From Vitrella brassicaformis CCMP3155 (lineage: Eukaryota; Protista; Chromerida): 64,000 bases of DNA. Position 1 is the stretch's first letter. The number at the start of each line of letters is the position of its first letter. Position numbers and translations under genes: made by a program. Shown one piece after another: positions 1 through 64,000 of this stretch. Under the pieces are notes generated by a model. The model did not search any database. It saw nothing but the letters and a program-made list of their open reading frames with translations, and had not been told where the DNA came from. The DNA lies in the NCBI GenBank assembly GCA_001179505.1, contig CDMY01000040.1:141155-205154 (forward strand). The letters run 5' to 3'.

Positions 1-2147
1 CGCCGCCTCTCGTGCTGCTGATATGCCGTCATCTGAACACACAGGCAGACACAAAAGCATATCTGAACTCGTGTGTGAACGTCCGTGATGGACTTGTACG
101 TGCTCGAATGCATAGGACGTGTCGCGTAGCCCGCTCTCCCACACGCCCTTCGGACCCCGAAGAATAAGGACAATGATTGCAGCTGGGCACAGGTCTATTC
201 CGTCACCTTGTTGGTGCCCTTGTATTCATCCCCTTGCGACAAATACATACTCTTTCTCTCTGCATATCAGACAGCAATCTGCATCCTTGGACCAATCCCT
301 GCGCAAATGTCTCACCGATCAGCCGAGGCGCGACCCCTTGACCCAATTCAGCACCAAACTGACACGAGAGACACACACCCGTCACGGCGACATATTCATG
401 TCCTGTGTGGCCGCCTGTACCCGCTCTGCAGGCAGCCTCACACTCAAGCGGTCCCACTGCACCCAAACAGGAGTACACACGGCCTCTCACAATGGTGCCA
501 ACCACAATGTGATGACGTGTCTCTCGTGTAAGTATTCCTGAAGGTTGATTCTGTCGCCGGCTCCGACGGGCATCGTCAGCATGTGCGCGGGCAGGGCGGG
601 TGGCGTGCTGCTCCGCTTCCCGGCCAGACGTAACGGCCCCGACAGTGCAAGCGAGGGGCGAGACGCCCTCTTGCCAATGCCAGCCGCCGTGTGGAATGGG
701 AGCCTGGATGTGAGACATAGTTGGAACCGTGTGGCTGGCTTTCAATGTGCTTCAGCCTCACCCAACAAGAGAGGATGAGCAGTAGGCCTCGGTTGGCGGG
801 ATGCGCACAGTCGCAGAGACAAAACCTACCGTCTGGCGTGTGGCGGCGTGTAAGATGGCCCATCTCCCTCTCATGCGGCACGACGAGCTGTCCATATCCC
901 TGCACATTCACGGGAATGTGAGAGCGGAGAGCCCGTAATATCTTTTTGTCTGGACGATGAGGTCTTGAGTACGTCAAAACAGTGCTCACTTGAGAGATAT
1001 GTGTGCCTCGCCGTAGAGGTACACGCTTGGCATGTTGGGCGCCTGTGCCTGGCCGGGGAAGAAGTGCCCGTACACAGATACCACCAACATCTTCACACAC
1101 AACACGCAAAGACGATCCATCCATTCGCACTTGTGTTGTCTTCTTGCATGTAGCGCATTGATGTAGCGTCGCGTTTCACCGTGGTGGATTCCTGCTTATG
1201 CAAGGTGATCTGGTGCTGGTACAGGGAGCAGGTGCTCTGCAAAGGACAGCACGCCTCATCGGACCACGCCCAAGGACGAATTGGTTTGCTGATCGAACCT
1301 CTGCATTGACTAGCGGCGTCTGGGTTCCAGCAACCTCTACGCACAGAACAGGCAGCTCACAGCACCAGAAAGAGCACAATGTAGGCTGCCCTGCCGGCCT
1401 GGCTGCCTCCCTGTGTGTGTGCGGGTCACCTTCTGTGTTAGGAAATTGTGCATTGCAGCTGTACATGCAGAAACCGTGGTCCCCCAAGTGTGATCCCCGC
1501 ATCCCCTCCAGCCTCTCCAGTGTCAGCCACACCACCGCTGGACACCCACCCTCAGTGGCCGTCTTGTCTGTCCCCCCTTGGCTGTGGTGCGATGTCTCCA
1601 CCATCGCATGAGCACTAGAACTCCCTTTGCGCCTCTTGCCCTTCTTCACTTTTGCACCTCGCAACGCCGCCCCCTTTGTCTGTGTGGGCAGGGAAGCCGA
1701 GGCGTTGTCGTGATATGGCTGTGCAATGAAGGGAGGAGCCATGGGGTATGCGGGCCAGGCGAGTGGGACAGTGGCCGGGGTGAAAGGCGGCACTGCCCTG
1801 AGAGAGAAAGATAGAGCGAGACATGTGAGTCAAACGTTCGTGCGATGCTCGCAATCCGTGGACCGCAGTGGAGGTGAAGGCGGCTTGACGAAGGGCGTGA
1901 AGGGGGGAGACGGGTATGCGGCTGGCAAATGGGGAGACGGCGGGACCCGATGCCATTGGGGAACATCTGATGCAGACAAACAAGCAATATCTCACTGCAA
2001 AAGAGGCTGGGCGCGCGTCCCTCTGCACTGCCACACCTTACGACCAGTACTGACGTCGCAATCTGCGATGCGCTTTGCCACTGTAGGAGTCTGTTGCGAG
2101 CTGAAGCCTGCAAGATGCGAGAGCTCGCCACAGTCTTGAAAATCCAT
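1..2147 (-). CDS. Hypothetical Pro-rich multi-exon protein; 3' end runs off the window
   Basis: ATG at 2147 (MDFQDCGELSHLAGFSSQQTPTVAKRIADCDVSTGRK) is followed by a GT donor. Later minus-strand exon-like blocks (VPQWHRVPPSPHLPAAYPSPPFTPFVKPP; PPFTPATVPLAWPAYPMAPPF...GAKVKKGKRRK) are bounded by AG/GT. No domain recognised. Confidence 0.35.
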
Positions 2148-2281
2148 GGTTGTTGCCCCCTTGGTCATCGCAGTTGTTCTTCTGCCCACAAGTAAGTGGA
2201 TGGGGTATGGCTGGGGCCAATGATAGCGAGGTGCACACTGACAGTCGTGAAATATGTTGCTGCCACTAGTGCTTCTCTACC

Positions 2282-4351
2282 ATGCGCGAGGAAATGAAAA
2301 GCTGGTGCGAGGGGAACGGTGGGATGCTAGTCCCGGGGTCCTGCGCGGAGAAGAAAGAGACGACAGAGGTGGGTGACCTGCACAGATAATCAGAGGAGAC
2401 ACAAGCATACATGCATCCACGGCCTGCTCCTGTCTGCCGTTGAGGTGAAACAAGAAGCAGGGTGGCGGGCGGACTCCGGTTTCTCTTATGCAGGGCGGCG
2501 GGCGACAGGAGCTGCGTGACATCTATGAGCAGCTGCGGTGGGTAAAGGCACAGCTGCCGACGCTCGAGGCGCTGGTGAGTGAGTGAGTGAGGGATACGGG
2601 TGAATGGATGGATGGATGGATGGGTGGGTGGGTGCGTGTGCAGCTGACGGGGCACGTCAACCGACTGGACCAAATCGTCAATTTCCTGCGCTCCATCTGG
2701 GTGTTTCCTGAGAATGCACTCACCGCACAACCATCCGCAGACAAACATCACAATGTGTGTTTGTCAGGAGCCTGAGCCCCCCCGCTTCCCCATGTGCGGA
2801 GTGTGGCTGGGGGCGTGACGCCGCCGCGTGTGAGGCAGGGGGAGCTGGAGGCACGTGTAGATTGGACATATATTAGGGAGGCACATACGTTTCAGGATGG
2901 CACAATGAACGTGCCTCGTTTTTGCTGTCTTGTGCAGGAGCAGCCATCTGCTGCAGCCGAGGGTGCACGACAGGAGGCAGGTGGAGAGACACAGCGCAAG
3001 GATGAGACAATACCTGGTAACGCGCAAAAGACAAATGCTGTGGAGTCGTTCGGATGCGTATGCAGAGGCCGAGCTGCCGAGTGACGAGGTGGGTCGACCG
3101 AGTACGACAGCGAGGAACGAGCCGGATGGCATGACTGATCGACACAGACACCAATTGCCCATGAAGGCTAAGCAGACGATGCTTCTCCTTGCACTCAGGC
3201 CGAAGCGCTCAGCGAATCTGCCGTGAGGGCGCCCAAGAAGGCGATGCGCGGAGCCATGACGAGCGTGCTCTTCGTCCTGAAAAGCGAAGACATGGGCCGG
3301 AGGAAATACATGGAGGACAGGCACAAGGTGGTCGACAGCTTCACTGGCGGTGGGAGACACACAGCTTCGCATAGACATCCATGATGTCTCTCTCTCTGTG
3401 TGTGCTGTTCAGTCTATGACGGTCATGGCGGCGAGAAGGTTGCCGACTATGTGAAAGAGAAGCTGCACGAGACACTGGCGGAGAAGCTGCAGCAGTCGAA
3501 CTCCGATGTGAAGGAGAGCTTGCGCCAAACATTCCTCGAGGTGGAAGTAAAGCTCCACGACGTCGACATGAAAAGCGGCACCACAGCCACCGTGTGCGTC
3601 GTCCATCCGAAGACACAGAAGGAGGAGAAAGACCAAACCCTCACGTGTGCCAACGTCGGTGACAGCCGTGGCGTGCTCGTCAGTGGAGATGGCCAGACGC
3701 AACGAGTCACCACAGAGCACAAGGCAGGTGAGGAGGCGGAGCGCGCCAGGATCAAGGAAGCAGGAGGAGTGGTCTGGTTTTTGGGTACCTGGCGAGTGGG
3801 CGGAGAGCTCGGTAAGCAGGATGGGCCCCCAGCCAGACACACTCCAGACGGGATCCATCTTATCACCTTCCCTGCTTTCCGTCCTCTCAAGCCGTGAGCC
3901 GCGCTCTGGGTGACCTGAACTTCAAGGAGAGAAAAGCCGGCAGGGGCTGCACGGCGGAGCCGTCTATCTTTGAGAGGACCTGAAGAACGCCCAGTACGTG
4001 ATCTTGGCTTCAGATGGGTGTGCATTCGCGCATACCCAAAGATGTAATGCGCCTCTATCTTTCTCTCTTGTCTCTTGCAGACTGTGGGACAAGGTGGACG
4101 ACAAGGAGGCGGCTGAGGTCGCTCGAAGATGCGAAGGTGGGACGGCGGCCAAGGCTCTGGTGGGCAGGTCTCTCTCTTTGCTGCGACATTTATTGTGGGT
4201 TGTGGAAGGAAGAGACAACAAGACTATACTAGGTGGTATTTGCATAGGAAGTAGGGCTGTTGGCGATTTTGGTGGGGCATGTCTTGTACTGTACACAATC
4301 GATACTGGACACACTCTTCATGGGATGCATTGCGATCATCCATCAGTGTAG
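2282..4351 (+). CDS. PP2C/PPM-family Ser/Thr protein phosphatase (multi-exon; 5' and 3' ends uncertain; one apparent frameshift)
   Basis: Spliced motifs in canonical order: GRRKYMEDRH, FTG|VYDGHGG (intron 3350-3412), SGTTATV, CANVGDSRGVL, TTEHKAGEEAERARIKEAGG, GEL|AVSRALGDLNFK (intron ends 3891), AEPSIF..., VILASDG|LWD. Confidence 0.88.
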
Positions 4352-4453
4352 GCAGTCACTCGACGCACATGTACGCGTGAAACAGAGTCATGCCATCAGT
4401 AGTCGCTCAACTTCTACACGACAACACCCACGTGTCTTCCAGCCACTGCTGCG

Positions 4454-5291
4454 TCACCTTCCCGCCCTGAAGGACGCGAGCAGCTTCTGTGGTAGTCCCT
4501 TTCTCTCCTTGGGCGTGTGCACCAACTCCCCGTCCTTGACCTGCGTCGTACAGCAAAAGGCACCAATACATGGCATGTGAAAGCACGTGTAAGTCCCGTC
4601 AGTGTGGAGATGGTTGTGCGGCACTGACCATTTGTTGTTTTGCGTGGTCCATGACCTCTGCCCGAGGTTGCGACACCTGCAGATGCGAGCCGACGACACT
4701 CCGTGCCTCCTGGAGGTACTTGGGGTGGTAGACCAAAAGCTCAGACTCGGGTTCTGTACATACGAGCGCAGATGTCCACAGAGACACACAGCCACCAGAT
4801 GTGAGCCCACAGAAGAGACATTACAGATGTGTGTTATCCCCTTCTTACCGAATTCATATCTGAGTCTAATAGCGCTGGTGATTGTGGGCATATATACACA
4901 TTGCTTCTTCTTGCTGAACTCCTTCTTGGCCGTCTCGGCAGATCTCACACGCGACACCAGGCTGTCGGACCGGGCTCGAATCTTGGCCATGATGTTGTAG
5001 ATGTTCTCCCATTGGACTGGATGGAGTGTGCCGATGACTCTCGGGATACTCACATAGAAGCTCCTGGATACAACAGACGGGTACCATGCTGCAAGTGTTT
5101 CGACATGACAAATCAGTACTCTTCCGTTTTTCTTTGGATGCCACAGATCCCGGTGAATTCGTAGCGGGTGGTGGAGCGGGTGGTGGAGGAAGACACACAC
5201 ACACGGGGGGTTGCTGGCCGGTCCCGCTCGACATAGTTTCACATCGGGTGCCTGACCAGGCACTAAAGAAGCGTTCACGCGACAACATCAT
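4454..5291 (-). CDS. Hypothetical multi-exon protein
   Basis: Exon-like blocks MMLSRERFFSAWSGTRCETMSSG, AAWYPSVVSRSFY, VIGTLHPVQWENIYNIMAKIRARSDSLVSRVRSAETAKKEFSKKKQ, EPESELLVYHPKYLQEARSVVGSHLQ and VKDGELVHTPKERKGLPQKLLASFRAGR* are separated by CA/GT-rich introns. Confidence 0.5.
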
Positions 5292-5337
5292 GGCACTCGT
5301 GGTCGTCTTTTAGTGCACATGCAAACAAACAACAGAA

Positions 5338-5368
<31 letters not shown>

Positions 5369-5369
5369 G
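5338..5369 (+). repeat. (ACAG)8 microsatellite, representative of many intronic and intergenic (GACA)n, (CA)n and (GGAT)n tracts
   Basis: Directly visible tandem tetranucleotide. Confidence 0.9.
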
Positions 5370-5510
5370 TGAGCGGCCGGCCTTTTTTGCAATCTTGACA
5401 GTCAGCTGACAAATGCGAGCACTCGTGGTCGAGAGAGACACAATCACGCAGAGACCTTCTTAGTCACGCGATCAATCAACAACCGACGGACGCAGTGGAA
5501 GATTCGCATT

Positions 5511-5702
5511 GTGCGTGCAGCAGATGACTTGAGCCAACTCCAAATGCACACGCATAGTCAGCTCACATGGGACATCCATTCATGCAAGGCGGTGGCCATC
5601 ATTGTCACCCGTGACATCGACGCTGATGAGGAGCTCCTCGTTGCCACGTATCACTGCGACAAGAACAAGGTCGTGACGACAGCCCGGGGGTATGAGCTGT
5701 AG
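5511..5702 (+). pseudogene. Isolated fragment resembling the C-terminal motif of a SET domain
   Basis: VAIIVTRDIDADEELLVATY resembles the SET consensus A-x-R-D-I-x-x-G-E-E-L-x-x-x-Y. The upstream NHS motif was not found. Confidence 0.25.
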
Positions 5703-6015
5703 GCCGGTGCAGCGCAGATGAGCTGCAGTGAGTGGATAGGATATCGATGGATTATGAGAGAGTAAGGCCTCGTCAGACCCGTAGGTGTCCACCGTTGGTC
5801 GTGTCTATAGAACGTGTATACATGTTGTGTGTGCGTGTGTACGTGTTGTACATGTTGAGCGTGCCTTCGTGTATCTGTAAGAGTATTTTGCATGAGCTGC
5901 CGCTGCCGACCACTCCCCCGCAGACACCCACACTGCACACAATGAAACACATACACATCATCTCACGAATGAATGGCTCTTCGCCGAGTGCCACCATACG
6001 TGGGGTGGTCAAAGG

Positions 6016-8655
6016 ATGACAAAGAGCACGCCAGCGGCAAAGAGGGGCAAATCAAAACAAATTGCCTCTGCCTGCACATGCCGTTGCCTTTTCTTCTCCA
6101 TGCTTTGGCAGGGGGACAACTTGAGCAGATTCTGCCGCTCAGAAAGGCCAGCTGAGGCATCCCACCAGCTCTTGACCTCATGGGCTGCTGGTGGTGACCA
6201 CTTCAGCCAGTTTCTCATCGGTTCAATCTTGCCGCGATCCATCTGCGAGCTAAGCTCGGGAGGGAAGGAGATGTTGACGGATTTGGTGGCAAAGATGGCG
6301 TCAGCCATCTGTTGGCCTCACCCTTGTGAGATCCTCGTGCAGTACTGCTCGCAAGAGCCCATTCTCCTGCAAACATTTGCCGAGTCGCACATCCGAGCGG
6401 TCTATGCGGTGCTCCAGGAGGCGTACCCGCAGCTACCGACCCGTACGCACAGGAACAACACCCATCCATTCGCTGGACGTGGCCCTGATGTGCTGCTTGC
6501 CTTCCGCTTGTGTGTCTGTGTGTGTCTGTATGTGTCTGCAGAGTCTAATGCAACGCTCCTACAGATGGCGCAGTCCATCAGCCAGTACTTCCGCTCTCAG
6601 CCACTGGTGGCCGGCTCCCACCTCCCACAGCCCTCCCCATCGCCACCTGCCCCTCCCCCGCAACACCCACGCCACTCGCAGTCGCCAGGCCATCACGGCA
6701 GGCCAATGCCGTCCGGCCACCACCCACCAGACATGACATCCGAGCAGCAGGACCTGGATCGTCTGAGCGACGAGTACTATCGTCAGCTGCTGGCCGGTGG
6801 CGAGTTCCCGAGGCGGCAGCAGCCCTTCGAAGAGCCGGTGCAGCACATGCAGACCTTCAAGGTCACCCTGCCGCGGCCTGAGGAAGTGCCCCAGGCCGCC
6901 CAGCACTTTCGTGTGTGTACGGTCCGCTGGTGGGTGGACGGGGCGCTGCTGAGCTATGTCAAGGGGAGCGGGCAGCAGAACAATCGTCCCTTTGACTTTT
7001 GTGTGCGGCTGGTGAACCAGCACGGCATCGACATCCCATGGCTACAGAGCAAGTGGTACCTCCAGCCGAGCGGCAAAGAGGGCGAGGTGACCAGTAAGCG
7101 AACGAATGAATGCGTGTGGGAAGACAGAGAGACCGGAAGGAAACGGAATAGCACATTGACTGACACCGCCGGCAGGGTGACTGTGTCTGTCTGTCTGTCT
7201 GGCCCATGTGCGTGCAGGTGGTGCCTTCCGGGACCGTGCACGTTGGTGCAAGGATGAGCACAGGCAGCTGTGCTCCTATGGCGAGTCGATACCTATCACC
7301 GACTCCCTGCAAGGCGACGGTATGTCACTCCGTCTGTCAGAATCACCCACTTGGTCTGTATAAGCGACACGCCTTCAAATTGCCTGTTGTTAAGTGCAGC
7401 GTTGAACGAGTTCACTCTCGTTGCGTCCAAGCAGTGCCTGGCATTCAAGACCACCTACCTGCCACAAGAGACCGGCAAGGTCACACGGAAACCACACCTG
7501 CCATCCGCATCTATTCTTCTTCTCTGTCTGTCTCTCTGTCTGCCTGCCTGTCTGTTTCCGTGGGCGTGATGTGTGCAGGTCGACGATTCCCGTGAGGCGT
7601 ACCTGGTGCTGCAGCTGGTGAGGTATCGGCATCTGCGGGAGCTCGAGGAGGAGGTGCTGAGCTCGCGCATCGAGCGCAGGCCCTTCGGCAACGGCAATGG
7701 TGTGGAGGAGGCCGACGGGGCGGGGCGTGTGGTGGTGTCACTCAAGGACGTCTTCTCGAGGACGGACCGAATCAAGATACCCGCAAAGGCGAGCCAACCA
7801 TACAGTGGATGGATGGATGGATGGCTGTGTATTCCATGCGTCGCGTGTGTGCATTGCAGGGGCGGCGTTGTCGTCACGAGCAGTGCTATGAGCTGTCCTG
7901 CTTCCTCTATCCCAGGGTAAGGCGTGAATGACAGACAGACGTGGGCAGGCACTCTGATATGTCTGCCTTACTGCCTGGTCGGTCCCAAACAGCGGCGGGC
8001 GTACATATGGCACTGTCCCATCTGCAAATCCCCACTCCCCTTCTCAGACCGTGAGTGAGCCGGATGGGCTAACGCCAGCCACTGCTGGTTGCTCCATGGG
8101 TAGGTACCTTTGGGATTGTGTGTGTCTGTGCTGATGGACGAATGAATGCAGTTATGGTCGACGAGGCGATGCATGACGTCCTCCTGCAGACCAGCCAAGA
8201 CACAGAGGAGGTACATGCCAGCCACAAACCTTAGCGTCCCCTTGATGTCTGCCCCCTCTCTGTCGTGTGTTCAGATATGCGTCAATCCCGATGGCAGCTG
8301 GGAGGCCATCAGAGCTCAGCCCACCACCAGTGGACGCCCCCCGTCCGTCAGCGGCGACGGGGGCACGCCAATTGCGGCCGCGGACCAACCGACGGTATCA
8401 GCTGCAGATGACATCAATACTGACGTGGGGCGGCCTCACAAAAGGCAGCGGGCTGACCGCCATACGACCATCGCTGTGCCGGACGGACCCACCGACGACG
8501 CTCTATTCGGTAGGCAGGCGGGCGGGCAAGCCACCCAAACATGGCCAAACACGCAGGGGCAGTTTTCTATATGTGGTGCGTTTGTGGGTGTCTGCTGGCA
8601 GCTCCCCCGCCCCCTCGCACCGTTGTCAAGATGGAAGACACCGGAGACTGACTGA
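6016..8655 (+). CDS. PIAS/SIZ: PIAS/Siz-type SUMO E3 ligase (MIZ/SP-RING zinc finger); start uncertain
   Basis: Spliced SP-RING reads VVVSLKDVFSRTDRIKIPAK|GRRCRHEQCYELSCFLYPR|RRAYIWHCPICKSPLPFSD|LMVDEAMHDVLLQTSQDTEE|ICVNPDGSWEAI. The CxH and CPxC zinc ligands and the downstream DGSW motif are present. Introns 7789-7859 (GC-AG) and 7917-7992. Confidence 0.87.
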
Positions 8656-9456
8656 CTGACTGACTGACTGAAGCAACCGACGAGCGAGGACCAGACAGAC
8701 AGAGGCGGCCAAACGGCGTCTCGTCTTGAGAGCTGGATGAGTATTTGTCTGCCTGTAGACAGACGATCTGTCAGTCTGTCAAGCGCTTCACGAGAGCGAG
8801 AGAAAGGCCAGGCGGGCACCTGCTTGTCTGATTATGGTTGTTGACTCGCTGTTTCCCAGTGCTCTGAGGAGAGCCATTCATGCTGCTTCGACGCAGCTTC
8901 GTTGCTTGTTTGCCTCGCTGCTTCTGTTGCAATTGGGCTCACTTGGCCCCACTCTGGCGGCCCCGATCTCGGCTCTTTATGGGTGTTTGACGGTGAAGTA
9001 TGGTTCACAGTGATCAGCGAGGCACGCTGGCCACATGCACATGAATCATTAACCAACTTGTGCAATTTACAGCGGCTAAGGGATTTCCCATTACGCTATG
9101 AGTTAACGTACATATGATTTCCGATTCCCACCCTGATGCACCAGGAATATCTACTGTTGAGGATAAAGCCAAATTGGGATCTCGTGTGTGTGTATGTCTT
9201 AGCAGCAATGGGGTCATTCAAACTTGACAATCAATGTGGGGGTCTGTGGGGGCGAAGAAATGAAGAGTGAGCCCTTCCCGACGCTGCGAGGCGCTGTGCG
9301 ACAAGGAAGCGCGAATCTCCCATCATGAACGACGTTCCCGCCAGCGGTGAGAGCGGCAACCCGCTCACCTTCGCGCCATGGTGAGGACACTGTCAGCAAC
9401 CATGTGGCACAAAATGTGTGTTTGATGCAGGCAGGAGGGACTCTACGGGGTTTTAT

Positions 9457-12400
9457 ATGTCATGGATTCTTCCACAAACGAAAAGCCAGAAGAAGCAATC
9501 ATCGTCGGGACAGGTTGGCAGTCCCCTTGTGCGCACCGCTCTTCTCGTCCTGTGTGTGCATGGCTGTAGGAATCCGCGTGCCTCCCCTGCAATACGTCAA
9601 TCTTGTCGTGGTGTTCGTGCTTGACCTTCTTCAGCTGGTGCCGCTGTTGCTGCCGCTGAATAAGGCTCTCGGGTGCGAAAAATGGGATATATACAGAGAT
9701 ACGGTCAGGCACAGAAACAGCTAGCGGTGGATTATCTCTGTATGTGTGTGGGGTTGCGTGTGTCGGTTCATGTCAGTGCATACTCCAGTTCTTCACCTCC
9801 CCTTTTGAGATTTTTGGAGGTCATGATGCAGGGGACGACGCGTACATGCAAAGACCAGACACTGCCTGTGTGTTGACCCCTTGCAGGACGAAACAAGATT
9901 CAGTACTTCAGCGTTCTCGGCTTTCTCTGTTTCGTCATTCTCCTTACGGCCGCGACGGTATGGCTGGTCGCGCAAACCTTCAAATCCAAGGAGGTGTGTC
10001 GTCCAGTCTGGCGCACAAAGACAACAGGGCAGGTGCCAACAAAATACTGGTGCTCCTCCTGCGTTCACGAGTAGGTGCATCTGATAACGCCAATCATTTT
10101 TCTGAGGGGATTTGTCCGGATGTGAGCAGCCGCCGCATCTCATCGACATGCGATTGCTCCCTTGTCAGTCGTCCCCCTTCTCCGCTATGTATGCAGCTTC
10201 GTGACGACCTTCTTCTCCTCATCTGTCGCCATTCTTATGTCTCTGTTTTCATGCTCGCTGATGAAAAACCGACTGAGAGACGGCGACTTTCAGTGTTGGG
10301 AGGCTTCCCATATCATCATGCTGTTCCCTTCCATCGCTGCCCTGTCCTTCCTGGTACGTGTCGCTGTTGTCATGGAATGTCAGCTGATCGATGAACGGCA
10401 CACACAATTGATGTTCTACTTCAGGTGCCTCTGGGGCTAGTCACCGCGCTGCTTTACAACAATTTCAAGCCTTTTTCACCAGATTTGTCAGTGCAAGCGC
10501 ACGGGCGAGCCGAATTTTGGTGCGCTTGCATTATCACACATAAATGTGCCTGCATCGGTGGGTGTCCGTGTGTCTGGCCTAGGTACACGGCGACGAAGAC
10601 ACTGATCAACCTGACCTTCATCACCTCCGTATCGAAACCTGCCTGGTCGATATATTGCGCGTCGATCAACCTTGTGGCGCTGGGCTACGTGGCAATCTTG
10701 TTCTTCGCGCAAGGTAAGTGAGCAGATGAGTGAGCGACCGTAGTGAAGGTCGCTTGCGAGACACCGCGACACACCGCCCCTCTCTCAATGGCTTATCGCT
10801 GCACAGCCCCATTCTACCACAACATTGCGAACAGGATGCGTGACGGCATTCTAGCAGTCCTTCTGACGATTGCTGTCTTTGCTTTGATACGAGAGATTCG
10901 TTTCGTCGACGTGAGCAGCCATAGCCAGTCTCCCAGGCTTTCTTCTGGTACACAGTCGGTCACTCCTATGTGTTGCCACCTGCGTGCAGGACTTGCTGGT
11001 GGTAGGTGTGTGCCTGTTCACGCTGCCGACTGGTGCACTGCTGGGGCTGGTGCGCAAGGACATTCTGCGACAGGAGATGGCCGCTGAGACACACTCCCTC
11101 ATGGCTGTGTTTAACGAGGACTACATCGAGGCATTAGCGGCACTGCTGGCTGAAGAGACGGGAGAAGGAGGAGCTTCTAGAGCAGACAAGTGCGCAACAT
11201 ACACCCAGATACTCTGAGACATACTTTATGTGGTGGTGCTGAGTGGCTGCAGGTGTTCCGACGAGCGAAGTGACAGCACTGAGAGCGTCGCCCAAGGCGA
11301 GGGCGGCCGGCCTGCCGGGGCCATCGTCCCAGTGCTTGCGGCCCTCGCACGGCCGCCTTCTAATCAGGCCATCGCCCTGGGCGGATCGGCTATCACGAGG
11401 CAGTTCTCACGATCCGCATCGGTAGCAAGCAAGACCGTCGGGAACAGACGTGTTGTTGGGGCGGCAGCTGAGAACCAAGAGCCCAAGAGCGGAGCAGAGC
11501 TCGTGCAGGAGCGGATGAGCTCATACTGGTGCACGTATGGGTGTGCCTGCAGCCAGATTGGTATGCTGATGTTGGTCAATGCAGATTGACGAGGCTGAGA
11601 GCCAGCATGATATGGGAGACGGATCTCGAGCTCGTCCTTCGGGTCTTTCGCGACGAATGGTTCGCCAAGACATACGTCGCGACAAATGAGAGAGATCAAT
11701 GACTGACAGACTTCTCGATTGATGATCATTAGGTTTCTGATCTCAAGCCGTTGGCCCGTGCGGTGATGATGGAGACAATGCTTGCGGTCCTGCAATCGAC
11801 TTCCTTCTCCGCATACACATACATGGTAAAGGAAAAAGGGCGGATCCCGATTCGTTCATCCGGGGCTCTCGTGTGTCATTCAGCGGCTGGCGCTCGTCAA
11901 CCGCTACTTCTTGTAAGCGAACCGACCAACGCAGTGCAGACCGTGTATGTCTCATTGTCGTGTACAGCGATGAGACATTTCTGTGCTACAAGTACATCAA
12001 ACTGTCGCACTCGCATGCATCGAAGTGGCACCTGGACACCAACTACATCCTATATCAACTCCAGAAAGACATTGAGACAGGTAAGGACACTACGGAGATC
12101 AAGTGCTTCTTTCAGGATATTGAGTTGCTGTCCAGCAAGGCAGATGGAGTACTTGGTAAGGACAGTCACACATGCACACATGTTCGCATTCCATGTGCTG
12201 CTTATCAGGGTGGTGGCAGCAAACGAACCAGCTTGATCGACATTATGGTCAGTCAAAGCGGGCACGAAGAGAACTCGATTGGATCGACTTCTGTGTGTAT
12301 TCAGACGTACCAGAAGGTGGGGAGAGAATGAGTCAACATGGACGAGAACAAATAACAGGAGAGGGATAAAAAAGTAAATGCAGAACATTTTCTTCTCTTC

Positions 12401-15400
12401 ACCTTAGTGGTCACGTGCCGCGAGAATGAATCACATGCAGGCACTGAAGAAAATGGCTCGAGTGAGCGCGCCATTGATTCATTCGCTCACTCTTTCATTC
12501 ATCCATTCATGAGACATGGGTATGCATGTGGTTTGTGCCCGCAGTTCTGGCGCGCCCTGGCGACAGAAAGCAAGATGGCTAATTCCAAGCCCTCGAAAGC
12601 AAGGTGAGACCTTGATTGGCCGCTTACTATTGACCGCCTTGGCTTCTGCCTGTGGCAGGGCAATGATGCTGAGTGAGGCACTCGCTGCAGTGTCCAGCGC
12701 CCACCAAGCGTATGTCAACCTGCTGCGGCGGTTTCCAAAGAGCAAGGTTGGTTCGTACAGCGGGTTGACACACGAGCAATCGGATACCCATGCTTTCCGA
12801 ACACATTGAAGGATGCTCTTGAGCTGTTCGCGACCTTTGTTCGGTCAGTTTGCGAATGGTCAGACATGGTCTGCTTATCTGGTTAGTCGTGTCGTGTCTT
12901 GTGTGTCGTCAGGCAGCTGTACAACGATGACAGCAGGTTTGGTCAATGACGCGCCGACAAAGGAGCACTCTTAAAAGATGATGCATTGCACTCTAACTTA
13001 AAGGGCGGAGCTCTTAATGATCCAGGCGGATGCTGATGCTGATGACCGATCTGTCGCTTACAGTGAGCAGAATGCATGAAAGCACGTACATGCACGGGGC
13101 CGTCACTTGTGCCAACGTATCTGTCGATCTCGCATGCAGGCCACAATCCCTCGTCGCTTGAATCGCCCGACCCTGACGGAGGATTCGAGATTCGCGAGGG
13201 AGGTACGAAGCCTTCGTTCACATACTCGGCTCACGCAATGGTTGGCGCCATGAAATGCAGGCAGCAAGAAAGAAGAAAACATTGGCCTAATAGAAATCAC
13301 CAAAAAAAGAAGACTCAAGGTATGCAAACATCAATCAAGAAGGGAGGCCTCATGCGTTCTTCTGCTCATTTCTAGTGGGCTGAAGTGGTTGCCATTATCG
13401 GTAATGATTGCTTGGCCGGTGCACATGGGACGGAAAGCTGTGTTGCCTGTTTTGTTTGTGTGTTCTTGATCTGCCGCAATGAAGGCCTGGTCGTGATGAT
13501 TGTCATTGGAGTGGTGACTCACTTCGTGCAGATTGGCGAGCTCCAGTTCACGACTGAGGTCAGCGAGACTGTGTATGGTCTCGGGTGGCAATGGATTATC
13601 TTTCTTCTCGTTGCAGAAGCTTCACGATTTGCAATACAATCGCATCCTTATTAACAACTGGTATGCTTCATGCACCCACACTCGTATATAAGCCTGCTTG
13701 CATTCTGGTGTCCTTCTCGCCTACGTGTCACGTCGCCACGGGTCAACCTCTTGTGCAGGGCCAAGGTGCGTGCGCAAGCAGGATATGTTTCCAGCCTTGT
13801 ACACATCTTCTGTCTTATCTCTGCTGCAGATATGCAACAGTGTCACAGGTACAGATACTGTTAGAGATGGGATATTTTTCTCACACATCCTGCAAATACC
13901 TCAGTTACTCACACGTGGTGGAGACACCTTACTGAAGAATTTCCTCTGAGCGCGGGGACTCATGTAGATGTGACTCAGCCGCTGAACGTCACTGAAGAAG
14001 AAATTCGAGCTCGCATTCAGCGAGAGTTGGGGGACATTGGGAGATACGTCGCGGAGATAACAGATGCCGCTAATTTCATCATCGACAAAGCCATCAGGGT
14101 CACCCTGGACATCTAGAAGAGAAGGGACACGCATGGACGTATGGATGAAGGATGGCATGTCTTGTTTAGGAGAAAATGCGTGACGTTGAAGACTTCTATC
14201 GAGACGGAAGTGCTGATCTCTCAGTTGTTACTTTTGACGGTATGTGACATGAATATGCCAGTCGATCGGCCAATGAATTATCCCCTGCTTGCTTTCAGAC
14301 TTCGGAAATAAGAAAATCAGGGTAGCACACGTATATTTCTCAGATACCTGTCAGCTGTCTGCCCTTCTTGCTGTGTATTGTTCAGGAGAAGATCACATAT
14401 TCTGGTTCGGTCCTGCACACATGTACGTTGGTGTGTGCAGGACCCCGTTCTTGTTGTGCAGGGGTCGTCGCTGACTATCTGCTGGCTGTCTTAAGAGTGA
14501 TGGGGGAGGAAGCTAAAGATGAGTCGATTGATCTCAAGGACGTCTTGCAAGTAAAAGTGGCCAGACACATCGTTATTGATCAACGTAAATGGATAGTTTG
14601 CCCACATCTGCTTATCGCCGCTCGCTCAGAACTGTCTCGGCAAGGCGGGTGACGGTGGTCAGAAGATCATCGAGGTACGTACGGATACAATGGATCCACA
14701 ATTGCCACCTTCTTCCGCTTGTATCGGTCGCAGATGGAACTTTCACACATAAACGACGGTGAGCAAAAGGAACACACTGTGTACCCATCGCAAGTTTATT
14801 GTGCCTCCAGTCGTGGCTCACAGTGAAACCGTGATCCTGGCGATGATCACCTGCTTTCTCATTTTCAACCTGTTAATCGCTCTTGTGGTCTTGCGGATGG
14901 TTCAAGTGGGAATGGTGAGTATGTCTATGCATGGGTCGCGTCGATGGATGACATGTCTACATTTGTGTGTGTGTGCAGTCCGAATTTGATCTGCTGGGTC
15001 AGTCGGGCTTGGCCATAAATATCGCCTTCTCTCTCACACACCGCCAGAAACTCCGCCTTCGAAGACGTTTTGCCCGTGAGAGCCGGAAGGGCATCGATTT
15101 CGAGGGCATCGACATTCAGTAAGGCTCCCTCAGATCGCACTGACCCGTGGCTCTTGTGAGCTGTACAGGGCTGGAGAATCGAGAAGGAGCAGTATGCTGG
15201 ACCGGGACTATGACTCGCCTGCAAAGCAACTCGCCCCACCATTCAAATCGGCGCTGAAGTCGAGTGAACGCAGGAGCATTACGGCCGAGGAGCATTTCGG
15301 TGCCATGAAGTCACCCACAAGCAATGACGATTTCGCATTGACCCCGGACGTGAGTGGCGAGGCGGTTGCTTGCGGATCGGTACGAGTGGCGAGCCCGAAG

Positions 15401-18400
15401 GGGGGCGGACTTTTGATGCATCATGAGGCAGTGACCTTCGGGAGTGACAACACGGCGGTGGGTGAGCTACTCAGACGCTCACAAGATATGAGCACGCTCG
15501 CTCTTGACCTGCTGCAGGATGTTTCGAGAAGCCCTCCAGCCGATACCGGTATGGCGTCGGCGGACGAGCGGCTGTCGGGAGGTGGTTGTGAAAACGCTGA
15601 AGTACCAATCAGGATCAGTAATGCAGTAAGGCATCACACAGTCGTCTGGCGTAGAGGCATCACATATCTCTGCGTGTGGCCTCCGTGGGCAGCACGATAG
15701 GGAAAAGGTATTCGATGACAACGTTGGGGCCAAGTAGGGAAAAGGTATTCGTATGCGGCTACAGACGACATGATGCGTTTATGTGGTCGCAGTGCATCGT
15801 CCATGCAGCCCGATGTCTTCCTCGACCTCTTTGCAAAGCCAGAAGACTCCCACCACCCGGTGAGTCCCGACAACGTGAGTCTGTGCCAAGTGAGGTATAA
15901 ACGATCGCTTCGCACAGGTCGCTTCTGGCGAGACAATGTTTAGGGAGCCGAAAGAGCCAAGAATAGCCTTCGAGGGCGGCGCAGGAGTGGCAAAGTACAC
16001 GTCGTCACTGACGTAAAAGCATAAATGCCTTACCTTGGAGAGTTTTTGTGAAAGAATGTCGTGCTTCTGTGCTGTTTTGGCAGAAAGGATTTGTCACCCT
16101 TGTCGGCGACTTGTGGTGGTACGCGGAGGAGTAGGAGTGACACCGATATGCGCCTGCACCAGAGGTGGCTGCTGTGGAGGAAATACTGCTGCCCCCGGGA
16201 GCCGCCAAACATTTGCAAGTGGGCAACGACAACTCTCTTCGGGCGGCTTTCGCGGCTGCTGCTGATCTTTTGGACCCTTGTCCTCGCATACTCCATCTTC
16301 ACGTACTCATTCATGGTATGCCTCTAAGTGAAGACTCGCCGCAGGCCAGTGTTCGTCGACTGATGATGAAATGTTTTCAGGCAGCAGAGATGGCGCGCGT
16401 AGACAACATGACGGAGGAAGTAACACCCTGCATAGCTCACCCTTCGAGCGCCTGCATCCATCTATGAGCACACTGTGATCTATGCAGGTGATGCAGGCAA
16501 CTCTCGGTGAGTACCGCTTTCGGCACACTCAAATCGCCAGCATTCATTTGGTCGAACCAACCCTGTAAGCCCAACACTAAAGGCCTACACACATGTACAC
16601 ACACACACACACACACACAGACCCAGGCTCGATAATCCAGACAGACAGACAGACATCCTGCCTGCCTGGTGCATGCACATTTATGTTCCCAATTGGCCTT
16701 GGCGCGAGACACTTGCTGAGAGCGCTCCAAGTTGGCCGGAGTACTTTGTGGTCAGCGGCCCTTCAGCGAATGAGTACAAGTACTGGTCATCATCAATGCG
16801 TGTCCCTCCGTACGTGTTGCAGGAACAGCTGTCGCTCGGCGCCGAGCAGGTGACTACACTCCTGTATCAAAAGAGCAAGACCTCGGGCGAACCGGTGACT
16901 ACAAGTCGCATGAATCACACAGATTGACTGACCTGCCTAGGCCACCCCTGTAGCTGAGCATCGTCTGTACGATGTCGCTGCTTTGTCGGTGATGGCTGTG
17001 TATATACATCTTCAGATCGACCGTCGATTTGAAGCCCGTCGGAGGTACGTATATAGTCTGGCGCGTATAGTCTTCCTATGCCGATCCCCCCTTTGTTTGC
17101 TGCGCTGCCAATTGCCTACAGGTTGCTCTACTACCCTGGCTGTCTTCTCCTGCCACCTGTGCTGTCATGGCCGGCCTTTGTGCGCCCATCTGTCGCGTCA
17201 TTTGACTGTGCTTTCCTTCTGTGTGTGTGAACGCAGGAAGGCACATGCGATAACAGGACGAATCCTTACCCCTTCTCAGGCACGCCTTCCGCTCACACAC
17301 AACAGACTGCTCCAAGCCAGCACTCAGCAGCCAACTCATTTTCTTCCACCTTTCACGGGACTACTCAGAAAAAATGGAGGCTGGATTCTATCCTGCGTTG
17401 GTGGCGTGGTACGTAAACCACCTGCTCTTGATACCTGTGCCTTTACCTCCCGTTCTTTTCAGGTTTGAGGAGGCTGAAAGGTTCTTCCTGAACTGGGTAC
17501 TATGCGAGTTATGATCAGCACCGGAGGCTCGGGATGACAAATAGTGTATGCCATGGCAGGTCTATGGCGTGGGAACACCTCGCGAGTACTACGAGCATCC
17601 TTTCTATGTGGAGGTCAACCCCTATGTAAGACGGCTGTCGTCCAATTCTCATTATTCCTTCGAGGAGCCAGGAGAAGCACACAAGCGGCCAAGGCTGTCT
17701 TGCAGCGCCTGAAGCGTCTGATAGAGCACCAGACTCCCCAGCTGGTCGAAACAAGATCAACCGGGGGACCCGTGAGCTGCAAACGAATGGCGGAAACGGT
17801 ACGACCGGGCCCGAACGCATGGTGCGGCCGTGGCTGCCACCCGACTACTGGTGGATCTACAACACATTACGTTACGACATAGGCAGCGTAAGGGGATGTA
17901 GTTTGTTGTTAACGTAATGTGGGACGTAAGACAATGTGAATCAATGGCCTATGTACGACATAGGCTTTCGAGACGCTGCAAAAACTCTTCATCGACGTAA
18001 GCGTAAGTGGATGTATTGTGAGCGTAAGTCCCCATCCCTGCTCGGTTGGTGTGTGCAGGAGGCAGAGAGCGACTTGAAGAAGCATGAAGGTGACTTTTCC
18101 CTGTTTCCCTGTCTGTCTGTCTCACGCACATGTGTGTATTGGGCTGCAGCAAAGTTGTGGATACTCGGAGCGACGGACTGGGTAAACACAGCTTTGCTTG
18201 GACGTGCTTGTCGCAAATGAGTGTGGTCCCTTGACAGGCAATTATCTTCGTTGCTGCCCTGGTCGTCCATTTCCTGTTGTTCAAATTTTTTCGGAAGGAC
18301 CTTCTAGAAGTCGTAGCTGTTTTGCGTATCCTGCCGGAAGACGACATAGAGGTACTGTGGTACTGTGTGGTCAGCAACGTCGACCCCATTGCCTATGACT

Positions 18401-18566
18401 AGCTATATTGACGCATGTGTCTCTGTATCTGTGCAGCAACAGAAGCTCTTCCATCTCTTCAACATCGATCTGGAGGTAGACGTCGGGCATCGTATGTAGG
18501 TTCGCATACCTCTGTGTGTGCTTGCAGAATGAGGAGGGATCCCAAGGGAGTGAGGCCACCGTCTAG
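9457..18566 (+). CDS. TmcB/TmcC-like large polytopic membrane protein (N-terminal TM bundle, TPR-like region, C-terminal TM segments); more than 30 exons
   Basis: Exons include VLDLLQLVPLLLP, YFSVLGFLCFVILLTAATVWLVAQTF, FQCWEASHIIMLFPSIAALSFL|VPLGLVTALLYNNFKPFSPDLSVQAHGRAEF, APFYHNIANRMRDGILAVLL, AYVNLLRRFPKSK|DALELFATFVRSVC and the C-terminal AIIFVAALVVHFLLFKFFRKDLLEVVAVLRILPEDDIE|QQKLFHLFNIDLE|NEEGSQGSEATV* (TAG 18564-18566). This resembles the TmcB-like family expanded in alveolates; the family assignment is from recalled pattern only. Confidence 0.7.
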
Positions 18567-19320
18567 TGTCGTCTTGCGTGTTGGTCCATACAAACTTGTC
18601 GATTGGCCAAATGCAAGCCTTATTTTTTGGGGTTCAGCCCGAGGACATACCAATCATCCTCGTATTTGCCGTGCAGTACAGACGCTAGTTTTTTGTGCTG
18701 TATCGGTGCTGATATGCCATCGTACCTGCGTGTGGACTGTGCACTCAATCGCTGTCTGTCTGTTGAATCGACGCGATGTCTTTTGCATCGGCCCTCATCG
18801 CTTGATTCGTAGTTAGTAGGCGGACTTCCTTCTGGCTGGCTCAGCCTGGCTGTATCTGATTTAAGCGGCGGACGGACTTGACTGATTCAAGCGATCACAA
18901 ATGACTGAGTGTACAAACGCCCACGTCAGCTACTCTCGACTGCAGCAAGTTCCGACTGCTTCTGTTCGGCTTCAGCATTCTGATGAAATTCGACCGCTTT
19001 GTGCCATGACGCTAATTGCCCTCATCTTCTACTTTGTCAACCGTCTCGCGGCGGTGCTCTAGAGGGAGGGAGGGAAGGAGATGTGCCTTGCCCTCTATCA
19101 AATGCGGAGTCACCAGGCTTGCCTCACGAACACACATAGAATCTGATGCGAGCAGCGGCTGTCTCTCTGTAGGAGTGCCGAATAACGCTCTCCTCTCTCA
19201 CACCAAACGATTGACAGCAGCAAGGCAAGACAGGCGAAGCATACCTCAGATCTGCATTTGATGCAAGCAAACATAGATGCGGGCTGCGGCAAAGCAAAAC
19301 AGACCCGACGACCATTTTCA

Positions 19321-19367
19321 GACCCTAGCCCGGGGTCTGGGCTAGGGTCCCCGGTCTGGGCTAGGGT
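19321..19367. repeat. Combined 11-bp inverted repeat and 15-bp direct repeat with telomere-like CTAGGGTTT
   Basis: gaccctagccc (19321-19331) pairs with gggctagggtc (19339-19349). ggtctgggctagggt occurs at 19334-19348 and 19353-19367. Confidence 0.8.
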
Positions 19368-19697
19368 TTGCAAAGAAACCGACGTCACCCAATCTGGCAG
19401 AATAAATGGTGATGGGTATGTTTGTGCGGTACGCTGTACAGAACCACATCAGCTGAGCATGAGAAGGCGATCCGCATGCGGATTCGAACTCGAAAAATTA
19501 TGTGAGGGAGCGGAGCGCAACGGCCGTGAGAGGCCAGTAGCGCATCCACCGGCCGCATCCATCCAGTTGCTCGTCCGGCACACCTCATCCAGTCGGCAGC
19601 CCTCCCTTCTCCCCCTCTCTCTGTCTCTGATTGTTCGTCTGTTCCTTTCCTTTCCTTCCTTCTCTGAGCCGCCAGCTCCCCGGCCTCTCTCCTGACG

Positions 19698-20718
19698 ATG
19701 ATGGTCCGTCTGATTGGGCTGCTGGTCCTCCTCGCCCTCGCCGGGGTCGCCCACTGCCACATCCGCAAACTTGCCCCTGAAGGTATTTCCCCGAATGCAC
19801 ATGGCGTCTGCATCGCACCTTGCACTCTTCTTGTCTGGGTCTTTCTTCGTCACGCAAGGTCATCACGGGACCTCCACGACCACCGCCGCTCCGGCACCCA
19901 GCAACGACCCAGACGCCACGACCACCGCCGCTCCGACACCCAGCATCGACCCAGACGCCACCACCAAGAGCGACGGCATGTACGACGGTGAGGAGAATTA
20001 AGACCAGCTGTGGTGCGGTGTTTTGATTGCTCTGTCGTTTGCTTGTCTTGCCGCTTCCTTTTTGATGCAGGCTACGATGACCTGGTTGACCTGTCTCCGC
20101 ACGATTCGCCGGACGAGGGCGACAATGCGCCTGCTCTGAACGCAACGCAAGAAAGTATGTCCACACACAAACGACGAGGTGTGCATCCTTTCGTAACTGT
20201 ACTAAATGTGTACTTTCGCGTGCAAATCAGTCTGGCGCGGCTGCCGGGCCCGCTATGTTGTTCGAGATCGTAAGCTCGATGACGATGTCACATCAGAAAC
20301 TACGCACGTGTCGACTGATTCCTTCTTTTCTGCCTTTTGTGTGCGATGTGCAGTTTCGGACAGTGGCCTCGACGTCCTGAGTATCGGTCACTTCAGTGCC
20401 AGAGGAGAGTGTCGCCGTTTCGTTAAGAACCGTTGTCGCGAGCGAGCGCGCGCCGCTGCCCACGAGTGCATGAAAGACGCCTGGAATTTTGCTCCCAGTC
20501 GGAACCCACCCACATCGTGCAGGCGTACGTGGGGAAACAAGAGAGTGAACGACTACCAAGCCTCCTCTCCCCTGAAGACATGGATACAGCGGGAGGCCTG
20601 TGCAGAATGGCGTCCGTGCCAACCCAAGCGTGCCAGGGTCGCGGTACAAGCCGTAACGACAGGCGACTCTGGCTGCGGGAGCACAAGGGAGCTCGGGACG
20701 ATGGACGTCCGCTGCTGA
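19698..20718 (+). CDS. Secreted protein: signal peptide, Thr/Pro/Asp-rich linker, Cys-rich C-terminal domain of unknown family
   Basis: Five exons join in phase: MMVRLIGLLVLLALAGVAHC (signal peptide)..., TTTAAP(A/T)PS(N/I)DPDA twice, then IWRGCRARYVVRD|LSDSGLDVLSIGHFSARGECRRFVKNRCRERARAAAHECMKDAW...GTMDVRC*. Confidence 0.75.
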
Positions 20719-21651
20719 CCAGAGATAGACACAGAGGGGCTGGTGATTGAGATCGAAAAAGATGAGGGGAGGGTGAGAGGGAGGAAAGGCGGGCATTCAA
20801 TAGAGGGAGGCAGGCATGCCATCTGTTCATACCCACCTCTTTCTTTCTCCCCACCCACCTTTTTCTTTCTGTGGGCTCACTCTGGCCGACCACGGACACA
20901 CACGATGGGTGCGCGGGTTTAGCCGAGAGGCGACCAGCAAGTATTTTATGGGTGGGTGGATTCATGTTTCTGGCAACTGTTGGTTGGTGTGCGCATACCC
21001 GTGGGCGGTGTCCAACACATGCGAATTGGGCATGTGTGGGTCTTCACTCACGCAGGCTGACCTCTGACGGCTTTACTTATCGTGGTACGGGGTGGGAATT
21101 AGGGGGAGGGACTTGCCTTGATGCACAATTGTTGCAGCCACAGACGTGCTGATTCCTTCTACTTGTGGGCGGTGCATGACACACACGTGTTGACCAGAAT
21201 CCACTGGTCTGTCTGCTGCTTGATCCATGTGCACCATGTGTTGTCATGTGCCGTGAGGTCGTGCATGTGCCGCGTGGCTGCGTGGGGGCTGTCTGCCGGT
21301 CAGTTATGCTCGAATTGGGAGCGACGGCCGATCGACTGGCTTCCTCGCCCACGTGCACACGCATGAGGTGTATGAGGGTGCGTGAAGCCATCGTTGGGGA
21401 GGACAGAGGGAAACATTGGGGATACATGGGAATGAGAGCACTGAAACAACTCCATCGTTCACAACACCGAATCAAATTTGACCAACAAGAACGAAAGAAC
21501 GAGCCACAGGCTTCAGGTAGATGCATGCACGGACGGCGAAGTTCGTCTGTTCTCATAGACCAGGCGGCTAACTGATCCTCCATGCATAACAGGCAGGACA
21601 CACAGCGAAATACGAGCCCATTTGTCTGTCTGCCTCTCTGTCGGAGACCAC

Positions 21652-22556
21652 TCAAACGTTCTCAAGCACGATTCGCGATATGTCGCTCTTGTCACCCTGT
21701 TGGCACATCATGACGATGCTGGCGGCCACGTCGTCGGCTGTCAGAAATTTCGATATGTCCTTGGCGCCCGGCTCCCAGCCACCCCTTGCCCTATCCTCCC
21801 ACCAAGGAGTCGCCACACCTACCCGCACAAACATATGTGCAGATTAGTCCTCCCCCTCCCCCTCACCCTCCCTTGTTTGTGTGTACCTGCTGGGTTGACT
21901 GTACCGATTTTGACGCCACTCCCCTTCAATTCGCACCTGGCGCTCGCGACCAGCCCCTCCACGGCATACTTGCTTGCACAATAAATGGCGCCCGTCGGCC
22001 CAGCCCGGATGCCCTTGACTGATGATGTAACGACAATCTGTCCGTGACCTTGCCGCCTCATGACTGGCATCAGCCGCACCAGAAAGAGATACACGCCCCT
22101 CACGTTAGTCCGCAGCACCTCGTCCAGCTCGGCCACAGTCGTGTCGACAAGAGCACCCGTCCCTCGCCCAATTCCCGCGTTGAGGATGGCCGCATGGATA
22201 GTCTGCGAGTGCGACAGGCATTCCCGCATGAGCCGCTCGCAGTCGGCCTCGGCGGCAACGTCGCCGGATGACTCGTGTACGTGGAAGGGAGGCCGAGAGT
22301 CGCCGTGCGGCTCCTCCTGATGGATGGCGCGGCACGCATCAGCCACTCTCTTCAGGTTTGCCTCATTCCGGCCAGTCAGGAAGAGGCTATATCCCTCTCT
22401 CGCCAGCAGCTTCGCCGTGGCCTCCCCGATGCCGCTGCTCGCACCTGCATGCATGAAAACACACACACTCAGTGACACACAGTGAGATCTCAGGTGGACC
22501 CTTGCTGTGTAATGCAACGCAGGCGGCACCGCACCTGTGATGAGCGCATACTTCAT
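21652..22556 (-). CDS. Classical short-chain dehydrogenase/reductase (SDR), 3 exons, intact
   Basis: TG|ASSGIG (TGxxxGIG NAD(P)-binding motif), NAGIG, catalytic S...YCASK (YxxxK), VNPA|GVATPWW; stop at 21652. Confidence 0.95.
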
Positions 22557-22622
22557 CGCTTTTCTTTCCTGACACGAAGCAGAGAGAGCTCACACACATG
22601 CGTGGGAGAGCGAGGGTCAGAC
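22369..22622. repeat. 254-bp direct repeat, copy 1 (SDR 5' region)
   Basis: Matches 25941-26194 with a single substitution seen (agtgacacac vs agtgacacgc). Confidence 0.95.
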
Positions 22623-25600
22623 TTCCCTGTCACTCCTTCGCGGCTCGCGTGTTTGGTGAGTGTTCTCCCCCATGAAAAGAGGCACCCAACATGCAGCACA
22701 GATACGCAGCATGCAGCACTCGCGCCATCCCCCTGCCGCCTTTCTCCTGCCGCGGTCGGTGGATCTCCATGGCTGCTCTGGTATGCCTTGCTGCCCTCGT
22801 GGTGGATCTCTGGATGCGTTGCGCCGCCAAGACGACCTCATTCATGCATCTGATGCCATCGGATGGGAGAGCGAGAACGCCATCAGTGTTGCGAGCAGCG
22901 CAGAGGGCCAGGCGACTTCCAGCTGCCCTCGTGAGCCGAGAAGGCGCGCAGGCGGACGACAGAGGTGCGTGGCGTGGCGACAAGCAGACAGGCAGGGAGG
23001 GAGGCAGGCAGGCAGTCAGGGACAGTCAGGGACAGTCAGGGACAGGCAGGCAGGCACAGGCAGGCAGCCATGCATGCGTGTGCGTGTGACTGCCTGCCTC
23101 TGTGTGTTTTTGCTGCATGATGCAGGTGGATTCCCATTGACAATCACAGCTGACGACCTCATCCCTGTCAACCAGCTCATCGACCCATCGGCACTGCGTG
23201 AGACAAACCGACTCGTGGTGCTCAGCGGAGACGGACAACGACGAGAGCCTGCCAAGTACATCGGCCAAAATGTAATCGGCGTTACGGCGACCCCTGCTAG
23301 CATCACTGCCCTCCTCAAGGCGAGGGACAGCGGCCCTTTCAGGGTTGGGCCCACGGTCGTCACACGCTTCTCACGCGGAGGAAAGACACGAATGCTCAAG
23401 GAAATCGCCAAGCAGCTGCGAGCGGCGAAGATTCCGGTGCTGCCGATCACCTTCAACGACGAAACGTCACTTGACCCAAAAGAGAGCAGTAGCAGGACAC
23501 TCATCGAGTCGATTCTCCTGCGGATCGGGTGGTCGGCGGCCAAGAACGAGACAATTGAGGCAGTGGGGAAAGAGCTCGGCAAGGAGGTTGTCAACTTCGG
23601 TGTGTGGGTCGGGGCCGTCAGCGTCACCGAGGAAGTCATCCTGCAGTGGCTTGGCGACAGGCCCTGTGTTCTGATGATCGATGAGTTGAATCAGCTGCTG
23701 AAGAAGAAGACCCCGTATGTCGAAGGATCGCCCGAGGCGATAGTCGCAGCATATCTCAAGACCAACTGGCTCGGTCAGCCGGATCGCTTTCTGGTCTTCT
23801 CCAGCCATGTGCTGACGACCTCGACGAATCTGCAGGGGTTCTGGGTCGCGGGCTTGGGCGATCGCCCCATGCAACAGCTGCGAATGCCGCTGATCGAGAA
23901 CGTCGCCGAGGCGAGAGAGGTCATCAGCGATGCTGCCGACGAAGGCCAGATGTGCTGGGTTGGACGGGCTCCTGGCTTGCTCATGGACCTCTATCATCGA
24001 GACCCTCGCAACGCTGATCCGGCCAATGTCCTGCGGAAGGCCAAGATGATGCCTTCCGGTGCCGATGCGCCATCCGCCGTTGGTGTCATCAAGATGGCTC
24101 TCGACGGCAACACCATGTGGGCTCAGACTATTCCCGACTGGCAGAGGTGGATGGACATCTATGGAGACAACTGTGTTTGGCCACCTTGCTATTTGGGCGC
24201 TGCCTGCACCAAGGTGGCCAACAGCCCGGCGGTCGAGGAAAAGTTTGGCGGGGCCTTCTGCAGCGGGTTGAGGGCCATCGAGAATTTCCTGGACAACCTG
24301 CACACACAGCCGCGAGAGTCTGGCAAGCGATGGGAGGGCGTTGCGGCGGCAGGGGTCCTCCTGCGGTTGCTCGAGAGCCACATCAGCTACACCACTCAAG
24401 GCAAATATCCGATCGGCTTGACACCAGAAGCACAAGCGCTCCTGCCCCCTGATGTTGTGAGGGGATGCAGCTTTGGGGACTATGTGCTGGCCGTGTCGCA
24501 CCCGGATCGCGAGATCAGGACGCTTCGGCAGCTCATTGACTACTTCAACGACAGCAACAGCCCCATCCGCAGGGTGGACAAAGGTGTCGCGGCATTCTTC
24601 GTGTTGCCCACCCATCTGCAGTTTGAAGGCCACGACTTCTACATCTTCATCACTGTCGACGGGCAGCTGACTGAGGTCCGGGGATACCAATGCAAGCAAG
24701 GATTCGCGAAGAAGCCAACCCCAGCCAGTCTCGAGAAGATTGCCCGTGCATTTCGCGACGCCTTCGGTCCTGGCGGGGGCAAACCGGGCGGTGGGAAGGA
24801 GCCAGCCCTCGACGGCCTGCGCACGACTCCATTGTGCAGGACAGTGTGGTTTACGGGGGATTCAGGCGGAGGCGAGGACGAGCGGAATCGCAAAGACGAA
24901 TACGACCTGACGGACAGTGAGGGTGTCCCGGTACGTTGGCCTTCACAGGCCACAATGAGCTGCCTGGTAGGGTTCTCGCTGGCATTGACCTGTCCCTTTG
25001 AGTGGTTGGCGTAGAGCGTGCAGGATGGAAGAGTTTTAGTTAGACATTTCGCTCTTTTTCGCCTTGCTGGACTATTGCTGGACTATTGCTGGGGCAGCTA
25101 TCGTTTTCTTGCTACGAGCTTTCGGAGGACTTGATTGATGCCAGTGAATAAATCGAATCACCTTGAGACAAACACAGACAAGCGGGCCGCTTGACAAAGT
25201 GACACAAACGCTGACCACGACAGCAGTCAACAAATAAAGGCTCAACACAGCGTACATCCATGCACATACGTGGCCGCACACGTGAGGGACAGACAAGGAG
25301 TCCCGCCCGCCACACCTCCTCCATGCACTACCAACGCCTCCTACCCGCCACAGCAGGCGTCCCTTCCACACAGACAGCACTAACAGGCCGCCGGGCCTCC
25401 ATCAAGCGCTCAGATCACAGACACGCCACACGCACACACGGCAACCAGCCACCCAACGCAGCAGCAGCAGCAGCAGCAGCAGCAGCTTAGCCAACAGAGG
25501 GGGAGGGAATGGGGGAGGGGGCGGCGATGAGGGCAGCGAGCTGACATATGGCCACCGTCACGACCCAGGTCACGAACACAGGAAAGAGGTTGTATACAAA

Positions 25601-25940
25601 TAGGCACCCTTGAGCACCATCGCATACACGACCGCAGCCACGCCGGCGCCAACAGCCACAGCCACCTGGCCGCCCCCGAGCTTGTCCATGGCCCCCTCGA
25701 AGACACGCTGCCGAACCAGCACGTAAAAGCATATCATACAAACGGAGAAGGGGTAGAAGGATGCTGGCGGGGGCGGCACCGAGAAAGATGTGAAACCCGA
25801 GACCCATCAGCATGCCGATTTCTCGAGAGAGCGCTCGAACCAGAAGCACGCCGAGATGGCCGTCTCGCCAACAAGAGCGCCCCAATCTGCGTGGCGCAGC
25901 AAGAACACATGCAGTCTCTTCATCTGTTCCTGACTGGTCG
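22623..25940. mobile_element. Candidate 3.3 kb inserted or captured segment between the 254-bp direct repeats
   Basis: Flanked by near-identical duplicated host sequence. Carries an NTPase-nuclease gene with a 1.9 kb uninterrupted exon and a degenerate gene fragment. No TIR, LTR, RT or transposase seen, so mobility is inferred only. Confidence 0.4.
22769..25014 (+). CDS. P-loop NTPase plus PD-(D/E)XK (QxK-type) nuclease, Crinkler/RHS-like architecture, with N-terminal signal-peptide-like leader; 694 aa, join(22769..22964,23126..25014)
   Basis: Walker A variant RFSRGGKT (23365-23388), PITFND, Walker B LMIDE (23671-23685), C-terminal PTHLQFEGHD...GYQCKQG (D at 24634-24636, QCK at 24688-24696). 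The 161-nt repeat-rich intron gag|gtgcgt...tgcag|gt joins in phase 1. Confidence 0.75.
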
Positions 25941-26128
25941 CGGCCAGTCAGGAAGAGGCTATATCCCTCTCTCGCCAGCAGCTTCGCCGTGGCCTCCCCG
26001 ATGCCGCTGCTCGCACCTGCATGCATGAAAACACACACACTCAGTGACACGCAGTGAGATCTCAGGTGGACCCTTGCTGTGTAATGCAACGCAGGCGGCA
26101 CCGCACCTGTGATGAGCGCATACTTCAT
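25487..26128 (-). pseudogene. Truncated SDR copy (MKYALITG|ASSGIG...LFLTGR) fused to a degenerate hydrophobic coding fragment
   Basis: Identical SDR N-terminus up to 25941, then unrelated hydrophobic stretches in changing frames (IGMLMGLGFHIFLGAAPASILLPLL; VAVAVGAGVAAVVYAMVLKG; YNLFPVFVTWVVTVAICQL). Confidence 0.7.
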
Positions 26129-26194
26129 CGCTTTTCTTTCCTGACACGAAGCAGAGAGAGCTCACACACATGCGTGGGAGAGCGAGGGTCAGAC
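25941..26194. repeat. 254-bp direct repeat, copy 2
   Basis: Matches 22369-22622. Confidence 0.95.
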
Positions 26195-26461
26195 CTGCAA
26201 GGCAATCTTCTCATGACTCAGATCTGCGTCAGTTCAAGATGATGCGACAGCTCCGGATCTGTCCCAACATGAAAACACGCACCCAAACATGCAACACAGA
26301 CAGCAGCGGGGCAGCTGCGTCGGGGCTTCAGGGGCCGAACTGCGAGCTAACGTAAAAGGGTTAAACCTTTACCCTAGGCGCACAATACCGAGCGCATCAG
26401 ACGTCTGATCTCCGACTTACTTACGGCGTCAGTGGCTTTCCTCTGCTCGTCCAACAGCATC
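26195..26461. promoter_or_regulatory. Likely bidirectional promoter between the SDR 5' end (minus) and the FAM161-like gene (plus)
   Basis: Short (~270 bp) head-to-head spacer containing the telo-box-like aaagggttaaacctttaccctagg. Confidence 0.35.
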
Positions 26462-29400
26462 ATGCGAGAAGCATCAGCAGCAGAGGGCAGTTTGGAGCAG
26501 AGGACGGCACGAATAGAGCGCCACGTTCAGGAACTCAGGCAGCAGTGCCAGCAGCTGCAGCATGACGTCGTGCAGGCGAGGGAAGACTCATTCAACGTCC
26601 TCACCGATGCGCGCAGACCCGCCCCAGCCCTTATTCCATCCAATGGCGGCCGAGTGGACTTCGAAAAGTACCTGCGGACACTGCTGGAGAGCAGCCAGAG
26701 GCAAACAGGACAGCTTCAGACATCGCAGCCGTCATCGGGAGTGGGAGTTCTGAGTGGCGCAGCGACCAACCCTTATGAGCCCCTTCCGCCCAGCACACAC
26801 GCTGCCCACGCGGCTTCCGCTTCCGTGGCTGTGACTGGGTCTATCCGCGTGGCGCCATGTCCCCCTTCCCAGCGCATTGTCCGTGATGCGTATACCCAGA
26901 CCCCTCCCCTCTCACCTCGCCCTGCCCCTCGACCACATGCGCCGGCTGCGCATGCTCGTCCGTCCTCCTCTCCCCAGAGCGACACCGAGGCCGTCTCCTC
27001 ATCGCAGGTCGGTCGGGAGAGGCCGTCCATGCCCCTGCTGCCCCCCAAGCGCACCTCCCCCCCTCGGCCGGCCTCTCCGCCCGCCCCCGCATCCAAGAAG
27101 AAGGGCGGTGGCGGCATGTATGCCGCCCAGTACGGGCTCAAGGACCACGTGAGTACCGGTGCAGCGTTTGGGAGGAGCCAGGGGGCGGAGGCGCTGCGTG
27201 TCATGGGGAGAAACGTGTCACCGGGGAGGCCTCCTGCGAGCACCGCAGGGGCGCTCAGACCCGCTGCTGTTGAGGTGCCGTCGACCGTTGCTTCCATCCC
27301 ATGTCAGCCGGCGGAAGTTAAACGAGACCAAGGGGCGAGTACAGAGGGGCAGCAGGGAGGGCCGGGCGTGTTGGTGCCAGAGATAATAGTGGCTGCCCCA
27401 GCCGCCGTTATCGACCAGGTAGAGCAACACCCCCACCGCGAGCAAGAAGCGCAAGATCCCCGCGTGACGGCTCAGCCAATCGACGCGTCTGCTGAGCCAA
27501 TCCCTGAAATCGTCCACGCGCCGATTGCTGCTGATGCGACCGTCGAGAGACCGTCAGCCGATGCTGGGGCACAGCAGGGCGGCGCCGGCAAGCAGCCAGT
27601 GGTAGATGAGGGGACGCGGGGAGGCGTCGACACGGCCGATGTTGGTGCTAGTGTTAGTGTTAGTGTTGGTGGCGATGGTAGCGAGCTGGTGGATCTTGGA
27701 GGTTTGGGCACCCGTCATCTGGCGTCGGGTGGACTGGAGAAGGAGAGGGCCATCGGACCTCTGCACTTGGAGAGAATGAAACAGGTGGGGAGTGACACAG
27801 ACGTCCGCACATTAGTGCTTTGTCTCGCCTTTGTGTATGCCTGCCTGCCTGGCTGCCTCCCTGCATGCCTGCATGCTATGTCAGGTGTTCCATCGCATTG
27901 ACTTCAACGGGGAGGATTCGGTGCTGCCGTATGTCTTCACGTCAGCACTGCGCGCCGGTGAGGGACGGAAGAACGATGCCGAATAGATGGATGGACGTTG
28001 ACGCACCCCACCTTCTGTGTGTCCTTTTCAGACCCTGACATGGCGCAGTGGGGCTCCCTAGACGTGATATCGGAGCACCGCGATCACAAGACCACTTTCG
28101 AACAGGTACGGAAGGCATCCATAATGCTATCGTGCGTCGGTATGCACACCTGATCCGTTCCCTGTTCCCATCAGGCACTGCGGTATGTCGATGCCCTCAA
28201 TCTGCCTCGTCTGTCATGGGCATCGTTCACAGCCAACCTCACCCAGGCAGCCGTCGACTCACCTCTACCAGCCACGTCGCAGGCCATGCATCCGCCAGCT
28301 GGCGATTCCCGCGAACCCCCGCCCCATTTCGGCGTCGAGGACGGCACCCATGGAGAGGAGAAGGCGACCCCTGTGAATGATGGGGCGGCGCTGCCCCCCC
28401 TGCCATTCGACAGTGACAAGAACCCACAACTCGCCATCCGATGGATGGAGCAGAACCTAGGTGAGCCGCGGAGGGAGGGAAGCGCGAGGAACAAGACACG
28501 CAGGCGGGAGAATGTCCTCTATACTTTGGGTGCAGGCGTGGATGGGTCGACGCTGCACCGTCTGTTCGACGTGTTCAAGCACCTGAGGGTGCCCCCCGAG
28601 TCGTCGTGCATCAAGACGGAGCGGTTTTTGCGCAGCCTGGACCTCAACACCAAGCTGCGGGCGCAGCTGTTCCTCAAGCCCATCTTCATGCCGGGTCGTG
28701 ACCTGGGTCCCCAGCCAGAGGCGAGGGGGCAGCGGGGGCTGTGGCCGGACAGGGAAGGCCCCGTGTGGGCGGAACTCATACCCGCCATCAACCGCATGGA
28801 CAAACAGGTCCGTCAAGAGCGCGCAAAAGAGAAGAAAATGGAACGAAAAACGTGTCTGCATGTTGGTTTTCCTGCCGTCCATCAGGACCTGTATTGGTCA
28901 GACATCATCCACATCGTGCGGACCAAGAAGGCCGACCCCCGCCCAGATGTCCACCGCCCCTTGCCCCAATCACCGCCCCCACCCCCACCAGCACCGGAAG
29001 AGCAGGCGGCGTCGCCCTTGTCTTTCGTGCAGGAGATCGCCTCAAAGATCGAGGGCGCGTTTGACATGGTGGCCCAATCGGTGCCCCCGCCCCCAGAGCT
29101 GCCCACTCGCAATGCCATCACCGACGTCCCCGCTCGGGTATCCGACAGAGGGCAGCCGCAGACACGGCCATCGGCTGCCGGCCGTCCGCTTTCCGCCGAC
29201 GTGTCGCCATCCAAGACACTGGAGTTCACCGTGGAGCTCGGTACAGACTTCCAGTCGTTCATGAGCGGCCACGACATGAACGAGTGGCGTCTTCGGCTCC
29301 ACCTGGCGGACTTTCTCGGCGTCTCGCCGACTCTCGTCCACTGCCAGGGGGTCACTGCGGGCGCCGGAGAGGTCTTCGCCGCGGCGGCGTCGCCATCGAC

Positions 29401-32400
29401 CCTCATGACCTTCACCGTCCACCCAGAAGCGCACCTGGACCGGCACACGCTCACAGGGCGGCTGCAGGGCCAGGAGAAGGCAATTGAGCGGGAGATCGAG
29501 CACCCTATTCTGCACATCTCGATGCCCGTGGAGGCCCCGGCGTCGCGGCCGCCGTCTGTGGTGGTGGGGGAGCCCGAGAGGGGGCCGAGGGGCGAGGTGG
29601 GGTCGATCCTGACGCAGCGGGGTAGAGGGGTCCCCCCGACAGCATGGGATGAGAGAGAGGAGGAGGAATACAGGAGGTGACCATGACATGACATGGCATG
29701 CACAAACAGCCGGGACTATCCCCTTCTCATCAAACTGTGTGAGTTTTTGCTTTCAGGTGGCGGGCTGCCCGTCGGGAGAAGCAGCGGCAGGAGGGCGGGG
29801 CCGTCCGTGTGGGATCGGCCCGCATGTCGCCACGTCCGAAAGGGAGCGCAAGAGACGGCCACAACGCCCACCGCCCCTCGTCGGTGCGTGAGAGGAGCGT
29901 CACAGGCGGTTCGCAGAGGCAGCGTGTGACGGTGCCACAGCCGTTCACTTTTGAGGTCCGTGAGGCGGCTAACAAGAGGCGGCAGCAGATACTGATGAAG
30001 CGCAGAGAGGTGGGAATGAGGGCGGGGAGGCAGGTGGACGGTGTATGTGTATTTGTATACGTGTGAATGAATGACTACAGTTGGAGGAAGAGCGTCGTCA
30101 GCGCGCCGAGGACGAAGCCCTCAAACACCAGCGGCCATTCCACGCAAACCCCGTGCCGCCGAGCGTACACGTACCCAGATACGAAGCCATCCCAGTGAGC
30201 ACCTCCCTCCACGAACAGACATGCCTTCAGTCATCCAGATCCGTCTGTCTCTCCATGTCTCACCTGCAGGCTACCGAGGGGCGGCGTCACGTGCGTGGCG
30301 AGGGGCGCGTGGTGCCCCCGAGCAGTGACATGACCACCTTCCCTGAGAGAGAGGAAGAGAGGTACCGCAGCGGCGGCAGGAGCAGGGACAGGCGGGCTGT
30401 GCAGTCCCCCTCCACGCCGCCCTTGCCGGCGCACCGCTTCCGGGCCAACCCGGTGCCCCTCGTCGTCACCACGCCGCTCTACCAGCGAATGAATGACCAG
30501 AAAGGTACAAACATACACACTCGAGACCGATCGCAGCTCGCGACTGGGACTCTCTCTCCCCTTTTGTGTGTGTTGGTTGCACTGCAGAGCGTGCGCGTCG
30601 CGAGCGTGTGTCGAAGCGGCGGGAGGAGGTCATGCGAACTTCCAGAATGCCGCCCAGGATGGAGCAGCGATACCGGGAAGAAATGTATGTGCGGATGCAT
30701 GAGCATATGAGCACAGCACAACGTACGTATGCGTACCGCTCCTTTTTCCCCTCCATATGTCAGGGCAAAGCGGGGCCTGACATCCCCTGAGCAGCCGCCC
30801 CCGCCCCCAAGCACCCATGCACCCCCCGTCGTCCCTCACACGCCCCCCCGCCCCCACCGCCCAGCACGCGCCGCCCATATGGACGTGCCCATCTCTCTCT
30901 CCCCATCGCCCGTCCGCTCTCCCGTCATCGAGCAGACGCGGCCATACACCACACATGGGCAGCCACGACCCTCATCCCCGCCACCAGCGGCAGCAGGAGC
31001 AGCAATACGAGATGCGGACGACAGGGCAATGGCGATGTTGCTGGCGGATGGCGGCGACCGTGGCAGTGGCGTGGAAGTGGGATTGGGAGCGGGAGGGCTG
31101 CCCGCCCACACCCAGTCGCTCACGCTTTTGCCGGGACGCGACGATGCACTCGGTCAGTGAGTGAGGGAGCGATTGATGATTGTACCAACGGCCTGCCTGC
31201 ACCCTGCATACCTATGTGTGGGTCTCTCTCTCTTGTATCACTTCCTCCCTCCCTACCATGTCAGGTGTGTCGTCAGCGCCTCCCCGCAGCGCCACCCCCC
31301 CTCCCTCCTTCGACCGCCAAATGCACACGCCAACCCACACGCGTCAGTGGTATCAATACTCGACCACCGAGGTTCCCGACTTCCCCGCACTCCACCAGCG
31401 CTTCCAAGACGCGCTGGACCGGCGGGCACAGAGGCACCCGCCCACGCACCCACTGCCATTCGTTTTCCAGCACGACTTAGAGCCAATGCGGCAGCAGCAG
31501 CAGCAGCCACGCAGAGAGGGTGGTCGTGGGGCTGCGTTGGTGCCTTCGTCGGTGCGTCAGGGGACTGCGGAGAGGGAGCCGTCACGCTCGCCGGAGAAGA
31601 CGCGACACGCGAGGCTGCCAGATGCCAGCAGCAGGTGGGTGGGTGGGTGAGTGAGAGTGAGTATGCGGCGTGCGTGTTCCCACATCAATGTATGTGTCTG
31701 GATGGTCTGTCTGTCTGTCTGTCACCAGGACCACATTGAAGCTGCAGGCCGCCCAGCAACGGGTGCAGGCATCACTGAGGCAGCGACAGAGCGAAGAGGA
31801 GGGGCGCAAGCAGGAGCTGGTCAGCCATCCGACCGACCGACCGACACGCACTCACTGCATGAATGCATGTATGTATCTATGCATGTCGTCTGTCTTCCCT
31901 CTATGTGTGACGGACGGCTTGCTGCAGGCGATGCGTCAGCTTGCGACTCGCCGGGGCTCTCCCCAGCTGCGCAATCGGCTGCACCAGGCGCTCAGGGAGA
32001 CCTTCGGACCGATGGACCACACCAGAGACCAACACCTGTACGCTCACAGTCGTCTCCCTCACACCCACCCGACCGGCTGTGTGTTCTGTTACCATTATGA
32101 TGCCTTGCTTCGTTCATGCAGGTACGACGAGCGTTACCACAAGAGTCTCGATGAGGTGCGCTCGCGTGGCGAGGAGTGGAAGCAGCGGCTCAGGGACATT
32201 AAGCAGAGGGTCGCCAACAGACCTCTGCTCATGACCAGGCAAGGCAACACCCACATGACATGCACACAGACACACACCCACCCCTATGCTTTCATCCATC
32301 GATCGCTATGGTGGAGTGGGGGCAGATCTGCTCGTGTCATGTGAGGCGCATGTATGTGGGTGTGCGCAGGACCCAGTTGGAGGCGTCCAAGCGGCGGTCT

Positions 32401-32969
32401 CGTGCGCGTGCGTTGCTCAAGGTGCGGGACACCCTCAAGAACACCGGCCTCTCCGACAAGGAAATCGAGCGGTCCACACCCAATTATCCCATCTCACTCA
32501 CAGCACAGAGACGACGTGCGTTTCTCCGATTGTTGTATGCATGTGGTTTGGTTCCTGCAGGCATTTCAACGAGGAGGAGGAGTACCTCATGAGCGCCGAA
32601 GAGGCTGCGAGTAGCAAATACCCCACCCCGGCTCTCAATCAGATGCCACCGTCTTCGCCCCCTCCCATGCTCACACAACAGGACGATCAGTTGCAGCCCG
32701 AGGACCACCACGCCCACGCCCCAGTAGCAACAGCAGCAGCAGTGGCGGGAGGCGATGAGCGTGCAGCGGCAGGGGATGCCTTGGCTGGCGACTATGAGGT
32801 TCGGGTGGAGGGGCAGCTGTCGACCGAGTACCATGACGATTTCGAGCCGCCTGACGAGCAGCAGCATGACGTCGGACAGCCGGCTGTGACGATGGGAGAG
32901 TGGCTTAGAGAAGGTGTGGCGGAGCAGCAGGGTGATGATGCCGTCTTGGGGTCGCTGCTGACTCCATAG
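26462..32969 (+). CDS. FAM161: FAM161 (UPF0564)-family microtubule/centriole-cilium protein
   Basis: Family-typical motifs across exons: VTVPQPFTFEVRE, RPFHANPVPPSV, HRFRANPVPLVV, SRMPPRME, PDFPALHQRFQ, KQRVANRPLLM. N-terminal coiled coil and Pro-rich region; final exon stops at 32969. Confidence 0.8.
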
Positions 32970-33375
32970 ACAGACAGACAGACAGACAAAACACATGGAG
33001 TTGTGTGGGTGTGAGCGACAGGCATGGGCGAGGAAGTGAGTGCGGCGGGTGGGTCGGTAGGTGGGTGTCGGTGATTCCGATCCCCTGTCTGGCGAGACAT
33101 CAGTCATGTTAGTTCGTTAATGTACGTGTGGATAGCGATAGATGGGCTGGACTGCTGTCGTGGGTGTGTGTGGCTGCATGCATGTACGCTGGCCTGCCTG
33201 CTTGCATGTCACATGGCACGACGAGCTTTTCACCTCACTCACGTTAAGAAGAGCTCGATTAAGGACACTGTTCCGATTTCTCTCCAGGTGATCTGATCCA
33301 CCATGATGACCATGCCCAGGCACACGGTGTGCCTGCTTCCGTGCACACTCATGAATCTGCCTCGCCCGCTGTCCA

Positions 33376-33960
33376 TCATCTCTCAGGAAACCACTGGTCA
33401 CGAAGAGCGATGGGTACAGTCCTGGCTCTTCCCAGGGGCATGGGTTTGTTTCGCCCTGTGTGCATACACTCGTCTGTGGTCCGTGTGTCTGGGTGTGCTC
33501 GGTCGGGGCTGTGGACTGTTGTGGGCGTCTTTTTCTGGCCGTCGGCCCACCGTATCGTTTTACGTCGCCCGACTGGTGGGCGCGGCGATGCCTCACATCC
33601 CTCCGGGGTTACAGACACGAGTCTCGTTAAACACACTAACCAACCAACTAACATCATGTCCATGGCGGCTTTGTGGCACCCTTGTCATGATATCCAGGTA
33701 CGTGTATCGGACACGGACATGCTGGTGCTGCATTTCACCTCTCTCATGTGCTGTGTACAGTGATGGTGTCGTGATGTGATGCCGCCTGTCCCTCCCGCCG
33801 GCCGTTTTGGCCTTGGCACTTGGTACGGTTGCACCCACTGCACCCACACATCGCCCATTGGCATGTGGATCTGTGTGTCAGTGGCTTGTGCTGCCCATGT
33901 GCTGCCCACGGGTGACGGCTGGTCGGTGTGCGGTGTGTGTGACAGTTCGTCTACCTGAGG
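33376..33960 (-). CDS. Small hypothetical multi-exon protein
   Basis: Exon-like blocks GAVGATVPSAKAKTAGGRDRR, EGCEASPRPPVGRRKTIRWADGQKKTPTTVHSP and RNKPMPLGRARTVPIALRDQWFPER*. Confidence 0.3.
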
Positions 33961-34421
33961 GACTCCGTCACTGATATTGGGTAGGTTGGCACCTACCGAC
34001 CATCACTCTTTCGGTGCATGCATGGATCTCTTCCTTTTGCTGCTGTGTGTATCCATCCTTTTCAGTGTGTGCTCGTTGGTCCGTGTGGTTGTCGTTGGCT
34101 TTTCGCATCCACCTCCCACACGCTCTGGGTACGTTCTTCGGACCCACACACACACTACATACACACACTCGCTACATGCGGACCTCTGTGGATGTGGTGC
34201 TGCGTGTGTGTATGGCGTGTGGACTCAGGTGTGTTTGTTTGTCTGTCTGTTCGTTTGTGTGGCTCGGGTTCGTTGCGTTTGGTTGGGTTGATTACATCAA
34301 CGTTGAGCATCCGGTGATTGATCCTCATTCACAGCCGCATCTCGGCACTCCCACTTACCACTCATGGACCTCAGCATCTACTTACGATATGGCGACCACG
34401 ACAAAAGTGTCGGCCTGACTC

Positions 34422-37111
34422 ATGTCTGACCACTTTTGTCAGGCCGCCCAGGACTCTCAGTCCGGTGGCCCTTTCGACTCAGCTTCTCGTGGGACGTCTG
34501 AGGCGCTAGGCGCACTCGAACTAGATCAACCCACCGGTGCGGCTGCAGAATCATCTCGACTGACAGCTGTGGAGAACCAACAGCTTCAGTCCCTGTTGGG
34601 TAAGCAGTCTACGCATCAGCAGCGGGACCCACTAGCCTCCTCACCCACCGGTGAGGATGGCGTGGCCACGGAGCTGGCCGGCAGCTCATGCGCCCACCCA
34701 GTGCCGGCTATCCAACCATTGTCACACCTTCCCTCGTCCACTTCCCCTCCCCCGCCCCATCCCCCTACGCTCACTCCCTCCTTTCCCCCAGGCGTCACTC
34801 TGTTGGGGCGCGTATGCCTGCTGGTTGGGCTGCAGCTACTATTGGTATGCTGCCTGGTGGGAGTGATGGTGTTCTGCCCTGGGTGGAGCTGGGGAAGGTG
34901 TCAGGATGATAGGTCCTGGTGGGGGCTGGACGTGAATCAGTGGAAGGGGCGTTGTGTGGGGGAGATCCGTCCGAGAGCTGGTCTCGACTCGGCTCCCCTG
35001 CCCTCTCTCTCTAGTCCACCCACCCCATCACTGGCAGCCACCAGTCCGTCGCTCGTCATCCCCTCTCCTCGTGTTCTGGGAGGCCTGGCTGGAGCGACCA
35101 GTGGTATCGTGTCTGGTGGAGAATCGTTGCTCGCCGCGGACCTGACGGCTGGAGCGGCGTCTCGGGGTTTATCTGGAGCGGCGCAAGCTGGCGGAGTAGG
35201 AGTGGGGGCGGTTGTTGTCAACCCATCGAGTGGTGACGGCCCCTCTCTGCCACCTGCGTCGTCTGCGCCTCCTCCATCTGCCCCTAGCGGTGTGAACGGT
35301 TCGTCGCAGCCGCGTGGGTCCTTTCGCGAATCCCTGGTCGCTCGTGTGTTGCCTGGGGATGTCGTGGTTCCGGCTTCGGACCGGGATATTGCAGGTTCGG
35401 GTCCTGTCGTGGTTTCGTCGTCAGCTCGTGATTCCGCATCATCGTTGGCTGAGAACGTGTCTTCGTCTGAGGGTCTCGTGTTGAGTACTGGCGTCTCGGC
35501 CTCGACTGCTGGTCTCGTTTTGGAGCCTTCTCTCGACTTCTCGTCCGGTGAGGGTCCGTCTGAAGGTACTGCTTTGCCATCGTTGCCCATCGCTGATAGC
35601 GGCAACGAGGAAGGCAGCATTGTTGGCCCCAGTGACCTGCCTGATCCTGAGTCGCTCGACGTCGACGGCTTTTGCGGCTGGGCTGCCGTTGAGAGCCAGC
35701 CTGCTGTGTCGTCTTCGTTGGGTCAGGGGGGCGGTCTGGGAGTGTCTGGTGTCGGACGGGCGGCTGATCGTCGCTCTCCGCCCGCCCGTCAGTCTGTTGT
35801 CGCTGGTGCGGGCCACTCTGCTACTGGTGGCCATGGTGGGGGCGTATTTGCTGTCCCTGCTGTTGAGTTGGGTGTTTTGGTGGTCCGAGTTATCCGAGTG
35901 GATCTTCTACGGATCGGCGGAGTAGCGGTGCGGCTGCGGCAGCTGTGGGTGACGAGGCTGGCGGTGCACGTCCCATTCGCACTGTCGCCAACCTGCTCTA
36001 TGGCGTCTCCTCTACGGCTGACGAGAGCCTCGCGTCTACTGCAGCGACGGCTGGTTCTTTTGAGTCTGGTGCGGCTGACGGGGATGGCCCTGTCGCCACC
36101 AGATCACCCCACCCACCCGCCCGCCCGCTTCGGGAGCACTTTGTCGCTCACGAGTTGCGTTTTCGTTCGGTCATCAACGATTCCGTCCCCTTCAATCCAA
36201 GTCCCCTCTCCCGGTTCCCCGGCCTCCCGTCTGTTCGTCTGCCTCCGCCACTGGTGCGTGATAGGCATGGTCGCGGTGCTGGTGGGGGCAATGGTGGGGG
36301 TGGTGTTGAGAGTGGTTTGGGTGCCGCTGACGTTAAGGGGCATGATGGGAAGGTTGAGAGTGCCCGGGTCAACGCTCAGGCCACTGCAGGAAATGCCGCT
36401 GCCGGTTTCGGTGCTGGTGGCCTCTCGGCCCGTGTTGATGCGGGTGTTGGAGCTCTTGACCAACTCGACACTCAGGCTACTGGAGAAGGTGCCGCTGCCC
36501 GTCATGGTGCTGGTGGCCCTCCGGTGCGTGTTGAGGCGGCTGCCCAACTCAATGCGACTGCTGGAAGAGGAGATGCCGCCGCCCACCCTGGTGCTGGTGG
36601 GCCCTCGGCCCGTGTTGATGCGGGTGTAAGAGCTCTTGACCAACCTGCCCCTGATCTTTTCGTTCGTTCGTCTCGTCGACTTGACCGTCCAGCGGAAACT
36701 CAGTTGTCTGTTTTGGATCGTCAGTCTCTGGGTGTCGCTTCTGGGTCTCGTCCTCGTCCTGGGCCTCGTACTCGTTCTCATGGGAGTCAGCTTGTTGGTG
36801 GTGTTGGTGCTGGGGAGCAGTGTGTCCCCGTCCGTCTGTCTAAGAGAGATGCTGTCGACCAGCCGGCCTCGCCCGACCATCCTGGTCCTTGTGTCGACGT
36901 ATCACGCCTGACTCAGCCGAATGGCGGCGGCCCCCCGCGTCCCTTTGGTGCTGGTGGTGTCGTTCATATGGGTCAAGGTGATGAGCATGTCGACTTCGAG
37001 GACGTCAATGAGGGTGGTGTTGCTGGGCTTCTCGATGGTGGCGGCCCTCTCGCCTTCGGTGGTTTTGCTGATGCTTCTCATGTGGACGAGCCGCACGGGA
37101 AGTTTTTCTGA
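34422..37111 (+). CDS. Intronless Ser/Gly/Ala-rich low-complexity ORF pair with one TM-like segment and an apparent frame change near 35870
   Basis: ORF 34422-36629 and ORF 35945-37111 overlap. Hydrophobic VTLLGRVCLLVGLQLLLVCCLVGVMVF near the N-terminus. No intron-type microsatellites across 2.7 kb. Confidence 0.45.
36380..36646 (+). repeat. Three degenerate ~90-bp tandem units inside the long ORF
   Basis: ggtgctggtgg-c-ctc...cgtgttga-gcgg occurs three times; peptides are GAGGLSARVDAGVGALDQ, GAGGPPVRVEAAAQLN and GAGGPSARVDAGVRALDQ. Confidence 0.8.
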
Positions 37112-39308
37112 CTGCCTGTGTGCGCCGACTGGGCTGAATTGGTTGCTGGCTGTGTGACTCACTGGTTTGTGTCTCTGAGTGCGTGGGTATGGGGCTGGCT
37201 CGGAGTAAGTGGCAAGGGAAAGATCGATGCATTGCAGCCGGCTGTACGGCGGATGGCAAGTTTGGCGCGTTTGGCGCGGCTTTATGGCCGCATTCTTTCT
37301 TGTATACTCTCTCGCTCTTTTTCTCTCACCTTGTGTGACAGCAGGGTGTGACTTTCTGCTTTGCAGGGACGGAGGGCGGTCAAAGGGACCGCCGCCTTAT
37401 CAGTGGCCCGTCTTTTTGTCTCCAGTGCCTGGCTATCTGTTCGTGTCGGCTTGCTCGTTTAGCCTTGCGTCGTTGGGCATGTGCAAGGAGGGCAGAGATA
37501 GCGCATCCGAGCTGGCATTCTCACATCCTAGTCTGGGTACTTCGTGCGTGCATACCCTCTCTCCCCGTAATCTCCCCGTGGTCTCTTCGTACATGGCTTG
37601 CTTGGCTGTCCCGTCTGTACCTCCAACTGCTTGCCGCTTGTTGCCTGCGTGTGCATACGTACGTTTGTATGTCGATTGTTGTTGCCTGTCTGTCTGTCTG
37701 TCAGTCTGGTACACAGTGCGTACAAGTAAGTATTCATGTTACGTACATGAGGAACGGTGAGGACAAGTCTGACCGTTACCCTCTTGCCTGCCTATCTGCC
37801 TACTGGTCTGCGGCCCAGTGGGGGCTTCCCCTGAGATCACTACTGTCAACGGACAATGTGCCTCTCTTCCCTGCTGCCATGACGGGTGAGAGTATTGTGA
37901 TTGACCTGAGAGTGCAGCCCAGCCCATTTTGGGCAATTGTGGTTCGTATTAGTTAAAGGACGCCCTTTCTTCACAGGAGCAGAAGGATACTTGGGCTGGC
38001 ACTTGAAGAAGCAGTGAAATCAGTGAGTGCGGGGTGGGTATCTGTGTTCGTGCGTCTGTGTTAAATGTGGCTTCCCTAGAGACATGAGTGTGCGACGTGC
38101 GCGCGGGTACGTAGGAGCGTTGCTGGTGTGCATGCGGTCATGGTGACAAGCAACGTATCGATTTCGCGGAGAGAATGCCCAGAAGAAGCATTCGGACAAA
38201 CAAACAAACGATTCCAAACGAAACAATCTCGCTGCCTGCTGCTCGGTTTGATCGGAATGACCGATTTTGGTCGCTCATCGAAGGTGAGAGGGCAGCGGGA
38301 CTTTGAACTAGAGGTGACAAATCACTTGGTGCAGTCAACCACACACGCACAGTCATTGTGTTTCTCAACCAAAAATAGATGAACCAGTCAGTACTCCTCT
38401 GCATAGGAACTGAGGAAGAACGAGTCTGATAACTCATCTATCACTCATCGTCGTCGACCTCTTCCTTGCCGAAGGTATTGTCAGGAATGAAAGAAAAGAG
38501 AAACACACGAGCGAAGCAACCAACGCACCCATCCTCCCCACCACAAGAGACAGACAGACAGACAGACAGAAGGGTCGGTGGCTGTGGCACGCAGATGGAT
38601 CAGACCAGTACGCCACGCCACACGCGACTGTATCTACAGGCCTGGATGACTGACGCACAGACAAAGGCCCCCCCGCCATTCACTGCAGTACAGATGACAC
38701 ACCCGGCAGGCAGACAGACAGACAGACAGATAGACAGACAGTTGGGAATGCATGTGCACGGACAGTCAGTGAGCTGGCAAGTCAGGGAGGGAGGGAGTGG
38801 GCAGTGAGTGCAGGGGCGCGGGGACAAGTCGAAAATTCGGCAGAATGCACCGCCGGCAAAGACACAAACGCCTACCGCATTCATTGGAAAAGCACATCCG
38901 TCCGTCCGTCCGTGTATGTATGTGTACAATGAATGTATGACGCAGACGCACAAACACGAAAGAGAGATGGATGTAGAGATGCACATACATGCGTTCACCA
39001 TGGCAAAGGAGCAGCCCAGACAGCACAACCGCCTGCCCAGTCATTAATTGAATCACATCGATGCATGCATCAAGCCACGCATACATACATCTTGTCTGCA
39101 CAGCGATCGATCTACACACACGACAGTAAGTGTATGTACGTATATGTGTGTGTGTGTACACATACCGACGCGCATGTATCGAGCACTCGACAGACGACAA
39201 GCTGCATAAAGAAGCCATACACACAGAAAGAGAGAGTAAGTGGCCTGCGGGTATTCGAATGGACTAATTGCATGGGTACCTGTGATGCGATTGATCTCTC
39301 AATTGCAA

Positions 39309-39994
39309 CTATCTTCGCCTCTTGCTCGATCGCCTCTTGGATGTGGCCTTGCGACTGAACTCTGCACAACGGGCAAGATACCCGGAGAGACAGACAGACA
39401 GAGAGAGACGATCTTTATGCGTCTGTATGTTTGTTTGTATGGGATTTGTGTCTTTCATTTCTGACCGTCGTCTTCCTCGGGCACCCACTCCTCATCGCCG
39501 TCGCCGCTCGCCTTGGCCCTCATCCTCTTGTTCTTGGTAGCAGCCTCGACCTCGACCTCGTCCTCGTCGATCGCCTTCTCGAGCGATGTGAGCGCCACGT
39601 GAGGGATGAAAGGAGAGAGGGAGTGAGTGACTGTGCGTGACCTCTGTATTTCGTGTGGATCTACGTACCTGCTGGTAGATGCTTGTCCCGGGCAGGAGCA
39701 CCTGGTCGGCAGCAATGTTATCGAGGGCCTGCAGGGATGATCGCCAGCACAGCCGATATGCATCCTCGGCACCGCCGCCACCACCTCCCGCATGCGGGAC
39801 CCTTCCTCCTCTTGATGTTTCCCTCTCCCCAATAGTCAGCAGCTTTTCCGCCACATCAGGAGGGCACGGCAGCTCACACAGCTCGCCCGTCGTGCCACTG
39901 CTGCTCACATCGTCTTCCGTGTCAAGGGTCTCCCCAATGTGGCGTGGATGGACTCTGCCGGATCTCTGTCCAGCAAGGACGCGCAGACTGATCT
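39309..39994 (-). pseudogene. Hypothetical gene with acidic/basic C-terminus and no visible start (5' end abuts the duplicated block)
   Basis: Exons ...ELCELPCPPDVAEKLLTIGERETSR...DAYRLCWRSSLQALDNIAADQ, EKAIDEDEVEVEAATKNKRMRAKASGDGDEEWVPEEDD|EFSRKATSKRRSSKRRR* (TAG 39309-39311). The frame is open into 39995 and beyond without its own ATG. Confidence 0.45.
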
Positions 39995-42900
39995 CAAGCT
40001 CGCAGTTGCAGACAATGAGCTCCGCAAATCTTGTGTGTTTTTGTGAAGTGGAGGTCGCCGAGAGGCAAGAAAACTCAGGCCCACATCTCGGCTGCGACCG
40101 GCAGCAGCTGAGCAAAGAGGCCCCACAAGCGCGGCCGAGCGACGAGGGAGGAGGTGCTGCAGAGGGCAAGAGTGGCCGGCGCCCGGAACCATTCGACGAA
40201 GAAGACGATGAGTGTCACGGAATCGTCGGAAAGCAGCCTGGCAAGCAGCCGAGCATTTGCACCAGCCACGGGAGCGGTGAAAATTGGCCGCCTGAATCGC
40301 CTGGATCGCCGACAGATGGGCATGATGTGGACGAGCGGGGCGAGTGGAGGACAGAGGCGAGGAAGCGTAAAGAGATGGTTGCTCATTTCCACGAGGGGGC
40401 AGGCAGCAAGTTGGCGGCCTACGAAGAGTTTCCCAGTACCCTTCGATACGAGACGCGAGTCAACGACAGCGGGGAGGTCGAAGAGAAGCTTGTCGGGATA
40501 GCGTTCACTCCCGAGCCTTTCATCAACACTGCACGGAGAGTCGCTCGTGTCCTTTTCTTTCAACTTGCAACTGCATTGGTCTTTGCAATCGCATGGGCGC
40601 TCTTCTGTCTGGGTAAGACAAAGCCAACTTCACATGCAAGGAAAGAAGATGTATCTGGACGGATGCCATCATGACTGTGCGTTTATGTAAGGTTGCTGGC
40701 CGATGTGTGAGTACAAGAGCTTCAGTCGCGGGGTGCCGTGGATAGTACTTGATTTCCTTCGTGTGCTGCTTATCTATGTTGAGTATACCGCCGCCGCACT
40801 CCTAATGGCCGAAGGGGATGGAAGACTAGCTTTGCGACGCCTTGTCTCGTGCGGGTGGATTTTTGTGCCTGGCGGACTCTTTTTGTTTTCAAGGGCGGTG
40901 GTGCACCACTTTTTCGGAGGATTCAGAGTCCTATACAGAACTTACGTGACGCCCCCCGCGGCGTTTGTCGTCACCTTCCCTTTGGCGTTCATCTTCTTTC
41001 GCTTCAGCGCCCACAGGAATAAGACCGTTATGCGGCACAGGAAGATGATCTATTCCTCCCAGCTGACGGTGATATTTTCTTCACAACTGTCACTCGCAAT
41101 CGTCATGTAAGTAAATGCCGATATCAACATTCGATGTTGGCCTGCCTTTTGTCTTTCTCCGTCAGCCGAATATTTCTCCTCCCCCTGGCCACGGGAGACA
41201 CGACCGATGGGGAGCGGACACGAGTTGCATTCGGTTTCCTACTGATCACGTGGCCATTCCTTGGACTAGGTACGTTTGTTATGAGATGATGCTGATGTGG
41301 CCGCGACTGCCTAGCCGTTCTTACCAATCAGTGACGGCCACCAATCGGGCTATTCGGGACGGATCAGCACTGCAGACAGCACCATGTCTCGCCTTTGGGG
41401 CTGTTGCGCATGCTTTGTTTCCTCGCATGTAAGCAGCGCCCGAGTGAGAGACGAATATACGTGATCCATTGTTCTACAGGCTTCAGTCAAAAATGGCATT
41501 GCTTTCGCCGCATCAAATCCTGACATCTGTCGCTCTCGGGTAAGGTCTGCCTGACATATTGGCCCCTGCCATTCGGTGCTCTGTCCAGGTGCTTCGACCT
41601 TTTTACAGACATCGCGATTCCATATTGTATGCAAGCATCGATATATTGCATTCCAAATCATGTCTCTTCACGATTCTTCTTGCGTGAGCAGGTGTTCTCA
41701 TTGGTGGCGCGAGCAGCAGGCTATTCATACGACTGGTGGCCCGCTTCAAGCCGAACCAAAGGGAGACGCAAGATCAGCACGCCGATGCTGTCGACATTAT
41801 TGCCGTCAGGGATGAGAGCAACAGCGATCGAAAGCCCGGCCCTCGACTGAGTCGTCTTTCCACGAGGGCGGCATCGTACCGCCGCTCGAAGAGTGCGGCA
41901 TTCGATCGCCTCCGCTGCATGTTAAGCCGCTCGTCGCTTGCATCCCACCTGAATACGATACTTGACGCGCAGTCCAAATTCGTGACGTCTGGGTACCATC
42001 CCATGTTCCTTCGTCGACTCAGCGACGTGAGCACTTGAGAGCATATGGGGAAAACAACGACGGGAAGAGCCCTGCATTCCACCCATGTATGTCTCCTCTC
42101 CCTGTTGATTGAGTACAGCAAGTCTATTTGTACGGCCTGGCGGAGCTGACCGCACTGGTACGAACACAGGCAGGGAGGCAGGGAGGCAGGGAGGCAGGGA
42201 GGCAGGTAGGCAGGGAGGCGATGCATCCGTTCTGTCACCTTACTTACAGATCTTCTCCAATTTGTGCTCCATCATCTTCGAACAGGTGCTGTGTGTGGAC
42301 GTGCAGTATGCACACGTGCCTGATATGTGTTTCGTCATGCAGATGTTGTCTCCATCTGGCGAGCGGTTGGCGGAGAGACTGGCCGGCCTGGGGGTCCTTG
42401 TGCTTATCGAGATGAGCCTCGAATTCCTACTCTTCTGCGTGAGCTACATAGCTCTTCATTAAGCCTCAAACACAAGGGCAATTCCATCCATTCACTATCT
42501 GCCTGGGTGTGGCTGGCTGTCTTGTCTTGGTGCGTTGGATGCAGTACATGGTTCGTGTGATCAATTTGCCATTGATCAGGAGCGAGAGGGAGCCGAAGGC
42601 CGTGAGGATGCGACTCATGGGCATGTTCTTCACGGGCAGCATCTGTGTCGTACACGGTGCCTCACACATGGTCATGTTCGTTTTGCAGTCGTTGGACAGA
42701 GAGGCATATGGCAGTGTGGAACTGCGCGACTACTGTCCGCACGACTCTTTCCTCTTGCGGAGACACATGGGGGCATAATTGATTGAAATCAGCCAGCCAG
42801 CCAGCGAGTGAGTGAGATATCCGTATGCCGTGCCGTGCTCGGCTAAGTCAAGAAGCGGCCGGCTGTCGCCAAGGTTTTCATGTCTCATGTAGGTAGGGCT

Positions 42901-43216
42901 GATTTTGGCGAGTGGTGCCCGAGGCCTCACGTACTAGGACTTAATTGGTTGTAATTGGCGAGGAAGCGGAGCTTCGGTGTCGAATCGCTCCATCTCACCA
43001 ATCTCAGTTGTCTGCGTTCGTGCGATGAGTGAGACTGCTGCAGGCGTTGCACGTCAATGAGCGGTTCATCCACACACACACTGTCAAGTCAGTCGGCAAA
43101 TAGAGGACATCCAAAAGTCGTGTCACTACCATCCATCCATCCATTGCACCCTGCCATGTGGTTCCTCAGTCACTCCCCATCAAAAGCGATGCACTTTGCC
43201 TGTCTATTTCACCCAC
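39995..43216 (+). repeat. 3.2 kb segmental duplication, copy 1
   Basis: Colinear with 58376-61608, from aagctcgcag to ...gcactttgcctgtctatttcacccac. Identity is about 90% by eye (not computed). Confidence 0.95.
40015..42778 (+). CDS. Polytopic membrane protein (~10-11 predicted TM helices), paralog A, family unknown
   Basis: The reconstructed exons join in phase: VLFFQLATALVFAIAWALFCL|GCWPMCEYKSFSRGVPWIVLDFL...|IRIFLLPL...AFGFLLITWPFLGL|...|GCFDLFTDIAIPY|CVLIGG...|QVYLYGLAELTAL|IFSNLCSIIFEQ|...LIEMSLEFLLFC|YMVRVINLPL...RRHMGA*. Confidence 0.8.
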
Positions 43217-43297
43217 GACAGGCAAAGTGGAAGGATGTCCTCTATTTGCCGACCGACTTGACAGTGTGTGTGTGGATGAACCGCTCATTGACGTGCA
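43048..43297. repeat. 65-bp inverted repeat (43048-43112 / 43233-43297) plus nested 13-bp inverted repeat (43192-43204 / 43217-43229)
   Basis: The long arms match at 64/65. cactttgcctgtc / gacaggcaaagtg is perfect. The right-hand arms start exactly after the duplication endpoint at 43216. Confidence 0.92.
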
Positions 43298-44109
43298 TCG
43301 AAAAAAGGTAGTCGGTGGCCAAGCAGACAGGCAGACGGGATGATGTGGCCTCACTGCCATCCATCCATCCATCCATGCCTGCTTTGCATGCAGCTCACAC
43401 CGACGTGCCCACTCAGTGACAATGTGCAGGCAGGCAGACAGGCTGGCAGGGAGGGAGGGAGGGAGGGGGTGGGGTGGGTGGTCTGTGCGGTTGGCTACTT
43501 GTGGGTCACAAATCCGCGGAACGTGCGATACGCAAGGTTGTCTAGGGCCACTGCGGACACGCAAGGTTGTTCATGTCCACCCACCCATGCCTTGTCTGCC
43601 CCTCCCTCCCTCTCTGCACATGCCTACACTGCAGACGGTTTTTTTTGCGTTTTAGAAGACCTTCTTGAACGGAAGGTCTCGTGGCAGCGTGTCCAGCGTG
43701 TGCAGCGTGATGATGTTGTCACGCAACGAACGATCCGCCACGCCAATGCGAAGCCCATACCTGACACGTAAGGCAACGCACACAAACACACAGACACACA
43801 GACACACAAACACACAGGCAGAAGGAAACGGGATCAGAGACCACCTTGATGCGTCTTGTCTTGTCTGTCTTGTTTGATGCTGTGTTGTGTCTCTCCCAGG
43901 TCTTCCAATGCAAATCCGTCATCGACTGTCCACTGACCATTTCAGTCAGCCACAAGGCAGATACCACGGAAAGAAAACCAACCAGGCATCAGACACCGCC
44001 ACACTGGCATCCCTTCTGTCTGTTGGTTGGTTGGCCGTCTCCGGTAGTCAGTCGTCCTTGCAAAAGTAAAAGTACCTTTAGTCGTCCATCCTTAAACCTC
44101 TCACATCGG

Positions 44110-44824
44110 TCACTTGGCACCAGCCTGGTTGTTTCGGATCTTGGCCAGCTTGGTCAGGTCGAACTCGATGTAGAGGGGGAAGTGGTCCGAGGGATTTTCA
44201 CCCTGCGACACACACATACACACATACAGACACAGAGACAGGGACAGAGAAAGAGAGAGAAGAGGGAGGGAGGAATTCGTTGCTTGCAATGAGCACTTGT
44301 TGGCTGCGTACTCACCCTCCCGATCCACTCGTCCTTTTTGATGGGATACCGCGGCGGCTCGATGAAGGGCAGGTGCGCGTCTTTGTAGGCCGCTCCGTGG
44401 TTGAGCGGCTGCACTTTCGTAATGGCATTCCAGAGGTTCTGGCTCACCTGAATGCCACAACCAACGAACACTTCAGGTAGTCATCAAAGCAGCCGGCCGT
44501 GCGGTTTACTTACGAGTATGTGGTCGAGGAGGGAACGCTTTCCACTCCACGTGTAGCTGCAGATGGATGCCAGACAATGAAGGAGGCGCATGTGCTCGCT
44601 GCCCGCAGCAAGCTGTGTTTGCGGCTTAGATGCGGTGAAGGTTGAGCAATTAGGTACCTAAATTTGCGCCACGTCTCCACTCCTCCGTATTTGGCGGACT
44701 TGCCGATTGCGTTGGTGAGCTGGTGGTTGGTCTTGAAGCGCTGGCTGTGGGCGCCGTACTTGATGATGGGAAACACCCATGAGGTAGCCCAAGGCTTTAC
44801 ACACACACACACACACACACACAG

Positions 44825-44856
<32 letters not shown>

Positions 44857-47299
44857 GCATTGGTATGCTGCGGCGAGTCTTTTCTTTCATGTCTCACCGA
44901 TTCCTCCTCGTCACTAAGGCTGGTGGCCAGCTCGAGAAATGATTCATTTCCAGCAGCGAGCGGCCCAGGTAGCATGAACTCCTCCTCAGGTTCTTCTTTC
45001 TCATGCTCTCTGACATACAACACAACACAACACAGCACAGCACAGCAGAGTACGACATTGCCTCCCTTCGTAGTCAGTCCACTGACAGTGGTGACGCTCG
45101 GGCAGCCCTCCCAGCTTCAGCCTTTTTCGCAGCTTCCTTTGCCGTCTTCTTCTGTTTCTTCTGTTTCTTGGCCGCTGCTTAAACCGCTGCTTCAGCCGCT
45201 CTTTTCTCCTGCTTCTCCTGCTTCTCCTTCTCTTTCTGCAACTTTGCCTCTAGGTCTGCCTGCTCCTTTGCCTCAATCTTCGCGACCGCCTTGTCGTAGT
45301 CAATGGTCTCTTTGACCTTGGCCAGGTACTCCTGAGGCCACGCATCGCACGTGGCAAGAAAGGCAGACGGCGGATCGTCACATACAAAGAAGTGTTCGGT
45401 GTTAGTCGAAGCCTTCCATTGGCAGCTCGTACGGGTGCGTCGCGTTTTCCTTCTCCTGGTGTCGTGCATCACGCGTAGAGGGCTGCTGATCGTCGTATTC
45501 ATTGAAGTCGCCCTGCAGAGGGTGACACACAGATGTGTTGAAGAGCAGACAAGGCATGGTGGCGCTGCTTCCATTTCGTGGGCAAGTGAGGTACCATGAT
45601 GATGATCTCATGGTCTCCCGGGACAGATGTCGCTGGATGACAGACACAGAGACACAAGTATCCCGATGTCGACAGGTGTTGCATGTTGCTGCAGCTATGT
45701 GTGCTACTGACTCGATGAGCTGATCGAGCAGGACGGCTTCGACCTCTCGATACATACACGCGGACTGGCCTGCAAACGTAGACACACAGACACACATATC
45801 CAAAGGTCCGTTCGCCTTCCCTCTTGAGTTCAGCTGCTGTGTGTGCATACTTGTGGGGATGCTCTTAAGGTGGACGGTGAGTATGGTGAACGGGATGCCC
45901 TTGACGTTGGCGTCCATGCGGGCGACTTTGTTGAGTCCGATGCCTTCCGGCTCTTCTTTGTAGTTGAATTCCCTGCCGAATTCGACGCCGCTGAACTGGC
46001 AGGGACAATTGGCAGATCGATCCACCTTCGGTGCCCTCCGCCTCGACCAATCTCTGGCTAGTGGGCCTTGTCATGTCCCACCTTTTGGCACAGGGGGTTG
46101 ACTGTCGCAAAGGTCAGCGGAGCGACACTCATGCATATGGCAAAGGGGCGCATGCGTGACTTATGTGTGTACGTGGTTGTGATGGGTTCGACTGGATTAA
46201 TTCTGCTGAGAAAGCCCACTTGCTGGTAGACGTGGAAGTCGTTCCCGGTGATGTGATAGGGACCTTTAGTTAAAGTCATGCACGGCAATGCCGAACACAT
46301 GCCCAGGACAATGCAGAAGGGACAAACACGTGCAGCATGGGTAGCCATACGTATACGCGTTTGAGCGATTGTTGCATTTGTATGGAGACACGGCCATGTG
46401 TACACCTGCATACCGAAGCCCTTGCGATCGAGGCCCGACAGATCCAACAAGTCTCTAAAGACGTGGCAGCCGTCGATCTGCATGACATACGCACAAACAC
46501 ATCCACACGAAACAGCGCGCGAAGCGCATTACATACGCAAGGCCTCACCTCTGACAGCGAGATGACATCCAGGCCGTCTCCGTGCTCCTTGGTGATGTTC
46601 GTGTTAAAGTAGCTGAGCCAGCTCGCCACGTCGTTGATCCGGTTCCACTGTCATTGCCGCAGTACAACAAAGCACTGTACTTGGCATTTGCAGCTGATTG
46701 ATGCATGCTTACCTGATTGATGCATGTCACGCCCTGGTTTTCGGATGTGCCCTTGCTGACGTCCTTGGCGAACTTCTGCACTTGGGAGGCGTACTGTATC
46801 ACTTCCACGCGTCCGGCTTTTGCGCATTCCCGCCGCGCGACTGTTGGTGCTTCGTCTTCGGTCTTTTCCCGTCAGCTGGGTGCTCGAATTCGGGTGTCTC
46901 GATGCAGTCAGCGATGTTTTGCCAGAAGACTGGGCACTGATATACCTCGTTTTTCAGCTGCTCGTCCTCAACCTGCCTGCTGGCGCGAAGGGACGCGGGC
47001 GAGAACATCCACTCGACATTCTGCGCCGGGAACACATGCTAGGGAACACATGCACAGTCAGGAGTGTCGCACATTCTGCACCACTCGAACCCAGTGCAAA
47101 ATTCGGAGTTTGTCATCGGGTTTCTCGTATTCCGAGGGCCGCTCTTGTTGTTCTCGGGGCATTCCTGCTTGGGCGGTTTGGGCAGCTCCGGCCTCTCTTC
47201 GAGGGCGCAGGAGTGCTCAATTGTTTCGGCGGACGAAAGGCAGACCAGAAAGGCCGAGGCAGCCGCGAGAAGAAAAACAGGGGCGCTTGACATCATCAT
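44110..47299 (-). CDS. Secreted endonuclease/exonuclease/phosphatase (DNase I-like, EEP) protein with several frame breaks; may be a pseudogene
   Basis: Signal peptide MMMSSAPVFLLAAASAFLVCLSSA. EEP motifs in order: GLDVISLSE, QVGFLSR, ILTVHLKS, HEIIIM|GDFN, YTWSGKRSLLDHIL, GENPSDHFPLYIEF; stop at 44110. Confidence 0.85.
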
Positions 47300-47512
47300 G
47301 GGTTCCGTCACTCCGTCATCGAGGTTGAGACGGGCCCCCAAACCCGGATCGCCGGTCCTTCAAGTTCCCCCCCGTCTCCGGACCGGCTTTGCATGCATTT
47401 CGCGAAGCGCGAAGCGTAGCCCATACAATATTAAAGCGGAGCGGCTCAGCGGAGTCCCGGCATCGTTCCCCAACTCTCGAACTTCTCCCCACACCCCTTT
47501 CCGGCTTGTGCG
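47300..47512. promoter_or_regulatory. Short head-to-head spacer, probable bidirectional promoter for two secreted-protein genes
   Basis: Divergent ATGs at 47299 (minus) and 47513 (plus), both followed by signal peptides. Confidence 0.4.
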
Positions 47513-50500
47513 ATGAATTCCTCACGGATTGTCGTCACCTTGCTTCTCATAGCGCTGGGATCTGTGACGGCCAACAAGGGTCTGCGAGGGCTCCAAGGGG
47601 GAGTGGTGTGTGGTGATGCGGCGGCCGAATGCGATTATGACGACAGTGGCGAATTGGTGTGCGAGGAATGCGACGACGGTCGGGTTCTTTTGCCATGCAT
47701 CGATGAGTCCCATTGAGTCCCGTCATCCGTCACTCACTCATTCATTCATTCGGATGTGGTGCGTGTGTGTCCTGGTGTTCTGCAGGAAACAAACAAACTG
47801 GCGACGGATGCAGCCCTGAATGTACTTACGTATCTGCATTATCATATGTGTGAAGACATATACCTATCATCTACCTGCACGCAGGCACAATCGAGCCCAA
47901 TCATCGTTGCTTCGTCCAGAGAGATCCGTCGCATTGCTGGAGCGTGTCGTGTCCTTGTGAGAGCGTCATGCATATCAAGACCGAACAAGAGGTCGCATTT
48001 GGGGAATTAGAGTCCTATCTCACACACACACACACACACACAGACAGACAGAGACACCATTCACCAAAGTATGTGTTTGGGATGTGTTTGTGTGCATGTA
48101 TCCATGAAGCTGGAGCTCTATTACACCGGCTCGCCCGTTGACAACAAGACACGGACAGCCGCGGATCCCAGTGACTGCGCAGCACAATGCCTGGCCATCG
48201 AGGCGTGCAGAGTGTTTGCGTGGGCCGAGGAACCAGATGAGTTGGTGGAGCCGAAGTGCCATCTATTCAAGGACATGCAAATGTTAAAAGACTGGACGGG
48301 CTACACCTCAGGCACCAAGCTGTGCGCTCCAGGGCCATGTGGTACGTACACAGAGGTTTCTTGGTCAAGTAGATGTGTTTCTACGTATGCGTATGCGTGC
48401 ATACTTTTGTGTGGTGTGGGCATGGTCTGTGTGTTTCTTCAGCCACCACCACCCCTCCGACCACCTCTACAAGCACGTCCACATCCACAGGTAAGTGCGT
48501 ACGGATATCACACGTACGGACTGTCCCCTGTCTGTCTGTCTATCTGTCTGTGTTGCGCTGTCTCTCTACACTTGCCCTTACTGTGACCACAGCTGCGCCC
48601 ACCACCACGACCAAGCCGACTACAAAGACCCCGACGACCACGACGGCCAAGCCCACTGCTCCACCTGCTCAGCCGCCGGCTGAATGTGCCAAGCCGGAGG
48701 GACCCGTGCTCGAGTGGCTCTTTGAAGGCGATGGCGACCAGATCCTCGACACGTCGGGCGCAGGCCATCATGCGCCTATCCATGAGGGCACTCGCATCTT
48801 CGACACTGAGAGAGGCGGCCAAGTGCTGGCGTTGTCGCAGCCCCACAGCTCCATCATTGTGTCCCTCTCGCAAGCGCCGAAAGCTGGCGGGCCCTTCACA
48901 GTCTCATTTTGGCTGTACCCGACCCACTTCGCATACACGTGAAACAATGTAATCACCAAATCCGACTCAGTCTCCACCGACCAGCTAAAGCTTCTGTGTG
49001 GCCTTGTGTCACTTATGCAGTACGTCGGTCCGGGGTGGGGCGTCTTTTTCTTCCGATCGAAGTCTAACGGCGTGATCAACATCGGCACGACGAATGGACA
49101 GCGTTTCACTAAAAAGGAATATGCGCCCGGCCTCGTCGAAGCCGACAAGTGGACGATGGTGACATTCTCGCAAGACGCCGAGGAGCTGTGTCGCCTCTAC
49201 TTTGACGCGGAGCTTATGGGATCGAAGGATATGAATGCGACGGGCGAGTGGACTACCCCTACCCGCTTCAAGCTCAAGAGAGTGGGCGGTCGCATCGATG
49301 ACGTGATGCTGGTCGATCGGCAGCTCAGTGGTGAGGCGGTCATGCAACTGTACCAAGGCTGCCGTATGCCAGCTACCACACCAATACCCAGCACAACAAC
49401 AACGACTCGTAAGCCTGCGACCAGCTCGACCACGAGCACCAGCACAGGTCAGAGACACCATCAATCCACTGGTCCATCGACGGAAACCATGTGACAACAT
49501 GTATAATGCCGTTGTTTGTTCATGGATGTACTCGCTCCTACAACCACAGCTGCGCCCACCACCATGCAACTCACAACCACAGGTGAGTCGCAACGAGCGA
49601 GCAAAGACATGGTTCTGCACCGCATTCTTGAATAAGTGAGCAGTTTCATCAGTTGGTGGCCTTTATTTGTTTCCTCTCATCTGTCCATGCAGCTCCTCCT
49701 ACGACCACAACAACGGCCACAACAAGCACCATCACCACAGGTACGTCAGGTTCCTCTCAGGTAGAAACCATTTTTCTGCGCGCGTTGTGTATATATATGT
49801 ACATTTTTATCTGACTGCCCGTCCAACTACAGCAGCGCCGACCACTACACAGCCAACAACCACAGGTGAGAGAGTCAGGCAGGCTAAAGGCAGCAGTCAG
49901 CCACTTGTGGGGAATCTTGTTTTTCTTCCGTGCGTCGCGTCTGCTTTTCTGTCAGTCGTTCCGTCCACCACGACCACCCTCAAGCCGACCACCAAGCCGA
50001 CCACTCCTCCCACCGAGCCCCTCGATGATTGCGTGCGGCCACCAGGTGCAATCCTTGTGTGGCTCTTCGAAGGAGAAGGAGACGAGATCACCGACAGCTC
50101 TGGGCAGGGGAACCACCCATCGATCGGAGACAGTACCAGAGTGTTCGATGAGGAGAGAGGCGGTCAAGTCCTGTCAGTACGTAAGGGGCACCAGCAGATC
50201 CGTGTGTCGCCCGTGTGGGGCCTTCCGGCAGGACATCCCTTCACAGTCTCGTTCTGGATCAAGGTCTGCTGAATAACCAAACAAGAACACGGGCATGACA
50301 AGGGCATACACATGATCTTGCCTGTCTGTCTCCTTCAGCCGCTCGATTACGTGACAGCATCAAAGGCTAGCAACAGGGACTCAATAGGAGCGTAAGAAAG
50401 GGAGCGGGACAGACGAGTGAACATAAGTTGATCGTTTGTGTGATCCCACGCAGCGGATGGGGCACGTTCCACTTCAGAGGTACACATCACACCCAGACAC

Positions 50501-52981
50501 AGACATACCTGCCAGCATGAATGGTCTCTACTGTAGTCACGTCGGGAATGGGGGGGGGGGCAACGGCATACACGTCGGCATCAAGTAGGCAGCCATGCAT
50601 CAGGATTCAGGAGCATCATCCATCGATTCATTGCATATGCATGCTGCTCTCTTCATCTGCGTGCGTACAGCGATGCGCCCGAGAGATACAATGCGTACGC
50701 ATTACACAGACGGGTTCTCGTGCACTCATTATCGTTGCTTTTCGACGTGTGCAGCGACGAGGCTGGGTACCTCACCCAAGACCAATGGCTGATGTTCACG
50801 TTCAGCTATGACTCAAAGGGCTACGGCCGCCTCTACCGTGACGCCATAGAACAAGGCGCCGACCGGAGAGGACAACTGACCCCTCCTTAGGACTGGGAAT
50901 CGTTCATTCTCAAAAACCATGATTCGTTGCTGGATGACGTCATGCTGTTTGATCGACAACTGAGCGACAAGGAGGTCATGCTGCTCTATCAGGGCTGCGT
51001 GACAGGCCCCACATCGGCTCCGAAAACAACAAGTATGTAGGTGTGTTTGCAGTTTGGCTGCATGCATCGACAAAAGGAAGCAGTCAGTCAGTGTCGGCAG
51101 GAACTCCCTCCCTGGCAATGGCCGTGTTCCTTGATGCTCATTTGTCCATTTCTCTCCCTTTCTCGACCCCTCTCTGTTGTCTGCCTTGTCCTCAGCTCCT
51201 CCCCCAAACACAACGACCACGACAACGACAACCACAAGTATGTCACCAACCGATTCAATTTGCGTTTGTTTGGTGCGTGGGATGGCTGCATCACTTTCGA
51301 ATGTGTGAATTGGTGCAGCTACGCCCGCCCCCACCATAGCGCCGCCTCGTCCCGTCTCGCCTGAAGGGTTGGTGCTCTGGTGGACATTTGACGATGATAA
51401 TTGGCCACCCTCCTTCGACCACACCAACCCGGACACGTACCCTACAGACTGCGTGGTCGAAGTTGGAAAGGAGTAGGCGAATTGTCGGCAGACGAGCTCC
51501 AGGCAGTGGAAATGGACATGAAATGCTCCATGCGTTTGCGCGATGCAGCAACGATCCGGGAAAGGACATACCGGGAGGAGGAAAGTCCGGGTACCCAACC
51601 CCCGAATCGTGTGCAATTGCATGCTACTTGCATGCTACAATAGCCCTCAATGTTACTTCTGGACTCATAAGGACCGAAGCTGCTGGGTGAGTGGAAGGGG
51701 AATCACCGCTCTACAACAACCATTCAAAGGGACATGTCATATCCGTCCGCTTGCCCCGTTATCTCGTCCTTTTGCAGCTCAAGGCGGACCTGAGCGCCGC
51801 TAACACCATCGAAGAAGCCTCTTCTTCCGTCACAACCGGCACTCGACAGTGCGGTATCAATACTGGAAACACCATTGTGGATCAGTCGGGCAACGGCAAC
51901 AGCCCCAACATAACCGGTGTGTATCAGGTGGAAACAGATGGAAACGAATCAGCTCATTGTATGGCGTCATTCCTATGGAAAATCCCAGACACAGGGAGAG
52001 TCACGCGGGTCCCCGTTGGTGAGTCCAACAATATGGCTCTCCGGTTAGAGCGCGGACACGAGGCAGTGAGACTTGATGCCCTAAGTGGATTTGACCACAC
52101 CGAAGCGTTCAGCGGTATACACGCACACATTCATTTCGACATTGTATTCTTTCTCTTTCTGTCCGCACATATGCATACGTACAGTGACCTTTTGGTTCGC
52201 TAGAGGCAGCCGCAATTGTTGCGGTGAAAGAGCGATTGTCGGCCCCGGTGTCTGGAACGAGTTGATGATCAAATACGACTGGGGCGACGGCTTCATCGGC
52301 GGCATCCATCAGCCGATCACAAAGAAGTCCAGCAGCGGGATGATAGACGCGGGCACATGGATGCACGTCGCGGTCACATTCGAAGATGGATACTTGCGTT
52401 ACTATAAGTGAGCGGGGCCGAAAGTACTTTAGGTGACGAAGTACACATCATCAAATACATACTGCCTGCCTGCCTGCCTTTTGCATGCAGGAATGGACAA
52501 GTGCGTGGCCATGCAGGTATTCTAAATTACATTGTGTCGCTAATTGTCCACGTTCATGGCAGACGAAGACCCACCTCAACCCTGGCACGGATTCCACCTC
52601 GCCATGGTCTATGCACCCATGATGCAAGAGAAGAAGCGCACACATACTTTACGTGAAATGAAGATGTAAGAGGACAATCTGTATCTTTCGTTGGCTCACT
52701 TCGTCAGATGGATGGCGGCAAAATTGACGATGTCCGAGTTCATAATCGCCGTCTTCACACTTCAGAGATCCGAGACATCATAGGACTACCACAAGATAAG
52801 ACTCCCTACTACTTGGCCGAAGAGCGATATATTGAGCATGTACGGAATACAGAGCCATCACCTGCTTCTGACAGACATGCCCCTACCATTTGCGCACATA
52901 CATCACTGTGTGTTTGCGCATTCTGGTCTAGAACAATATATGGTCGACGACTGATACTGGCTATTCTTACCTGAGCAAGGG
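47513..52981 (+). pseudogene. Secreted modular adhesin/lectin-like locus: signal peptide, Cys-rich stretch, PAN/Apple, Thr-rich linker, LamG, Thr-rich linker, LamG, PAN, LamG; disabled in its 3' half
   Basis: MNSSRIVVTLLLIALGSVTA; PAN DCAAQCLAIEACRVFAW...KCHLFK; LamG1 WLFEGDGDQILDTSG...FTVSFW...KWTMVTF...IDDVMLVDRQLS; LamG2 WLFEGEGDEITDSSG...FTVSFWIK...LDDVMLFDRQLS; LamG3 IVDQSGNGN...TWMHVAVTF...IDDVRVHNRRL. In-frame TAG at 50888-50890 and an 11-bp tandem duplication at 51617-51638. Confidence 0.8.
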
Positions 52982-53089
52982 GTGAGCGAATGCACGATTC
53001 TCAGGATAAATAAAGGTGTACGTGTCTTTTGTCGTGTCAATATGTCAATAGAACGATCTCCCATTTTCGCGGTCGGTGATCAGCGAGTC

Positions 53090-53167
53090 AAGAGGCCTGC
53101 CTAGAAAGCGAATGAAGGGGCGATAGAGACCAGCCTTATCCATATACTGTCGACTCTGTGTGTGTTA
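53090..53167. repeat. 78-bp inverted repeat, left arm
   Basis: Its reverse complement matches 57078-57155 at 75/78. Confidence 0.93.
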
Positions 53168-53175
53168 TCGAATAG

Positions 53176-54429
53176 GGGCCATGTACTGTTTGATTCTTCG
53201 CGAACGCAAGGGAAAGAGGCGACCAACAATGGTACGTCGGTTGCATGTCGACGAGTGATAGGCATTCGTTTACCACGATTGACCTGAACTTGACTAAATC
53301 TGTATACGCGTCTGTCTTCACAGGTGAAGATTCAAGTTGACGACAAGTGGAACGCCATACATGTGGTCAGACCCGACCTCTGAAAGACCACCAATGAGAG
53401 ATATGCAGACAGTGTTATGTCTCATTCATTGCTTCTTTGGTCAACTCGCACTGTTAGGAGGAGGCATTTGTGGAGCACTTCGGCAATTCCAGTCAATACG
53501 CTGAAGATTATTGGTCGAAACCCGATGACCACCATGAGTGGACCATGGGTATGCTGAGCGTACATACACATGCCTGTGCATGTCACAGGGCATCTTCTAT
53601 GCAGATGTCGACAAAAACGGCTACATTCATGTGGCCGGAGACATGCACAACTTGTGAGCAGACACAGACACAACGGAATAGACACAATCATGTTGGCTTC
53701 TTCCCTCTCTTGTCTTGTCGATGTGCAGCCCCAAGTAAGAGAGTGCGTTTCTTTCTTCATCGCCTACATGTCTCCTTTGATTCTCCTTCGTAAGTCAATA
53801 GAGTTCTCATACCACTTATCCCACTCTGTAGGTACAGCGCGCACAAGAAAGCGGGCTACGGACTGACCAGACCACAGGTGCTTTAAACCCCCGACCTTTC
53901 CATAGCCTAAGCTTGACCAACACTCACAAGTGCGCATCACATGCAGCGCTTCTGGGGGGAAAATGGCGCCGTACGGAGGAAATCCTCATCTAGAGACACA
54001 CACACACACAAAAGCACACACAGAGGGAGAGACAGATGGGAGCACATCTGTTCATACGTTCCTTGCAGACTATCATGTACTGGCGCTCTACTCATCCTGA
54101 AGACATCCACAGAATGAAAGTAAGTGTGAGCGCACCGAGACGGCAAATCACATGGACGCCTGACGCACAGCAGGAGGAGTGTGTGTCTCTGTACATGTCC
54201 CTGTCTGTGGCCCATACAGTTCATGGGCAATGACCCCTCCCGTCGACCTGCTGGCTATGGTAGCGCAACGACCACAGAAGCCGACCTAATTCTGACCCAC
54301 ATTCATGTGTTCGTATCTGTCTGTTTAATGCGCTTGTTTATATGCGTGTGTGTTCGTTCAGGCTACACATATACTTCCTTCTTCAAAGTAGTTTCCTAAA
54401 GAGATGTGGTTTTTCCTCAAGCGTCTATC

Positions 54430-54460
<31 letters not shown>

Positions 54461-55790
54461 ACGATGATGCTTTTTCTTCAAGAGCGTGGACGGCACTCTC
54501 CACTACGGAGGCAGGTTTGACATCTGGAGCAATCCTAAGGACACTCCTCAAAAAAGGTGACCGCACACTCATGATCCATTTATGTGTTGCATGCATCGAT
54601 CCACTTGTGCATGTCGCGTATACCGATTTCGCAGTATATGTGGCACGCTCAGATGGATGGATGCTGGGACATATGAATGCATGCATGTATGAGTGTGTGA
54701 TCATTTAGGTGCCAGAAATCAGCTGGCTTGACACGATATGACACTGAGACACAGTCGTGGGTCGCTCTTGGGGTGAAGCCAAACCCATGTCATTCTTATT
54801 CCGACCACGGCACCATCTGCTATTCCCCGGCAACTGCAGATGCTGTCGCTTACAGCTACTACTGGCAAGCGAGAAATTGGCCATTCCGCCCTCTTTATTT
54901 TGTTGTTCTTCCTACCCATCGATTGCGCACATTTCTGTGGCCGCCTATGTCAGTCCTAGTGGCCATTACACCATCTACCGACCCAGAGTCACATCCGGAC
55001 CTACCAATCCACATGAAATCCACTTTGTTGGTGGGCAAACATCGACAAGAGAAATACAAGTCTTGTACGTCTCTTGAGTCCTTGTCTTGCAGCGAACGTT
55101 CTCGAACCGAGAGGGGTTCGTATGTAACAATCGGCGATATATAAGTGCACATGTGTACTAGTAGTGTATGCTGTTGTATCAGTTTTTCGCTTCGCCGTTT
55201 CCAAACAATCCCTGTGGTCAAACCTTCAGCTCCGAGACCATCTATATGAAATCCACAGATGGAGGTACATATATGTATCGATCTATCTATCTATGCGGAT
55301 CTTGTTCTTCTTTAGGATTGAGCTGGACAAACTACACCGGCCAGCTGATCGCAATGCCTGCCAACCAGACGGCCGGACCACATCAGGCAGACGTCGTTTG
55401 GAGAGCCAACATGGACACGGTCATGGGAGGGTGAGTAAATTGACTGGGTGACTGGCAGTAGCGGCCTACACACGTGCACTCGTGCGTTTTGTCCATTGGA
55501 TGTCTCTGTCTCTCCCTCTGTCTGCCTCTCCCTCAATCAGCACCCAGCCTCTCGTCTCCATTGATTATAGAGGTATGTCTATGCTCGATCAAGTTTTTAT
55601 GTACTGGTGCCTGGATACACGTCTAGCATATATTTTTGCATCCCTTCAGGCCAGCCACTCGTGCAGTCCCCGGGAATAGGCCTTTGCGGTATGAACACCA
55701 TCTCGTCTGAATACATTGCGTCACCTGACTCCGACTTGGTAGGCCACAAGGACGGCAACAAGAAGCACTGGTACCGGTGGTGAGCGGAAA
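53176..55790 (+). CDS. BNR-repeat (BNR_4-like) beta-propeller exons, ulvan-lyase (PL24/PL25)-like; probably the continuation of the PAN/LamG locus
   Basis: Exons KPDDHHEWTM|DVDKNGYIHVAGDMHN, TIMYWRSTHPEDIHRMK|FMGNDPSRRPAGY|GYTYTSFFK|SVDGTLHYGGRFD, GLTRYDTETQSWVALG and WTNYTGQLIAMPANQ. Some exon phases could not be resolved. Confidence 0.6.
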
Positions 55791-56815
55791 GAAATCGGCC
55801 ATTCCATCCTTCCCATTTTGCTGTTCTCATACTCATTACTCGCAGGTATAACAAGGTATGTCTGCGCTCGCTCGTTCGTCTTCTACGTCCGTCTTCCAAA
55901 AGCGGTGCATGTCCGAATGGGCCGTTTAGGACACGGGCGAGTGGCGGGCTGTATCAGGCTTTGCCATGAACGACAAGGACGGTCGGTGTAGACACGAGAT
56001 CGTCGCATCCTGCACGTCCGTGTTTCATCTGCACAGATCATTCTCTGTCTATGAATGTATCGTCTAGGTGTGCTGGGCACGACGTCTCGTTCCTGGATTC
56101 CGCCCGGAAGTGGCATGAGCAGAGAGGTCAGCACAGCGTTCATAGATCCATGTGTGCATTTGTCCCTTTTTATTGTCGGTTTCTTGTTGAAACCCTTGCC
56201 AGACTCGTGAAGCGCATGTCTCCAAGATCGGTTATCTCGCCAAACCCTACCATCTCATTTCAGGTGTGTGTTACATTATGCTGGATCACACGCACACACT
56301 CGTATATGCGCACTGTACTGTACTTGGATACGCACACAGAAAGGCATCATGTAACTGCTTGCAGGCAATCTTCTTGGCGCGACTATGGTAGACGGCCGGT
56401 ATACTGTGCGCATGGTGGAGGTGAGTTGGATGAAAGAAAAAGCAAGAAAAACATACATGTACTGATACTGATGCGTGCGGCCACCAGCTTATTAAGCCTC
56501 CGTTTGACAAACCGGCATTCACCTAATTCTCGAGCCGAGCCTTTTAATAAGCTTTTTGTCATGCTTTCTCTTGATTGCTTTGAAGTAGCCATGATGCGCC
56601 TCGGAGGCTTTCGTACTTGATTTGTTTTGTCTAGCTTTTTGGTTTTGTCTACTTCGGTCGACTTTTAAGATTAGACAGGCAGCCAGGTCCATCACGTTTC
56701 GATCGGTGTTTCCTAACGACACATCATTGATCACCAGTCTGTACCTCTTTCGGCACGTCGTGAAGAAAAGCGGAGATTCATCGAAGCACACCGATTTCTT
56801 TCGTTACCTGTCTAT

Positions 56816-57109
56816 GTGCATGGCGGATGCCGGCTTGCCTCTGAATATTTCTCTCGGTCGATCCGACTCGATCGGCTGCATGCGGTTAGCTGCGGTTTTC
56901 CTCAGGACAGGACACGCACACCTGCAAACGCTGGTTCATGTGCAGCACAGTGCCTGGCAATTGACGCGTGCAGAGCTTTCACGCGGGCCGAGAATGTAGA
57001 CAGATTTTGGATGTCCAAATGCATTCTATTCAAGAACGTGCGGAACGGGGGGAGCTGGCTCAGTGTTATTTCGGCAGTAACACACACAGAGTCGACAGTA
57101 TATGGATAA
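56816..57109 (+). pseudogene. PAN/Apple domain exon, paralogous to the one at ~48110-48330
   Basis: RTRTPANAGSCAAQCLAIDACRAFTRAENVDRFWMSKCILFK aligns with KTRTAADPSDCAAQCLAIEACRVFAWAEEPDELVEPKCHLFK. The ORF ends inside the inverted-repeat arm. Confidence 0.75.
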
Positions 57110-57155
57110 GGCTGGTCTCTACCGCCCCTTCACTCGCTTTCTAGGCAGGTCTCTT
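57078..57155. repeat. 78-bp inverted repeat, right arm
   Basis: Reverse complement of 53090-53167 with 3 mismatches. Confidence 0.93.
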
Positions 57156-57399
57156 CACGCCGATAGTCGCGCAATCATCTACGCATACTCAGAAAAAGAC
57201 AAAAGGCATTCAATGTCATTGCATTGTATGCATGTCAGACAAACGAAGAAGGGTGCACACAGTAGACAGATCTACGACAAATACTGCAGCATGGCAAGAA
57301 ATGGATTGGACTCAATACACACGCACGCACACACACACACACACACACACGAGAGAGAGAGAGAGAGAGAGAGACTCACGGCACGGCCTCAAAGCTCCT

Positions 57400-58304
57400 C
57401 TCGCCGATCAACCGTGTTTCCACCATTAACATCGCCTTTGCGCCTCTCATCAGTAGCAGCGCAAGCAGCCCCACCATTTTGCTTGGCTCGAAATTTCCTC
57501 ATCCGAATCTTGGAGGCTTCTCTCTCCCTTGCAAGCTGATGGCTGTCAAAGCGAGAGCGCCTCCTTCACTGCTGAAGACAGCCCAGCGCGGTGCTTCTGT
57601 TGCCGGAAGGTCGCAGCATGGCTGACGATTGCTTTCTTGTCGGCCGATAGATTGCTGCGCCATCGCTGTTGCCTCCGTGCTGCGAGCGCTCGCCGTCTTT
57701 TTATCCTCTCGTCGATATCGGGTGCTTCGGCGGAAGGACGCCCGTTGGTCGGCAGCGAGGTGGGAAGATAATGGGGAACGCCTCTCGCCGCGCACAGCTC
57801 CTCATATCGTCGTACCACTCCCTCACAGCACTCCCTAACGGAAGCCTCAGTGAGCGACGATGGGCAGAACATCTCTGCTGGATCCGGCCATATTCAGCCA
57901 GTAGATGACATCCGACTTCGAATTCATCCGCACGCGGCACCTGTAGTCGTGAAGAAGGCGTTTCCCGAGCGCATTGAGGCCTCGAACAAAGCGAGCATCT
58001 GCAAACACATACACACACCCGGCATCGAAATCCACCCACCTTACTAGCATGAGTGCACACGTACCTGCTTGAGCTCTCACTTCGGACGATGTGCGGCTTC
58101 TGTCGTCGTCAGCTTCATCGGCTGCTGCGCCAGCTTTACACACCGTTCGCTTGGAGCCTTGTCTTCAGCAACTTGACGGCTCTCACTCTCACCAGACCCA
58201 GAAGGAGAGCGGCACGCTTCGCTGCTCGCACGTGGAAGCATGCCCGGTACCCAGTCGTTGCAGCTGCTCTCTGTGGAAGTCGCGTCATGTGACGCACGCA
58301 ACAT
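57400..58304 (-). pseudogene. Degenerate hypothetical gene with basic helical stretches
   Basis: Coding-like blocks in shifting frames: LLHDYRCRVRMNSKSDVIYWL, ERIKRRRALAARRQQRWRSNLSADKK, LAREREASKIRMRKFRAKQ. Confidence 0.3.
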
Positions 58305-58375
58305 CTTGATTTGGGGAGATCACGAGAGAAAGGAAAAGAAAAAGATGTCGTGAAAAGTGCTCCTGTTGCACGTCT

Positions 58376-61300
58376 AAGCTCGCAGGGCTCGAAAGGATGC
58401 TCGAAACCCTGCAGACAACACAATGGCTTCCACAGATCTTATGTGTTTTTGTGACGTGGAGGTCGGCGAGAGGCAAGAAAACTCAGGCCCACATCTCGGC
58501 TGTGACCGGCAGCAGCTGAGCGAAGAGGCCCCACAGGGCTTAGCGCGGCCGAGCGACGAGGGCGGAGGTGCTGCAGAGGACAAGAGTGGCCGGCGCCCGG
58601 AACCATTCGACGAAGAAGACGATGAGTGTCACGGAATCGTCGGAAAGCAGCCTGGCAAGCAGCCGAGCATTTGCACCAGCCACGGGAGCGGTGAAAATTG
58701 GCCGCCTGAGTCGCCTGGATCGCCGACAGATGGGCATGATGTGGACGAACGGGGCGAGTGGAGGACAGAGGCGAGGAAGCGTAAAGAGATGGTTGCTCAA
58801 TTCTACGAGGGGGCAGGCAGCAAGTTGGCGGCCTATGAAGAGTTTCCCAGTACCCTTCGATACGAGACGCGAGTCAACGACAGCGGGGAGGTCGAAGAGA
58901 AGCTTGTCGGGATAGCGTTCACTCCCGAGCCCTTCATCAGCACTGCACGGAGAGTCGCTCGTGTCCTTCTCTTTCAACTTGCAACTGCATTGGTCTTTGC
59001 AATCGCATGGGCGCTCTTCTGTCTGGGTAAGACAAGGCCAACTTCACATGCAAGGAAACGAAGATGTATCTGGACGGATGCCATCATGTTTGTGCGTTTA
59101 TGTAAGGTTGCTGGCCGATGTGTGAGTACAAGAGCTTCAGTCGCGGGGTGCCTTGGATAGTACTTGATTTCCTTCGTGTGCTGCTTATCTGTGTCGGGTA
59201 TTTCGCCGCCGCACTCCTAATGGCCGAAGGGGATGGAGGACTGGCTTTGCGACGCTTTGTCTCGTGCTGGCAAATTTTTATGCCTGGCACACTGTTCATG
59301 TTTTCAAGGCCGGTGGTGCACCACTTTTTTGGAGGATTCAGAGTCCTATACAGAACTTACATTGAGCCCCTTGCGGCGTTTGTCGTCAGCTTCCCTTTGG
59401 CGTTCATCTTCTTTCGTTTCAGCGCCCACAGGAATAAGACCGTTGTGCGGCACCGGAAGGTGATCTATTCCCTTCAGCTGACATTGATGTTTTCTATAAA
59501 CGCGTTACTCGGAAGCGCCATGTAAGTGTGTGAAATGCCGATGTCAGCATTCGATGTTCGCCTGCCTTTTGTCTTTCTCCGTCAGCCGAATATTTCTCCT
59601 CCCGCTAGCCACGAGAGACACGACCGATGGGGAGCGGACACGAGTGGTATTCGGTTTCCTGCTGATCATGTGGCCACTCCTCGGATTAGGTACGTTGGTT
59701 CTGAGATGATGCTGATGTGCACGCACATCTCCTTATCCGTTCTTACCAATCAATCAGTGACGGCCACCAATCGGGCTATTCGGGACGGATCAGCACTGCA
59801 GACAGCACCATGTCTCGCGTTTGGGGCTGTTGCGCATGCTTTGTTTCCTCGCATGTAAGCAGCGCCCGAGTGAGAGACGAATATACATGATCCATTGTTC
59901 TACAGGCTTCAGTCAAAAATGGCATTGCTTTCGCCGCATCAAATCCTGACATCTGTCGCTCTCGGGTAAGGTCTGCCTGACATATTGGCCCCTGCCATTC
60001 GGTGCTCTGTCCATTCTTCGAACAGGTGCTTCGACCTCTTGACAGACATCGCGATTCCATATTGTATGCAAGCATCGATATATTGCATTCCAAATCATGT
60101 CTCTTCACGATTCTTCTTGCGTGAGCAGGTGTTCTCATTGGTGGCGCGAGCAGCAGGCTATTTATACGGCTGGTGGCCCGCTGCAAGCCGAACCAAAGGG
60201 AGACGCAAGATCAGCAACCCGATGCTGTTGACATTATTGCCGTGAGGGATGAGAGCAACAGCGACCGAAAGCCCGGCCCTTCACTGAGTCGTCTTTCCAC
60301 GAGGGCGGCATCGTACCGCCGTTCGAAGAGTGCGGCATTCGATCGCCTCCGCTGCATGTTCAGCCGCTCGTTGCTTGCATCCCAGCTGAGTACGATACTT
60401 GACGCGCAGTCCAAATTCGTGACGGCAAGGTACCATCCCATGTTCCTTCGTCGACTCAGCGACGTGAGCACTTGAGAGCATATGGGGAAAATCACGACAG
60501 GAAAAGTCATGCATTCCATCCATGTATGTCTCCTCTCGCTGTTGATTGAGTACAGCAAGTCCATTTGTACGGCCTGGCGGAGCTGACCGCACTGGTACGA
60601 ACACAGGCAGGGAGGGAGGCAGGGAGGGAGAGAGGTGATGCATCCGTCCTGTCACCTACTTACAGATCTTCTCCAATTTGTGCTCCATCATCTTCGAACA
60701 GGTGCTGTGAGTGGACGTGCAGTATGCACACGTGCCTGATATGTTTTTCGTCATGCAGATTTTGTCTCCATCTGGCGAGCGCTTGGCGGAGAGACTGGCT
60801 GGCCTGGGGGTCCTTGTGCTTATCGAGATGAGCCTCGAATTTCTGCTCTTCTGCGTGAGCTACATAGCTCTTCATTAAGCCTCAAAGATAAGGACAATTC
60901 CATTCACTCACTATCTGCCTGGGTGTGGCTGGCTGTCTTGTCTTGGTACGTTGGATGTAGTACATGGTTCGTGTGATCAATTTGCCATTGATCAGGAGCG
61001 AGAGGGAGCCGAAAGCCGTGAGGATGCGACTTACGGGCATGTTCTTCTCGGGCAGCATCTGTGTCATACACGGCGCTTCAAACATGGTCGTGTTCGTTTT
61101 GCAGTCGTTGGACAGAGAGGCATATGGCAGCGTGGAACTGCGCGACTACTGTCCGCACGACTCTTTCCTCTTGCGGAGACACGTGGGGGCATAATTGCTT
61201 GAAATCAGCCAGCCAGCCGTGCTGTGCTCTGCCAAGACAAGAAGCGGCCGGCTGTCGCCAAGGTTTACATGTCTCAGGTAGGTAGGGCTGATTTTGGCGA

Positions 61301-61608
61301 GTGGTGCCCAGGTCTCACGTACTAGGACTTCTTGGTTGTAATTGGCGAGTAAGCGGAGCTTCGGTGTCTGTTTCGCTCCACCTCACCAATCTAAGTTATC
61401 TGCGTCGGTGCGATGAGTGAGACTGCTGCAGGCGTTGCAACTCAATGAGCGGTTCATCCACACACACACTGTCAAGTCAGTCGTTAAATAGAGGACATGC
61501 AAAGTTCGTGTCACTACCAGCCATCCATCCATCCATTGCACCCTGCCATGTGGTTCCTCAGTCAGTCCCCATCAAAAGCGATGCACTTTGCCTGTCTATT
61601 TCACCCAC
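58376..61608 (+). repeat. 3.2 kb segmental duplication, copy 2
   Basis: Colinear with 39995-43216. Confidence 0.95.
58423..61194 (+). CDS. Polytopic membrane protein, paralog B
   Basis: Same exon structure and splice sites as 40015-42778; ends ...LLRRHVGA*. Confidence 0.8.
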
Positions 61609-61694
61609 TTCCCTCATCCTTGCCTTGTACATCCCTTGGACATGGGGAGGAAGGACAAGGGGAGGAAGCGCAAGGAGGATCATGAAGGGCTCAG

Positions 61695-61777
61695 ACGATG
61701 CAAAGCGACAGAAGAAGGTGCCGCAACGACGTTCTGTCGTCGAGCTCGCCACGATGCAAAGCGACAGAAGAAGGTGC
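61695..61777 (+). repeat. 27-bp perfect direct repeat
   Basis: acgatgcaaagcgacagaagaaggtgc at 61695-61721 and 61751-61777. Confidence 0.85.
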
Positions 61778-62320
61778 AGCAGCAGCAGCTGATCGTGATG
61801 ATCAGACGATGAATGAGGGGAATGATGATTGTACCGACGACCAAAGGTCAAGGAAGTTCGGCATCTCACGTGCGAAGGATGAGGGAAGGGGAGACGAGGG
61901 GTGAAGCAACGAGAGAGCCACGACAGCAACGAGGAAAGCGGAACGGCCGTTATCTTGCTCACCGGCGTGAAGTCAACGGCTACCCTCTACTGCTCAATTC
62001 TGGATTATGGGAGAGATGCTCGCATCTCCCTCCCTTCATGAGCGCAGCGGTATATCATCAGCGATGAGGCGAAATGTCCTTCTACGTCATGTTTCTTGTC
62101 GTGTGTTAACTGTCCGTGTGTCATTTCATGCCACCCTCTAGCATTGAACGCATTGTGGTAGCAGATGAGGGGTCATATCTGGCAAACACATGTCGTATCT
62201 GGCTGGGCAAGTATAGATCATGTCACGCAACACGAAGTCGTTGCTGGCTCGGATAGTCGCTCTACTTTAGTTTCCGTTCCCGTCTCCCTCTTCCTCCTCG
62301 CCCTCCTCCTGCTCTCCCTC

Positions 62321-63786
62321 TTAATACTTCTCCTTGTATTTGTAGTTGCAGAAGAGCTGTGCGCCCCTCTCTGGCTTGACAAACTTACCGTCGACCACAA
62401 GCCCGTCGTCGACCTCCGATGGCGGCGTCTCGGGACACTCATTCTCCGCCTCTACACACACACATGCAAACAAAATACACCCACAAACATGTACTATCAT
62501 GTATATCGTATATATCCGATTCACGTATTCATACCCTCTTTGGTGGTGCATCGGCCGAGATATTTTTTTTTGATGGAAGGCTTGTGAGGATCGTAATCGA
62601 TTCGCTGGTGGAGCTTGCAGATCTTGTCGGGGTCGTGAGTGTTCTTTGTGCCTTCTACGGTACAAGGGCCTCTTGGGGCGGCCTCATTTTCGGGCCTATC
62701 TCGTTCCCAGCCTGATTATACGCGAATTGGTTGAAGATCTTCAAAACGCATGTGCCCCCTGACGGACGGAGGGAAAGAGAACGTATACACAGGACATACA
62801 TGAAAGAAACACACGCCCATATACGTATTGGCCTGTGTACCGCCTTGGGCCTCTTTTGTTTATTTCGGTCTGTGCTCATGTCTATCTCCTTCATTCGCTC
62901 ACTTTTAGCGGATAGTATTTGCAGCTGTTGCTCGGCCATGCTGATAGTCTTGAGGGCAGTTCTGACCATATCATTGCTCGTTTTGCTCAGCTGGTTGGCA
63001 GCGGCCATGATCTGCTTGGCCTGCTGCACTTGAGCACGGAGCATCGACAACGACATGCCTGAACACACGCGCACACACACACATGCGCTTGCGTCATGTC
63101 CGCCTGCCGCCCGCATACAAGGACAGAAGCGCACGGCAGGCAGATCTCATTCATACCCTGCACGTGTCGAGAGAGATCCTTGGCCATCTGGGCCTCCTCT
63201 AGCTGGGAAGCCACCGCAGCTGCATGCGTGGGTGAACAGGGAGGATCTATGCGCTACGTGCGGACGGATGGCCTCTGCCTTCTCTTGATTGGTGTGGGGG
63301 CGTCCGTGTGTGTATCTGTGTAGCTGCACACGTACGTACCGGCTGCTTTGGTGATGTCGGCCGTGGCGGCCAGTTCGTGGGCAGCTGTGTTGAGCTTGTA
63401 TGCGGCCGTGATGGTGGTGCTGGCCTTGTCTAGTTGCAGCTGCACGAGCGCCATCTGCTGGGCCTCAAACGCCGACACCTCACCAACTGCACACGCATAT
63501 GACACATCAACACACAGAGATCTCGACTGCACGAATGGACGGATGGATGGGCGAGGCCACCTACCGTGCCCGTAACGGTCCACCGACACTTCTGCACCCA
63601 TCACAAATGCAAGAGAATAGCAACAGCACGCGAATTGGACAGATCTGCCATGATTTATGGTCCGTTCGGTGCGTGTGCGCTTCCTCGCGGCTCACGTCGG
63701 TCACCGGTGCGCTGGCCGGCCAGCAGAGGCTGGACGAGGGCCGCAAGGCCAACCAACAGGATGGCAACGACGCCGAAACGCATCAT
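62321..63786 (-). CDS. Secreted protein with Ala/Gln-rich coiled-coil region and Cys-containing C-terminus
   Basis: Signal peptide MMRFGVVAILLVGLAALVQPLLA. Exons VSAFEAQQMALVQLQLDKAS...|AAVASQLEEAQMAKDLSRHVQ|GMSLSMLRAQVQQAKQIMAAANQL..., KICKLHQRIDY...RCTTKE|EAENECPETPP...LFCNYKYKEKY*. One junction near 62700-62840 is unresolved. Confidence 0.65.
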
Positions 63787-64000
63787 CGAGGCAGGCTCCG
63801 CAAGTATGAGAAACTATGTGCACGCTCGGGCGCTTAAAGATATCTCTCTCTGGGAGAGAGAGAGAGGGAGGGGGGGAGGGTGTAAGAATAGGTGGGAGAG
63901 AGTCGGGGAGAATGGTGAAGAGAGGATCTGCCGGGCGGTCAGTCCCGGATAAAGGATTAAGTCAATGCAACGTAAGGTCTGTGGATTTTGTGGAGAGTCC

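Follow-up and report, generated by a model that had tools for sequence, protein, structure and literature searches.

A possible one-off templated copy of a dehydrogenase gene 5' end beside a Crinkler/RHS-type ATPase-nuclease gene in Vitrella brassicaformis

Introduction

CR (Crinkler/RHS-type) proteins combine a P-loop NTPase with a C-terminal module of the restriction-endonuclease fold (Zhang et al. 2016; see PMC5289972 for a summary). The protein studied here follows the same scheme, i.e. an AAA+-type ATPase with Walker A and Walker B motifs is followed by a putative nuclease-fold domain with an E...D...QxK motif. The family is, moreover, lineage-expanded and partly decayed in Vitrella, and some relatives carry the domain PF20147. 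In contrast to CR proteins, however, the Vitrella copy lacks a recognisable header and has instead a short hydrophobic/basic leader on an exon of its own. An effector role is putative, as the host is a free-living, coral-associated alga. The best structural matches of the N-terminal two-thirds are the archaeal ATPase_2 (PF01637) proteins PAB2304 (2qen) and SSO1545 (2fna), which have a similar arginine-containing Walker A motif, but the Vitrella family is eukaryotic, its sequence scores lie below the Pfam thresholds and its C-terminal domain is matched by fold only.

The gene lies between two direct repeats of a host gene. Host-derived repeats on either side of an inserted-looking segment are reminiscent of the target-site duplications of DNA transposons and LINEs, but here defined ends, a transposase, a reverse transcriptase, a poly-A tail and other copies are all absent, and the repeat length of 254 bp far exceeds any target duplication of a DNA transposon that we know of. 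A second class of comparable structures are the templated insertions of alternative end joining and microhomology-mediated break-induced replication (MMBIR), in which synthesis templated by snap-back is an established feature of end-joining junctions (PMC4912351, PMC2943611, PMC5728401). The locus shares with these a nearby template, microhomology at one junction and a snap-back patch at the boundary, whereas its tract of ~280 nt is long for end-joining insertions and nearer to replication-based template switching.

Results and Discussion

The repeat pair and the segment between

The locus is located on contig CDMY01000040.1 of Vitrella brassicaformis CCMP3155 (assembly of 72.7 Mb in 1,064 contigs). 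All coordinates refer to the window, i.e. the whole 64-kb stretch of DNA that was analysed.

21819..22556, minus strand: 5' exons of a short-chain dehydrogenase (SDR) gene; ATG at 22556, intron at about 22445-22532
22369..22622: R-A, the native SDR 5' end, contiguous with the intact SDR reading frame
25941..26194: R-B, an orphan duplicate of that 5' end

R-A and R-B are 254 bp long each and identical at 253 of 254 positions, just as the original prediction had it. The sole mismatch (22479 A/26051 G) is located inside the SDR intron, and in a self-comparison R-A/R-B is the only such repeat pair in that part of the window. The repeat begins with 66 bp ahead of the SDR start codon and goes on through exon 1, the intron of ~88 nt and the beginning of exon 2. 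On the minus strand, the open reading frame 21819-22556 matches PF00106 (adh_short, 5.1e-36, Pfam), and another one, 25487-26128, begins at the SDR start codon in R-B and runs into unrelated sequence. Between the repeats lie 3,318 bp (the cassette), whose predicted 694-aa product corresponds to the annotated protein P0001. The event had also been called recent; the single mismatch is there, but it does not prove recency since gene conversion would give the same picture. A search of metagenomes with a 30-mer from the repeat did not retrieve other Vitrella-like contigs.

The ATPase-nuclease gene and its family

The gene in the cassette has the following features:

22769..22964, plus strand: exon 1 (leader) of the 694-aa protein, matching the N-terminus of P0001
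22979..23077: CAGG-type microsatellite within the annotated intron, with many low-complexity matches genome-wide
23126..25014, plus strand: exon 2 (AAA+ ATPase and restriction-endonuclease-fold module)
23365-23388, exon 2: Walker A motif RFSRGGKT
23680-23682, exon 2: Asp of the Walker B motif (LMIDE)
24334-24336, 24634-24636 and 24688-24696, exon 2: putative nuclease residues E, D and QCK, respectively

All three motifs named in the original prediction (RFSRGGKT, LMIDE and D...QCK) are present. Database searches were carried out with exon 1 and exon 2 separately rather than with the spliced protein. The N-terminal two-thirds have an AAA+ ATPase fold, with 2qen and 2fna as best Foldseek matches (E 3.6e-5, prob 1.00), and both Walker motifs are conserved, in keeping with an AAA+ ATPase of the ATPase_2/ORC-Cdc6-like type. 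Pfam matches to ATPase_2 and AAA_16 are weak and under the gathering thresholds (ATPase_2 being found in 5 of 12 family members), and thus the family-level placement rests on the fold. Exon 2 has no match in PADLOC, NCBIfam or the PDB sequences, and a PDB profile search yielded sub-threshold AAA+ matches only. The structural matches of the C-terminal model, e.g. McrC, SgrAI, FokI, Can2, Card1 and MspJI, are mostly restriction-endonuclease-fold nucleases with Z values of 4.5-6, which is under the safe zone of the tool, and a Foldseek search with this model gave no match at E<=1e-3. These fold matches would be consistent with the PD-(D/E)xK superfamily, in which an alpha-beta-beta-beta-alpha-beta core bears acidic residues and a lysine on strands 2-3. 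The nuclease motif reads E...D...QxK, i.e. Gln replaces the second acidic residue, and most paralogues have kept E, D and QxK, as have distant relatives.

The leader on exon 1 is hydrophobic and then basic, without a recognisable header domain, and Pfam reveals no CR header on exon 1 or at the start of exon 2. Headers are found in some relatives, of which a profile search retrieved at least 715 clusters at E<=1e-3. PF20147, the Crinkler N-terminal domain, is carried by three of 37 N-extended relatives, among them a protein from Nitzschia (P0032; 29.6 bits at a Pfam cut-off of 24.6), an Atlas Crinkler cluster has a score of 0.95, and the paralogue P0003 exhibits a Coilin_N-type N-terminus (2e-9). 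The AAA+ fold, the list of restriction-endonuclease folds (at modest Z) and the Crinkler-headed relatives thus support the predicted class, i.e. on the basis of these models the protein would belong to the CR class with an AAA+ ATPase and a C-terminal domain of the restriction-endonuclease fold.

The 29-30 compared stretches of the Vitrella genome with other family members have at most about 40% protein identity to P0001 and many are broken. The big exon of the family is intron-free and spread over many contigs, and the closest dispersed paralogue pair (about 95% nucleotide identity) is part of a larger duplication. Contig C422 harbours a second short piece of the ATPase gene, about 118 nt with a ~90-nt identical core and 91% identity overall. 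Short ectopic copies of gene fragments therefore do occur in the Vitrella genome, and the divergence of this fragment suggests that the ATPase gene has long been present. The family is large, old, diverging, partly decayed and header-swapping, and the locus enlarges the picture of such decaying Crinkler-type ATPase-nucleases in a free-living relative of apicomplexan parasites.

Structure of the junctions and flanks

The remaining features are located at the right end of the cassette and next to the two repeats:

25496..25906, minus strand: frameshifted fragment of a membrane-protein gene, 411 bp, residues about 150-288
25892..25931: junction zone, consisting of the end of the membrane-gene fragment and then an SDR-derived 11-mer
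25924..25957: near-palindrome of 34 nt, centred exactly on the repeat boundary 25940/25941
22671-22710: degenerate copy of a dispersed repeat just past R-A
26258..26302, plus strand: core of the dispersed repeat (element of roughly 250-300 bp) just past R-B

The membrane-gene fragment is an internal piece of a multi-pass gene, of which an intact paralogue exists as a 419-aa open reading frame (C502:47226-47646). Both are 83% identical at the nucleotide level with indels of 10, 2 and 2 nt, and the protein match is split across two frames. A continuation of the membrane-gene homology beyond R-B would prove that R-B had been inserted into the gene, but there is none.

On its left the repeat has no sharp edge, as colinear similarity runs ~45 nt further out (22325-22363 versus 25892-25931; 29/41 identical, p about 0.003 in a local alignment). 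Within this zone the membrane-gene fragment ends in sequence that is identical to SDR positions 22326-22337 in 10 of 12 nt, which constitutes a microhomology. Further on, 18 nt (25923-25940) stand in place of 14 native SDR nt, and 25924-25940 repeat the first 17 nt of R-B in inverted orientation. The arms of the resulting near-palindrome are complementary in 15 of 17 positions, making it the best zero-spacer palindrome in the window; 15 complementary pairs are reached at only one of about 64,000 positions. Such a combination of a snap-back palindrome and microhomology at junctions is typical of break repair. At the right junction (26194/26195) there is no testable microhomology, i.e. it is uninformative, and the sequence directly after R-A showed no significant sign of having been templated by the repeat. 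A Helitron-type 3' hairpin was rejected as the origin of the palindrome because SDR exon sequence makes up one of the arms, and so was LINE-type retroposition, since the repeat includes an intron and upstream sequence and no poly-A is found at 25940.

These junctions also bear on the quality of the assembly. In principle, the repeat might have been misresolved from short reads, e.g. if a separate or circular molecule made of the cassette and one repeat copy had been threaded into the SDR locus; the assembly is split into its 1,064 contigs, and a repeat-bearing circle or a tandem array would give the same graph. However, the window is free of N runs, the repeat copies are one base apart, and a palindromic patch with microhomology at the cassette/R-B junction is nothing an assembler would invent, so that we regard an artefact as very unlikely.

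On the right, dispersed-repeat fragments lie 48 and 73 nt beyond the repeat in the two flanks, and the two local copies match each other in 34 of 40 positions (z about 12). Together with the similarity on the left, this lower-identity colinear sequence around the core could point to an older duplication that took in about 400 bp from the 5' region of the SDR gene together with the upstream dispersed-repeat fragment, and whose flanks would have diverged while a recent conversion re-homogenised the 254-bp core. The local dispersed-repeat fragments indeed have some states outside the family consensus in common. Nevertheless, the spacers of 47 and 72 nt right of the core cannot be aligned, the palindromic patch fully explains the differences in the left flank, and the similarity on the right is confounded by the dispersed nature of the element, of which the genome has at least 32 copies at about 90% identity. 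We consider the older duplication improbable. No wider colinear similarity exists past the ~45 nt on the left and the 40-nt element on the right.

Contexts of the paralogues

According to the original prediction the cassette may be mobile, or may enter the DNA at breaks that its own nuclease produces, which would leave very long, staggered target duplications. If true, this would establish a new class of mobile elements and directly support the 'transposons to toxins' origin of Crinklers. An ATPase joined to a nuclease fold that keeps its E...D...QxK motif, the dispersal of an intron-free exon over many contigs and a palindromic junction that could reflect a hairpin intermediate would all suit such an element. 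The genome, however, does not support it. The cassette DNA occurs just once in the 72.7-Mb assembly, and in self-comparisons none of the 29-30 paralogue stretches is bracketed by repeats within ±1.5 kb. Paralogue pairs share gene-sized homology only, i.e. their flanks are unrelated and they have neither common ends nor terminal inverted repeats; poly-A tails and target duplications are missing as well. The closest dispersed pair belongs to the larger duplication mentioned above. Likewise, no terminal inverted repeat brackets the cassette, and neither a transposase nor a reverse transcriptase domain was detected with Pfam, PADLOC or NCBIfam, the lack of a known transposase having been noted from the outset. 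The idea is further weakened by the unrelated pseudogene fragment aboard the cassette, by the palindrome and by the left edge of the supposed target duplication, which is fuzzy and of the microhomology type.

The paralogues thus sit in ordinary contexts without duplications, a finding that the original prediction itself had named as speaking against it, and the mobile-element reading is close to refuted; judged from these sequence comparisons, the 3.3-kb cassette is not supported as a unit that moves. We likewise regard it as very unlikely that the gene is, or recently was, carried on a segment that its own nuclease integrates via long staggered cuts or via a hairpin or circular intermediate. 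Such a case would provide a living link between transposon proteins and the CR 'toxin' modules that have been proposed as their descendants.

A proposed local copy made during repair

Based on the junctions we propose, with slightly better than even confidence, that a single event of synthesis-dependent repair or template switching, mediated by microhomology, copied ~280 nt of the SDR 5' end beside a resident member of the family. The cassette would then, with the same modest degree of confidence, be a plain stretch of chromosome with a resident Crinkler/RHS-type gene and an old membrane-pseudogene fragment, and R-B a local ectopic copy of the SDR sequence. We infer the order of events and the enzymes from the sequence as follows. 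A broken or stalled 3' end would arise within the membrane-gene pseudogene and anneal, via the 10/12 microhomology, to SDR exon 2 at a distance of ~3.5 kb. Error-prone synthesis would then proceed toward the SDR promoter, with one snap-back giving rise to the palindromic 18-nt patch, and would finally return to the original template. By analogy with described junctions, the pattern fits synthesis-dependent microhomology-mediated end joining or MMBIR, and the encoded nuclease is not required for any step.

We favour this local copy for several reasons. The only donor needed, R-A, is 3.3 kb away, whereas a donor of the cassette is absent from the assembly; the strongest zero-spacer palindrome of the window is centred on the boundary of R-B; microhomology and SDR similarity extend past the sharp repeat on the left; a frameshifted piece of an unrelated gene lies in the cassette; the paralogues are unbracketed and the closest is only about 40% identical; the C422 fragment demonstrates that short ectopic copying of gene pieces takes place; and genes for family-A DNA polymerases are present in the Vitrella genome. 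The locus hence has a donor close by, microhomology at a junction and a patch inverted by snap-back, as expected for a repair-type duplication. On the other hand, fixing the polarity would take an outgroup or a second strain, and the same four junctions are compatible with the cassette having entered the SDR 5' end. The presence of the same dispersed repeat on both right flanks also counts against the local copy, which has to treat it as a coincidence or as a promoter-linked bias.

An insertion in this opposite direction might have occurred without transposition, namely as a one-off repair in which a 3.3-kb fragment was caught at a break in the SDR 5' end. If the cuts in the two strands lay about 254-280 nt from each other, filling in the long overhangs would yield the duplication, and end joining with snap-back synthesis the palindrome. 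This capture, too, accounts for the repeat, the palindrome and the microhomology, and the cassette stops where the membrane-gene fragment is truncated, as would a randomly broken piece of DNA. However, the assembly contains neither a donor nor another copy of the cassette, so that the captured DNA must have disappeared elsewhere through excision or loss, the diverged piece on C422 suggests that the ATPase gene is a long-standing resident, and more events are needed than for a local copy of 280 nt. We therefore regard both the capture of a fragment at such widely spaced cuts and its sealing by fill-in and snap-back as unlikely, though worth keeping in mind.

Read as a local copy, the locus would offer, for a chromerid alga, a clean and datable case of templated duplication via microhomology that left a snap-back scar. 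Repair pathways in these algae are, to our knowledge, essentially unstudied.

A proposed one-off duplication of the SDR 5' end

Repeat search, pairwise alignment and base-by-base comparison agree that 22369-22622 (R-A) and 25941-26194 (R-B) are 254-bp direct repeats with one mismatch, 22479 A versus 26051 G, which falls in the intron of the minus-strand short-chain dehydrogenase (SDR) gene. Thus, the original observation of 254-bp repeats with one differing base around a 3,318-bp insert (the cassette) encoding a 694-aa protein (P0001) is confirmed as written. Each copy corresponds to the 5' end of the SDR gene (adh_short, 5e-36); the intact SDR frame continues from R-A, and R-B is orphaned. 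No Ns occur in the window (C40:141155-205154), and nothing in it resembles human sequence. Misassembly as the origin of the pair is regarded as highly unlikely.

Features of the repeat pair and the segment between its copies
22369-22622: R-A, made up of the 66 bp that precede the ATG (22556), exon 1, a ~88-nt intron and exon 2 to the LFLTGR codons
22671-22710: dispersed-repeat fragment
22769-22964: leader exon of P0001, 196 nt
Between the P0001 exons: intron filled by a CAGG microsatellite
23126-25014: large exon (exon 2) of P0001, 1,889 nt
25496-25906, minus strand: membrane-gene fragment, 411 bp, matching a portion of a 419-aa membrane-protein ORF (contig C502) at 83% identity
25941-26194: R-B, orphan copy
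26258-26302: dispersed-repeat fragment

We somewhat favour a one-off local templated duplication, in which the SDR 5' end would have been copied beside a resident Crinkler/RHS-type (CR) gene. A 34-nt near-palindrome is centred on the boundary 25940/25941: in the 17 nt before this boundary, the first 17 nt of R-B recur as an inverted complement at 15/17 positions. This score of 15 is unmatched elsewhere when every window position is scanned. Left of the palindromic patch an 11-mer colinear with SDR exon 2 survives (10/11), and the 14 SDR bases between 11-mer and repeat are replaced by the 18-nt patch. Moreover, the membrane-gene fragment ends in 12-15 nt that match SDR 22326-22337 at 10/12 positions, and local alignment of the left flank to SDR gives 29/41 (p about 0.003). 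As the colinear 11-mer and the SDR-like microhomology extend left of the 254-bp repeat, the SDR-derived block measures ~280 nt; it meets the membrane-gene fragment at a microhomology and bears a snap-back scar. Microhomology and snap-back scars, both seen here at the left edge of R-B, are hallmarks of synthesis-dependent microhomology-mediated end joining or of template switching during replication (PMC4912351, PMC2943611, PMC5728401), and not of a transposase-made staggered cut. Several family-A polymerases are encoded in the genome. That a staggered break captured the 3.3-kb fragment is rather unlikely; the competing models differ mainly in polarity.

Fragments of a dispersed repeat (roughly 250-300 bp, at least 32 copies, ~90% identity, rich in CATGCA-type motifs; loci L042-L052) follow R-A after 48 nt and R-B after 73 nt. 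They are mutually 34/40 identical, and the spacers separating them from the repeat copies are unalignable. Such paired fragments may be left over from a larger and older duplication, with gene conversion later making its core uniform again, a history we consider distinctly unlikely. They could also be a promoter-linked coincidence: both precede a plus-strand start codon by roughly 60-170 nt, one that of the ATPase gene and the other that of the ORF next along the plus strand (26432), and a third fragment lies upstream of the paralogue on C757. The repeat could be a SINE/MITE-like element or one that bears a promoter.

A 213-aa open frame (25487-26128, minus strand) begins at R-B's orphan SDR start codon, extends into the membrane-gene fragment and might possibly represent a chimeric transcript or one antisense to the ATPase gene 3' end. 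Downstream of the SDR 5' exons, 21226-21447 (222 nt) is another isolated short duplicate, 88% identical to C659:27088-27319.

Mobility of the cassette and its family

The original prediction regarded the cassette as a candidate mobile or selfish element flanked by long target duplications. This reading is not supported, and a self-mobilising cassette is the least probable of all readings: a second copy of the cassette DNA is absent from the 72.7-Mb assembly (1,064 contigs), and self-comparison within ±1.5 kb, wide enough to hold repeats positioned as in the target locus, found no bracketing repeats around paralogues in 29/29 stretches. P0001 yields 76 matches in its own genome at roughly three dozen sites, none above about 40% protein identity. 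Many paralogues are fragments or carry in-frame stops, one cluster is located on C345, and some are 78-95% identical in DNA to one another. The shared homology is gene-sized (2.0-2.9 kb); beyond it the flanks are unrelated, and its limits are marked by neither inverted ends nor poly-A nor duplications.

Only three pieces of the cassette match elsewhere in the genome, namely the microsatellite, the 411-bp stretch and ~118 nt of the ATPase exon. The 411-bp stretch is a frameshifted piece from inside its parent gene, neither end of which is present, so the cassette is a mosaic rather than an element with its own ends. The ATPase-exon piece (23260-23371) is copied to C422 (locus L033, C422:47918-51035, positions 1501-1618) with an identical core of approximately 90 nt, stopping just before the Walker A codons. 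A separate 260-bp repeat, which has at least 40 genomic copies, ends ~140 nt away from this copy.

A metagenome scan did not find the locus. The finding is real yet ordinary in kind; what makes it interesting is a repair scar that can be read with unusual clarity, together with how large and how decayed a CR-type family is in a chromerid.

The ATPase-nuclease protein and its relatives

In a word search P0001 matches an unnamed product of Vitrella brassicaformis CCMP3155. Domain searches used exon 2; PADLOC, NCBIfam and PDB sequence searches of it gave no match. An AlphaFold model built on 12 family members (pLDDT 77) best matches the archaeal ATPase_2 proteins 2qen and 2fna, followed by DAP3, ORC/Cdc6, RFC and STAND ATPases. 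For the C-terminal 235 residues, folded separately (pLDDT 76), VIA-align lists almost wholly restriction-endonuclease-fold nucleases, e.g. McrC (Z 5.9), SgrAI, FokI, VC1899, Can2, Card1 and MspJI. Since the Z values are modest and Foldseek found no match for this model, we consider a restriction-endonuclease fold likely rather than proven. In family alignments the first-helix Glu and the QxK are conserved and the Asp is near-invariant. The predicted NTPase-plus-nuclease class is supported by the AAA+ and nuclease-fold model matches and the retained D...QxK motif. In Pfam, the AAA, ATPase_2 and AAA_16 matches are all sub-threshold.

The P0001 gene is a further member of the already known CR-type kind. 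An exhaustive profile search returned 715 clusters at E<=1e-3, of which 154 reach E<=1e-30, with Chromera velia and a Nitzschia diatom as named relatives, and a language-model atlas is concordant (Mucoromycota and Rhodophyta hypothetical proteins, one Crinkler cluster). As Zhang et al. 2016 is summarised in PMC5289972, the C-terminal architecture that CR proteins show most often is NTPase plus REase, and free-living eukaryotes also have CR proteins. The Crinkler N-terminal domain exceeds the Pfam threshold in the Nitzschia relative and in 3/37 relatives with N-terminal extensions, others carrying SAM or BRCT domains. P0001 has no recognisable CR header.

Across family members (L002/L012, L004, protein P0003) the ATPase-nuclease body is kept on one large exon, and the N-terminal part varies between a signal-like leader, a Coilin_N/ubiquitin-like domain or none. 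Together with the start of the L002/L012 homology at a splice acceptor, this variability suggests header swapping via exon shuffling.

Other duplications in the window are a 3.2-kb direct pair (40012-43216 and 58420-61608, 92% identity) with short inverted pieces at 43045-43300, and an 81-nt inverted repeat (53087-53167 and 57078-57158, 95% identity).

Follow-up and report, generated by a model that had tools for sequence, protein, structure and literature searches.

A predicted intron-split BNR_4 lyase-type propeller in the chromerid alga Vitrella brassicaformis

Does a chromerid alga encode a lyase-type beta-propeller, and if so, is it the PL24/PL25 ulvan lyase that the original prediction for this locus proposed? 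BNR_4 propellers (PL42, PL24, PL25) have been described in bacteria and in a small number of fungi, and Vitrella is an alga living with corals, a member of the chromerids, which are photosynthetic relatives of apicomplexans. A chromerid copy would extend the BNR_4 family to this lineage. We analysed a window of 64,000 nucleotides and consider it reasonably probable, taking the whole explanation together with its reading as a lyase, that the stretch at 52.8-56.4 kb encodes a complete seven-bladed BNR_4 (PF15892) propeller. Comparisons were made with FoRham1, the L-rhamnose-alpha-1,4-D-glucuronate lyase of Fusarium oxysporum (PDB 7ESK), with BT3686 of Bacteroides (5MUK/5MUL), and with bacterial relatives such as P0098, L086 and L093.

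Exon structure and the surrounding gene

The predicted model consists of 23 exons on the plus strand (52657-57109), with phase maintained at every junction and TAA as the final stop codon (Table 1). Its 22 successive junctions are phase-compatible, carry canonical dinucleotides at all positions except one GC donor, and leave no in-frame stop. All peptides quoted in the original prediction were recovered on the plus strand at the places given for them, and its first exon (53176-53231) stands as an exon, albeit in a corrected reading frame, the only one that both stays in phase and agrees with the family; the frame GHVLFDSS... was discarded as it breaks phase. The BNR_4 domain runs from ~52790 to ~56420, exceeding the span first proposed (53176-55790) at both ends, and is divided among about 21 very short exons. 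Its length of 456 to about 470 residues (456 codons being the sum of the exons) can be set beside the about 450 residues and seven blades of a whole BNR_4 propeller.

The weak spots of the exon model are the GC donor of E10, where no GT donor is present in the required phase and which makes this its weakest junction, and the 10-nt exon E16; E0-E2, E11 and E14-E20 were positioned by eye only. A shorter E10 that stops at the GT following 54772 was discarded since it breaks phase with E11 and lowers the profile score. Alternative acceptors for E6 at 54026 and 54032 were likewise discarded, having a poor acceptor context, while E5 already fits the bacterial loop length exactly. With the frame open throughout the predicted model, the gene appears intact, and the earlier hint of a non-intact copy is left without support.

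Table 1. Predicted features of the gene, with positions in the window
Feature	Position	Strand	Remarks
Probable start codon and signal peptide of whole gene	47513..47575	+	ATG 47513, hydrophobic core, then acidic Cys-rich stretch; MNSSRIVVTLLLIALGSVTA...; link to downstream exons presumed
N-terminal PAN/Apple domain, limits approximate	48110..48330	+	Pfam PAN_1 E 6.6e-6, 26.3 bits (cut-off 21.4), on 48011-48583
Three LamG / concanavalin-A-like repeats	48690..52790	+	~48.69-49.44, 49.90-51.02, 51.36-52.79 kb (positions approximate); Thr/Pro-rich linkers between
Exon Em1	52657..52839	+	C-terminal LamG3 strand IDDVRVHNRRLHTSEI, then propeller start KTPYYLAEERYIEH, set by eye against family N-terminus; GT donor after 52839, phase 0; 52657 is not a defined upstream limit
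Exon E0	52976..53015	+	last full codon Lys 53012-14, at position of posterior catalytic His48 of GH145 BT3686
Inverted repeat (81 nt), arm 1	53087..53167	.	within E0/E1 intron
Exon E1	53176..53231	+	frame AMYCLILRERKGKRRPTM; phase maintained; RRPTM/VKI resembles RRPQITKI of P0098 (by eye)
Exon E2	53324..53365	+	AG/GT, phase 0 to 0
Exon E3	53458..53548	+	DDHHEWTM 53524-53547; first catalytic-type His, codon 53530-32 (FoRham1 H85, PL25 H123)
Exon E4	53605..53653	+	VDKNGYIHVAGDMHN 53607-53651, preceded by D in split codon 53548 + 53605-06; second His, codon 53646-48 (FoRham1 H105, PL25 H143)
Exon E5	53832..53877	+	15-residue loop particular to long-loop clade
Exon E6 (IMYWRS..PEDI)	54069..54119	+	YWRSTHPEDI 54078-54107
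Exon E7	54220..54259	+	6/13 identities with P0098 163-175, adjoining E6 match; 0/300 shuffles
Exon E8	54362..54387	+	TYTSFFK 54367-54387; catalytic-type Tyr, codon 54370-72 (FoRham1 Y150, PL25 Y188)
Exon E9	54483..54556	+	SVDGTLHYGGR 54483-54515; Arg, codon 54513-15 (FoRham1 R166, PL25 R204), charge neutraliser
Exon E10	54709..54864	+	LTRYDTETQSWVALG...; YDTETQSW 54737-54760; 18.3 bits over residues 3-49 (long-loop profile)
Exon E11	54960..55059	+	phase maintained; EIHFVGG set on family's invariant His (P0006 H284) by eye only
Exon E12	55183..55264	+	Asp-box first half, S-T-D-G 55252-55263; weak colinear match, aligned to YAySdDgG
Exon E13	55316..55430	+	Asp-box second half, G-L-S-W 55316-55326; WTNYTGQLIAMP 55324-55359; AGPHQADVV
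Exons E14-E20, last propeller blades	55541..56420	+	all AG/GT, phases maintained; placed by eye and spacing
Exon E14	55541..55572	+
Exon E15	55650..55779	+
Exon E16	55846..55855	+	10-nt microexon
Exon E17	55930..55981	+
Exon E18	56068..56126	+
Exon E19	56203..56263	+
Exon E20	56365..56420	+
Exon E21, C-terminal PAN-like domain	56906..57109	+	stop TAA 57107-09; PAN_1 E 0.007; acceptor in phase 0
Inverted repeat (81 nt), arm 2	57078..57158	.	provides last ten codons and stop codon of gene

A single exon (Em1) joins the third and last LamG module to the propeller, downstream of which lies a PAN-like domain whose motif CAAQCLAIDAC is a paralogue of CAAQCLAIEAC in the N-terminal PAN domain. The LamG region is matched by Pfam Laminin_G_3 (E 3.2e-7, 31.1 bits, cut-off 27.6), with weak matches on 52193-52408 and 52657-52848, and by tblastn using the LamG part of the bacterial relative P0099. 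The region at 47.5-57.1 kb probably encodes one secreted protein with the order signal peptide-PAN-LamG x3-BNR_4-PAN.

Database searches returned no counterpart of the gene. An exhaustive search with the stop-free piece spanning E12 and E13 found no protein containing both exons among 1.84 billion cluster representatives, giving only five spurious repeat or thioredoxin-type matches, and the gene as modelled is therefore not represented in that collection. There was no match to a stop-free piece of two exons in a word-index protein search, to one exon in a related-loci search, or in tblastn against plasmids; an Atlas feature search gave no usable match, an exact-product look-up held no record of the neighbouring ORF, and the inverted-repeat unit had no match in a metagenome scan. 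The dearth of matching proteins in large collections, the reliance of the model on a GC donor and on an exon of 10 nt, and a stop codon provided by an inverted repeat would all fit a gene that is decaying or not expressed, left over from an old transfer and with an open frame that is partly an artefact of splice-site choice. We regard this as improbable, given that 22 consecutive junctions keep phase with a single GC donor and no in-frame stop, that loop lengths are exactly those of the bacterial relatives, and that the catalytic residues are all intact.

Family membership and catalytic-type residues

A family profile was built from 110 bacterial BNR_4 proteins, all but three of them on record or scanned as PF15892, and the spliced model was searched against it exon by exon rather than as one joined protein, so that the Pfam whole-protein cut-off does not apply. 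Four exons match the profile at E4 25.4 (E 1.5e-7), E13 18.4 (E 2e-5), E6 13.9 and E10 12.6 bits, whereas the best of 460 shuffled exons reached 1.7 bits and no minus-strand stop-free segment scored better than E 5.5. This bears out the intron-split BNR_4 beta-propeller of the original prediction in a eukaryotic gene. Exon-by-exon Pfam scans gave one marginal BNR_4 match only (E4, E 0.082), and E11 and E14-E20 had no significant profile match. On the long-loop profile, the order of E3, E4, E6, E7, E8, E10, E12 and E13 is strictly increasing and their junctions are contiguous; when single exons were compared by hhalign with A1, the alignment of the nearest bacterial relatives, the blades cross-matched and the result was uninformative. 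Searching with the His...His motif as a degenerate DNA pattern retrieved about 20 bacterial genes, and all ten of those scanned were Pfam BNR_4 (E 1e-12 to 1e-80).

Individual exons agree with this placement. E4 shares 12 of 15 residues with P0098 115-129. E3 scores 4.2 bits at profile positions 115-130, immediately ahead of E4, and the length of E5 exactly fills P0098 130-145 and L086 375-390, between the E4 and E6 matches. E6 shares 9 of 17 residues with P0098 146-162 and as many with L086 391-407, a score reached by none of 300 shuffles, and the best ungapped matches of E8 (L086 422-429, L093 322-329) are exactly at the positions predicted by the exon chain. That chain is reproduced exactly by ungapped matches to P0098, L086 and L093, down to the lengths of E5, E7 and E16. 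The Asp-box SxDxGxxW is present as STDGGLSW, split by an intron and aligned to the family's YAYSDDGGKT; the AGPHQADVV of E13 corresponds to the consensus AEAGPHQxDVV, and in E14-E20 the YR...W motif spans 10 residues, as does Y361...W371 of P0098.

The His/His...Tyr...Arg set is present and lies exactly on the conserved columns of the family. Across AG/GT-bounded exons, 20 residues separate the two His and 16 separate Tyr from Arg, as originally reported. The alignment equates the four residues with P0098 H108, H128, Y179 and R195, with the E8-E9 pattern T-Y-x2-F-x5-G-x-L-x4-R matched gap-free, and, via BT3686, with the FoRham1 equivalents H85, H105, Y150 and R166 (PMC8377490). The first His occurs in all 109 aligned family members (109 of 110 rows, the other being a gap), and the column of the E8 Tyr holds Tyr or Phe. 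Placed by alignment in this way, the Vitrella propeller appears to retain the anterior-pocket tetrad of the PL42, PL25 and PL24 lyases.

PAN-domain proteins act as surface adhesins in related parasites. A non-catalytic, lectin-like propeller that only binds glycans as part of a PAN/LamG surface adhesin is a rather unlikely contender: the flanking PAN and LamG modules are all binding modules, seven-bladed PLL lectins are among the more distant fold matches of the model of the closest relative, and the GH145 proteins of Bacteroides were inactive as lyases despite having these anterior residues (PMC8377490). Against this, all four catalytic-type residues are present in Vitrella, whereas Tyr and Arg have been lost jointly in a third of the bacterial relatives, and a pure binding role would not be expected to preserve the whole set. 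Across the bacterial BNR_4 set both residues are kept in 67 of 110 proteins and both lost in about 38, and this joint retention or loss argues for a functional pair.

Ancestry, proposed reaction and substrate

By sequence comparison the closest relatives form a "long-loop" BNR_4 clade, otherwise seen only in marine and environmental bacteria, and this clade has no characterised member. Bacterial relatives are located among glycan-degrading genes. All relatives detected come from bacteria, which makes the horizontal origin of the propeller put forward in the original prediction plausible; there is no sign of a recent transfer.

If the domain is a lyase, the most likely mechanism would be beta-elimination at a 4-linked uronic acid. 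Arg would neutralise the carboxylate, a His acting as base/acid would abstract H-5 with the second His, 20 residues on, as helper, and His or Tyr would protonate the leaving O-4, while LamG and PAN would keep the enzyme attached to a glycan surface. A Rha-GlcA-like substrate is more likely than ulvan, and an ulvan-only assay would probably miss the activity. The published sugar analysis, made on the cell wall of the sister alga Chromera velia and not on that of Vitrella, lists no uronic acid (PMC9293442), so that no endogenous substrate is evident.

The full catalytic set together with the LamG and PAN modules points to the cleaving or holding of extracellular glycan, and the bacterial long-loop clade is also marked as a target for enzymology. 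A more specific proposal can be put forward tentatively: that this is the first alveolate long-loop BNR_4 lyase, of ancient bacterial origin and later intronised, which sits inside a PAN-LamG x3-propeller-PAN adhesin scaffold and cuts, outside the cell, a uronic-acid glycan other than ulvan or gum arabic. If that were true, candidate substrates would be coral mucus, an exopolymer made by bacteria, or a minor polymer of the wall that is cut when the sporangium opens, and the long-loop clade would add a new specificity to the lyases, or a new family or subfamily to CAZy.

Relation to characterised lyases and long-loop bacterial proteins

The fold and the His/His/Tyr/Arg logic are common to the Vitrella domain and to PL25 (PLSV_3936, 5UAM) and PL24 (LOR_107, 6BYP), endolytic enzymes from bacterial ulvan-utilisation loci. 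In PL25 the catalytic residues are His123, Tyr188 and Arg204, plus His143, with the same spacings of 20 and 16 (PMC13193363, PMC8377490); in PL24, His146 and His167 are 21 apart (with Tyr243/Arg259), whereas the Vitrella distance is 20, as in PL25 and PL42. These spacings had been taken as a sign of ulvan lyases. They are shared by PL42, as FoRham1 has H85/H105 20 apart and Y150/R166 16 apart (PMC8377490), and therefore do not indicate ulvan. The distance from the second His to Tyr is 51 residues in Vitrella versus 45 in PL25, because of the long loop.

Profile and fold searches rank PL42 ahead of the ulvan lyases. Alignment A1 matched 5muk at 7.8e-40, FoRham1 (7esk) at 5e-18, PL24 at about 1e-12 and PL25 at 4.7e-10, and the long-loop alignment A2 matched 5muk at 5e-11 and PL25 (5uam) at 2e-4, with no PL24 chain at E <= 1. 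For the predicted model of the closest relative the order of fold matches was PL42 > PL24 > PL25 (PL42 TM 0.67-0.71). PL25 and PL24 were below PL42 in every comparison, and PL25 was also below PL24 in the A1 and fold searches. P0098 alone found no PDB chain at E <= 1, and exon-by-exon PDB searches gave chance matches only, so that no single exon matches a solved structure, whether of PL24, PL25 or another family.

A true PL24/PL25-type ulvan lyase would have the same fold and catalytic set, the spacings shared with PL25 (PMC13193363), and the A2 match to 5uam in its favour. We nevertheless consider it very unlikely, as PL42/GH145 leads the profile searches with A1 and A2 as well as the fold search, and no exon directly matches a PL24 or PL25 chain. 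Furthermore, the ulvan-binding Asn122 and Lys125 that flank the catalytic His of PL25 (PMC13193363) are replaced by Asp and Glu in Vitrella, at residues -1 and +2 of the His (D-H-H-E; anchored on the His, not on a direct 5UAM alignment), which is a charge reversal beside the catalytic His, and by position the PL25 Zn ligand His208 (Arg+4) is Trp. The label "ulvan lyase" is thus not supported, and "BNR_4 lyase-type propeller" is the description that the sequence comparisons and the modelled fold of the closest relative favour, with the rhamnose-glucuronate lyases of PL42 (formerly GH145), rather than ulvan lyases, as the predicted nearest characterised relatives.

The closest solved structures of the relatives being Bacteroides GH145 proteins, one might also think of a GH145-type retaining alpha-L-rhamnosidase using the posterior face of the propeller. 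This is hardly credible and was discarded: the nucleophile His48 of BT3686, which immediately precedes the conserved Gly in the G-x-x-Y strand, has Lys as its counterpart in Vitrella and Lys, Asn or Gln in related bacterial proteins.

Like PL42 (FoRham1, BT3686), then, the lyase-type domain of Vitrella is a Pfam BNR_4 seven-bladed propeller with an Asp-box and the same His/His and Tyr/Arg spacings on the anterior face, and FoRham1 is an existing eukaryotic member of the family. Unlike PL42, the Vitrella domain belongs to the separate long-loop clade, with a loop of 18 residues following the second His as well as other insertions, and is densely intronised and joined to LamG and PAN modules. 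The long-loop relatives, P0098 (BNR_4+PA14, MAG GCA_964518335.1), L086 (Pontiellaceae B12227), L093 (Tateyamaria omphalii) and metagenomic L123-L127, have in common with it the motifs DDHH..VDKNGYIHV.GDMHN, IMYWRS..P.DI and G.G(F/Y)TY..FF...G.L....R and the same spacings (second His-Tyr 51, Trp-Tyr 29, YR...W 10), with identity of only about 35-55% even in the best exons. Some of them are without Tyr or without Arg, and several also carry ConA-like (P0099, L123, L125) or other binding modules. In contrast to the Vitrella gene, their bacterial genes have no introns and join BNR_4 to PA14, PKD or DUF1349, where Vitrella has LamG x3 and PAN.

An exon-split BNR_4 propeller

The spliced model was searched one exon at a time. 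Exons taken singly lack the length that standard searches need: Pfam recognised BNR_4 (PF15892) only once and marginally (E 0.082, exon VDKNGYIHVAGDMHN), and single-exon PDB searches yielded chance matches only. When a stop-free piece of 83 residues spanning two exons was searched exhaustively against 1.84 billion cluster representatives, nothing but spurious repeats came back, which shows that this collection contains neither a protein with these exons nor a relative detectable by that piece (E <= 0.001). A degenerate DNA pattern for [DN]H-x7-D-x2-G-x-[ILV]H[ILV]-x-G-x2-H was scanned over a bacterial and archaeal genome collection, where about 20 of 120 loci carried motifs plainly akin to that of Vitrella, such as VDKNGYIHLMGDMHN (Aquimarina contig) and DDHHNFSIGVDSQGYLHVAGNMH (Tateyamaria omphalii); all ten pattern loci scanned were Pfam BNR_4 (E 1e-12 to 1e-80). 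One BNR_4 locus used as search seed brought in 89 further proteins, every one annotated PF15892, and the final profile set comprised 110 proteins.

We ran this 110-protein profile on all stop-free segments of both strands between 52.8 and 57.2 kb, where the plus strand is eukaryotic DNA with numerous short open stretches between AG and GT. Four plus-strand segments matched (E 9e-8 to 1e-3), their order along the DNA being that of the profile, and the best minus-strand match reached only E 5.5. Among the predicted exons, E4 scored 25.4, E13 18.4, E6 13.9 and E10 12.6 bits, against 1.7 for the best of 460 shuffled exons. The exons stay close to the aligned family consensus (DnHryysiavDraGyIHVsGdMHs, pvkYwrSkkPeDIssf, FfrdpdGeLfw, lsvYDektktWtmlg, vlYAySdDgGkt, GspiqlPiraeagpnqgdvv). 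In another frame of the E1/E2 intron, STSDRHSFTTID bears a weak likeness to the family motif sDnHryysia; it may have arisen by chance, or a duplicated exon may have left it as a relic.

Phase is kept at all junctions of the 23-exon model; acceptors are all AG and donors all GT, except for one GC donor which, with a 10-nt exon, is a weak point of the model. A further weak point is that three propeller exons at the start and seven at the end were placed by eye only. The propeller exons add up to 456 codons, which is the length of a complete BNR_4 propeller. In P0098, a bacterial protein of the long-loop clade, E4, E6 and E7 find their best ungapped matches at residues 115-129, 146-162 and 163-175. 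The 16 residues that separate E4 from E6 are accounted for by a split codon and the 15 residues that E5 encodes, as they are in the long-loop locus L086. The eight residues of E8 find their best matches in L086 and a third such locus, L093, exactly where the exon chain predicts them, and the YR...W spacing around the microexon is that of P0098 Y361...W371. Eight exons fall in strictly rising order, with contiguous junctions, on a profile built from eight long-loop proteins. These comparisons, with the closest bacterial proteins (P0098, L086 and L093) and with the profile, lend independent support to the middle of the model. G+C is 0.49-0.50 across propeller exons and introns (52001-56000) and 0.52-0.64 in the rest of the window; (GTCT)n and (CA)n microsatellites occur in the introns, e.g. 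at 54430-54460 and 53996-54012.

Features of the propeller gene and its surroundings
Feature	Position	Strand	Remark
Signal-peptide-like start	47513	+	
PAN domain	upstream	+	PAN_1, E 6.6e-6
Thr/Pro-rich linkers	upstream	+	
Two more LamG repeats	upstream	+	Laminin_G_3, E 3.2e-7
23-exon model	52657-57109	+	
Exon with last LamG strand and propeller start	ends 52839	+	
STSDRHSFTTID	53245-53290	+	E 6.4
First His	53530-32	+	
Second His	53646-48	+	
Tyr	54370-72	+	
Arg	54513-15	+	
GC donor	after 54864	+	
10-nt exon	55846-55855	+	
Last exon, second PAN-like domain and stop codon	downstream	+	E 0.007, phase-compatible
Final TAA	57107-09	+	
81-nt inverted repeat	53087-53167 and 57078-57158		95% complementary
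Paired ORFs	39679-40674 and 58423-59160	+	

Gene architecture and surroundings

The last LamG strand (IDDVRVHNRRLHTSEI) reads on into the propeller within a single exon, and thus the two domains are fused. The signal-peptide-like start, PAN domain, LamG repeats, propeller and second PAN-like domain probably form one gene. Binding modules are also paired with the propeller in bacterial relatives, namely PA14, CBM96, PKD and DUF1349, as well as Laminin_G_3 in P0099, a BNR_4 relative that also carries CBM6 and CBM35-type domains. DUF1349, which is ConA-like, accompanies BNR_4 in the long-loop loci L123 (1115-3214) and L125 (1375-3405). As P0099, L123 and L125 illustrate, this propeller is joined to ConA-like lectin domains not in the alga alone, although the domains are arranged in another order there. 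P0098 has glycan-degrading genes as neighbours, among them ones for a heparinase II/III-like protein that bears an FGE-sulfatase domain and for SASA, GH42 and GH172.

The arms of an inverted repeat, 3.9 kb apart, enclose nearly the whole propeller and the C-terminal PAN exon; one lies in the E0/E1 intron, and the other makes up the last ten codons and stop of the gene. Only these two copies are present in the window, their likeness ends at the arm ends, and the repeat has neither an Rfam match nor a copy in the metagenome collection. Two plus-strand ORFs share a near-identical stretch of ~200 residues (...ERQENSGPHLGCDRQQLS...RKEMVA.F.EGAGSKLAAYEEFPSTLRYETRVNDSGEVEEKLVGIAFTPEPF...) and represent a duplicated gene on both sides of the PAN-LamG-BNR_4 locus; the 245-residue ORF product has no record as a called gene.

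Catalytic-type residues and possible function

All peptides quoted in the original prediction were found in place, and with our splice sites its spacings hold as well, with 20 residues from His to His and 16 from Tyr to Arg. Across the 110-protein alignment both His occur in all aligned sequences but one, the Tyr column is occupied by either Tyr or Phe, and 16 residues further on two thirds of the members have Arg in the Arg column. HHYR is found in 67 proteins and HHF with a non-Arg residue (Gln, Val, Ala or Met) in ~38, indicating that Tyr and Arg are kept or lost together. With the His nearly invariant, the Tyr/Arg-replaced bacterial proteins suggest a subclade with altered or lost lyase function; the bacterial protein L056/P0006 is itself of the Phe/Met type. 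The Vitrella propeller is HHYR, fitting T-Y-x2-F-x5-G-x-L-x4-R without a gap.

Aligned with BT3686, a Bacteroides GH145 protein (now PL42), the four family columns land on DAH, DHH, TYP and YRS. His90 and His110 of BT3686 have been equated with His85 (base/acid) and His105 of FoRham1, the Fusarium oxysporum PL42 enzyme, whose neutralising Arg166 is conserved in GH145 (PMC8377490); we read the equivalence of FoRham1 Tyr150 off the family-BT3686 alignment. In the favoured reading the product would be a secreted modular enzyme that uses beta-elimination to cleave a glycan at 4-linked uronic acid; lyase activity, substrate and location are all inferred. Chief among the rival readings is a propeller within an adhesin that binds glycans without catalysis, as Bacteroides GH145 proteins have this pocket too but showed no detectable lyase activity (PMC8377490). 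A relic gene is less likely, given the open frame and the intact catalytic-type residues. For the putative lyase no endogenous substrate is evident, judging by analogy with the sister alga Chromera, whose published cell-wall analysis lists neutral sugars only, with a little rhamnose (PMC9293442).

Nearest known family and origin

Against solved structures, the A1 profile (63 bacterial BNR_4 sequences) ranked Bacteroides GH145/PL42 on top (7.8e-40 to 5.6e-36), followed by FoRham1 PL42 (5e-18), PL24 (~1e-12) and PL25 (4.7e-10). A GH145 hydrolase is nonetheless unlikely; the GH145 rhamnosidase uses His48 as its posterior nucleophile, and the residue aligned with it in Vitrella is Lys. What sets the clade of the Vitrella propeller apart is a loop of 18 residues following the second His, together with further shared insertions; the members of this clade are P0098, L086, L093 and L123-L127. 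The A2 profile, built from four long-loop sequences, matched GH145/PL42 (5e-11) and PL25 (2e-4) but failed to find PL24 or FoRham1 at E <= 1; P0098 as a lone query gave no match to solved structures. In the AlphaFold model of P0098 (pLDDT 86.6) PL42 is again the best fold (TM by target 0.67-0.71), ahead of PL24, PL25, then sialidases and PLL lectins.

All relatives detected are bacterial, chiefly marine or from the PVC group. The best exons share 50-80% identity with them and others far less, with no single closest bacterial sequence, and the gene is densely intronised within a eukaryote-type architecture. If there was a transfer, it is old. Our literature search turned up no publication that describes this family in a chromerid or any other alveolate; a eukaryotic member, FoRham1 of Fusarium, is already known (PMC8377490).

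A true ulvan lyase is unlikely. The 20- and 16-residue spacings are found in PL25 (H123/H143, Y188/R204; PMC13193363), but equally in FoRham1, and therefore do not discriminate for ulvan lyases; unlike in PL25, where Asn122 and Lys125 beside the catalytic His bind ulvan, Vitrella has Asp and Glu. The original reading as an intron-split BNR_4 propeller is upheld by the profile and the colinear exons, whereas its "ulvan-lyase-like" label exceeds the evidence, as the profiles of the relatives and the model of P0098 put PL42 nearest. From the profile rankings, the P0098 fold ranking and the Asp/Glu replacements, we conclude that the domain is a lyase-type BNR_4 propeller of an uncharacterised clade whose nearest known family is PL42.
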